A DNA stretch of 64,000 bases from Euprymna scolopes (lineage: Eukaryota): assembly GCA_053919585.1 (NCBI GenBank), contig CM132803.1. The stretch is one strand, 5' to 3'. The notes below the pieces were generated by a model. That model had not been told where the DNA came from. It ran no database searches and saw only the letters and a program-made list of their open reading frames with translations. The number at the start of each line of letters is the position of its first letter. Position 1 is the stretch's first letter. Position numbers and translations under genes: made by a program. This document shows, one piece after another, positions 1 to 64,000 of the stretch.

Positions 1-738
1 TGGCTAACAAATGCTAAATCTGTTCTTTTAAAGCGACATGTACGCGGGAGCAAATACGAGCCCCTAGTCGAGCCTGTAGACCTACTTGAAGTCAATCCTA
101 GCTATGCTCATATCCGTTTCAATAACGGACGGGAGACGACAGTGTCCCTACGCCACTTATCTCCATTGGGTGATAGATCGAGCATTCTAGAGGCAGAAAT
201 AGATCCCGTGCCGGAGAACCAACAGCTACAGGACGTACCTCAGCAGCCCGATTCGGACCCCCTGCCACGAATGCACGAAAACTCTCCCCTCAAGAATTCG
301 GTTCCTACTTCTCCCCAATCAGACGATCCACAGAGGAGATCATCGGAGGACAATGAGGTGCCGAATCTTCGACGCTTTACTAGAGTTCGTCGAAGCCCCC
401 AATATTTAGCTGAAAACTATCTGCTTTGAACTTTTCTTTTCTCTTTTGCTTTGCAGCTTAAACAGAAACCCGCTTCTGCAGTTCCTGGTAACTCTACATC
501 TTAAGATCATCATACGGCCTTGGATTCCTCTGAGTGGCGGAGAATGTGCTGACAAAAGAAGAACTCTCTTCTACGCCTTCCGGAAGCGAATTACTTCCCT
601 TACCGGAAGCGAATTATTTCCCTTTAGTTATTATCCTATGTATGAAATGTAGAACACGTGGACTCGCTTCTCCGTGTTGTTCTTAGTGAAATAAAGCTAA
701 CTTTAAGCTCACTCAGTTCTCCTGTCCTATTTATCACA
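1..738 (+). mobile_element. Ty3/Gypsy family 1, 3' end (integrase C-terminus, PPT, 3' LTR 545-738), copy 1
   Basis: ORF ending ...RRFTRVRRSPQYLAENYLL* at 429; PPT GGCGGAGAA then TGTG...CACA LTR with AATAAA; near-identical to 6404-7304 and 36762-37662; this LTR has an extra 23-bp internal duplication (194 vs 171 bp). Confidence 0.85.
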
Positions 739-739
739 A

Positions 740-773
<34 letters not shown>

Positions 774-806
774 TTATAAATAAATATATTTATATATATA
801 TATATA

Positions 807-2467
807 CAGTTGTCCTCAAAATTATTCATACCCTATACAAAAAAAATTTCTTGTTTTGATTATTCATTTCTGAAAGGTATTATGATGGTACTTCCTTTGT
901 ATCTTTTGTCTACTTGTTATTGCACATAAATCCACATGTGAGTTGGCTAAACCTTATTTTCATAATAATAGATAGGGACCAAAGTTATGTTTTGCGCATG
1001 TTCAGATCAATCATACCCCTGCCAGTACCTAAACAAAAATGTGCTTTTATGATCAACCCCATTCTTTTTACTTCATATTAATGTGCTACCCCTTGTAATC
1101 TTTGTCTTGTAGTTATTTCAAGATGTTTCAATTGAATGAATACCTTTTTTGATGTCAATATAAATAGATTAAAAAAGTTTCTTTGTCCACAGGTTCTGAT
1201 CATCATGGGGAAGAAAAAAGAACTTAGCGAAGACCTACGTCAACGTATTGTGCAAGCACACGGTGAGAGAAAGGGTTACAAGGCTATTGCTAAGCAGTAC
1301 AATGTTCCTGTGGCCACCGTCCAGAGTATAATTAATAAGTATAAGCGGTTCAACACTGTTAAAAACCTCAGTGGACGTGGCAGGAAGCGTAAGGTTTCAA
1401 CCAAACTTGCAAAGAAGATCTGCCGAGAGGTCAGCAAAGATCCCCGAACCACAACCAAGGTCCTACAAAAAGAACTTCACCAGGCAGGGACGATGGTTTC
1501 AAGGTCCACTATCGAGAGAGTTTTGCACAGAGGGGGTCTCCATGGATGCAGGCCTCGAAAGACACCGCTGCTCAAAAAGAATCATGTGAAGGCTCGCCTG
1601 GCCTTTGCTAAAGGCCATATACAGCAAGATTCCAGCTTCTGGTCAACCATCCCGTGGTCTGATGAGACGAAGTTGGAGTTGTTCGGCCACAGAGATACTG
1701 CATACGTATGGATGAAGACAGGAGAAGCATACAATCCAAAGAACACAGTGCCAACCGTCAAGCACGGTGGTGGAAACATCATGCTATGGGGATGCTTCTC
1801 TTCCCACGGTACAGGGAACCTCGTCAGGATCCAGGGAATCATGAGAAAGGAGAACTATATCCAGATCCTTGATGAAAACCTGAAGGAATCTGCAGAGAAG
1901 CTCAAACTTGGCGACAACTGGAAGTTCCAGCAAGACAATGACCCAAAGCATACTGCTAAAGTAGTCCAGAAATGGTTCAAGGATAATGATATCAGCGTCC
2001 TGGAGTGGCCTAGTCAGAGTCCTGACCTCAATCCCATAGAGAACTTATGGCGGGACTTAAAGACCCGAGTGATGGCCAGGAAACTAACTAACCTGACCCA
2101 GCTTGAGTCTTTTGCAATGGAAGAATGGGCCAAAATCCCACAGGAAACGTGTAGTAAGCTTGTGGACACCTATAAGAACTGACTAGAAGCAGTCATAAAG
2201 AACAAAGGCTATGCTATTGACTATTGAAGAAAGAAAATGGACACTGTAAACCTAGGGTATGAATAATTTTGAACATGACTTTTTTTAAAGATCTGTGAAT
2301 AAAATACCCCTGAAACTGAATATTTTTTAATTTGCCTATTGCTGTTATTCTTTCACCTGTTGGTTGCACATAAATCATAAACAAACTTAACAAAATGCTT
2401 TCATTTCATCACAACAATGAATTATGTCAAAAATCAACGAGGGTATGAATAATTTTGAGGCCAACTG
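807..2467 (+). mobile_element. Tc1 (DD34E) DNA transposon, full length 1661 bp, IR/DR type, copy 1
   Basis: 27-bp TIRs CAGTTG(T/G)CCTCAAAATTATTCATACCC, TA on both sides; inner repeats of the TIR core at 997-1018 and 2255-2277. Confidence 0.95.
1205..2227 (+). pseudogene. Tc1 transposase (340 codons, premature TGA at 2180-2182)
   Basis: MGKKKELS start, paired-like HTH, GRKRK, WSDETK / QQDND / NPIENL with 34 residues between D and E; reading through the TGA gives LEAVIKNKGYAIDY* at 2225-2227. Confidence 0.93.
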
Positions 2468-2476
2468 TATATATAT

Positions 2477-5458
2477 TGTTCTGTTCCCATTTAACAGTTT
2501 AGATAAAATAAAAGATAATTGTGACTTAAGAGTTAAGCCCCTTACGTCTTCCTGGGTAGAAAAGAAAAATGACTCAGAGTGATCCCCCTTTGCGCCCTAG
2601 ACTTATATCCCTTTTGATCTTTTCTCATAGAAAGGTAATATTTAGTTGGACACCGGACAAGTAAACGGTAGCCCTTTAGTGACCGCGTGGAATCAAGGTA
2701 TTCAAATGTGATGTAATCCCATTGCATCGGCAGAAACAAACGGTATGTCAAACTACATAACCTCCATTCACCAATATTGGCCTAGACATATTTGGTCCCT
2801 GGTCCATCTCCTCACGCAGAACCTGAGGAGGCTTAGCTTACAGCAAACGATGGGCAGCCATATTCACCTGCATGGCCACGAGAGCCATACACATTGAAGT
2901 TATTGAATCTCTCGACACTTCCAGCTTTATTAATGCCCTTAGACGTTTCTTTTCTATTTGCGGCCCGGTCAAACACATACGTTCCGACCATGGCACTAAT
3001 CTTGTCAGCGCATGCAAGGAATTGAATATTGCCTCAAATATGACGACTCCCATCAACAAATATTAAGCCAAACAAGGCTGTATTTGGACTTTCAATCCCC
3101 CACACGCTCCACACATGGGTGGCACCTGGGAAAGGATGATAGGTATGGCCAAATGAATTTTAGACTATTTACCTACAAAAAAGGCATAGGAAATTAACAC
3201 ACAAAGCACTCACCACCTTAATGGCAAAGGTGACTTCTATCATAAATGCCAGACCACTTCTTCTGATATCAACAGACCCAGATGATCCTTCCTTGCTAAC
3301 CCCAGCCATGCTCCTCACCCAGAAGCTCAACCCACATACTGTTGCCACAGGTGAATTCACAAGAGAAAACACCTTTAAACACCAATGGAAACGTGTTCAG
3401 CAAGTGGCGAGAACAATATCTCTCCTCCCTTCAGACACGTACGAAGTGGGAACCCAAACAGCTCAACTTTCAACCTGGGAGCATCATACTGCTGAAAGAT
3501 GCCCAGGTGCAAAGGAATGATTGGCCGAACGGACTCGTCACTAAGGTCTTCACCGGTGAAGATGGAAACGTTCATTTGCAAAGCAGAGGTAAAAATATCT
3601 CGACAGAATAGCACAAAATTTCTCCTTAGACTCATCACAGAAATAATTCTATTACTAGCCCCCGATGAATAAACAAAAAAAAAAGAAAAAAAAAAAAAAA
3701 AAAAGAAAGAAAAAAGAGGTAGTGGCGTACAAACGCCAGACGGGGAGTGTTCTGTTCCACAGTTTAGATAAAATAAAAGATAATTGTGACTTAAGAGTTA
3801 AGCCCCTTACGTCTTCCTGGGTAGAAAAGAAAAATGACTCAGAGTGATCCCCCTTTGCGCCCTAGACTTATATCCCTTTTGATCTTTTCTCATAGAAAGG
3901 TAATATTTAGTTGGACACCGGACAAGTAAACGGTAGCCCTTTAGTGACCGCGTGGAATCAAGGTATTCAAATGTGATGTAATCCCATTGCATCGGCAGAA
4001 ACAAACGGTATGTCAAACTACATAACCTCCATTCACCAATATTGGCCTAGACATATTTGGTCCCTGGTCCATCTCCTCACGCAGAACCTGAGGAGGCTTA
4101 GCTTACAGCAAACGATGGGCAGCCATATTCACCTGCATGGCCACGAGAGCCATACACATTGAAGTTATTGAATCTCTCGACACTTCCAGCTTTATTAATG
4201 CCCTTAGACGTTTCTTTTCTATTTGCGGCCCGGTCAAACACATACGTTCCGACCATGGCACTAATCTTGTCAGCGCATGCAAGGAATTGAATATTGCCTC
4301 AAATATGACGACTCCCATCAACAAATATTAAGCCAAACAAGGCTGTATTTGGACTTTCAATCCCCCACACGCTCCACACATGGGTGGCACCCGGGAAAGG
4401 ATGATAGGTATGGCCAAATGAAGTTTAGACTATTTACCTACAAAAAAGGCATAGGAAATTAACACACGAAGCACTCACCACCTTAATGGCAAAGGTGACT
4501 TCTATCATAAATGCCAGACCACTTCTTCTGATATCAACAGACCCAGATGATCCTTCCTTGCTAACCCCAGCCATGCTCCTCACCCAGAAGCTCAACCCAC
4601 ATACTGTTGCCATAGGTGAATTCACAAGAGAAAACACCTTTAAACACCAATGGAAACGTGTTCAGCATTTGGCATAAATCTTTTGGAACAAGTGGCGGAA
4701 ACAATATCTCTCCTCCCTTCAGACACGTACGAAGTGGGAACCCAAACAGCTCAACTTTCAACCTGGGAGCATCATACTGCTGAAAGATGCCCAGGTGCAA
4801 AGGAACGATTGACCGAACGGACTCGTCACTAAGGTCTTCCCCGGTGAAGATGGAAACGTTCGTTTGCAAAGCAGAGGTAAAAATATCTCGACAGAATAGC
4901 ACAAAATTTCTCCTTAGACTCATCACAGAAATAATTCTATTACTATCCCCCGATGAATAAACAAAAAAAAAAGAAAAAAAAAAAAAAGAAAGAAAAAAGA
5001 GGTAGTGGCGTACAAACGCCAGACGGGGAGTGTTCTGTTCCACAGTTTAGATAAAATAAAAGATAATTGTGACTTAAGAGTTAAGCCCCTTACTTCTTGC
5101 TAGGTAGAAAAGAAAAATGACTCAGTGATCCCCCTTTGCGCCCTAGACTTATATCCCTTTTGATCTTTTCTCATAGAAAGGTAATATTTAGTTGGACACC
5201 GGACAAGTAAACGGTAGTCCTTTAGTAACCGCGTGGAATCAAGGTATTCAAATGTGAAGTAATCCCGTTGCATCGGCAGAAACAAACGGTATGTCAAACT
5301 TATATTAAAACATTTAGGACTATTTCATATTAAGAACATTTATCTGACCCTATTTTTGAATTTTCTTGACATTTTATCTTCGTCGGAATTGTAACATTAT
5401 TCTTCTTCTTCCATGCGTTTCCTAATCGTTTGTTTTTCTCTCTCTTCTTCCTTTTCAG
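2477..5458 (+). mobile_element. BEL/Pao fragments: truncated LTR, integrase-PPT-LTR unit tandemly duplicated (~1.27 kb period)
   Basis: LTR starts TGTTCTGTTCC at 2477, 3748, 5031; integrase motifs TRAIHIEVIESLDTSSFINALRRF, RSDHGTN, INARPL; identical LTR-to-integrase junction GTCAAA|CTACATAACC at ~2752 and ~4018. Confidence 0.9.
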
Positions 5459-6060
5459 AATGGTTTGTCAATATCAGCAAAAGAATCTCCACACTCTCAT
5501 CAAACGGCGACATCTTCAACCAAACAGCCCCATATTACAATGAAGCGCTCCAAAAAAAGCGGATTCACGGAAAGCATCAAATACCAGCCAACCCAAAATC
5601 GGCTAACAAAAGACAAGCACAACAGGGGGCGGAACATCATTTGGTTCTCACCTCCGTTTTCCCTCAACACAAAAACACGAGTAGGACACCTGTTCCTGAA
5701 ACTGCTAGACAGAAATTTCCCTGCACAACGTAAGCTGAACAAACTGTTCAATAGAAACACGGTTAAGGTCAGCTATTCCACCATTCCAATAAAAAAGACC
5801 ATCACAAAGGAATGCAATGAAAATGAAATTGAGGGCTGTTCTTGCAGATCCAGGGAAGATTGCCCTTTAGAAGGGAAAATGCAAGGTAAAATCCCTTGTA
5901 TACGAAGCGACACTCACGCATGAGACCAACCAGAGACATACATAGGGATGACGAAAAGGACGTTCAAACAGAGATTTTACATGCACAATAGTTCCTTCAG
6001 GGCAAAGACGAGGATAAAGACAGCTTTAGCCAGCCAAGTATGGCATCTTAAAGACAAAGG
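5459..6060 (+). mobile_element. Penelope-like retroelement fragment (RT thumb/linker + GIY-YIG endonuclease), copy 1
   Basis: Frameshifted ORFs: NISKRISTLSSN, RNIIWFSPPFS, KLFNRNTVKVSYS, CSCRSREDCPLEGK, YIGMTKRTFKQRFYMHNSSF, TALASQVWHLKD. Confidence 0.8.
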
Positions 6061-6403
6061 AACTAATAAACTGGGAGGACCCCACCTAAAGGAGTTCTCC
6101 AAGACTATTCTAGATGCAGCCAACTTAACGCATAAACTAGTAAAGTGTAACGGACATATACACATTTGTCAGTATACGTTAAGCATAAATATTAGTATAT
6201 ATGAAGAAGAATAAGACTGCCTGAAATATATTACACAGTTATATAAAAGAATTTAGAATTAAATTACACACCTACCCTCAACTGTTATAATATTTAATAC
6301 AAAAAAGGTTAAAAGAATAAATAAGATAGTTTAGTTACCCCCCCTAGACCACTGAAACACGGATTATCTCCCCTTAACTGAAAAAAGGAAGCGAAGTCTT
6401 ATT

Positions 6404-7304
6404 ATTATCTGGCAAACAGTGAGTCTAGCTCTACGCTCAAGATATCTCCATGTTACAAATTGGGAAAGTGTGCTAGATGTAGCCCTCCACAGCATCCGCT
6501 CATTGCTTTCCACCTCTACGAACAGCACTCCTCACGAACGTCTCTTTAATTTCCAAAGGAAATCAGCCACTGGGAATTCTATGCCCACCTGGCTATCAAA
6601 TGCTAAATCTGTTCTTTTAAAGCGACATGTACGCGGGAGCAAATACGAGCCCCTAGTCGAGCCTGTAGACCTACTTGAAGTCAATCCTAGCTATGCTCAT
6701 ATCCGTTTCAATAACGGACGGGAGACGACAGTGTCCCTACGCCACTTATCTCCATTGGGTGATAGATCGAGCATTCTAGAGGCAGAAATAGATCCCATGC
6801 CGGAGAACCAACAGCTACAGGACGTACCTCAGCAGCCCGATTCGGACCCCCTGCCACGAATGCACGAAAACTCTCCCCTCAAGAATTCGGTTCCTACTTC
6901 TCCCCAATCAGACGATCCACAGAGGAGATCATTGGAGGACAATGAGGTGCCGAATCTTCGACGCTTTACTAGAGTTCGTCGAAGCCCCCAATATTTAGCT
7001 GAAAACTATCTGCTTTGAACTTTTCTTTTCTCTTTTGCTTTGTAGCTTAAACAGAAACCCGCTTCTGCAGTTCCTGGTAACTCTAAATCTTAAGATCATC
7101 ATACGGCCTTGGATTCCTCTGAGTGGCGGAGAATGTGCTGACAAAAGAAGAACTCTCTTCTACGCCTTCCGGAAGCGAATTATTTCCCTTTAGTTATTAT
7201 CCTATGTATGAAATGTAGAACACGTGGACTCGCTTCTCCGTGTTGTTCTTAGTGAAATAAAGCTAACTTTAAGCTCACTCAGTTCTCCTGTCCTATTTAT
7301 CACA
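6404..7304 (+). mobile_element. Ty3/Gypsy family 1, integrase 3' half + PPT + LTR (7134-7304), copy 2
   Basis: ORF 6419-7018 (WESVLDVALHSIRSLLSTSTNSTPHERLF); LTR TGTG...CACA. Confidence 0.88.
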
Positions 7305-7352
7305 AATATATATATATATATTTATAAATAAATATATTTATTTATATATATA

Positions 7353-9013
7353 CAGTTGTCCTCAAAATTATTAATACCCCATACAAAAAAAATTTCTTGT
7401 TTTGATTATTCATTTCTGAAAGGTATTATGATGGTACTTCCTTTGTATCTTTTGTCTACTTGTTATTGCACATAAATCCACATGTGAGTTGGCTAAACCT
7501 TATTTTCATAATAATAGATAGGGACCAAAGTTATGTTTTGCGCATGTTCAGATCAATCATACCCCTGCCAGTACCTAAACAAAAATGTGCTTTTATGATC
7601 AACCCCATTCTTTTTACTTCATATTAATGTGCTACCCCTTGTAATCTTTGTCTTGTAGTTATTTCAAGATGTTTCAATTGAATGAATACCTTTTTTGATG
7701 TCAATATAAATAGATTAAAAAAGTTTCTTTGTCCACAGGTTCTGATCATCATGGGGAAGAAAAAAGAACTTAGCGAAGACCTACGTCAACGTATTGTGCA
7801 AGCACACGGTGAGAGAAAGGGTTACAAGGCTATTGCTAAGCAGTACAATGTTCCTGTGGCCACCGTCCAGAGTATAATTAATAAGTATAAGCGGTTCAAC
7901 ACTGTTAAAAACCTCAGTGGACGTGGCAGGAAGCGTAAGGTTTCAACCAAACTTGCAAAGAAGATCTGCCGAGAGGTCAGCAAAGATCCCCGAACCACAA
8001 CCAAGGTCCTACAAAAAGAACTTCACCAGGCAGGGACGATAGTTTCAAGGTCCACTATCGAGAGAGTTTTGCACAGAGGGGGTCTCCATGGATGCAGGCC
8101 TCGAAAGACACCGCTGCTCAAAAAGAATCATGTGAAGGCTCGCCTGGCCTTTGCTAAAGGCCATATACAGCAAGATTCCAGCTTCTGGTCAACCATCCTG
8201 TGGTCTGATGAGACGAAGTTGGAGTTGTTCGGCCACAGAGATACTGCATACGTATGGATGAAGACAGGAGAAGCATACAATCCAAAGAACACAGTGCCAA
8301 CCGTCAAGCACGGTGGTGGAAACATCATGCTATGGGGATGCTTCTCTTCCCACGGTACAGGGAACCTCGTCAGGATCCAGGAAATCATGAGAAAGGAGAA
8401 CTACATCCAGATCCTTGATGAAAACCTGAAGGAATCTGCAGAGAAGCTCAAACTTGGCGACAACTGGAAGTTCCAGCAAGACAATGACCCAAAGCATACT
8501 GCTAAAGTAGTCCAGAAATGGTTCAAGGATAATGATATCAGCGTCCTGGAGTGGCCTAGTCAGAGTCCTGACCTCAATCCCATAGAGAACTTATAGCGGG
8601 ACTTAAAGACCCGAGTGATGGCCAGGAAACTAACTAACCTGACCCAGCTTGAGTCTTTTGCAATGGAAGAATGGGCCAAAATCCCACAGGAAACGTGTAG
8701 TAAGCTTGTGGACACCTATAAGAACTGACTAGAAGCAGTCATAAAGAACAAAGGCTATGCTATTGACTATTGAAGAAAGAAAATGGACACTGTAAACCTA
8801 GGGTATGAATAATTTTGAACATGACTTTTTTTAAAGATCTGTGAATAAAATACCCCTGAAACTGAATATTTTTTAATTTGCCTATTGCTGTTATTCTTTC
8901 ACCTGTTGGTTGCACATAAATCATAAACAAACTTAACAAAATGCTTTCATTTCATCACAACAATGAATTATGTCAAAAATCAACGAGGGTATGAATAATT
9001 TTGAGGTCAACTG
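7353..9013 (+). mobile_element. Tc1 DD34E transposon, copy 2 (extra stop at 8594-8596)
   Basis: Same TIRs, TA flanks and 1661-bp length as 807-2467; TGG>TAG after NPIENL. Confidence 0.95.
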
Positions 9014-9022
9014 TATATATAT

Positions 9023-9572
9023 TGTTCTGTTCCCATTTAACAGTTTAGATAAAATAAAAGATAATTGTGACTTAAGAGTTAAGCCCCTTACGTCTTCCTG
9101 GGTAGAAAAGAAAAATGATTCAGAGTGATCCCCCTTTGCGCCCAGACTTATATCCCTTTTGATCTTTTCTCATAGAAAGGTAATATTTAGTTGGACACCG
9201 GACAAGTAAACAGTAGTCCTTTAGTGACCGCGTGGAATCAAGGTATTCAAATGTGAAGTAATCCCGTTGCATCGGCAGAAACAAACGGTATGTCAAACTT
9301 ATATTAAAACATTTAGGACTATTTCATATTAAGAACATTTATCTGACCCTATTTTTGAATTTTCTTGACATTTTATCTTCGTCGGAATTGTAATATTCTT
9401 CTTCTTCCATGCGTTTCCTAATCTGTTGTTTTTCTCTCTCTTCTTCCTTTTCAGTTTTTACTTCTTAAATAAATATACCTGTTGATACTAAAATGACTAT
9501 CTTCAGAAATCCTTTGTTTTTGAAGTCAGTTGGCTTGCTGTCACGAGTTTTTCTATATGTCGTTCCAGTATA
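9023..9572 (+). mobile_element. BEL/Pao solo LTR (variant A) in (TA)n
   Basis: Homologous to LTR 12987-13532 but with 7 extra bp near the start, no PPT upstream, no internal sequence downstream; TA repeats on both sides. Confidence 0.8.
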
Positions 9573-9576
9573 TATA

Positions 9577-10282
9577 CAGGGTGTCCGTAAAGTTACTATA
9601 CAGGCTTATTGTTTTATTGTATTATATTTGTATTAATAATTAATATTCTTCGACGGAACTGTTACAGGAGAAAGGTACCTGGACAAACTGGGAAATTTCA
9701 TTGTACCGGCATTGAGACAACGACCACATTTCAATAACTTGTACTTCCAACAGGATGGAGCCCCACCCCATTATGCTACAGCTGTCCGAAATTTACTGGA
9801 TGAGACATTTCCTGATAAATGGATCGGCAGGCGAGGGCCCATTGAATTTCCTTCACGATCTCCAGACATAACGCCAATGGACTTCTTTGTCTGGGGAGTC
9901 ATCAAAGACTCTGTGTATTCGAGAAAGCCAAGAAGTGTTGAAGATCTTCGATAATTTGTTATTGATGCATTTGCCAACCTTGATCGTGACTTGTGCACCA
10001 AAGTTTGTCAGAGTGTGGTGTCACGTTGTCGAGAATGTATTGGAGCTGAAGGCCTCCAATTTGAATATTTGTCATAGAAATTGTTTGCCTTGATTGTTAC
10101 AGTCTTTTCGGATGTAACACGTGTATTTTCTGAGATTTTTATAAACATAAAGGTTTTATTTCTTTTTATTTCTTTTGTTACAAATAAATATTTTAATACA
10201 ATATCTTACTGTACTGTTAATATATTACAGGGTCTCTGTATAGTAACTTGTAAGACTGTATAGTAACTTTATGGACACCCTG
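9577..10282 (+). mobile_element. Internally deleted Tc1/mariner DD41D (rosa/Visitor-type) element, copy 1
   Basis: 27-bp TIR CAGGGTGTCC(G/A)TAAAGTTACTATACAG, TA flanks; QQDGAPPH...WIGRRG...RSPDITPMD has 41 residues between the two Asp. Confidence 0.9.
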
Positions 10283-10302
10283 TATATAATACAGGAAGAA
10301 CA

Positions 10303-10340
10303 ACCCTGACGATGGTCAATCGAGACCGAAAACGTTCGGT
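10303..10340 (+). ncRNA. Minimal type I hammerhead ribozyme in a Penelope-like stub, copy 1
   Basis: acc-CUGACGA-u-GGUC(aaucga)GACC-GAAA-acgu-UC-ggu: intact core, 4-bp stem II, palindromic AACGUU stem III, 3-bp stem I; followed by a short reading frame (LVRKQEQFERKIIK...ILFNKIC) running into (TA)n. Confidence 0.7.
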
Positions 10341-10624
10341 AAACTAGGGGACTTTATAAGAACTTTGGATCCCACAACAAAAATACTTGTACGAAAACAA
10401 GAACAATTCGAAAGAAAGATCATAAAAAGAAGAACGAAGATCCTCTTCAATAAAATATGCGCAAATATATATATATATATATATATAAGAAATAAAATTT
10501 AATAAAACCCCCACAATTTATGGAGACGAGTGTTGAGGGATGGTTTTCGATAATAGAAGCTCAATTCCATCTCAGACACATTACGAGCGATGATACTAAG
10601 TCCTATACTGTTATCAGTGCATTG

Positions 10625-12986
10625 AAAGCGGACAGCCCAGCAATGATTCAAAGATCAAACACTTCGTCAACCGTGACTTATATGTCAATGACCGTTTGAA
10701 ATCTGCTCTGATATTATATCTCTAATTCAGAAAACCCAAAACTTGCTCGCTGCCTCTAACTTAAAGCTGCACAAGATCACCTCAAATACGAATGAAGTGA
10801 TCGCCGCCTTTCCTTCTCAAGATCTCTAATTGACCTTCAGGAATTAGACTTAAGCAAAGATGTTCCTCCCACTCAATGCAGTCTTGGCCTCAATTTGGAT
10901 ATCAAATTGGATACTTTTGTCTTCAGAGTGTCGGATACTGAAAAACCAATGACTAGACGAGGCGTACTGTCGACTCTGAATAGTCTCTACGACCCGCTAG
11001 GATTCGCTGTTCCAGTCACCATACAAGGAAAATTTATCCTACGAAAAATCAACAAAGAGAATGGAGAGTGGGACGCTCCTCTAACTAAAGAACTAGCAGA
11101 ACTCTGGCTCCCGTGGAGAGCGTCCTTAAAGGCTCTCAATGTGGTAATTTCTAGGGTTCTCATAAAATCTTCCCCTTCTAGTGCAACACAGAGAATTCCA
11201 TGTATTTTCCGATGCTTCTTCAAAGGCTGTGGCTGCAGTGGTTTACCTCAGAGTCACAAACAGTAATGGAACCAACCAAACAGGATTGGTGATGGGGAGA
11301 GCGAAGCTCGCACCACAGACCGAACATTTGATTCCTAGACTAGAACTTTGTGCCGCTGTTTTGGCAATCGAACTAGCTGAACTGGTTACTTTAGAAATCG
11401 ACCTAAAGATAGATGGCACCACATTTTACACTGACAGTAAAGTGGTTCTCGGCTATATCTATAATGAAACTAGGCGTTTTTACGTCTATGTAAGTAAGAG
11501 TATCGCAAATCCGAAAAACTTCCATTCCTGCTTAGTGGCAATACGTACGAACAGATCTAAACCCTGCCGACTGCGCGACCAGATCAGTTCCTGCCGTCCA
11601 CCTCTCAAGTACAACCTGGCTTAGTGGTCCTATCTTCCTCCTAGAACCCATTTTGGAATGCTGTGCAAAAACAAACTTCGATCTAGTAGAACCTTCCCTG
11701 GATAGCGAGATCGCCCTGAGGTGTCTACTCTAAGTACATCTTCTTCAAATGCCCAATTTAGCACTCACCGTTTCACCAGATTCTCAACTTGGAAATCGCT
11801 TAACCGTGCCATATCATGTCTGATCCACATCAGTTTCACTTATCAAAAAACTGGTTCTACATTGACATGCGGTCACAAAGGATGGCATCTCTGCGAACAG
11901 ACACACACCATCACAGAACTCGCCCGATCAAAGAATGCCATCATACGAGCAGTACAGGAAGAAACGTACATCCAAGAAATCTCAAGCATCAAAAATAATA
12001 CAGAGATCCAGATAAACAGTGTGCTCAAAACTTTAGATCCATTTATCGACGAAGATGGCCTCTTACGAGTTAGCGGTCGGATTAAAAGAGCCAAGCTCGA
12101 AGACAATGAAAAGCACCCCATAATCATTCCAGGCAAACATCACATAGCCACCCTACTGATAAGACATCACCATGAGGAAGTCCGACACCAAGGACGCCTT
12201 TTCACCGAACGAGCTATCCACACTGCAGGATACTGGATAATCGGAGGTAAAAGATGCGTAAGCATGATCATCCACCATTGCGTCACTTGCAGGAAACTTC
12301 GCAGCCCCACTCAAATTCAAAAGATGGCCGACCTTCCCATCGATCGCCTGTCTACATAACCTCCATTCACCAATATTGGCCTAGACATATTTGGTCCCTG
12401 GTCCATCTCCTCACGCAGAACCTGAGGAGGCTTAGCTTACAGCAAACGATGGGCAGCCATATTCACCTGCATGGCCACGAGAGCCATACACATTGAAGTT
12501 ATTGAATCTCTCGACACTTCAAGCTTTATTAATGCCCTTAGACGTTTCTTTTCTATTTGCGGCCCGGTCAAACACATACGTTCCGACCATGGCACTAATC
12601 TTGTCAGCGCATGCAAGGAATTGAATATTGCCTCAAATATGACGACTCCCATCAACAAATATTAAGCCAAACAAGGCTGTATTTGGACTTTCAACCTGGG
12701 AGCATCATACTGCTGAAAGATGCCCAGGTGCAAAGGAACGATTGGCCGAACGGACTCGTCACTAAGGTCTTCCCCGGTGAAGATGGAAACGTTCGTTTGC
12801 AAAGCAGAGGTAAAAATATCTCGACAGAATAGCACAAAATTTCTCCTTAGACTCATCACAGAAATAATTCTATTACTATCCCCCGATGAATAAACAAAAA
12901 AAAAAGAAAAAAAAAAAAAGAAAAAAGAAAAGAAAAAAAAAAAGAAAGAAAAAAGAGGTAGTGGCATACAAACGCCAGACGGGGAG
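10625..12986 (+). mobile_element. BEL/Pao pol 3' part (end of RT, RNase H/Pao peptidase A17 region, integrase with ~400-bp deletion)
   Basis: LNSLYDPLGF, HVFSDAS, IPRLELCAA, YTDSKVVL, LDPFIDEDGLLRV, HHHEEVRHQG, CVTC; fused at 10624 to a CsRn1-type gag stub (~10490-10624, homologous to 42610-42744). Confidence 0.9.
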
Positions 12987-15788
12987 TGTTCTGTTCCACA
13001 GTTTAGATAAAATAAAAGATAATTGTGACTTAAGAGTTAAGCCCCTTACTTCTTGCTAGGTAGAAAAGAAAAATGACTCAGTGATCCCCCTTTGCGCCCT
13101 AGACTTATATCCCTTTTGATCTTTTCTCATAGAAAGGTAATATTTAGTTGGACACCGGACAAGTAAACGGTAGTCCTTTAGTAACCGCGTGGAATCAAGG
13201 TATTCAAATGTGAAGTAATCCCGTTGCATCGGCAGAAACAAACGGTATGTCAAACTTATATTAAAACATTTAGGACTATTTCATATTAAGAACATTTATC
13301 TGACCCTATTTTCGAAGTTTCTTGACATTTTATCTTCATCGGAATTGTGACATTATTCTTCTTCTTCCATGCGTTTCCTAATCGTTTGTTTTTCTCTCTC
13401 TTCTTCCTTTTCAGTTTTTACTTCTTAAATAAATATACCTGTTGATACTAAAATGACTATCTTCAGAGTTCCTTTGTTTTTGAAGTCAGTTGGCTTGCTG
13501 TAACGAGTTTTTCTACAGGTTGTTCCAGTACAGTAAAAACGTTTGTCTCCATTGCTGACGAGAAAGACAACAGTCCATAACAGGAAACCCATGCACCGGA
13601 ATACTAACCCATACTGCCCAAAGAATTTCATATTTATAAAATGGCTGATAACTGACTCTTACAGGATGAGGTCGAGGGCTTCACGCTCCACAAAATCGTC
13701 TAGCAGGTCCTCTGCAGCAGCCGCAGCACGTGGTAAAGCTGAAGCTGCAAAGGCTCGTCTCAAGTTCGCAGATGAAGAAACTAAATTAAGGTTAGAGAAA
13801 GCAAGGTTGGAGGCAGCTATGGACTTGTTATCTTTGAATAAGGAAGCCGTTGCTGCTGAGGCTAAAGTCGAAGCACTTGAAACTGCAGAACAACAAAGCA
13901 CTTGTAGCCATCCCAAACTGGACCCCACTCCACCTGAACCCATAAAACGCACTCTAGAGTATCTGGCCGATCAAGCAACACGCGGGCTGGAGTAGGTAAC
14001 GCCCCAGGAAAACCTTGACGAAGTTAGAAAGGACTCCTCGAAATACCACACCTCTACACCTCCCTTTATAAACGAGAATGGTTTGTGGCCCACAAACTCC
14101 ATTGTCAGCACTGACCGGCCCTCGCAGGGCGTGGATATCGACGTACGCCCTCATAGGATCAGGAACACCAGTCTGGACACTCACAGACAAAACAAACTCT
14201 TATCCGCCCTGGAACACCAGACTTATTTTATGCGGTACCTTGCTCGTCGCGAGCTCATCTCTACAGAACTCTTCAAGTTTGACGACAGGCCCGAAAGCTA
14301 CCGATCATGGAAATACTCCTTCAAGAATGTTGGTTTATCAGCCAGCCAGGAGATAGATTTGTTGGTAAAGTGGCTCGGCAAAGAGTCTTCAGAACGTGCC
14401 CAAGCCATCAGGGTCGTCCACCCAAACAACCCGGAAAAGGGTTTAAAGACAATATGGACTAGACTCGAAGAGTGTTACAGCTCGCCAGAAATAATTGAGG
14501 AAGTACTCTTCAAACGTGTCGACAACTTCCCCAACATTAATGCTAAGGACCCAGTTAAACTAAGAGAGTTCAGCGATCTCTTGAGTGAACTACAGTCTGC
14601 CAAAAAGGATGGAGACCTTCCCGGACTCATTACGTTAGATACCCACCGAGGTATAAACCCCCTGGTGCAAAAGCACCCCTTCAGTTTACAGGAGAGGTGG
14701 ATGTTTTGGGGCTCCGAATACAAGGATTGCAACCATGTTCACTTCTTACCCTTCAAAGCATTTGTTGACTTTGTTAGCCACCAGGCTAAGGTTCAAAATG
14801 ACCTGAGTTTCATGGTACTACCTCAAACTAACAAGACAGCTTGAAAGATGAACGATATCAGTGCACAACACTCATCAACCCAGACAAGAGAAACAGAAGG
14901 ATCGAAGACCCCAACCAACAGTGTCCTCTACATAGAGCACCTCATCCTCTCCAGAAGTGTCGTGCTTTCCGTGAGAAGCCCTTAGAAGAACGTCTGGCCT
15001 TTCTAAAGGAGAAGGGAATTTGTTTCAGATGTGGTGAAACAACACGCCACCTTGCGAAAAACTGCAAGACAAGAACTAGGTGCATTGAATGTGATAGTGA
15101 TCGGCATATTACAACACTCCACCCTGGACTAAGTCCAAACCCGCCAACGAGTATGGCGGGGAGGAAGACCCAGATCAGACAACAAACGTGACTTCCCAAT
15201 GCACCGAAGTGTGCGGTAGCAACCTCACTGGAAGGTCCTGTTCCAAGATCAGCTTTGTTATGGTCTATCCCAAAGGTCAACGAAATAAGGCCATAAAAGC
15301 CTATGTCATTATAGACCAGGGGTCACCAAACTACGGCCTGGTGAACTCACGTCGCGGGCCAGATTCGGCCCGCGACGTGAGTTCACCAGGCCCGTCGACG
15401 TTGAACTGACGTCGCTTCCTCGGCTTGTGGTAGCTCCGCCTACGCTCTGACGTCACCATGGTTTCCATCGCTTTAAGACCTTTGTGAGAAGGTTGTTTAT
15501 CTTAAAAAAATAGATTTGCCAATGATGTTTTAAAAAAAAAGATTCTTGCAATTTTTCGACTTATTCATTTATCTCAAAGCTGTGCAAAGTTCAATCAAAA
15601 AAATATTTGAAAATTTTTTAAAATAATAGAAATATCATTCTTAACTAAATTTCTTAAAAAAGACGTGCCAACATCAAACTGAAGAACTAAGTGGAAAAAA
15701 TTTAGAAATACTATTCACAACAACTTTCGACTTTTTTCCACTGAACCACTACCATCTCGGAATGGTAAATGTAAAACGATGGATATTT

Positions 15789-17268
15789 ATTAATTTTTTC
15801 GCTTTAGTAGTTTGGCTCTTTGTCTACTAAGTGTCAGAGTACAGAGCGATCAAACACAGTACAAGGCCTGCCGACCAGTTTTACCCCCCTCACGGCAGGG
15901 AGGTAAGGATTTTAAAAATGAGTAAATTTTGACTGTTTTTATATTGTCTTCAAACAAGGTGAAATATCTTAATTTTGTATGATTAAAGTTTCTAGGTGAA
16001 AATAACCCAGTAAATCACCAAATGATAATCAAATTAAAATTTTTTGGATAAATAGATATAATATTATAGAATTAATAATAGTACAAATATCTTATACTTA
16101 TATTTTTTTTAATTCTCACTCAGAGTTTTTCTGTTGGGTCTCGCCTGACGAAAGGATCTTGCGTCATCGCTAATTGTAATTCTAATAATAAAATAAAAAT
16201 TAAATCTTTGTCGGATTGTAATTGAGTTAATTAATTCTATATAGCTGTTTTTCGTTGTCTCAAAAAATTTATGGTTAGGGTACTTTTCGCCAAAACTTAT
16301 AAATAATTTATTTGGAGCTATTAATATTAAGGAATTTAATGGTGTTTTTTTTAAAGCATATTTTTGATAAATGTTTATTAAAGACAAAATATAAATTTAC
16401 TTAAAGTAAATTTTGTACCTTCTCTGTTACTGAAAATCGACTAAAGCAAAATATGATTGTACATCCTTTTTTGAATCTAAGATAATAATACAAAAATTTT
16501 CTTGAAGTTTTAAAATTTAATGATCACAGAAAAATTATTTCTCCATATTTTTTTAATTTAAAAAAAATGTTCAGGCATGATTATTTATTAATTTCATTGA
16601 TAAGATGCTTAAAAAAATAAATTCTATGATTTTTCAGATAAAATAATCTTGTTATAGATCTCTTCAAGGTGCACAGGTCAATTTCAATATGTCATGTTCT
16701 GCATTCTATTCCATGGGACTGGTATTCAATTATTTTTGGCAGATATATTAATATTTCTTTTAATCAATTAGCAAATTTTAATGTGATTATATAAGTTCAG
16801 AAAATTTTTGAAAAGGGAAACGTTTTGCTCCTGACTCTGATTTTGTTTTCAGCATATTAAATTTTTTTATCAACCCTGGCAAAGATTTGTTTTAATTTAT
16901 TATTAGAATTACTTAATTTTTATCTATTTACTGTTATTCAAAAGTCCTTTTAAGGATCAAAAAATTATATTCATAATACTTATATTCAATTTTTTTAAAA
17001 GAACGAGGGATTGAATTGATAATTTGACTGTCATTTGGTGATTTATTGGATTACTTTCATCTATATGTCTATATTTATACAAAATTAAGATGTTTCAACT
17101 TGTTTGAAGACAATATAAAAGCAGTCAAAATTGACTCATTTTTAAAGTCCTTACCCCCCTGCCGTAAGGGGTGTAAAACTGGTCGGCAGGCCTTGTACTG
17201 TGTTTGATCGCTCTGTACTCTGACACTTAGTAGACAAAGAGCCAAACTACTCAAGCGCCAAAATTAAT
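15789..17268. mobile_element. Non-coding foldback/MITE-like element with ~190-bp inverted arms inside the hAT leader, copy 1
   Basis: 15789-15980 is the reverse complement of 17077-17268 (e.g. CAAGGCCTGCCGACCAG / CTGGTCGGCAGGCCTTG); very AT-rich interior. Confidence 0.75.
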
Positions 17269-17502
17269 TCAATTTCTTTTTCAGATCCTGTTTTCTTCAC
17301 CCTTCACCTTTCTAAGAAAAGAAAAGTGGACGCCGAGTGTCGCGTTTTCAATGAAGAATGGGGAGTAAAGTACTTCTTTGTTGAAACAAAGGACCAGAAA
17401 GCTAGTTACGTGATATGTAGCGAAAGTGTTGCCGTTTTGAAAGAGTACAATATTCGGCGTCACTATGAAACAAAACATCTATCAACATATTCAAAGTTTT
17501 CT

Positions 17503-18280
17503 TTGCATACTCCTGCTTGTCCACGGAGACGAGCACCAAATGAGCGCACAGTTTCTTCGCAATCTTGTGTCATATTGTTCAGCATAACCCGAGCCACCAT
17601 TGTGTTTTCCTCACGCACTGTCAGGGCTCTCATGGCTGTTAGAATATCTTCTTGAGATTTTCCTGTCAGGGAGCCGCCAGTAGTGGATGACAGTCAACAT
17701 CCCACGCCTACATCTACCAGGCCACCTCCCACACCGCAGGCTCCAACGCCTTCACCCATGGTACCAACCACACCGAGAAGGAACGTGACACCTGGAGTAA
17801 GACAAAACCAACTTTCCTTTGACCAGCCTCCGAGACGCTCCAATCGGCCACGACAAGAACCAAAGTGGCTCAGGGATTATGAACATTACATGGGACAGAA
17901 TAATCCCCGAACCGGAGGGCAGTCTACCCAATACCCAATGATGGTTCACAACCGTTTCTTTATTTTATGTACAAGCAGTACACCTATCATCTATTAATAT
18001 GCTTTGCAAATAACATCATCCTATTCACAATCCTTACAAGCAACAAACATTAAATCAGTCATTCAGAACACTGTCAAATGACTCGGGGGGGGGGGATAGA
18101 GGATAGTGCATTACATCATCATAATCTAACCATTAGCACATCTTAAATTAATCCAACAGATAGTTGAATTATCATGTCATACTCATCTCACCATAATGTC
18201 ATTGTATATTTCAGACCTCCATCATTTTGGATTAATAAAGTTGTTGTCCGAAAATAGCATTGACCTGCTTATTTAGTTAC
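17503..18280. mobile_element. Composite Gypsy fragment interrupting the hAT transposase (antisense gag + sense integrase tail, PPT, LTR), copy 1
   Basis: Minus strand 17503-17686 reads GGSLTGKSQEDILTAMRALTVREENTMVARVMLNNMTQD...RSFGARLRGQAGVCK; plus strand PRRSNRPRQEPKWLRDY, poly-G PPT ~18084-18096, LTR-like tail with AATAAA. Confidence 0.75.
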
Positions 18281-21200
18281 GCTCTGAGAAATATGAGTCC
18301 ATGAAACGTGGTTTAGAAACTTAAAGAAACCTCTTCACGAGAAAGTTTGCTGAAAATGAATCTGTCACTTGTACAAGTTACAAAATAGTGCATAAGATGG
18401 CAGACCGAGGAAAACCGTTTACTGATGGCAACTTCATCAAAGCGTGTATGATGGAAGCAGCAAATGACTTGTGTCCTGAGAAAGCCGATTTGTTTGGAAG
18501 TATCAGCCTTTCGACAAGTTCAGTTGTGCAGAGAACAGAAGAACTTGGAGAGAACATAGAGCTACAGATACGTGAGAAAGCTAGGAGCTTCCTGTGGTAT
18601 TCTCTGGCGTTGGATGAGTCCACTGATCTCTCGAGTACATCACAACTTCTCGTGTTCATTCGTGGTGTCAATTCGGACTTTCAGATAACAGAAGAGTTGG
18701 CATCCGTTTGCAGCATGCATGGAACAACAACTGGAAAATACATTTTCATGGAAGTGCAGAAAACTTTGCAAGACTATAACCTTCAGTGGAATCAGCTTCG
18801 AGGTGTTACAGTTGATGGAGGTAAAAACATGGCTGGAGGGAGGAAGGGTCTGGTGGGGCAGATCAGGACTCAGTTGGAAGATCTTTAAATTCCAGGCACT
18901 CTGTTCATACACTGCATCATACATCAGCAAACACTGTGGGAAAGACTTAAATATTTCTTGTGTACTGAAACCAGTCGTTTCTGCTGTGAACTTCATTCGG
19001 GGAAATGCACTCAATCACCGTCAGTTCCAGGCTTTTCTTGAAGAAATTGATTCTGATTTCTGTGACTTGCCTTATTACACAGCAGTGAGATGGCTCAGCT
19101 GTGGTAAAGTCCTGTTTCGTTTTTACAAGCTCCGAAACGAAATAGATGTTTTTCTCACTGAAAAAGATAGAGCCAATCCACAGCTGTCAGATCCTATCTG
19201 GCTGTCAAAGTTGTCTTTTTTGGTCGACATCACATCCCACATGAATGAACTGAACTTGAAACTTCAGGGAAAGGATAACCTCGTCTGTGATCTCTACAGA
19301 ATCATCAAAGGATTTCGGAGAAAGCTGTCATTGTTTGAAGCACAACTGGAAGGAGAAAACTTCTCTCATTTTCACTGTTTCAGAGAGTTTTGCGCTTCAA
19401 TCGCTGAAGATGTCAACCTCGATTTTCCAAAAAAGATTATTCGTGACTTGAAGAAGCATTTTTTGGAGAGATTTTCAGATCTCGACAGATCTGAGAGTGA
19501 CATTCTTCTGTTCCAGAATCCGTTTGATTGTAACCTTGATGATGTGCCAGTTGAACTACAGTTGCAAGCAAATGACTTGTTGAAAGAGAAGCACAGAGAA
19601 GGAAAACTTTTTGAATTTTACTGCTGCTTACCTGATCCTGAGTTTCCGAAATTGAAGAAATTTGCTGCTGGTATGGCATCAGTGTTTGGAACAACTTATG
19701 TCTGTGAGCAAACATTTTCAAAAATGAAGTATGTGAAATCAACACATCGAATGAGATTGACTGATGATCATTTGAAAGCAATTCTCTTGATTGGATGCAG
19801 CAATTCCAAACCAAACATTGATGATATCTTGAAAGCCAAACATCAGTTTCACAAATCTCACTAAACTTTTTTGCTGTTTGGGTTGTGAGATTCGGATATG
19901 TGCACACTAGGTTTGATGTAACTATCTTTTTGCTTACGTCGCCTTCTTTGAAAACCTTTTAGTAAATAAAATGTTGGTTGTCTTTGTTTTTTAATTAACA
20001 TGGAACGCTAAACTTAGTTTTTCGTCTTTTTTCCCAGAGCTTTCGTTCTGGCTTGCAAGTATTGAACAGAATGATTATGCGGCCCGCGCTCGTCATTCTT
20101 TCAGTTATCTGGCCCACTGTGAAAAAAGTTTGGTGACCCCTGTTATAGACGATCAAAGCAACAAGTCGCTGGCCGGATCTGACTATTTTGACATATTCAG
20201 CAATGAAAGTCCTTGCTATGCATATCGTCTAAAAACCTGTGCCGGAGTGCCCGAAGCAACTGGAAGAAGGGCGAATGGGTACGAAATAGAATCCATGGAT
20301 GGACAAGTCTGTTTCTGGCTCCCCACTGATAGAATGTGATGAGATACCCAACTATAGGTGAGAGATCCCTACACCTGAGATAGCTCGCCATCATCCTCAC
20401 CTTAGCTGACTAGATTCCAGAGCTCGAACCAAAAGCTCAGATCATGCTGCTTCTCGGACGTGATATTATTAGTCCATAAGGTTCGAAGACAGATCAACAG
20501 ACCCCACAATGCCCCCTATGCGCAGAGACTTGATCTGGTGTGGGTGATAATAGGCAACATCTGTCTCAGAGGAGTTCACGAACCTCTATATGTAGATACA
20601 TTCTACACTATCACCTTTGAAAAGGGAAGGGCCACAACCTTTGAACCATGCCTCAACACCCTGCTGGTGAAAGAAAAACATACCAACAGTCAAAATCACT
20701 TTCACCCTGAATACACTATAGATAACCTCGGCCTCACAATATTCCAACAAACGAAAGAGGATAACCATCCAGCGCCTTTGATCGAAGACATTAACTTTAC
20801 CGAAATTATGAAACAAGGTGTAAGAAAAGCTCCATTGCCATTCAAATCACGCAGACGCCTCCCGGATAACAAAGATGGGCAGTTAACAGGCTGACATCTC
20901 TTAGACGCACACTGCAGAGAAAACCAGAGATGCGAGAACACTTCTTTGTGTTTATGGGGAAAATGTTGGAAAATGGCCACTTACTTAAAGTAGGTGAAGA
21001 AAAATGTTGGAAAATGGCCACGCTGAAGTAGCCACTTCTCTTAAAGTAGGTGAAGAACGATGGTATTTACCGACCTTCGGCATCTATCATCCCAAAAAAC
21101 CAGGGAAGATCCGGTAGTATTCGATTCAAGTGCTCAGTACAATGGAGTATCATTGAATGACATCCTACTAAGTGGCCCCGACCTCAACAACCCCCTCATT

Positions 21201-24184
21201 AGGGTTCTCATCAGATTTCACAGAGAGTTAGTGGCAGTGACTGCCGATATAGAACAAATGTTCTACTGCTTCCTCGTTGAAACTGAACATAGAAATTTCT
21301 CAAGGTTCCTATGGTTTGAAAACAATGACCCCAACAAGAATATCATCGAATACCGGATGAGAGTCCATGTTTTTGGGAACAGTCCTTCTCCTTCAGTGGC
21401 GATTTACTGTCTTCGACAGGCAGTGGAAAGCGGACAGCCCAGCAATGATTCAAAGATCAAACACTTCGTCAACCGTGACTTATATGTCAATGACCGTTTG
21501 AAATCTGCTCTGATATTATATCTCTAATTCAGAAAACCCAAAACTTGCTCGCTGCCTCTAACTTAAAGCTGCAAAAGATCACCTCAAATACGAATGAAGT
21601 GATCGCCGCCTTTCCTTCTCAAGATCTCTAATTGACCTTCAGGAATTAGACTTAAGCAAAGATGTTCCTCCCACTCAATGCAGTCTTGGCCTCAATTTGG
21701 ATATCAAATTGGATACTTTTGTCTTCAGAGTGTCGGATACTGAAAAACCAATGACTAGACGAGGCGTACTGTCGACTCTGAATAGTCTCTACGACCCGCT
21801 AGGATTCGCTGTTCCAGTCACCATACAAGGAAAATTTATCCTACGAAAAATCAACAAAGAGAATGGAGAGTGGGACGCTCCTCTAACTAAAGAACTAGCA
21901 GAACTCTGGCTCCCGTGGAGAGCGTCCTTAAAGGCTCTCAATGTGGTAATTTCTAGGGTTCTCACAAAATCTTCCCCTTCTAGTGCAACACAGAGAATTC
22001 CATGTATTTTCCGATGCTTCTTCAAAGGCTGTGGCTGCAGTGGTTTACCTCAGAGTCACAAACAGTAATGGAACCAACCAAACAGGATTGGTGATGGGGA
22101 GAGCGAAGCTCGCACCACAGACCGAACATTTGATTCCTAGACTAGAACTTTGTGCCGCTGTTTTGGCAATCGAACTAGCTGAACTGGTTACTTTAGAAAT
22201 CGACCTAAAGATAGATGGCACCACATTCTACACTGACAGTAAAGTGGTTCTCGGCTATATCTATAATGAAACTAGGCGTTTTTACGTCTATGTAAGTAAG
22301 AGTATCGCAAATCCGAAAAACTTCCATTCCTGCTTAGTGGCAATACGTACGAACAGATCTAAACCCTGCCGACTGCGCGACCAGATCAGTTCCTGCCGTC
22401 CACCTCTCAAGTACAACCTGGCTTAGTGGTCCTATCTTCCTCCTAGAACCCATTTTGGAATGCTGTGCAAAAACAAACTTCGATCTAGTAGAACCTTCCC
22501 TGGATAGCGAGATCGCCCTGAGGTGTCTACTCTAAGTACATCTTCTTCAAATGCCCAATTTAGCACTCACCGTTTCACCAGATTCTCAACTTGGAAATCG
22601 CTTAACCGTGCCATATCATGTCTGATCCACATCAGTCTCACTTATCAAAAAACTGGTTCTACATTGACATGCGGTCACAAAGGATGGCATCTCTGCGAAC
22701 AGACACGCACCATCACAGAACTCGCCCGATCAAAGAATGCCATCATACGAGCAGTACAGGAAGAAACGTACATCCAAGAAATCTCAAGCATCAAAAATAA
22801 TACAGAGATCCAGATAAACAGTGCGCTCAAAACTTTAGATCCATTTATCGACGAAGATGGCCTCTTACGAGTTGGCGGTCGGATTAAAAGAGCCAAGCTC
22901 GAAGACAATGAAAAGCACCCCATAATCATTCCAGGCAAACATCACATAGCTACCCTACTGATAAGACATCACCATGAGGAAGTCAGACACCAAGGACGCC
23001 TTTTCACCGAACGAGCTATCCACACTGCAGGATACTGGATAATCGGAGGTAAAAGATGCGTAAGCACGATCATCCACCATTGCGTCACTTGCAGGAAACT
23101 TCGCAGCCCCACTCAAATTCAAAAGATGGCCGACCTTCCCATCGATCGCCTGTCTACATAACCTCCATTCACCAATATTGGCCTAGACATATTTGGTCCC
23201 TGGTCCATCTCCTCACGCAGAACCTGAGGAGGCTTAGCTTACAGCAAACGATGGGCAGCCATATTCACCTGCATGGCCACGAGAGCCATACACATTGAAG
23301 TTATTGAATCTCTCGACACTTCCAGCTTTATTAATGCCCTTAGACGTTTCTTTTCTATTTGCGGCCCGGTCAAACACATACGTTCCGACCATGGCACTAA
23401 TCTTGTCAGCGCATGCAAGGAATTGAATATTGCCTCAAATATGACGACTCCCATCAACAAATATTAAGCCAAACAAGGCTGTATTTGGACTTTCAATCCC
23501 CCACACGCTCCACACATGGGTGGCACCCGGGAAAGGATGATAGGTATGGCCAAACGAATTTTAGACTATTTACCTACAAAAACTATTTACCTACAAAAAA
23601 GGCATAGGAAATTAACACACGAAGCACTCACCACCTTAATGGCAGAGGTGACTTCTATCATAAATGCCAGACCACTTCTTCTGATATCAACAGACCCAGA
23701 TGATCCTTCCTTGCTAACCCCAGCCATGCTCCTCACCCAGAAGCTCAACCCACATACTGTTGCCACAGGTGAATTCACAAGAGAAAACACCTTTAAACAC
23801 CAATGGAAACGTGTTCAGCATTTGGCACAAATCTTTTGGAACAAGTGGCGGAAACAATATCTCTCCTCCCTTCAGACACGTACGAAGTGGGAACCGAAAC
23901 AGCTAAATTTTCAACCTGGGAGCATCATACTGCTGAAAGATGCCCAGGTGCAAAGGAACGATTGGCCGAACGGACTCGTCACTAAGGTCTTCCCCGGTGA
24001 AGATGGAAACGTTCGTTTGCAAAGCAGAGGTAAAAATATCTCGACAGAATAGCACAAAATTTCTCCTTAGACTCATCACAGAAATAATTCTATTACTATC
24101 CCCCGATGAATAAACAAAAAAAAAAAAAGAAAAAAAAAAAAGAAAGAAAAAAGAGGTAGTGGCGTACAAACGCCAGACGGGGAG

Positions 24185-27100
24185 TGTTCTGTTCCACAGT
24201 TTAGATAAAATAAAAGATAATTGTGACTTAAGAGTTAAGCCCCTTACTTCTTGCTAGGTAGAAAAGAAAAATGACTCAGTGATCCCCCTTTGCGCCCTAG
24301 ACTTATATCCCTTTTGATCTTTTCTCATAGAAAGGTAATATTTAGTTGGACACCGGACAAGTAAACGGTAGTCCTTTAGTAACCGCGTGGAATCAAGGTA
24401 TTCAAATGTGAAGTAATCCCATTGCATCGGCAGAAACAAACGGTATGTCAAACTTATATTAAAACATTTAGGACTATTTCATATTAAGAACATTTATCTG
24501 ACCCTATTTTCGAAGTTTCTTGACATTTTATCTTCGTCGGAATTGTAACATTATTCTTCTTCTTCCATGCGTTTCCTAATCGTTTGTTTTTCTCTCTCTT
24601 CTTCCTTTTCAGTTTTTACTTCTTAAATAAATATACCTGTTGATACTAAAATGACTATCTTCAGAGTTCCTTTGTTTTTGAAGTCAGTTGGCTTGCTGTA
24701 ACGAGTTTTTCTACAGGTTGTTCCAGTACAGTAAAAACGTTTGTCTCCATTGCTGACGAGAAAGACAACAGTCCATAACAGGAAACCCATGCACCGGAAT
24801 ACTAACCCATACTGCCCAAAGAATTTCATATTTATAAAATGGCTGATAACTGACTCTTACAGGACGAGGTCGAGGGCTTCACGCTCCACAAAATCGTCTA
24901 GCAGGTCCTCTGCAGCAGCCGCAGCACGTGGTAAAGCTGAAGCTGCAAAGGCTCGTCTCAAGTTCGCAGATGAAGAAACTAAATTAAGGTTAGAGAAAGC
25001 AAGGTTGGAGGCAGCTATGGACTTGTTATCTTTGAATAAGGAAGCCGTTGCTGCTGAGGCTGAAGTCGAAGCACTTGAAACTGCAGAACAACAAAGCACT
25101 TGTAGCCATCCCAAACTGGACCCCACTCCACCTGAACCCATAAAACGCACTCTAGAGTATCTGGCCGATCAAGCAACACGCGGGCTGGAGTAGGTAACGC
25201 CCCAGGAAAACCTTGACGAAGTTAGAAAGGACTCCTCGAAATACCACCCCTCTACACCTCCCTTTATAAACGAGAATGGTTTGTGGCCCACAAACTCCAT
25301 TGTCAGCACTGACCGGCCCTCGCAGGGCGTGGATATCGACGTACGCCCTCATAGGATCAGGAACACCAGTCTGGACACTCACGGACAAAACAAACTCTCA
25401 TCCGCCCTGGAACACCAGACTTATTTTATGCGGTACCTTGCTCGTCGCGAGCTCATCTCTACAGAACTCTTCAAGTTTGACGACAGGCCCGAAAGCTACC
25501 GATCATGGAAATACTCCTTCAAGAATGTTGGTTTATCAGCCAGCCAGGAGATAGATTTGTTGGTAAAGTGGCTCGGCAAAGAGTCTTCAGAACGTGCCCA
25601 AGCCATCAGGGTCGTCCACCCAAACAACCCGGAAAAAGGTTTAAAGACAATATGGACTAGACTCGAAGAGTGTTACAGCTCGCCAGAAATAATTGAGGAA
25701 GTACTCTTCAAACGTGTCGACAACTTCCCCAACATTAATGCTAAGGACCCAGTTAAACTAAGAGAGTTCAGCGATCTCTTGAGTGAACTACAGTCTGCCA
25801 AAAAGGATGGAGACCTTCCCGGACTCATTACGTTAGATACCCACCGAGGTATAAACCCCCTGGTGCAAAAGCTCCCCTTCAGTTTACAGGAGAGGTGGAT
25901 GTTTTGGGGCTCCGAATACAAGGATTGCAACCATGTTCACTTCTTACCCTTCAAAGCATTTGTTGACTTTGTTAGCCACCAGGCTAAGGTTCAAAACGAC
26001 CTGAGTTTCATGGTACTACCTCAAACTAACAAGACAGCTTAAAAGATGAACGATATCAGTGCACAACACTCATCAACCCAGACAAGAGAAACAGAAGGAT
26101 CGAAGACCCCAACCAACAGTGTCCTCTACATAGAGCACCTCATCCTCTCCAGAAGTGTCGTGCTTTCCGTGAGAAGCCCTTAGAAGAACGTCTGGCCTTT
26201 CTAAAGGAGAAGGGAATTTGTTTCAGATGTGGTGAAACAACACGCCACCTTGCGAAAAACTGCAAGACAAGAACTAGGTGCATTGAATGTGATAGTGATC
26301 GGCATATTACAACACTCCACCCTGGACTAAGTCCAAACCCGCCAACGAGTATGGCGGGGAGGAAGACCCAGATCAGACAACAAACTTGACTTCCCAATGC
26401 ACCGAAGTGTGCGGTAGGAACCTCACTGGAAGGTCCTGTTCCAAGATCAGCTTTGTTATGGTCTATCCCAAAGGTCAATGAAATAAGGCCATAAAAGCCT
26501 ATGTCATTATAGACCAGGGGTCACCAAACTACGGCCTGGTGAACTCACGTCGCGGGCCGGATTCGGCCCGCGACGCGAGTTCACCAGGCCTGTCGACGTT
26601 GAACTGACGTCGCTTCCTCGGCTCGTGGTAGCTCCGCCTACGCTCTGACGTCACCATGGTTTCCATCGCTTTAAGACCTTTGTGAGAAGGTTGTTTATCT
26701 TAAAAAAATAGATTTGCCAATGATGTTTTAAAAAAAAAAGATTCTTGCAATTTTTCGACTTATTCATTTATCTCAAAGCTGTGCAAAGTTCAATCAAAAA
26801 AATATTTGAAAATTTTTTTAAAATAATAGAAATATCATTCTTAACTAAATTTCTTAAAAAAGACGTGCCAACATCAAACTGAAGAACTAAGTGGAAAAAA
26901 TTTAGAAATACTATTCACAACAACTTTCGACTTTTTTCCACTGAACCACTACCACCTCGGAATGGTAAATGTAAAACGATGGATATTTATTAATTTTCTC
27001 GCTTTAGTAGTTTGGCTCTTTGTCTACTAAGTGTCAGAGTACAGAGCGATCAAACACAGTACAAGGCCTGCCGACCAGTTTTACCCCCTTCACGGCAGGG

Positions 27101-30100
27101 AGGTAAGGATTTTAAAAATGAGTAAATTTTGACTGTTTTTATATTGTCTTCAAACAAGGTGAAATATCTTAATTTTGTATGATTAAAGTTTCTAGGTGAA
27201 AATAACCAAATGATAATCAAATTAAAATTTTTTGGATAAATAGATATAATATTATAGAATTAATAATAGTACAAATATCTTATACTTATATTTTTTTTAA
27301 TTCTCGCTCAGAGTTTTTCTGTTGGGTCTCGCCTGACGAAAGGATCTTGCGTCATCGCTAATTGTAATTCTAATAATAAAATAAAAATTAAATCTTTGTC
27401 GGATTGTAATTGAGTGAATAAATTCTATATAGCTGTTTTTCGTTGTCTCAAAAAATTTATGGTTAGGGTACTTTTCGCCAAAACTTATAAATAATTTATT
27501 TGGAGCTATTAATATTAAGGAATTTAATTGTGTTTTTTTTAAAGCATATTTTTGATAAATGTTTATTAAAGACATAAAATATAAATTTACTTAAAGTAAA
27601 TTTTGTACCTTCTCTGTTACTGAAAATCGACTAAAGCAAAATAGACTATATTATGATTGTGCATCCTTTTTTGAATCTAAGATAATAATACAAAAATTTT
27701 CTTGAAGTTTTAAACTTTAATGATCACAGTAAAAATTATTTCCCCATATTTTTTTAATTAAAAAAAAAATGTTCAGGCATGATTATTTATTAACTTCATT
27801 GATGAGATGCTTAAAAAAATAAATTCTATGATTTTTCAGATAAAATAATCTTGTTATAGATCTCTTCAAGGTGCACAGGTCAATTTCAATATGTCATGTT
27901 CTGCATTCTATTCCATGGGACTGGTATTCAATGATTTTTGGCAGATATATTAATATTTCTTTTAATCAATTAACAAATTTTAATGTGATTATATAAGTTC
28001 AGAAAATTGTTGAAAAGGGAAACGTTTTGCTCCTGACTCTCATTTTGTTTTCAGCATATTAAAATTTTTATCAACCCTGGCAAAGATTTGTTTTAATTTA
28101 TTATTAGAATTACTTAATTTTTATCTATTTACTGTTATTCAAAAGTCCTTTTAAGGATCAAAAAATTATATTCATAATACTTATATTCAATTTAAAAAAA
28201 AAATGAGGGATTGAATTGATAATTTGACTGTCATTTGGTGATTTATTGGATTACTTTCACCTATATGTCTATATTTATACAAAATTAAGATGTTTCAACT
28301 TGTTTGAAGACAATATAAAAGCAGTCAAAATTGATTCATTTTTAAAATCCTTACCCCCCCTGCCGTAAGGGGTGTAAAACTGGTCGGCAGGCCTTGTACT
28401 GTGTTTGATCGCTCTGTACTCTGACACTTAGTAGACAAAGAACCAAACTACTCAAGCGCCAAAATTAATTCAATTTCTTTTTCATTTTCAGATCCTGTTT
28501 TCTTCACCCTTCATTATGGTTTCTAAGAAAAGAAAAGTGGACGCCGAGTGTCGCGTTTTCAATGAAGAATGGGGAGTAAAGTACTTCTTTGTTGAAACAA
28601 AGGACCAGAAAGCTAGTTGCGTGATATGTAGCGAAAGTGTTGCCGTTTTGAAAGAGTACAATATTCGGCGTCACTATGAAACAAAACATCTATCAACATA
28701 TTCAAAGTTTTCTTTGCATACTCCTGCTTGTCCACGGAGACGAGCACCAAATGAGCGCACAGTTTCTTCGCAATCTTGTGTCATATTGTTCAGCATAACC
28801 CGAGCCACCATTGTGTTTTCCTCACGCACTGTCAGGGCTCTCATGGCTGTTAGAATATCTTCTTGAGATTTTTCTGTCAGGGAGCCGCCAGTAGTGGATG
28901 ACAGTCAACATCCCACGCCTACATCTACCAGGCCACCTCCCACACCGCAGGCTCCAACGCCTTCACCCATGGTACCAAACACACCGAGAAGGAACGTGAC
29001 ACCTGGAGTAAGACAAAACCAACTTTCCCTGGACCAGCATCCGAGACGCTCCAATCGGCCACAACAAGAACCAAAGTGGCTCAGGGATTATGAACATTAC
29101 ATGGGACAGAATAATCCCCGAACCGGAGGGCAGTCTACCCAATACCCAATGATGGTTCACAACCGTTTCTTTATTTTATGTACAAGCAGTACACCTATCA
29201 TCTATTAATATGCTTTGCAAATAACATCATCATATTCACAATCCTTACCAGCAACAAACATTAAATCAGTCATTCAGAACACTGTCAAATAACTCGGGGG
29301 GGGGGGTAGAGGATAGTGCATCACATCATCATAATCTAACCATTAGCACATCTAAAATCAATCCAACAGATAGTTGAATTATTATGTCATACTCATCTCA
29401 CCATAATGTCATTGTATATTTCAGACCTCCATCATTTTGGATTAATAAAGTTGTTGTCCAAAAATAGCATTGACCTGCTTATTTAGTTACGCTCTGAGAA
29501 ATATGAGTCCATGAAACGTGGTTTAGAAACTCAAAGAAACCTCTTCACGAGAAAGTTTGCTGAAAATGAATCTGTCACTTGTACAAGTTACAAAATAGTG
29601 CATAAGATGGCAGACCAAGGAAAACCGTTTACTGATGGCAACTTCATCAAAGCGTGTATGATGGAAGCAGCAAATGACTTGTGTCCTGAGAAAGTCGATT
29701 TGTTTGGAAGTATCAGCCTTTCGACAAGTTCAGTTGTGCGGAGAACAGAAGAACTTGGAGAGAACATAGAGCTACAGATACGTGAGAAAGCTAGGAACTT
29801 CTTGTGGTATTCTCTGGCGCTGGATGAGTCCACTGATCTCTCGAGTACATCACAACTTCGTGTTCATTCGTGGTGTCAATTCGAACTTTCAGATAACAGA
29901 AGAGTTGGCATCCGTTTGCAGCATGCATGGAACAACAACTGGAAAAGACATTTTCATGGAAGTGCAGAAAACTTTGCAAGACTATAACCTTCAGTGGAAT
30001 CAGCTTCGAGGTGTTACAGTTGATGGAGGTAAAAACATGGCTGGAGGGAGGAAGGGTCTGGTGGGGCAGATCAGGACTCAGTTGGAAGATCTTCAAATTC

Positions 30101-33100
30101 CAGGCACTCTGTTCATACACTGCATCATACATCAGCAAGCACTCTGTGGGAAAGACTTAGATATTTCTTGTGTACTGAAACCAGTCGTTTCTGCTGTGAA
30201 CTTCATTCGGGGAAATGCACTCAATCACCGTCCGTTCCAGGCTTTTCTTGAAGAAATTGATTCTGATTTCTGTGACTTGCCTTATTATACAGCAGTGAGA
30301 TGGCTCAGCTGTGGTAAAGTCCTGTTTCGTTTTTACAAGCTCCGAAACGAAATAGATGTTTTTCTCACTGAAAAAGATAGAGCCGATCCACAGCTGTCAG
30401 ATCCTATCTGGCTGTCAAAGTTGTCTTTTTTGGTCGACATCACTTCCCACATGAATGAACTGAACTTGAAACTTCAGGGAAAGGATAACCTCGTCTGTGA
30501 TCTCTACAGAATCATCAAAGGATTTCGGAGAAAGCTGTCATTGTTTGAAGCACAACTGGAAGGAGAAAACTTCTCTCATTTTCACTGTTTCAGAGAGTTT
30601 TGCGCTTCAATCGCTGAAGATGTCAACCTCGATTTTCCAAAAAAGATTATTCGTGACTTGAAGAAGCATTTTTTGGAGAGATTTTCAGATCTCAACAGAA
30701 CTGAGAGTGACATTCTTCTGTTCCAGAATCCGTTTGATTGTAACCTTGATGATGTGCCAGTTGAACTACAGTTGGAGCTCATTGATCTGCAAGCAAATGA
30801 CTTGTTTGAGGAGAAGCGCAGAGAAGGAAAACTTGTTGAATTTTACCGCTGCTTACCTGATCCTGAGTTTCCGAAATAGAAGAAATTTGCTGCTGGTATG
30901 GCATCAGTGTTTGGAACAACTTATGTCTGTGAGCAAACATTTTCAAAAATGAAGTATGTGAAGTCAACACATCGAACGAGATTGACTGATGATCATTTGA
31001 AAGCAATTCTCTTGATTGGATGCAGCAATTCCAAACCAAACATTGATGATATCTTGAAAGCCAAACGTCAGTTTCACAAATCTCACTAAACTTTTTTGCT
31101 ATTTGGGTTGTGAGATTCGGATATGTGCACACTAGGTTTGATGTAATTATCTTTTTGCTTACGTCGCCTCCTTTGAAAACTTTTTAGTAAATAAAATGTT
31201 GGTTGTCTTTGTTTTTTAATTAACATGGAAGCTAAACTTAGTTTTTCGTCTTTTTTCCCAGAGCTTTCGTTCTGGCTTGCAAGTATTGAACAGAATGATT
31301 ATGCGGCCCGCGCTCATCATTCTTTCAGTTATCTGGCCCACTGCGAAAAAAGTTTGGTGACCCCTGTTATAGACGATCAAAGCAACAAGTCGCTGGCCCG
31401 ATCTGACTTTTTTGACATATTCAGCAATGAAAGTCCTTGCTATGCCTATCGCCTAAAAACCTGTGCCGGAGTGCCCGAAGCAACTGGAAGAAGGGCGAAT
31501 GGGTACGAAATAGAATCCATGGATGGACAAGTCTGTTTCTGGCTCCCCACTGATAGAATGTGATGAGATACCCAACTATAGGTGAGAGATCCCTACACCT
31601 GAGATAGCTCGCCATCATCCTCACCTTAGCTGACTAGATTCCAGAGCTCGAACCAAAAGCTCAAATCATGCTGCTTCTCGGACGTGATATTATTAGTCCA
31701 TAAGGTTCGAAGACAGATCAACAGACCCCACAATGCCCCCTATGCGCAGACTTGATCTGGTGTGGGTGATAATAGGCAACATCTGTCTCAGAGGAGTTCA
31801 CGAACCTCCATATGTAGATACATTCTACACTATCACCTTTGAAAAGGGAAGGGCCACAACCTTTGAACCATGCCTCAACACCCTGCTGGTGAAAGAAAAA
31901 CATACCAACAGTCAAAATCACTTTCACCCTGAATACACTATAGATAACCTCGGCCTCACAATATTCCAACAAACGAAAGAGGATAACCATCCAGCGCCTT
32001 CGATCGAAGACATTAACTTCACCGAAATTATGAAACAAGGTGTAAGAAAAGCTCCATTGCCATTCAAATCACGCAGATGCCTCCCGGATAACAAAGCTTG
32101 GGCAGTTAACAGGCTGACATCTCTTAGACGCACACTGCAGAGAAAACCAGAGATGCGAGAACACTTCTTTGTGTTTATGGGGAAAATGTTGGAAAATGGC
32201 CACTTACTTAAAGTAGGTGAAGAAAAATGTTGGAAAATAACCACGCTGAAGTAGCCCCTTCTCTTAAAGTAGGTGAAGAACGATGGTATTTACCAACCTT
32301 CGGCATATATCATCCCAAAAAACCAGGGAAGATCCGGTAGTATTCGATTCAAGTGCTCAGTACAATGGAGTATCATTGAATGACATCCTACTAAGTGGCC
32401 CCGACCTCAACAACCCCCTCATTGGGGTTCTCATCAGATTTCACAGAGAGTTAGTGGCAGTGACTGCCGATATAGAACAAATGTTCTACTGCTTCCTCGT
32501 CGAAACTGAACATAGAAATTTCTCAAGGTTCCTATGGTTTGAAAACAATGACCCCAACAAGAATATCATCGAATACCGAATGAGAGTCCATGTTTTTGGG
32601 AACAGTCCTTCTCCTTCAATGGCGATTTACTGTCTTCGACGAGCAGTGGAAAGCGGACAGCCCAGCTATGATTCAAAGATCAAACACTTCGTCAACTGTG
32701 ACTTCTATGTCAATGACCGTTTGAAATCTGCTCTGATATTATATCTCTAATTCAGAAAACCCAAAACTTGCTCGCTGCCTCTAACTTAAAGCTGCACAAG
32801 GTTACCTCAAATACGAATGAAGTGATCGCCGCCTTTCCTTCTCAAGATCTCTAATTGACCTTCAGGAATTAGACTTAAGCAAAGATGTTCCTCCCACTCA
32901 ATGCAGTCTTGGCCTCAATTGGGATATCAAATTGGATACTTTGTCTTCCGAGTGTCGAATACTGAAAAACCAATGACTAGACGAGGCGTACTGTCGACTC
33001 TGAATAGTCTCTACGACCCGCTAGGATTCGCTGTTCCAGTCACCATACAAGGAAAATTTATCCTACGAAAAATCAACAAAGAGAATGGAGAGTGGGACGC

Positions 33101-35816
33101 TCCTCTAACTAAAGAACTAGCAGAACTCTGGCTCCCGTGGAGAGCGTCCTTAAAGGCTCTCAATGTGGTAATTTCTAGGGTTCTCATAAAATCTTCCCCT
33201 TCTAGTGCAACACAGAGAATTCCATGTATTTTCCGATGCTTCTTCAAAGGCTGTGGCTGCAGTGGTTTACCTCAGAGTCACAAACAGTAATGGAACCAAC
33301 CAAACAGGATTGGTGATGGGGAGAGCGAAGCTCGCACCACAGACCGAACATTTGATTCCTAGACTAGAACTTTGTGCCGCTGTTTTGGCAATCGAACTAG
33401 CTGAACTGGTTACTTTAGAAATCGACCTAAAGATAGATGGCACCACATTTTACACTGACAGTAAAGTGGTTCTCGGCTATATCTATAATGAAACTAGGCG
33501 TTTTTACGTCTATGTAAGTAAGAGTATCGCAAATCCGAAAAACTTCCATTCCTGCTCAGTGGCAATACGTACGAACAGATCTAAACCCTGCCGACTGCGC
33601 GACCAGATCAGTTCCTGCCGTCCACCTCTCAAGTACAACCTGGCTTAGTGGTCCTATCTTCCTCCTAGAACCCATTTTGGAATGCTGTGCAAAAACAAAC
33701 TTCGATCTAGTAGAACCTTCCCTGGATAGCAAGATCGCCCTGAGGTGTCTACTCTAAGTACATCTTCTTCAAATGCCCAATTTAGCACTCACCGTTTCAC
33801 CAGATTCTCAACTTGGAAATCGCTTAACCGTGCCATATCATGTCTGATCCACATCAGTCTCACTTATCAAAAAACTGGTTCTACATTGACATGCGGTCAC
33901 AAAGGATGGCATCTCTGCGAACAGACACGCACCATCACAGAACTCGCCCGATCAAAGAATGCCATCATACGAGCAGTACAGGAAGAAACGTACATCCAAG
34001 AAATCTCAAGCATCAAAAATAATACAGAGATCCAGAAAAACAGTGTGCTCAAAACTTTAGATCCATTTATCGACGAAGATGGCCTCTTACGAGTTGGCAG
34101 TCGGATTAAAAGAGCCAAGCTCGAAGACAATGAAAAGCACCCCATAATCATTCCAGGCAAACATCACATAGCTACCCTACTGATAAGACATCACCATGAG
34201 GAAGTCCGACACCAAGGACGCCTTTTCACCGAACGAGCTATCCACACTGCAGGATACTGGATAATCGGAGGTAAAAGATGCGTAAGCACGATCATCCACC
34301 ATTGCGTCACTTGCAGGAAACTTCGCAGCCCCACTCAAATTCAAAAGATGGCCGACCTTCCCATCGATCGCCTGTCTACATAACCTCCATTCACCAATAT
34401 TGGCCTAGACATATTTGGTCCCTGGTCCATCTCCTCACGCAGAACCTGAGGAGGCTTAGCTTACAGCAAACGATGGGCAGCCATATTCACCTGCATGGCC
34501 ACGAGAGCCATACACATTGAAGTTATTGAATCTCTCGACACTTCCAGCTTTATTAATGCCCTTAGACGTTTCTTTTCTATTTGCGGCCCGGTCAAACACA
34601 TACGTTCCGACCATGGCACTAATCTTGTCAGCGCATGCAAGGAATTGAATATTGCCTCAAATATGACGACTCCCATCAACAAATATTAAGCCAAACAAGG
34701 CTGTATTTGGACTTTCAATCCCCCACACGCTCCACACATGGGTGGCACCCGGGAAAGGATGATAGGTATGGCCAAACGAATTTTAGACTATTTACCTACA
34801 AAAAAGGCATAGAAAATTAACACACGAAGCACTCACCACCTTAATGGCAGAGGTGACTTCTATCATAAATGCCAGACCACTTCTTCTGATATCAACAGAC
34901 CCAGATGATCCTTCCTTGCTAACCCCAGCCATGCTCCTCACCCAGAAGCTCAACCCACATACTGTTGCCACAGGTGAATTCACAAGAGAAAACACCTTTA
35001 AACACCAATGGAAACGTGTTCAGCATTTGGCACAAATCTTTTGGAACAAGTGGCGGAAACAATATCTCTCCTCCCTTCAGACACGTACGAAGTGGGAACC
35101 GAAACAGCTCAATTTTCAACCTGGGAGCATCATACTGCTGAAAGATGCCCAGGTGCAAAGGAACGATTGGCCGAACGGACTCGTCACTAAGGTCTTCCCC
35201 GGTGAAGATGGAAACGTTCGTTTGCAAAGCAGAGGTAAAAATATCTCGACAGAATAGCACAAAATTTCTCCTTAGACTCATCACAGAAATAATTCTATTA
35301 CTATCCCCCGATGAATAAACAAAAAAAAAAGAAAAAAAAAAAAAAGAAAGAAAAAAGAGGTAGTGGCGTACAAACGCCAGACGGGGAGTGTTCTGTTCCA
35401 CAGTTTAGATAAAATAAAAGATAATTGTGACTTAAGAGTTAAGCCCCTTACGTCTTGCTAGGTAGAAAAGAAAAATGACTCAGTGATCCCCCTTTGCGCC
35501 CTAGACTTATATCCCTTTTGATCTTTTCTCATAGAAAGGTAATATTTAGTTGGACACCGGACAAGTAAACGGTAGTCCTTTAGTAACCGCGTGGAATCAA
35601 GGTATTCAAATGTGAAGTAATCCCGTTGCATCGGCAGAAACAAACGGTATGTCAAACTTATATTAAAACATTTAGGACTATTTCATATTAAGAACATTTA
35701 TCTGACCCTATTTTTGAATTTTCTTGACATTTTATCTTCGTCGGAATTGTAACATTATTCTTCTTCTTCCATGCGTTTCCTAATCGTTTGTTTTTCTCTC
35801 TCTTCTTCCTTTTCAG
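24185..35816 (+). mobile_element. BEL/Pao LTR retrotransposon unit 2 (shares LTR 24185-24730; downstream LTR 35389-35816 truncated)
   Basis: Colinear near-identical copy of unit 1; LTR starts spaced 11198 and 11204 bp. Confidence 0.93.
26515..31366 (+). mobile_element. hAT Buster-type transposon, copy 2 (transposase ATG 28516, stop 31089, disrupted)
   Basis: Same TIR and TSD TTATAGAC at the same BEL position; contains foldback 26989-28469 and Gypsy insert 28714-29490. Confidence 0.95.
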
Positions 35817-36418
35817 AATGGTTTGTCAATATCAGCAAAAGAATCTCCACACTCTCATCAAACGGCGACATCTTCAACCAAACAGCCCCATATTACAATG
35901 AAGCGCTCCAAAAAAAGCGGATTCACGGAAAGCATCAAATACCAGCCAACCCAAAATCGGCTAACAAAAGACAAGCACAACAGGGGGCGGAACATCATTT
36001 GGTTCTCACCTCCGTTTTCCCTCAACACAAAAACACGAGTAGGACACCTGTTCCTGAAACTGCTAGACAGAAATTTCCCTGCACAACATAAGCTGAACAA
36101 ACTGTTCAATAGAAACACGGTTAAGGTCAGCTATTCCACCATTCCAATAAAAAAGACCATCACAAAGGAATGCAATGAAAATGAAATTGAGGGCTGTTCT
36201 TGCAGATCCAGGGAAGATTGCCCTTTAGAAGGGAAAATGCAAGGTAAAATCCCTTGTATACGAAGCGACACTCACGCATGAGACCAACCAGAGACATACA
36301 TAGGGATGACGAAAAGGACGTTCAAACAGAGATTTTACATGCACAATAGTTCCTTCAGGGCAAAGACGAGGATAAAGACAGCTTTAGCCAGCCAAGTATG
36401 GCATCTTAAAGACAAAGG
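35817..36418 (+). mobile_element. Penelope-like GIY-YIG fragment, copy 2
   Basis: Near-identical to 5459-6060. Confidence 0.8.
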
Positions 36419-36761
36419 AACTAATAAACTGGGAGGACCCCACCTAAAGGAGTTCTCCAAGACTATTCTAGATGCAGCCAACTTAACGCATAAACTAGTA
36501 AAGTGTAACGGACATATACACATTTGTCAGTATACGTTAAGCATAAATATTAGTATATATGAAGAAGAATAAGACTGCCTGAAATATATTACACAGTTAT
36601 AGAAAAGAATTTAGAATTAAATTACACACCTACCCTCAACTGTTATAATATTTAATACAAAAAAGGTTAAAAGAATAAATAAGATAGTTTAGTTACCCCC
36701 CCTAGACCACTGAAACACGGATTATCTCCCCTTAACTGAAAAAAGGAAGCGAAGTCTTATT

Positions 36762-37662
36762 ATTATCTGGCAAACAGTGAGTCTAGCTCTACGCTCAAGA
36801 AATCTCCATGTTACAAATTGGGAAAGTGTGCTAGATGTAGCCCTCCACAGCATCCGCTCATTGCTTTCCACCTCTACGAACAGCACTCCTCACGAACGTC
36901 TCTTTAATTTCCAAAGGAAATCAGCCACTGGGAATTCTATGCCCACCTGGCTAACAAATGCTAAATCTGTTCTTTTAAAGCGACATGTACGCGGGAGCAA
37001 ATACGAGCCCCTAGTCGAGCCTGTAGACCTACTTGAAGTCAATCCTAGCTATGCTCATATCCGTTTCAATAACGGACGGGAGACGACAGTGTCCCTACGC
37101 CACTTATCTCCATTGGGTGATAGATCGAGCATTCTAGAGGCAGAAATAGATCCCGTGCCGGAGAACCAACAGCTACAGGACGTACCTCAGCAGCCCGATT
37201 CGGACCCCCTGCCACGAATGCACGAAAACTCTCCCCTCAAGAATTCGGTTCCTACTTCTCCCCAATCAGACGATCCACAGAGGAGATCATTGGAGGACAA
37301 TGAGGTGCCGAATCTTCGACGCTTTACTAGAGTTCGTCGAAGCCCCCAATATTTAGCTGAAAACTATCTGCTTTGAACTTTTCTTTTCTCTTTTGCTTTG
37401 TAGCTTAAACAGAAACCCGCTTCTGCAGTTCCTGGTAACTCTAAATCTTAAGATCATCATACGGCCTTGGATTCCTCTGAGTGGCGGAGAATGTGCTGAC
37501 AAAAGAAGAACTCTCTTCTACGCCTTCCGGAAGCGAATTATTTCCCTTTAGTTATTATCCTATGTATGAAATGTAGAACACGTGGACTCGCTTCTCCGTG
37601 TTGTTCTTAGTGAAATAAAGCTAACTTTAAGCTCACTCAGTTCTCCTGTCCTATTTATCACA
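36762..37662 (+). mobile_element. Ty3/Gypsy family 1 3' end + LTR (37492-37662), copy 3
   Basis: ORF 36777-37376; same PPT and LTR as copies 1 and 2. Confidence 0.88.
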
Positions 37663-38893
37663 AATATATATATATATATATATATATTTATAAATAAATA
37701 TATTTATTTATATATATACAGTTGTCCTCAAAATTATTCATACCCCATACAAAAAAAATTTCTTGTTTTGATTATTCATTTCTGAAAGGTATTATGATGG
37801 TACTTCCTTTGTATCTTTTGTCTACTTGTTATTGCACATAAATCCACATGTGAGTTGGCTAAACCTTATTTTCATAATAATAGATAGGGACCAAAGTTAT
37901 GTTTTGCACATGTTCAGATCAATCCTACCCCTGCCAGTACCTAAACAAAAATGTGCTTTTATGATCAACCCCATTCTTTTTACTTCATATTAATGTGCTA
38001 CCCCTTGTAATCTTTGTCTTGTAGTTATTTCAAGATGTTTCAATTGAATGAATACTTTTTGATGTCAATATAAATAGATTAAAAAAGTTTCTTTGTCCAC
38101 AGGTTCTGATCATCATGGGGAAGAAAAAAGAACTTAGCGAAGACCTACGTCAACGTATTGTGCAAGCACACGGTGAGAGAAAGGGTTACAAGGCTATTGC
38201 TAAGCAGTACAATGTTCCTGTGGCCACCGTCCAGAGTATAATTAATAAGTATAAGCGGTTCAACACTGTTAAAAACCTCAGTGGACGTGGCAGGAAGCGT
38301 AAGGTTTCAACCAAACTTGCAAAGAAGATCTGCCGAGAGGTCAGCAAAGATCCCCAAACCACAACCAAGGTCCTACAAAAAGAACTTCACCAGGCAGGGA
38401 CGATGGTTTCAAGGTCCACTATCGAGAGAGTTTTGCACAGAGGGGGTCTCCATGGATGCAGGCCTCGAAAGACACCGCTGCTCAAAAAGAATCATGTGAA
38501 GGCTCGCCTGGCCTTTGCTAAAGGCCATATACAGCAAGATTCCAGCTTCTGGTCAACCATCCTGTGGTCTGATGAGACGAAGTTGGAGTTGTTCGGCCAC
38601 AGAGATACTGCATACGTATGGATGAAGACAGGAGAAGCATACAATCCAAAGAACACAGTGCCAACCGTCAAGCACGGTGGTGGAAACATCATGCTATGGG
38701 GATGCTTCTCTTCCCACGGTACAGGGAACCTCGTCAGGATCCAGGAAATCATGAGAAAGGAGAACTACATCCAGATCCTTGATGAAAACCTGAAGGAATC
38801 TGCAGAGAAGCTCAAACTTGGCGACAACTGGAAGTTCCAGCAAGACAATGACCCAAAGCATACTGCTAAAGTAGTCCAGAAATGGTTCAAGGA

Positions 38894-40019
38894 TGTTATG
38901 ATGTTATGATTTAGATCTCGTTTTGACTTGGGGACGCCGTCATACTGTCTGCCACGTGTCACCGTGACGACCACCACTCAAGTTTCATGATTCCTGACCG
39001 CTTTAGGGAGAAACTGACTACGTAGGGATTCACGCTACGATCGCTACCATGGCACCAAAGTCGAGGCACATGATCATGGTTACCTCCACAAAATTACGGG
39101 CAAAACGCTTAGATGCCTTACACACCGTAGCGAAAACAACAACCCAAAAGAAACACAGTTTTCTCGACATGGAGGCAATTTCTTCATCACTAACCGTTTG
39201 TCTACAACTACGTCCGCGTGCTTGCTATATTTAGCGAAGCCAAGGAAAAGACAGCAGAAGGACCACCAGCCTCGCCATCACCACAACGCTACGGCTGTCG
39301 CGACCAATGCTACTACTACTACAACGAAGGCTTCGGCGCGCCTTCTAACAACAACAACTATCGCTATTGACACACGATTATAACCAGCACTACCATTACC
39401 AACGAAGGCTTCGTCGCGCCTTCTAACAACAACAACTATCGCTATTGACACACGATTATAACCAGCACTACCATTACCAACGAAGGCTTCGTCGCGCCTT
39501 CTAACAACAACAACTATCGCTATTGACACACGATTATAACCAGCACTGCTGCTACTACCATTACCAACGAAGGCTTCGTCGCGCCTTCTAACAACAACAA
39601 CTATCGCTATTGACACACGATTATAACCAGCACTGCTGCTACTACCATTACCAACGAAGGCTACATCGCGCCTTCTATCAACAACAACTATCGCTATTGA
39701 CACACGATTATAACCAGCACTGCTGCTACTACCATTACCAACGAAGGCTTCGTCGCGCCTTCTAACAACAACAACTATCGCTATTGACACACGATTATAA
39801 CCAGACCAGCACTGCTGCTACTACTATTACAAACGAAGGTTTCGTCGTGCCTTATAACCACAATAACAACAACTAACAACAATCTGCCATCTTCACCCCA
39901 AGGACAGCTCGTTATTATTCTGTGTTATTTATTAGAAAATAAATTGTTGAGTTCGTTCAAATCTTAATCCTGTGTTGTCTATTCTTTTTGCTTGTCACCA
40001 TACGCTTCATAACATAACA
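38894..40019 (+). mobile_element. Solo LTR (1126 bp) with internal tandem array
   Basis: TGTTATG...CATAACA termini, 4-bp TSD AGGA, AATAAA near 39938; site is empty in Tc1 copies 1 and 2. Confidence 0.85.
39322..39860. repeat. Minisatellite, ~7 units of 78/87 bp
   Basis: Units start near 39322, 39400, 39478, 39565, 39652, 39739, 39831; core CAACGAAGGCTTCGTCGCGCCTTCTAACAACAACAACTATCGCTATTGACACACGATTATAACCAGCACT. Confidence 0.95.
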
Positions 40020-40520
40020 AGGATAATGATATCAGCGTCCTGGAGTGGCCTAGTCAGAGTCCTGACCTCAATCCCATAGAGAACTTATGGCGGGACTTAA
40101 AGACCCGAGTGATGGCCAGGAAACTAACTAACTAACCTGACCCAGCTCGAGTCTTTTGCAATGGAAGAATGGGCCAAAATCCCACAGGAAACGTGTAGTA
40201 AGCTTGTGGACACCTATAAGAACTGACTAGAAGCAGTCATAAAGAACAAAGGCTATGCTATTGACTATTGAAGAAAGAAAATGGACACTGTAAACCTAGG
40301 GTATGAATAATTTTGAACATGACTTTTTTTAAAGATCTGTGAATAAAATACCCCTGAAACTGAATATTTTTTAATTTGCCTATTGCTGTTATTCTTTCAC
40401 CTGTTGGTTGCACATAAATCATAAACAAACTTAACAAAATGCTTTCATTTCATCACAACAATGAATTATGTCAAAAATCAACGAGGGTATGAATAATTTT
40501 GAGGCCAACTGTATATATAT

Positions 40521-41070
40521 TGTTCTGTTCCCATTTAACAGTTTAGATAAAATAAAAGATAATTGTGACTTAAGAGTTAAGCCCCTTACGTCTTCCTGGG
40601 TAGAAAAGAAAAATGATTCAGAGTGATCCCCCTTTGCGCCCAGACTTATATCCCTTTTGATTTTTTCTCATAGAAAGGTAATATTTAGTTGGACACCGGA
40701 CAAGTAAACGGTAGTCCTTTAGTGACCGCGTGGAATCAAGGTATTCAAATGTGAAGTAATCCCGTTGCATCGGCAGAAACAAACGGTATGTCAAACTTAT
40801 ATTAAAACATTTAGGACTATTTCATATTAAGAACATTTATCTGACCCTATTTTTGAATTTTCTTGACATTTTATCTTCGTCGGAATTGTAACATTATTCT
40901 TCTTCCATGCGTTTCCTAATCGTTTGTTTTTCTCTCTCTTCTTCCTTTTCAGTTTTTACTTCTTAAATAAATATACCTGTTGATACTAAAATGACTATCT
41001 TCAGAAATCCTTTGTTTTTGAAGTCAGTTGGCTTGCTGTCACGAGTTTTTCTACATGTCGTTCCAGTATA
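40521..41070 (+). mobile_element. BEL/Pao solo LTR (variant A), copy
   Basis: Matches 9023-9572. Confidence 0.8.
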
Positions 41071-41074
41071 TATA

Positions 41075-42385
41075 CAGGGTGTCCGTAAAGTTACTATACA
41101 GGCTTATTGTTTTATTGTATTATATTTGTATTAATAATTAATATTCTTCGACGGAACTGTTACAGGAGAAAGGTACCTGGACAAACTGGGAAATTTCATT
41201 GTACCGGCATTGAGACAACGACCACATTTCAATAACTTGTACTTCCAACAGGATGGAGTGTTAAAGAGCATCTCCCCCCCCCTCTCTCTGGCTTTCTTAC
41301 TCTTTCTATTTTCTCTCTCTGTGTCTATTAGAGAATAGAGAAAGAGAGAGGGAGAGGGAGGGAAAGAGAGAGAGGTGAATAACGTGGACAGTGGACACGT
41401 TTGCAGAAGAAGGGTCAGCTGACCAGATGACGTGGTGTCATGTGATGAGGTTAGCTGATGCTTTCTTGGCAGTTTGGTTTCGGGTGTTGAAGAAGACAGA
41501 CGGCTTTTCAGCTGTCCCCCCCTGGGCTGGGGAGGACGCTGACGTGTACCATCAAGCAAGCAAGGTTCACCTCCATTCTGTGTCGACCTCTGGAAGGTGA
41601 ATAAAAACATAAAACCTTAATTATCATCTTGGAGTGAATTCTTCATCCAACAGGCCAGCTCCCCTCCAAGAGACAATGAAACCAGAGGAACAACCGACGA
41701 CACATGAATGAAAAGGTATGTTAAGAAATGCATGTACACAAACACACACCCACGAAGACATGAACAATAAGATTAGAAACTAGACGATCACGTACACGAA
41801 TCTCCTTCTTGACACTATTCCCTTTATGATACAATCTCCTTTATGACACCCCACTATATAACAGAAGCCCTACCCCATTATGCTACAGCTGTCCGAAATT
41901 TACTGGATGAGACATTTCCTGATAAATGGATCGGCAGGCGAGGGTCCATTGAATTTCCTCCACGATCTCCAGACATAACGCCAATGGACTTCTTTGTCTG
42001 GGGAGTCATCAAAGACTGTGTATTCGAGAAAGCCAAGAAGTGTTGAAGATCTTCGACAATTTGTTATTGATGCATTTGCCAACCTTGATCGTGACTTGTG
42101 CACCAAAGTTTGTCAGAGTGTGATGTCACGTTGTCGAGAATGTATTGGAGCTGAAGGCCTCCAATTTGAATATTTGTCATAGAAATTGTTTGCCTTGATT
42201 GTTACAGTCTTTTCGGATGTAACACCTGTATTTTCTGAGATTTTTATAAACAAAGGTGTTATTTCTTTTTATTTCTTTTGTTACAAATAAATATTTTAAT
42301 ACAATATCTTACTGTACTGTTAATATATTACAGGGTCTCTGTATAGTAACTTGTAAGACTGTATAGTAACTTTACGGACACCCTG
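41075..42385 (+). mobile_element. DD41D element copy 2, interrupted by a solo LTR
   Basis: Perfect 27-bp TIRs; otherwise matches 9577-10282. Confidence 0.9.
41259..41863 (+). mobile_element. Solo LTR (605 bp)
   Basis: TGTTA...TAACA termini; TSD GGAG/GAAG (1 mismatch); AATAAA ~41600; site empty in copy 1 (CAGGATGGAGCCCC). Confidence 0.8.
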
Positions 42386-42405
42386 TATATAATACAGGAA
42401 GAACA

Positions 42406-42443
42406 ACCCTGACGATGGTCAATCGAGACCGAAAACGTTCGGT
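42406..42443 (+). ncRNA. Minimal hammerhead ribozyme, copy 2
   Basis: Identical to 10303-10340. Confidence 0.7.
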
Positions 42444-42562
42444 AAACTAGGGGACTTTATAAGAACTTTGGATCCCACAACAAAAATACTTGTACGAAAA
42501 CAAGAACAATTCGAAAGAAAGATCAAAAAGAAAAACGAAGATCCTCTTCAATAAAATATGCG

Positions 42563-42609
<47 letters not shown>

Positions 42610-42610
<1 letters not shown>

Positions 42611-43282
42611 AAATAAAATTTAGTAAAACCCCCACAATTTATGGAGACGAGTGTTGAGGGATGGTTTTCGATAATAGAAGCTCAATTCCATCTCAGACAC
42701 ATTATGAGCGATGATACTAAGTCCTATACTGTTATCAGCGCATTGCCGCCTAACGTGGTAACAAATATACCTCCAGCCATTCTGCAGTCGCTAAACTATG
42801 TGAAGTTAAAGGAGTCTGTGTTGTCTACATATGAAAAGACCAGACCTGAACTCCTGGAGAAGTTGATGAGGACCACTACGTTAGCTGGTCGTCCGTCATT
42901 ATACCTCCAGATGGTAACAGTCGCACATAGAATAGGGGAGAGTGACGAGATAGTGCGCCATAAATTCATACACGCACTTCCGAAGCAAATCGCCCTAGTA
43001 ATAGCAGCCCACACTGAAATGCCATTAACGGAGTTGGGTTGACTATCTGACAACTTGATGCCTTTAATAGAAAATATGTCAGTATTTCAGGCAGTTGAGA
43101 GTCGAGCTCGGACAAACAACCATATTACCACCAGACAGTCTAGTGAAACCATTTCAGCCGGTCTACGTCTATATAGAAGGAAACAGCGGCTGAAGATATA
43201 TAGAGCCCATATATATTTCGCGGAGGAGGCTCGTACATGTAAGCCATGGTGTAAGTGGCCAAAGAAAAAGAGTAACTTATAA
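42610..43282 (+). pseudogene. CsRn1-type Gypsy gag, decayed
   Basis: EGWFSIIEAQFHLRHI, VISALPP, LAGRPS, VRHKFIHALP; degenerate CHCC knuckle (Y)RAHIYFAEEARTCKPWC. Confidence 0.7.
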
Positions 43283-43358
43283 ATTCTGCTCAGTAATGGA
43301 GCAACAGTTAGCCATGAGAAATGAAGGGGAAATGGAATGAAATAGGTCCTAGGTGTAG

Positions 43359-43870
43359 TGTTACGAACGATGTACTTGACAAAGTGAAAAAAAATAATAG
43401 GTTGATAGCCGAGGCGTGAATAAGGTCTCTGATCCATAGGGTCAGATATCAATGAAAATAGGGTCTCTAGGATATCTCAACATATGGTTTGGGCAAACAA
43501 GAGACGGATTATCTCGGGATGTGGTCTGAGTGAAACACAGACCCCCCCCCCCAACTAAATGCTTTTTTTCTCTCCCTTAAAGAAATCGGACAGCTTCTGG
43601 TTTGAAGGAAAAAACTCACTCTTTCCGAGAGAGACGCCAGGCAGATCGAACCCTTTTCCCTTTTTCTTGCACTCTCTCCACCTCTGTGTTATTTCATCCG
43701 GTATCGACTATTCCCACTGCGAATAACTACCGTGACTGCACCAGGTGGCCAGAGTCGAGTTTTGACCAGGAATATATCTCTCTGTAAACATTCGCCTGAA
43801 TAAACCTTTTCTTTGTTGCATTAAAAAAAAATTTCCTGTCCTTTTCTCTCTTACTTTCCCTCTCTAAACA
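43359..43870 (+). mobile_element. Possible LTR of an unassigned family
   Basis: TGTTAC...AAACA, AATAAA at ~43799, followed by PBS-like TGGCGGCC; no TSD or second copy. Confidence 0.35.
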
Positions 43871-43908
43871 AGTATGGCGGCCTGTTCCACAAATCCCAAA
43901 ACCTCAAC

Positions 43909-45525
43909 ATGAAATATCTCCAGAAAAAAAACTTGAATAAACCTAGAACCCCATCTTCCAACGTAGACCCCTACTATCATGTCTCCTTCTCCAACATCAG
44001 GGGTCTACGTTCCAACCTTCCAGAGGTTGAAACCCAATTACAAGAGACAAATGCGGACATATTTCGAAGCGAAACTGGAATAGGGCCGACCACTTCCCTA
44101 GACGAGTTCATAATTAATGGATACTCTAACTTAACATCTAAATCTTCACCCCAAGATCGTCATGGGCATGGACTATGTACCTACATTAAAGATGGCTTCC
44201 CGTGTGGAAGGGATATCTCTAGAGAAGATCCTAATTTACTTAATATGTGCTTCCAGGTAGCACTTGCTTACACCACTGCATTTATATTTGCCCTCTATCG
44301 GCCCCATAACAGCAGAGTTACTATCTTTAAGAGTATATCTGAGAAAATAGACCACATCCTGTCTGCACATCCCTCGGCTAACATTCACATCTGTGGTGAC
44401 TTCAACGTCCATAACATGAAATGGCTGACCCACTCAAGACAGACGATGAGGGGAGGTTCTGTCATGATTTTGCCATTGCTTATGACCTCACTCAGATTGT
44501 TCGCGAGCCCACCCATGTGCCTGATACTACAGGTCAGTATGCAAGCCTCCTAGACCTTTTTCTCTTCACTTCCCCTGAGCTATGTTCATGTTCCGTTCTT
44601 TCTTCTCTAGGATCCTCCAACCACTCCGTCGTATCAGTTAAGATAAAAATGAAATGTAATAAGTCCCCAGACATATCCCTCCACCGTACTGTATATCGAT
44701 ACTCCATGGCTGACTGGGATAGCTTCCGTACATTCATATCTGATCTACCTCTGCATTTCATGTTTAAAAAGGATGTGTCATCTATAGTATCAGACCTGAC
44801 CGAATGGTTAATTATAGGCATAGACTGATTTATACCATCGAAAAAATTCCAACAAAAACGTAACAGCCAGCCATGGTTCTCCCCAGAATGTGCTGCTGCC
44901 ATCGCGCACAGAAATCACTTTCCATAGCTACCAAAGTAATAGATGCACTGAGACTAAAGCTGCTTTCAGGAACGCCAGCAACCACTGTAAAAGAGTAATA
45001 AAAATGCAAGAGAGCTATATGCTCAGTCCGTTAAATCCAAAGTAGCTAATCAGCGGCGTGGTTCCCACCAAAAAAGATCCTGAACAGAAGTGTGCGTCCT
45101 ATCCCAATCATTATCAATGTACCAGAGGTCATCTAGTCAGCATCAGACAAGGCCAAACTATTTGCCAAGAACTTTGCAGCTAATTCTACTCTATGCGATC
45201 AAGGCCATCAACTCCCCATATTTCCTCCTATAACACAGAACACGCTAGGTAACATACAAATATCTGTGCATGAGGTCGCCAAGCTAATCAAGAACCTTAA
45301 TTCCAGTAAAGCAACTGGCCCTGACGGTATCCCAATTATAGTGTTAAAAAAGCTTCAACCAGAACTTGCTCCCATACTTACGAAACTGTTTAAGCGTTGT
45401 CTTAAGGAGAAGCGCTTTCCAACACCCTGGAAAACCTCATCAGTATGCCGTGTATTTAAGAATTCGGGTAATAAGTCATCTCCCTCTCAGTACAGACCAA
45501 TAAGTCTCCTGTGTGTCATAAGTAA
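43909..45525 (+). mobile_element. Non-LTR retrotransposon (CR1/Jockey-group) ORF2 fragment: APE endonuclease to start of RT
   Basis: FSNIRGLRSN, SETG, LYRPH, ICGDFNVH, LLDLFL, LGSSNH, PWFSPEC, KATGPDGIP, YRPISLL; frameshifted; ends at Copia junction. Confidence 0.88.
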
Positions 45526-47400
45526 GCCATGACATCAAAACATCATATCAACAAACGGGGACCTAAATGTTTTCACTGTGGAAAAAATGGACATATTAAA
45601 TGTGACTGCCGTTTACTTGAAACAAAGAATGTTAAGTCGAACCCTCCAAGAAAGAAAGTTTTCTTTACTAAGAAAATACAGGACAACTCCAGCGACTCTG
45701 GTGAGGGTGAGTGTATTGGACTTTTTACACATCATGCATTATTGTCTAATGGAAAAAGGAGTGACTGGATTGTGGACTCTGGAGCCACATGTCATATGTG
45801 TAGTGATATTGAAAAATTTTCTAACTTTCGAAAACTAGATGTAGCTGAGGAAATAACCCTTGGTGATGGATTCTCAGTTGAGGCAATAGGAACAGGAACA
45901 ATAGAGCTAAAAGTGGGTGTACCGGACGGGAAACACCAGAAATGCAGGTTGTATGAGACCTTATATGTTCCAAAATTGTCCTACAATCTTTTGAGTGTGT
46001 CCAGAGCCACTAAATCTGGAAAAACCTGTATCTTCAGTGACTCAAATTGTCAATTTTTAGATAACAAGCAAAAGGTGGTGGCTACAGGTTCCAAAATTGG
46101 GAACCTTTATTATTTAAACTGTTCTGATATAAATGAATCAACCCATGCAGCAAACTCCTGTTTAGATGGTAACACAAAGGAGGAGATTTGGCATAGACGC
46201 TTTGGACACCTTGGAGAAAAGAACTTGCAAAAACTAGTAAAGGACCAACTAGTTACTGGCCTTGACTATAATATAAACAAGGAAATTAAGTTTTGTGAGC
46301 CTTGCTTGGATGGAAAACATCATCGTTCATCGTTTCCAAAATCTGGAGGAAAGCGAGCAACTCAGCTTCTTGAAATTGTGCATAGCGATGTTTGTGGAAG
46401 GATAGAGGCAAAATCGCTTGGTGGTGCTGAATATTTTGTCACGTTCATTGATGACAAATCCAGATTTGTGTGGATATATGTGCTCCAAAACAAACGAGAT
46501 GTCCCCCAAAAATTCAGTGAATGGAAAACTATGGTGGAAAAGTTCACTGGTAAAAATATAAAGGTTTTACGAACCGACAATGGAGGAGAGTATACTTCAA
46601 AAGAATTTGAAAACTACCTGAAGAAGGAGGGGATTAAGCACGAGTATACTGTTCGATAAACACCAAAACAAAATGTGTTCATAGTAATTTTTAAAACCTT
46701 TCTGGATGTCGCAGGCTCCGGTGATGAGGTATGTGTCCCCACATTTTTATTAAATGACTTCCACTCATTTTCAACACAGGTTACTCTATATTGTCTGATA
46801 TTGCCTATGCTGTTGAAAATGTTGATTGATTTTTTTCCCAACCTACAATGGAACTACAATGTAAGTCTGTAAAAAATATCCTTTATTACCTACATGATAC
46901 ATAGAAATATGGTTTACTATATGGCAAGGAGAAGGCAATCAAGCTCCTGGGGTACTCAGATGTAGATAGGGCTGGTGATCTAAATTTTGATCAGAGATCG
47001 ACCTCAGAGTATTTGTTCAAATTAAATGACTGTCAGCTGGAGAAGCAAAAAGCAAAACGTGCTGCATCATCAACAGCCGAAGCAGAATGTGGCATTGGCA
47101 AGTGCGGCACAGGAGGCGGTATAGATGCAGCGTCTAAGGCGATTTAAAATGAGCTTCAATCGAACCAACACTCAGTCAATGACATACATGACAAAAAGTC
47201 TACAATATAATAAGGAGCCAAACATCTTAACAATAAGTATCGTTATATCCGAGAGCAAATGAAAAAGAAAGCTATCAAACTGGAGTACTCAGTCAGTACA
47301 TGATAGCCGATGTCCTAACAAAAGGACTTGTGAGCACAAAATTTGTGAAGCTCAGAACTGTTTGGTGTTAAACTGGCACAATAATTCCAACAAGGAGGTT
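45526..47400 (+). mobile_element. Ty1/Copia fragment: zinc knuckle, protease, integrase (ORF 45529-46659), deletion, decayed RNase H
   Basis: [57 protein letters not shown] (PR-IN order); YSD, WRSKKQ, STAEAE, LTKGL remnants at ~46950-47340. Confidence 0.9.
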
Positions 47401-47699
47401 GAAAATAATCTGGGTGAATTATCTTCCTTTGACCATGTATGTAGGAACTACAAGACTTAACCAACAAGGTAAAATTTAGCAGTGAAACAGCAGGATTCTT
47501 CCTTAATGTCAGCAAGACAAAGATAATGAAAGTAACAATCCTGAGGATGAGGAGTCGGTTCATGGTCTACTTGTGTTGCATGGTTGGTATTCTGCTCAAC
47601 CACTTTGTCCAGCACCTCTTTCCCTTAAACTGAAACTTCTAAATAAAATAAAAAGGCAGTTCAATCAAAAATTACGATTAAACCAGGCTTAAACTCAAA

Positions 47700-48057
47700 C
47701 AAAACCAATTTGCCTCCTTCCTTGAGGCTTGCATTCACGAATATCTGCAGGCTTAGAACTAATTTAGATGATGTTGAATTATTTCTCCAAGCAATATCTT
47801 AGCGCTAAGTGAAACTAACCTACACTCCTCCATCCCCTCTAACCACTTTAATATACCTGGTTATCTCCCACTTTACTGTAAGAACTCAGACATATGCACA
47901 GACTTGGAGTCTATATTCAAAACACCACCTCCTTGACTAGAGAAACAAAACTAGAATTAGACGACCAGGTCTTTAAGTGCTTTAGACTTAACATGCAACA
48001 TAACATTAGCAACTTATATTTTCTCTACCGCTCTCCCTCGACCTAGGACTGTACTTG

Positions 48058-48058
<1 letters not shown>
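47700..48058 (+). mobile_element. Second APE-LINE endonuclease fragment
   Basis: AFTNICRLRTNLDDVE, ALSETNL, LNIPGY, LYFLYRSPS; ends at (TA)n 48059-48096. Confidence 0.6.
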
Positions 48059-48097
<39 letters not shown>

Positions 48098-50098
48098 GAA
48101 AGACATTTACTGCGGGTTAACAGTTGAGGACACTTCTGGTAGCTGGGGCTTCCAGTAAGATGGCGTTCTGGAAATAAAAGGTGTTTTAAACTACTCCGAG
48201 TCAATCTCTTTCCTCATATCTCTTCCACAGGACATCCTGGTCTCTACTCACTCATAATGATATTAAATAAGTATCTGCAAGGTAAGACAAACTTTTTTAT
48301 TGTCACACTCACAAATAGATAAACTTTGCTTATATAAATCACATACATAATCAACCATATCTCTGACAGGATAAATACAGCACTCTCCTTCAATACTAGT
48401 GCACAAGTACATGTATTTTGTGACTTCAATGTCCACCACAGTAATTGGCTTGGATTCTCTACTTACACAGACACAGCTGATAGCATAACGCATAGCTTCT
48501 CTATCTCATTGCCTATTACAGATGCTACATTTCTGACACGTTAGCAAGATCAGCATGCCTCACTTCTAGATCTATTTCTGACCACAGTTCCCGATGATGG
48601 TGTAACAATTGTCCATAGTCCACTCGGAACTGCTGATCACGCTGTGATAATGGTAGAAATTGCCCTAAATTCTCAACCCAAAACTGAAGAGCCATTGCTC
48701 AAAACAACAAGGTATTATAAGAAGGTTGACTGAGAAGCCATCAGGGATCTATAGTGAGCCGTTTAGACCTGCCAAATTTGCTTTGTCTGGATCAAACACA
48801 CAGACACAGAACAAGCTGCGTGCAGTAGCACACACGCATAGAGCAGAGCACGCGCAAACATAACATAACTTTGACACGCGTATATTTCCGGTGACCTTTG
48901 ACATAACCTTCCGTTTACGTCCTTTTTCTCTCTCTCTCTCTCTCTTTTTCGCTTGACATCAAGCCATGCACACAATAAACCACGCGCTTCATAAGCATGC
49001 ACTCAGAGAGCGACAGCAATAACATGAGGTAGGCTTGTATATTTTTCACATAAATATTGTTACTTGTAAGATGCATACATAGAGAGCACACAATATGAAC
49101 AATTCAAGACTCGGAGAATGTGGTGAAATCAGATGAACTCTCCCATAAGCATCCGTTGATTATCTCCCTTTCCTACTTCCTGTACAGGCCCCTTCCCTTT
49201 ACCCTGATACCTCCTTTTTCGAGTCTCCTCGTGGTACGCACGCTTCTCTCATGGACTCCTCATGTGAGGATTTAGTTCAATAAAGCTCACTTGAGCAGTT
49301 ACTCCACTCTTTGCCTTATTCTGTTCTCGTTGGTCACTCTTTCATTACAATTTATTGAACTAAATCCTCTCCTCACTATGGAGAAATATTTAAAACCAGA
49401 ACGGCTACTTCTAGATCCCAGCCAACCTGACGCCGCAGATATCTGGACACATTGGAAAAAATCATTTGCCATCTTTCTCGATGCTGCCGGTGAAACTCAA
49501 CAAACTCCTCTGACTGACAGGCTTAAATTCAGCCTCCTCATTAATCTCGTCTCTCCAACTATCTTCAAAAATATTTCTGACGTGGACTGTTTTAATTCCG
49601 CGATGGACATACTGGACACCATTTTTATACAGTCTAAAAATAGCATCTTTTGTAGGCATCTTTTGGCCACACGCCATCAACAAACGGACGAAAGCATCGA
49701 CCAATATTTACAGTCGTTAAAAACCCTTGCCAAGGATTGTGAATTTCGTGCCGTCTCGGAGACGCAAGCGAGAGATGAATACGTTCGAGACGCTTTCATA
49801 AATGGAATTTCATCGAACTATATTCGACAAAGACTCTTAGAGAATGGGTCGCTGGACTTAAAAGCCGCTTACAACCAGGCACTCGTTATGGAAACGGCTC
49901 AGAAACAATTAGCATCCTATTCTCGAACGAATGCCGTAAGCGCGTCTACCCGAGCCGAGGAAACAAACATCACCCCACACTCCACACCCGAACGGATTGT
50001 AGCTGCTGTCGCACGCTGTTACTTTTGTGGAAGAGGGAAGCACAACAGATCTGAGTGTCCCGTGCGAAACGCCGGCGTTTCGCGCGGGACACTCAGAT

Positions 50099-51263
50099 AT
50101 CAGACACTGATATCGTTACAGACATCCAGAAAGAGAGAAAGGATTGTGAATTCATTGTCCAACATCACAGCAAACCGGTGAATATCAAGGTCGATGCAAC
50201 TATGTCTATGATTGATGGTAAGATGCATAGTCTTATATCTGGTTTGGGTGGGGCATTTTGTTGCTTGTGTACATACAGTAAAGAACAATGTCATGATTCT
50301 GTCTGTATCACCACTGGTTTCAAAATTGATCGTTCCTTGGAACAAACACTAGCCCTCTGTGAGAAAGGAATCCATCTTCCAGAAAACCGAAAGGTTGGTG
50401 ATTATGATGATCGCAAAGGTATCACCCAGGATCCTATTACCATCGAAGATATCAACAACTTGCATCCTCTCCATAATTTGCTGAGATGCTTTGGATGGAT
50501 CTTCAAGATTTGTTATCATGCCACTGCAGGACATTATTCATGGTCAGAAGCAAAGATGGACGTATCCAACCGTATCGCTAGAACATTGGCATTTCTAAAA
50601 CAAGCGAAGGAACAGATCCAGACCAAGGTAAAGGAAGAGACATCAATCACCATGGAGAAACCTGATCCAACAGGTCACGGGGGTACGTCTACGACAGGAA
50701 ATGTGGCGTCACTTATGCTCAATACTAGCAACAGAAGGTTGTTGACTGATGGAATTGATAACACCGAATTGAAGTTAAAGATTGACCGCATTATACTTCG
50801 TATGGTGGTTATTCTAACGATAAACAACTCAAACAAGAACGTCAGGGTTGCTGAATTTTAGGAGTTTTGCCGTGAAACATACCTTCTTGTCAATAAAATA
50901 TCGTGGATTCAAATCAGTCCAAGTGCACACGTTGTTCTTGGTCACAGTGCAGAACTTATTGAACAGAACGACGGCAAAGGTTTGCTGAACTTTACGGAGT
51001 GTGGCATCGAAGCAAATAACAAATTCCTAAGGCAGTATCGAATGAACTATGCACGGAAAACAAGTCAATTTGACAATTTATCCGATTGTATTAACAGACT
51101 GTGGGATAAAAGTGACCCTATGGTGTTGAAAGTATGTGAACGACTACAGTGCACTCATTGTAAAGGAGCAGGTCACACAATACGAAGCTGTGATGAGTTG
51201 AAGGAAGCACTTCATCAATGCAACAGCGAATATGAAGCACTAGTTGCCTTCTTGTCTTACTGA
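50099..51263 (+). pseudogene. RAG1-core-like transposase, C-terminal two thirds (one in-frame TAG at 50859-50861)
   Basis: MIDGK (second catalytic Asp), CCLC, PLH, GGTSTTGN, HVVLGH, ECGIEANNK (catalytic Glu), YARKTS, LWDKSDP, tail CTHCKGAGHTIRSC; ORFs 50055-50861 and 50982-51263 are in the same frame. Confidence 0.88.

Positions 51264-64000: not shown

What the first reader, a model, noticed from the sequence alone, without database searches (positions are those of the whole stretch)
50049..50098. V(D)J-like hairpin (P-nucleotide) footprint at the lost end of a RAG1-like transposon
Seen: the host flank ATCTGAGTGTCCCGTGCGAAACGCC (50049-50073) is followed with zero spacer by its own reverse complement (50074-50098; 24/25 match). 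The symmetry axis falls exactly after the TSD ACGCC, where the left CACAGTG terminus should begin; that terminus and the N-terminal third of the transposase are gone, and the palindrome joins straight into internal transposase sequence. The one mismatch keeps the likely ancestral GCG (CPAR, as in the related gag near 57965). Established: RAG and Transib cut by sealing the flanking DNA into a hairpin, and off-centre opening gives palindromic P nucleotides. Inference: this is a germline fossil of single-end cleavage, hairpin opening ~25 nt from the tip (much longer than typical V(D)J P regions) and end-joining into the resected element, i.e. a coding-joint analogue outside the vertebrate immune system.
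Basis: partly seen in the sequence, partly recalled or inferred. Interest (0 to 1): 0.9.

Follow-up and report, generated by a model that had tools for sequence, protein, structure and literature searches.

The report
Hairpin footprint at truncated Transib end
A 50-base perfect-type palindrome sits exactly where a RAG1-like (Transib) jumping gene should have its missing left end; it is best read as a fossil of the DNA hairpin this enzyme family makes when it cuts, but it is a single case not yet confirmed in raw reads.

Summary
Positions 50049-50073 and 50074-50098 are reverse complements (24/25, no spacer). This is the only complex zero-spacer palindrome with arms over 14 nt in the window, and none over 11 nt occurs in 105 kb of related loci.

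A Transib-superfamily transposon lies inside a Gypsy gag gene. Its right terminus GCCCACTGTG (51981-51990) is followed by ACGCC, and the same ACGCC ends the left flank (50069-50073). The symmetry axis therefore falls exactly on the predicted left cleavage site. Other genomic copies of the gag are continuous across ACGCC, with no palindrome and no transposon.

The element lacks about 2 kb: the left terminus and about 354 of about 740 residues, including the first catalytic Asp. That is about half of the protein, not a third. Nine unexplained bases (50099-50107) separate the palindrome from the point where family homology resumes.

Best reading (about 0.7): the transposase cut the left end only, sealing the flank into a hairpin. 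A host nuclease nicked the hairpin 25 nt from the tip, and the end was joined to the degraded element. This resembles an open-and-shut joint more than a coding joint.

I could not confirm the junction in raw reads. It is a new member of a known kind: comparable flank palindromes are known for hAT elements. An earlier first-reader note (s1-272053, unchecked) reports another candidate palindrome at a Transib target site elsewhere in this genome.

The parts
49112..49349 (+). 5' LTR of the host Gypsy-type retrotransposon (approximate limits)
   Evidence: About 95% identical to 53361-53500 in two blocks.
49378..50073 (+). Gypsy gag coding sequence up to the insertion point. It ends in the first zinc knuckle, ...CYFCGRGKHNRSECPVRNA.
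   Evidence: ORF list. Weak Retrotrans_gag match. Colinear with uninterrupted gag contigs.
50049..50073 (+). Left palindrome arm. This is the original host (gag) flank.
   Evidence: It forms part of the continuous gag in other copies.
50069..50073 (+). Left copy of the 5-bp target-site duplication, ACGCC.
   Evidence: Same pentamer at 51991-51995 after the right terminus. The contig joint 50068->51991 has 5-6 letters that fit both sides.
50074..50098 (+). Right palindrome arm: an inverted copy of the flank (P-nucleotide-like tract). It occupies the place where the left terminus CACAGTGGGC... should start.
   Evidence: It is absent from uninterrupted gag copies and from other copies of the transposon.
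50099..50107 (+). 9-nt junctional filler (ATCAGACAC) of unknown origin.
   Evidence: It does not extend the palindrome. Other family copies have different, coding sequence at this point (loose ends before 50108).
50108..51990 (+). 5'-truncated Transib-superfamily (RAG1-like) transposon. It holds the C-terminal half of the transposase (50109-51263, with an in-frame stop at 50859-50861), the 3' non-coding part with subterminal repeats, and the terminus.
   Evidence: PDB hits to HzTransib (E 6e-6) and amphioxus RAG1L. 528 homologues, with alignment starting near residue 354 of full-length proteins. Relatives carry PF26100 RAG1_RNase_H.
51981..51990 (+). Right terminus GCCCACTGTG (RSS-heptamer-like).
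   Evidence: The identical 10-mer ends the element in L003-L007 and L009. Its reverse complement CACAGTGGGC starts the elements in L001, L003, L005, L006, L007 and L009. Homology of another genomic copy stops exactly at 51990.
51991..51995 (+). Right copy of the target-site duplication, ACGCC.
51996..53360 (+). Remainder of the Gypsy internal region: second zinc knuckle, protease and start of RT. It is much shortened.
53361..53500 (+). 3' LTR of the Gypsy element. It is shorter than the 5' LTR.

Best explanation
A full-length Transib-superfamily transposon of about 3.6-3.9 kb inserted into the gag gene of a Gypsy element and duplicated the target ACGCC. Later its transposase cut at the left end only. 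As in RAG and Transib chemistry, the 3'-OH of the flank attacked the opposite strand and sealed the flank, TSD included, into a covalent hairpin. A host nuclease nicked the 5'-terminated strand of that hairpin 25 nt from the tip. Unfolding gave a long 3' tail carrying 25 palindromic nucleotides. The exposed transposon end lost about 2 kb, by degradation or a second break. The two ends were then joined by end-joining that added 9 nt.

The result is a dead, one-ended element with a 50-bp flank palindrome, fixed in the germline. One arm has since taken a CpG-to-TpG change.

Shown: the palindrome, the TSD, the axis position, the truncation, the filler, the family identity, and the absence of the palindrome from uninterrupted gag copies. 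Inferred: the hairpin intermediate, single-end cleavage, the nick position and strand, the resection, and the repair pathway.
For: - The palindrome has 24/25 complementarity, zero spacer and is unique in the window.
- The axis coincides to the base with the left cleavage site predicted from the intact right end plus TSD.
- The termini CACAGTGGGC...GCCCACTGTG and 5-bp TSDs are conserved in relatives, so the left terminus should have begun at 50074.
- The transposase belongs to the RAG1/Transib fold family.
- Transib, RAG and hAT elements are reported to hairpin the flanking DNA (PMC5499845; bioRxiv 10.64898/2026.08.26.747230).
- Uninterrupted gag copies in three runs lack both insert and palindrome (joint 50068->51991).
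- Other copies of the transposon continue with normal coding sequence upstream of 50108, so this copy is truly truncated (translation compared with P0042/P0043).
- The single arm mismatch is at a CpG. The related gag at about 57965 has Ala there. This fits an old, real sequence rather than a freshly made artefact.
- A zero-spacer palindrome needs a covalent hairpin, because fold-back priming leaves a loop (established knowledge plus inference).
Against: - This is a single instance.
- The junction is not confirmed in raw reads or in an independent assembly.
- Paired-end (coupled) cleavage is the rule for RAG and is reported for Transib, so cutting only one end needs a special case.
- A 25-nt P tract is far longer than typical V(D)J P nucleotides.
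- The 9-nt filler and the 2-kb loss are unexplained in detail.
- No further examples were found among nine related loci, although at most two of those were candidates for truncation.
Confidence: 0.7

Rival explanations
1. Transposase-independent fold-back or template switching. A replication or repair polymerase (snap-back synthesis in polymerase-theta end joining, or MMBIR-type switching) copied the flank in reverse while a 2-kb deletion was being repaired.
For: The junction carries a 9-nt filler, and short repeats such as GACACT occur at 50087 and 50102. These features resemble polymerase-theta-type joints. Inverted duplications are a known product of template switching.
Against: Snap-back priming needs a loop and microhomology, so it leaves a spacer. 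Here the spacer is zero, and the first copied base pairs with the very last flank base. The breakpoint would have to fall by chance on the exact base that separates TSD and transposon terminus. No other such palindrome occurs at any other junction in 64 kb plus 105 kb examined.
Confidence: 0.12
2. Assembly or sequencing artefact. The short inverted duplication was introduced by a chimeric or fold-back read and does not exist in the genome.
For: No read-level support could be obtained. The five sampled junction words were in no indexed run. The raw Hi-C sample gave about 1x depth there. No independent assembly carries the ORF that spans the junction.
Against: Fold-back artefacts of long-read libraries are read-length palindromes, not 25-nt ones flanked by colinear sequence. 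The two arms differ at a CpG, which a copying artefact would not produce. Both flanks belong to one Gypsy copy with matching LTRs and a matching TSD, so the larger structure is sound. The absence of the words is expected for a single-copy site in runs with about 1-4x coverage.
Confidence: 0.08
3. Coupled cleavage of the left terminus with a cryptic internal signal. The first 2 kb were excised as a mini-element and the two hairpinned 'coding' ends were joined, making a true coding joint.
For: This would respect the paired-end rule and explain loss of exactly the left part without invoking long resection. The P tract on one side and a short non-templated insert are typical of coding joints.
Against: The 30 nt that precede 50108 in other family copies contain no CACTGTG-like heptamer next to the breakpoint. 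The closest motif, ACTGATG, lies 23-30 nt upstream and lacks the critical terminal GTG (loose-end consensus).
Confidence: 0.08

Closest known systems
P nucleotides at V(D)J junctions, including the long P tracts of scid/DNA-PKcs- or Artemis-deficient lymphocytes, and open-and-shut joints
   Same: An inverted copy of the coding/flank end sits contiguous with it, with the axis at the RAG-type cleavage site next to a CACAGTG-type heptamer. The joint includes a non-templated insert. The flank is rejoined to its own signal side.
   Different: This is a germline, fixed event in an invertebrate-type repeat landscape, not a somatic event in lymphocytes. The tract is 25 nt against the usual 1-4 nt (own knowledge; see PMC3528771 abstract). 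The signal side lost about 2 kb, whereas signal ends are normally joined intact. No RAG2-like partner is visible.
Transib transposons (HzTransib of Helicoverpa zea; Subgroup I Transibs of Tao et al. 2022, PMC9435367) and RAG-like transposons (ProtoRAG)
   Same: The transposase C-terminal half aligns to HzTransib and BbRAG1L structures. The TSD is 5 bp, the terminus is a heptamer-like CACAGTG/CACTGTG, and the C-terminal tail carries a Cx2Cx3GHx4C motif.
   Different: This copy is dead: the first catalytic Asp and the left terminus are missing, and there is an in-frame stop. Flank hairpins of Transib were shown in vitro. Here there is only a genomic scar consistent with one. Subgroup placement was not tested by a tree.
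hAT excision footprints and the Ds element with a 598-bp inverted repeat of flanking DNA (Langer et al. 2007, PMC1978519); fractured Ac elements of maize
   Same: These are host-flank inverted duplications next to an element whose transposase hairpins the flank, explained by hairpin formation plus a distant nick. One-ended, half-deleted elements are also left behind.
   Different: It is a different superfamily. hAT cleavage is offset by one nucleotide, so its footprints usually change the base at the axis (own knowledge). Here the axis is exact, as expected for RAG/Transib chemistry.
MRN-CtIP / MRX-Sae2 incision of blocked or hairpin-capped DNA ends followed by polymerase-theta end joining
   Same: The inferred nick is on the 5'-terminated strand about 25 nt from the closed end. 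That is the polarity and range described for this nuclease (own knowledge). The product would have a long 3' tail, and the joint has a short filler.
   Different: Nothing here identifies the nuclease or polymerase. This is a mechanistic analogy only.

Membership tests
Transib superfamily / RAG1-like DDE transposon | Transposase homologous to the RAG1 core / Transib catalytic domain | tested here: met
   Residues from 50862-51260 match HzTransib 6pqn (E 5.8e-6) and BbRAG1L 6b40 (E 6.5e-5), including the E-x-x-NK-x-x-R motif. There is a weak PF12940 RAG1 match. Relatives at 57-75% identity carry PF26100 RAG1_RNase_H.
Transib superfamily / RAG1-like DDE transposon | 5-bp target-site duplication | tested here: met
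   ACGCC at 50069-50073 and 51991-51995. It occurs once in uninterrupted gag copies. The relative L001 has the TSD TAATG.
Transib superfamily / RAG1-like DDE transposon | Terminal inverted repeats beginning with CACAGTG (RSS-heptamer-like) | tested here: inconclusive
   The right terminus is present and exact (51981-51990). The left terminus is absent from this copy, which is the finding itself. Both termini are present in six related loci.
Transib superfamily / RAG1-like DDE transposon | Complete D-D-E catalytic triad | tested here: not met
   The copy starts about 75 residues after the first catalytic Asp motif (HDGLDGSG in relatives P0042/P0043). The second Asp (IDGK) and the Glu region are present, and there is a stop at 50859. 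It is therefore a defective member, not an active one.
Hairpin-opening (P-nucleotide) footprint | Inverted copy of the flank contiguous with it, no spacer, axis at the cleavage site | tested here: met
   The axis at 50073/50074 is the TSD/terminus boundary.
Hairpin-opening (P-nucleotide) footprint | Absent from the unoccupied or uninterrupted target | tested here: met
   Contigs of runs X1, X2 and X3 join 50068 to 51991 directly. The related gag at about 57940-58010 has no palindrome.
Hairpin-opening (P-nucleotide) footprint | Present in primary reads or independent individuals | tested here: inconclusive
   No run was listed for the junction words. The raw Hi-C reads were sampled at about 1 in 100 and gave about 1x depth. 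No independent assembly was found.
Hairpin-opening (P-nucleotide) footprint | Made by a transposase that hairpins the flank | not testable with these tools
   Literature only: flank hairpins for Transib, RAG and hAT (PMC5499845).
V(D)J-type coding joint | Two flank (coding) ends joined after cleavage at two signals, with the signal-ended fragment lost | tested here: not met
   The right terminus and its TSD are intact. The flank is joined to its own element. No heptamer-like signal lies at the internal breakpoint in the family sequence.
Fold-back / template-switch inverted duplication | Spacer (loop) between the arms and microhomology at the switch point | tested here: not met
   Zero spacer. 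The arms do not extend beyond 25 nt.

The most novel reading that the evidence does not exclude
This would be a natural germline record of two things. First, a Transib of the lineage closest to RAG1 can perform uncoupled, single-end hairpin cleavage in vivo. Second, the invertebrate host opened the hairpin not at the tip (Artemis-like) but by a distal cut on the 5' strand about 25 nt away (MRN/CtIP-like), followed by polymerase-theta-type joining. If so, zero-spacer flank palindromes at TSD-defined transposon ends are a minable fossil record of how RAG-type breaks were repaired before V(D)J recombination existed.
Probability: 0.3. Interest if true: 0.7.

Novelty: new member of a known kind. 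Interest (0 to 1): 0.55.

Why it matters
Flank hairpins are the chemical hallmark that links Transib and RAG-like transposons to V(D)J recombination. For these elements the hairpins have been shown mainly with purified proteins or in cell assays.

A fixed genomic scar with the exact geometry expected of such a hairpin would be in vivo, germline evidence for that chemistry in a marine-invertebrate-type genome. The geometry is zero spacer, an axis on the TSD/heptamer boundary, and no base offset.

The scar also gives a concrete search image. Counting such palindromes across genomes could measure how often single ends are cut and where hosts open the hairpins. It could also show whether long P tracts are the rule where the vertebrate Artemis/DNA-PKcs pathway is not specialised for this job.

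As a single unconfirmed case it is an instructive anecdote, not a new mechanism.

Tried and rejected
- **Chance.** Rejected. Shuffles give arms of at most 14 nt, and the only other long palindromes are (TA)n runs or a repeat-borne hairpin with a 4-nt loop.
- **Palindrome native to the Gypsy gag.** Rejected. Uninterrupted copies lack it.
- **The family is itself a 2-kb deletion derivative, so that only about 100 nt were lost.** I considered this because the contigs of three runs end 94-129 nt upstream of 50108. Rejected. Those upstream letters translate into the normal transposase sequence (LMGNENRENL, compared with LMGKETRENC in relatives).
- **Transib insertion into a pre-existing palindrome (RAG-like preference for hairpin targets).** Rejected. 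The right flank continues as normal gag after the TSD.
- **Cryptic internal heptamer.** Not supported.
- **Origin of the 9-nt filler.** Only 6-nt matches occur nearby (GACACT at 50087, CAGACA at 50119), which is within chance.
- **Junction-specific search of sequencing runs, exact-ORF look-up in other assemblies, and two metagenome pattern scans.** All found nothing.
- **Survey of nine related loci for more palindromes at truncated ends.** None was found, but seven loci still carried the conserved termini (six both, L004 only the right), so the survey has little power.
- **A second exact GCCCACTGTG at 20112-20121.** It lies at the end of an unrelated hAT-like region with no Transib homology.
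- **tblastn extension into 49983-50107.** This is a chance out-of-frame similarity crossing a stop codon, not retained transposase.

Full report
**Observation**

The sequence at 50049-50098 is a 50-bp palindrome. The 25 nt at 50049-50073 are followed, with no spacer, by their reverse complement at 50074-50098, with one mismatch (T at 50063 opposite G at 50084).

An axis-by-axis scan of all 64 kb found no other zero-spacer palindrome with arms of 16 nt or more except (TA)n runs. Allowing spacers of up to 8 nt added only one other structure, a 27-nt-arm hairpin with a 4-nt loop. That hairpin belongs to a repeat present twice (15335 and 26533), so it is a family feature and not a junction event. 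Twenty block shuffles gave maximal arms of 9-14 nt. The palindrome does not extend beyond 25 nt on either side.

**Surroundings**

The left arm is the end of a Gypsy-type gag reading frame (…CYFCGRGKHNRSECPVRNA). It lies inside an LTR element whose LTRs are at about 49112-49349 and 53361-53500.

At 51981-51990 the sequence GCCCACTGTG is followed by ACGCC. The gag frame then resumes with its second zinc knuckle (VCKNCNKKGHF…). ACGCC is also the last five bases of the left arm (50069-50073).

A foreign element therefore lies between two copies of a 5-bp target duplication. The base after 50073 is where its left terminus should begin, and that position is exactly the symmetry axis.

Contigs from three public runs (two species labels) contain the same gag without the insert. 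They join 50068 directly to 51991 with 5-6 shared letters, that is, one ACGCC and no palindrome. A more distant Gypsy in the window (about 57940-58010) also reads CPAR…VCKNC without interruption.

**Identity of the insert**

Translation of 50100-51263 gives one frame with a single stop at 50859. In the other genomic copies that position reads C, so the stop TAG becomes CAG.

The C-terminal 133 residues match the solved structures of Helicoverpa zea Transib transposase (E 5.8e-6) and amphioxus RAG1L (E 6.5e-5) across the catalytic-glutamate motif. Pfam gives a sub-threshold RAG1 match.

An exhaustive profile-free search found 528 homologues. In full-length ones the alignment starts at about residue 354 of about 590-790. 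Close relatives carry Pfam RAG1_RNase_H.

Comparison with P0042 and P0043 shows that the first catalytic Asp motif (HDGLDGSG) lies upstream of the breakpoint. The second Asp (IDGK) and the CxxC that follows it are retained. The C-terminal Cx2Cx3GHx4C motif fits the 'CTT1' tail described for Subgroup I Transibs (PMC9435367). I did not build a tree.

Nine related loci were fetched from other assemblies. Six contain elements of about 3.4-7.4 kb with both exact termini, CACAGTGGGC…GCCCACTGTG; in L001 the right terminus differs by one base. A seventh, L004, is a short contig that carries only the right terminus. L001 has a 5-bp TSD. By comparison with L001, the window copy lacks about 2.0 kb.

**Is the copy really truncated here?**

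Contigs of the same family from other places in the genome align from 50108 to 51990 and then diverge into other flanks. This confirms 51990 as the terminus. Upstream of 50108 those contigs carry different sequence, and it translates in frame to LMGNENRENL. That is clearly the homologue of LMGKETRENC in relatives.

The family therefore continues normally, and the window copy is broken at 50108. The nine bases at 50099-50107 match neither the flank nor the family. I found only 6-nt similarities nearby, which is within chance. They are best described as a junctional filler.

**Mechanism**

Transib, RAG and hAT enzymes cut by nicking at the element end. They then use the flank's 3'-OH to attack the other strand, sealing the flank as a hairpin (PMC5499845).

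Reading round such a hairpin gives the flank followed immediately by its reverse complement. The axis lies at the cleavage site and there is no loop. That is exactly what is seen, TSD included.

Because the TSD is inside the palindrome and the right TSD copy is intact, a complete insertion came first and the left-end cleavage came later.

To give 25 palindromic bases on the top strand, the hairpin must have been nicked on the 5'-terminated strand 25 nt from the tip. This leaves a long 3' tail, which was then joined, with 9 added bases, to an element end that had lost about 2 kb.

The intact right junction argues that only the left end was hairpinned, or that its partner lay elsewhere.

The polarity and distance of the inferred nick resemble MRN/CtIP-type incision of blocked ends, and the filler resembles polymerase-theta joints. 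This rests on my own knowledge and is inference, not a result.

The exact axis without a one-base offset fits RAG/Transib chemistry rather than hAT chemistry (own knowledge).

**Rivals**

- *Fold-back priming or template switching.* This needs a loop and would have to start, by chance, at the one base that separates TSD and terminus.
- *Artefact.* An artefact would not give arms that differ at a CpG, and it does not fit the otherwise coherent nested structure. However, I could not obtain reads across the junction. No indexed run held the five sampled junction words. The raw Hi-C run was sampled at about 1% and gave about 1x depth. No other assembly or metagenome carries the junction.
- *Cryptic internal signal.* This would make the junction a true coding joint. 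It is not supported by the 30 nt known upstream of the breakpoint.

**Comparison with what is known**

Palindromic footprints of flank-hairpin transposons are classical for hAT elements. A Ds element with a 598-bp inverted repeat of flanking DNA has been explained by a hairpin plus a distant nick (PMC1978519).

In the papers I could search, natural genomic footprints of this kind were not described for Transib or RAG-like transposons. 'Footprint' does not occur in PMC7204232, and there was no relevant hit. The library is incomplete.

In V(D)J terms the product is closest to an open-and-shut joint with a long P tract and a large signal-side deletion. It is not a coding joint.

**Verdict**

The hairpin reading is the best explanation (about 0.7). 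It is a new example of a known kind of scar, in the transposon lineage most relevant to the origin of RAG. It still needs read-level confirmation and a genome-wide count.

An earlier first-reader note (s1-272053, unchecked) reports another palindrome at a Transib target site elsewhere in this genome. It is a lead, not support.

Noticed in passing
window 15335-15392 and 26533-26590: A 58-nt GC-rich hairpin (27-nt arms, 4-nt loop) sits inside a repeat present twice in the window at 99% identity over at least 121 nt. There was no Rfam match at gathering threshold.
   Followed up: partly
window 50859: The only in-frame stop of the transposase remnant (TAG) reads CAG in every other genomic copy seen in three runs. 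The family ORF is therefore open there, and the stop is private to this copy.
   Followed up: partly
window 50014-50107 side of the family (contigs of runs X1, X2, X3): De Bruijn contigs of the Transib family from three runs all stop 94-129 nt upstream of the position equivalent to 50108. This may be a branch point between subfamilies or a common structural variant. It is unexplained.
   Followed up: no
window 49000-49111 and 53492-53599 versus 55820-56030: The sequence flanking the Gypsy element on both sides is about 95% identical to one continuous stretch at 55820-56030. That stretch is a paralogous 'empty site' of another repeat, into which the Gypsy inserted.
   Followed up: no
window 51478-51912: The 3' non-coding part of the Transib copy contains two to three tandem subterminal repeats of about 150-180 bp (69-84% identity).
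   Followed up: no
window 18900-20121: This is a hAT-like C-terminal coding region (…KMKYVKSTHRMRLTDDHLKAILL…). About 250 nt downstream comes an exact GCCCACTGTG, the same 10-mer as the Transib terminus. There is no Transib protein homology here, so this is probably coincidence or a hAT terminus.
   Followed up: partly
window 45529-46659: A 376-aa ORF has a Copia-type gag knuckle, protease and integrase start, so it is another nested retroelement.
   Followed up: no
L008 5436-5567: In a related Transib copy from another assembly, a 132-nt piece of the transposase coding region also matches in inverted orientation within the forward match. This copy lacks recognisable termini.
   Followed up: no

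What the first reader, a model, noticed from the sequence alone, without database searches (positions are those of the whole stretch)
49266..49369. tRNA-independent Gypsy: PBS position is complementary to the LTR's own poly(A) signal (family 2)
Seen: one base after the 5' LTR there is no TGG; TTTATTGAACTAAATCCTC (49351-49369) is the perfect 19-nt reverse complement of GAGGATTTAGTTCAATAAA (49266-49284) in the LTR. Established: Tf1-type elements self-prime by pairing the PBS with the transcript 5' end. Inference: self-priming in which the primer strand ends in AATAAA, so the same duplex would also mask the 5' LTR polyadenylation signal, while the 3' LTR (no downstream complement) stays active. 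I cannot tell whether this lineage is already named.
Basis: partly seen in the sequence, partly recalled or inferred. Interest (0 to 1): 0.75.

Follow-up and report, generated by a model that had tools for sequence, protein, structure and literature searches.

The report
Self-priming Gypsy element, poly(A)-overlapping primer
A small Gypsy-type jumping gene has no tRNA primer site; the site pairs with a stretch of its own terminal repeat that ends in the poly(A) signal, and ten related families in molluscs, insects and a flatworm keep this pairing, so the lineage very probably primes its own reverse transcription as fission-yeast Tf1 does.

Summary
49266-49284 is the perfect 19-nt reverse complement of 49351-49369. 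The second arm starts one base after the true LTR end (LTR 49119-49349), and there is no TGG for 28 nt.

The element is a compact, about 4.3 kb Ty3/gypsy element without a chromodomain. The window copy is dead.

Eleven families share one layout: family 2, a second family in the window at 57095-57275, and nine from other hosts. The layout is LTR...ACA, one A, then TTTATT or TTTAAT plus 6-13 nt, complementary to an LTR segment that ends in AATAAA or ATTAAA. All 132 cells over the 12 core pairs are Watson-Crick, and 7 of the 12 positions show two-sided changes. Copies with identical LTRs keep the pairing.

Tf1-type self-priming is therefore strongly supported by comparison, about 0.8. It is not shown by RNA data: the transcription start and the cleavage site remain inferred.

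It has the HIV-1 polyA hairpin as precedent.

The scan found this clade before on other DNA of this genome (s1-275121, s1-295548).

Verdict: a new variant of a known kind.

The parts
49112..49118 (+). 7 nt identical to the end of the polypurine tract (CGGAGAA), retained at the left end of this copy
   Evidence: The same 7 nt precede the 3' LTR here and in L031-L034. The empty-site paralog shows they are part of the insertion.
49119..49349 (+). 5' LTR, 231 bp, TGTGG...TTACA
   Evidence: Boundaries come from four full copies with 5-bp target duplications. 3' LTR matches of other copies end at 49349.
49266..49284 (+). Self-primer arm (inferred primer). Its last six bases, 49279-49284, are AATAAA, the only canonical poly(A) hexamer in the LTR
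   Evidence: Perfect 19-nt complement of 49351-49369. Invariant in 29 of 30 copies. It is the only hexamer in the LTR.
49285..49296 (+). Small hairpin starting at the first base after the hexamer (GCTC-ACTT-GAGC)
   Evidence: The minimum-energy fold has a stem starting at +1 in 9 of 11 families, with G-C/A-U and C-G/U-A exchanges. Most family-2 copies carry a C.A mismatch here.
49297..49349 (+). Rest of R plus U5 (inferred). The poly(A) site should lie in its first part
   Evidence: Inference from the usual 10-30 nt distance between hexamer and cleavage site. There are no RNA data.
49350..49350 (+). Single unpaired A between the LTR end and the PBS
   Evidence: Present in all 11 families.
49351..49369 (+). 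Primer binding site, complementary to the LTR arm and not to a tRNA
49378..50074 (+). gag, 5' part (the CCHC knuckle lies further on in intact copies), cut by a foreign insertion at 50075-51990
   Evidence: Translation. Comparison with L031-L034. The identity of the insertion comes from earlier notes s1-275126 and s1-275098 and was not retested.
51991..53354 (+). Remaining pol fragments. About 1.7 kb of RT-RNaseH-IN is missing at about 52740
   Evidence: Blast against L031-L034. Pfam on the intact L031 ORFs.
53355..53367 (+). Polypurine tract GAGCGGCGGAGAA
   Evidence: It precedes the 3' LTR in all copies examined.
53368..53500 (+). 3' LTR with a 98-bp internal deletion that removes the arm and the AATAAA
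57095..57111 (+). Arm of the second Gypsy family in the window (CTTTTTAGCTGAATAAA)
   Evidence: Intact copies L076-L085 keep 17 bp with a 57-nt spacer.
57259..57275 (+). PBS of the second family, again one A after the LTR's ...ACA

Best explanation
This is a copy of a compact, chromodomain-less Ty3/gypsy retrotransposon whose lineage starts minus-strand DNA synthesis with a piece of its own RNA and not with a host tRNA. The transcript is inferred to start at or just upstream of 49266. Its first 12-19 nt, ending in AAUAAA, fold back over a 33-69 nt loop and pair with the PBS, which begins one base after the LTR. As in Tf1, the element's RNase H is inferred to cut the RNA at the 3' end of the duplex, after AAUAAA, leaving a 3'-OH that is extended through U5 and the rest of R. 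The strong-stop DNA then moves to the 3' R. Because plus-strand strong-stop DNA copies the primer, the PBS is rewritten from the arm in about half of the progeny. That would explain why pairing is perfect in every family. Shown here: the pairing, its position and its covariation. Inferred: the start site, the cut and the enzymology.
For: The 19/19 complement lies exactly where a PBS belongs and is far beyond chance. There is no TGG for 28 nt. The best match to 108 distinct tRNAs from this genome is 7 nt. Eleven families share the layout: two in this genome, plus Pieris, Loxostege, Ischnura, Macrosteles, Macrosiphum, Trichobilharzia and three unnamed assemblies. In all of them LTR...ACA, A, TTTAWT plus 6-13 nt is complementary to an LTR segment ending in A(A/T)TAAA. 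132 of 132 cells over 12 pairs are Watson-Crick, and positions 5 and 7-12 have 2-4 pair types. Two families in one genome carry different PBS sequences, each matching its own LTR, which no conserved host RNA can explain. Copies with 100% identical LTRs and open gag-pol frames keep the pairing. A hairpin abuts the duplex in most families. Tf1 also needs a stem-loop for priming (title of Lin & Levin 1998, cited in PMC5443660). The mechanism is established for Tf1, Tf2 and Tj1 (PMC5341516, PMC4600332).
Against: There are no RNA data: the transcription start, the poly(A) site and the cut are not observed. No TATA or initiator motif lies at a fixed distance from the arm, and in L036 a TATAAAA about 60 nt upstream of the hexamer would predict a start some 30 nt before the arm. 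The tRNA set tested was narrow, mostly Thr and Lys from one array. The youngest family-2 burst carries an uncompensated mismatch at pair 13. A relative with 55% pol identity (L087/L088) has the hexamer but no complementary PBS, so the trait is not universal among close kin. The window copy itself is dead.
Confidence: 0.8

Rival explanations
1. One reading: besides priming, the same duplex hides the AAUAAA of the 5' R from the cleavage and polyadenylation machinery. The 3' copy has no PBS downstream, so it stays open and is used.
For: The hexamer lies wholly inside the duplex in 11 of 11 families, always at its 3' end. The only variation seen is AATAAA to ATTAAA, the commonest functional variant, with the matching TTTAAT in the PBS. 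The paired hexamer is the only canonical one in 5 of 6 complete LTRs. The PBS emerges right after U5, that is, as soon as the downstream element is transcribed. Precedent: the HIV-1 polyA hairpin represses 5' polyadenylation, and over-stabilising it blocks the site (PMC2645353).
Against: It is untested. If the hexamer lies only 12-19 nt from the cap, cap proximity alone may silence it. U5 is not clearly more T-rich than U3, so the poly(A) context is only partly typical.
Confidence: 0.35
2. The overlap of primer and poly(A) signal is a by-product of a very short R. The primer must open R, and the hexamer must lie 10-30 nt before the end of R. The 5' signal is then silent for other reasons, such as cap proximity or U1 snRNP.
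For: The LTRs are tiny, 144-231 bp in the six complete ones measured, with only 32-68 nt between the hexamer and the LTR end. Geometry therefore pushes the two elements together.
Against: Geometry would also allow the hexamer just after the primer. Yet the 3' end of the duplex coincides exactly with the 3' end of the hexamer in all 11 families, which points to a specific constraint.
Confidence: 0.45
3. The primer is the copy of the arm in the 3' R, used in cis by circularising the RNA or in trans from the co-packaged RNA, and not the 5' end of the transcript. The start site could then lie downstream of the hexamer.
For: The arm lies upstream of the poly(A) site, so it is present at the 3' end of every transcript wherever transcription starts. 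No promoter motif fixes the start upstream of the arm (and my inspection).
Against: R would shrink to under about 20 nt. The cut would leave the primer attached to about 4 kb of RNA. Copying U3 would then need a second RNA. No known element works this way, whereas Tf1 and Tf2 use the 5' end (PMC5341516).
Confidence: 0.07
4. The duplex is only an RNA structural element, for packaging, dimerisation or control of gag translation. Priming would use an unidentified host RNA or tRNA fragment.
For: Long-range 5' UTR pairings exist in many retroelements. My tRNA set was incomplete.
Against: There is no other PBS candidate between the LTR and the gag ATG, which are only 28 nt apart. The paired site sits at the fixed PBS position, LTR end +2, in every family. 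The PBS differs between families within one genome.
Confidence: 0.05

Closest known systems
Tf1, Tf2 (Schizosaccharomyces pombe) and Tj1 (S. japonicus), self-primed Ty3/gypsy elements
   Same: The PBS is complementary to a segment of the element's own LTR (R) and not to a tRNA. The duplex ends where the cut is needed. A stem-loop lies next to the duplex (PMC5341516, PMC4600332; title of Lin & Levin 1998).
   Different: Those elements are fungal chromoviruses with a chromodomain. Here none is found in the pol or in the 120 best relatives. I know of no report that the Tf1 primer holds the poly(A) hexamer (my own knowledge, not checked; the primary papers are not held). The duplex here is 12-19 bp.
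Tf1/Sushi group of vertebrates, plant Tcn1 clade, copia TAR/Houba
   Same: Self-priming is predicted from PBS-LTR complementarity (PMC6317226, PMC2864245).
   Different: These are chromoviral or copia lineages in other hosts. This clade is non-chromoviral and occurs in molluscs, insects and flatworms.
Gypsy C-clade, 'K02A2.6-like', and Steamer-like elements
   Same: Compact single- or near-single-ORF gag-pol elements with short LTRs, widespread in marine invertebrates. The relatives found here carry the K02A2.6-like label that PMC8905726 links to the C-clade.
   Different: Steamer has a classical 12-nt tRNA-Leu PBS that begins with TGG (PMC8905726). This clade has TTTAWT plus a self-complement. 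Phylogenetic placement was not tested here.
HIV-1 polyA hairpin and foamy-virus 5' poly(A) suppression
   Same: An RNA structure or context decides that the R-borne AAUAAA is ignored at the 5' end and used at the 3' end (PMC2645353, PMC3694450).
   Different: In HIV-1 the hairpin is local and present at both ends. Here the partner strand would be the PBS, which exists only at the 5' end, and the same helix would be the priming duplex.

Membership tests
Ty3/gypsy (Metaviridae) LTR retrotransposons | Domain order PR-RT-RNaseH-IN, with a gag zinc knuckle | tested here: met
   Pfam on the intact copy L031 gives Asp_protease_2, zf-CCHC, RVT_1, RT_RNaseH, Integrase_H2C2 and rve. The best solved relative is Ty3 Gag-Pol, 7q5b, E 3.8e-62.
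Ty3/gypsy (Metaviridae) LTR retrotransposons | TG...CA LTRs, a target-site duplication, and a polypurine tract before the 3' LTR | tested here: met
   TGTGG...TTACA, with 5-bp duplications in L031, L032 and L040, and the PPT GAGCGGCGGAGAA. The window copy itself has no duplication.
Self-primed LTR retrotransposons (functional class defined by Tf1) | No tRNA-complementary PBS next to the 5' LTR | tested here: met
   No TGG for 28 nt. The best complement to 108 distinct tRNAs of this genome is 7 nt, but that set is narrow.
Self-primed LTR retrotransposons (functional class defined by Tf1) | PBS complementary to the element's own LTR, maintained by compensatory change | tested here: met
   11 families, 132 of 132 Watson-Crick cells, 7 of 12 positions with two-sided changes.
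Self-primed LTR retrotransposons (functional class defined by Tf1) | The complementary segment is the 5' end of the transcript | not testable with these tools
   There are no RNA data. The Logan contigs are 30-nt-overlap cycles and give no transcript ends. There are no conserved promoter motifs.
Self-primed LTR retrotransposons (functional class defined by Tf1) | RNase H cut of the RNA duplex releases the primer | not testable with these tools
   This needs biochemistry or sequencing of strong-stop DNA.
Tf1/Sushi chromoviruses | Chromodomain at the integrase C-terminus | tested here: not met
   No Chromo hit in the 778-aa pol at E 0.01 or better. PF00385 is absent from the precomputed domains of all 120 listed relatives.
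Tf1/Sushi chromoviruses | Phylogenetic placement of RT/IN within the group | not tested
Steamer-like / Gypsy C-clade | tRNA-Leu PBS TGGTGTCAGAAG directly after the LTR | tested here: not met
   The sequence after the LTR is A + TTTATTGAACTA.... The Steamer PBS is taken from PMC8905726.

The most novel reading that the evidence does not exclude
One helix does two jobs in an animal-wide Gypsy clade. It is the self-priming duplex for reverse transcription. Because one strand is the AAUAAA and the other, the PBS, exists only at the 5' end, it is also a position-dependent switch that silences the 5' poly(A) signal and leaves the 3' one active. Copying of the primer into the PBS at each cycle would keep the switch perfectly paired without selection on each base.
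Probability: 0.3. Interest if true: 0.75.

Novelty: new variant of a known kind. Interest (0 to 1): 0.6.

Why it matters
Self-priming has been regarded as a trait of the Tf1/Sushi chromoviruses and a few plant lineages. A second, chromodomain-less clade that is young and active-looking in molluscs, Lepidoptera, Hemiptera, Odonata and a schistosome would show that the trick is either older or repeatedly evolved.

It also matters for annotation. Pipelines that look only for tRNA-type PBSs (for example the 12-nt tRNA search in PMC13524379) will report these elements as having no PBS.

If the duplex also controls the 5' poly(A) signal, it would be a very economical answer to the old question of how identical LTRs behave differently at the two ends. 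It could be tested with a 150-nt reporter.

Elements that do not depend on tRNA primers should also escape host defences that target the PBS with tRNA fragments.

Tried and rejected
1. Poly(A)-tailed retrocopies of the LTR, to map the poly(A) site. A pattern search of the whole genome found none.

2. Transcript ends from public assemblies. The two Logan contigs (L035, L086) begin and end with the same 30 nt, so they are de Bruijn cycles and say nothing about the start or the poly(A) site.

3. tRNA test. The genome search for RF00005 returned one array, and ARAGORN gave 108 distinct sequences, nearly all Thr or Lys. The test is therefore only partial.

4. Test of the idea that the PBS is rewritten from the primer, by asking whether PBS position 13 (A or T) is homoplastic on a tree of 28 copies. 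The tree is almost unresolved. It gives 5 changes against 9.0 for shuffled labels, and the young burst is 11 T to 4 A. The result is inconclusive. My first attempt was wrong because the palindromic arm misoriented 11 loci.

5. Promoter motifs. There is no TATA or initiator at a fixed distance from the arm across families (inspection).

6. A T-rich downstream element. U5 is not clearly more T-rich than U3.

7. A third site with ACAATTTATT, at 39938 on the minus strand, is a chance match with no LTR.

8. The family L087/L088 (55% pol identity) lacks the layout. Its LTR end could not be fixed, so I use it only as a hint of the clade's limit.

9. The primary Tf1 papers (PMC230564, PMC109269) are not held.

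Full report
**Observation**

Window 49266-49284 (GAGGATTTAGTTCAATAAA) is the exact reverse complement of 49351-49369, with no extension on either side. Comparison with four full copies elsewhere in the genome fixes the LTR as TGTGG...TTACA = 49119-49349 (231 bp), with 5-bp target duplications (GAGGG in L031, AGTGG in L032). The second arm therefore starts at LTR end +2, after a single A. The next TGG is inside the gag start codon at 49378.

The pairing is not a chance event:
- The window holds only five non-simple perfect inverted repeats of 15 nt or more with a 20-150 nt loop. Two of them are the PBS pairs of the two Gypsy families, and 20 shuffled windows gave none.
- The RNA 49266-49380 folds at -32.4 kcal/mol, z = -6.9.

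**What the element is**

The genome is 5.9 Gb and holds at least 40 copies about 95% identical to this one. Intact copies are about 4.28 kb. L031 has two open frames:
- gag with a CCHC knuckle and the start of the protease, 334 aa
- RT, RNase H and integrase, 778 aa

The best solved relative is Ty3 Gag-Pol (7q5b, E 3.8e-62). No chromodomain is found in this pol or in the precomputed domains of its 120 best relatives. Those relatives are 55-80% identical and come from insects, a schistosome and unnamed assemblies. Many are annotated 'K02A2.6-like', a label that PMC8905726 links to the Gypsy C-clade.

The window copy is dead:
- A 1.9-kb foreign insertion lies at 50075-51990. Earlier notes call it a Transib fragment; I did not retest this.
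- About 1.7 kb of pol is missing near 52740.
- The 3' LTR (53368-53500) has lost 98 bp, including the arm and the AATAAA.

**Comparative test**

The second Gypsy family in the window has the same layout with a different sequence. Its LTR ends ...ACA, then A, then TTTATTCAGCTAAAAAG (57259-57275), which pairs with CTTTTTAGCTGAATAAA (57095-57111). Intact copies L076-L085 keep 17 bp with a 57-nt spacer.

I fetched the DNA around nine further relatives. Every one of them shows LTR...ACA, A, TTTATT or TTTAAT plus 6-13 nt, complementary to an LTR segment 33-69 nt upstream that ends in AATAAA or ATTAAA.

| Locus | Source | Duplex length |
|---|---|---|
| L036 | unnamed assembly | 12 |
| L035 | unnamed assembly | 12, plus 4 after a bulge |
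| L038 | Pieris | 13, ATTAAA |
| L041 | Loxostege | 13, ATTAAA |
| L040 | Trichobilharzia | 14 |
| L042 | Macrosteles | 15 |
| L037 | unnamed assembly | 16 |
| L039 | Ischnura | 16 |
| L043 | Macrosiphum | 16 |
| L086 | unnamed assembly | 16 |
| family 3 | this genome | 17 |
| family 2 | this genome | 19 |

The count below uses one representative for each of eleven families. L035 is left out because its pair is split across the ends of the contig.
- All 132 cells over the 12 pairs nearest the hexamer are Watson-Crick.
- Position 5 and positions 7-12 each show 2-4 different pair types.

A conserved host RNA cannot explain PBS sequences that differ between families in one genome and each match their own LTR.

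Copies with 100% identical LTRs and open frames (L038, L039, L040, L043) keep the pairing.

Within family 2 the arm is invariant in 29 of 30 copies. The 12-bp core of the PBS is intact in 29 of 30. The most recent burst carries an uncompensated A-to-T change at pair 13. Together with the 12-bp duplex of L036, this suggests that the 12 pairs next to the priming site are the essential core.

**Mechanism**

The layout is that of Tf1, Tf2 and Tj1. There a segment at the start of R pairs with the PBS, the element's RT/RNase H cuts the RNA at the end of the duplex, and the released 5' fragment primes minus-strand synthesis (PMC5341516, PMC4600332).

Applied here, the primer would be the 12-19 nt ending in AAUAAA. 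The cut would fall after 49284. Strong-stop DNA would copy U5 and the remainder of R and then move to the 3' R.

Plus-strand strong-stop DNA copies the primer, so the PBS of the progeny is rewritten from the arm in about half of the cases. This is inference from the retroviral and Tf1 scheme. It would make the extent of perfect pairing a footprint of primer length and would place the start near 49266. My attempt to test this by homoplasy of PBS position 13 was inconclusive.

A small hairpin begins at the first base after the hexamer in 9 of 11 minimum-energy folds, with G-C/A-U and C-G/U-A exchanges between families. Tf1 also needs a stem-loop next to its primer (title of Lin & Levin 1998, cited in PMC5443660). 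In most family-2 copies this hairpin has a C.A mismatch, so I treat it as a lead.

Not shown here: the start site, the poly(A) site and the cut.

**The poly(A) idea**

The paired hexamer is the only canonical one in 5 of 6 complete LTRs. It varies only to ATTAAA, with the matching change in the PBS. It lies 32-68 nt before the LTR end in the six complete LTRs measured. It is therefore very probably the poly(A) signal.

It lies wholly inside the duplex in all eleven families, and the end of the duplex coincides with the end of the hexamer. Masking of the 5' copy by the PBS, which the 3' copy lacks, is therefore plausible and has a precedent in the HIV-1 polyA hairpin (PMC2645353).

Nothing here tests it, however. 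A hexamer 12-19 nt from the cap may be silent anyway. U1 snRNP at a downstream donor is another known route (PMC3694450). I give masking about 0.35.

**What is known, and novelty**

Self-priming is described for Tf1/Sushi chromoviruses, the plant Tcn1 clade and copia TAR/Houba (PMC6317226, PMC2864245). Near relatives in name use tRNAs: Steamer uses tRNA-Leu (PMC8905726) and Cer1 uses tRNA-Pro (PMC3315495). In nine literature searches I found no description of self-priming in this chromodomain-less animal clade, or of a primer that contains the poly(A) signal. The held library lacks most subscription journals, so this absence is weak evidence.

The scan itself found the same clade earlier on other DNA of this genome (s1-275121, s1-295548). 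My family table was built independently and agrees with it. I class the finding as a new variant of a known kind.

**Limits**

- The tRNA set was narrow.
- One relative at 55% pol identity (L087/L088) lacks the layout.
- There was no phylogeny with reference elements.

Noticed in passing
window 49112-49118, 53501 and the paralog at 55777-56142: This copy has no target-site duplication, and its left end carries the last 7 nt of the polypurine tract. An uninterrupted paralog of the flanks (…AAGACT|GTCATATT…) shows that the insertion is exactly 49112-53500. This looks like an integrase-independent insertion of a cDNA that kept its plus-strand primer, as described for Tf1 in PMC11042837.
   Followed up: partly
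window 53368-53500, against 49188-49285: The 98-bp deletion in the 3' LTR runs from a GCCC microhomology in U3 to within one base of the end of the AATAAA, which is the predicted primer cut site. A slip at strand transfer should mark both LTRs, so a deletion in the 3' LTR only is unexplained and may be coincidence.
   Followed up: partly
window 49285-49296 and the same place in L036-L043, L076, L086: A 4-5 bp hairpin starts at the first base after the poly(A) hexamer in most families (stems GCYY.../ACCTT...), with two-sided changes between families. It stacks on the priming duplex.
   Followed up: partly
L010, L013-L015, L017, L021, L022, L024-L027 (PBS position 13): The youngest burst of family 2 (end branches 0-0.5%) carries TTTATTGAACTATATCCTC, which gives a U.U mismatch at pair 13. 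Sister copies with the same linked markers have the matching A (11 T to 4 A).
   Followed up: partly
window 57097-57170 and 57187-57260: The 5' LTR of the family-3 copy has a 90-bp tandem duplication that moves the arm to 147 nt from the PBS. Other copies have a 57-nt spacer.
   Followed up: partly
L033 (5' LTR end): The U5 end is duplicated (…TTTTCATTACA TTTTCATTACA A TTTATTG…) with an extra ACAAT. This may be a template slip at the U5/PBS junction.
   Followed up: no
L087, L088 (marine metagenome contigs): A relative with 55% pol identity and a homologous gag start has AATAAA in its LTR, but no TTTATT PBS and no self-complement of 8 nt or more before the ATG. It is a possible outgroup with another priming mode.
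   Followed up: partly
window 1-48000: Most of the first 48 kb is a tandem array with a period of about 11.2 kb and 96-100% identity between units.
   Followed up: no
window 15335-15392: A perfect 26-nt GC-rich inverted repeat with a 6-nt loop.
   Followed up: no
G000 contig C11, about 1.68-2.16 Mb (L044-L073): A dense array of tRNA-Thr and tRNA-Lys genes.
   Followed up: no
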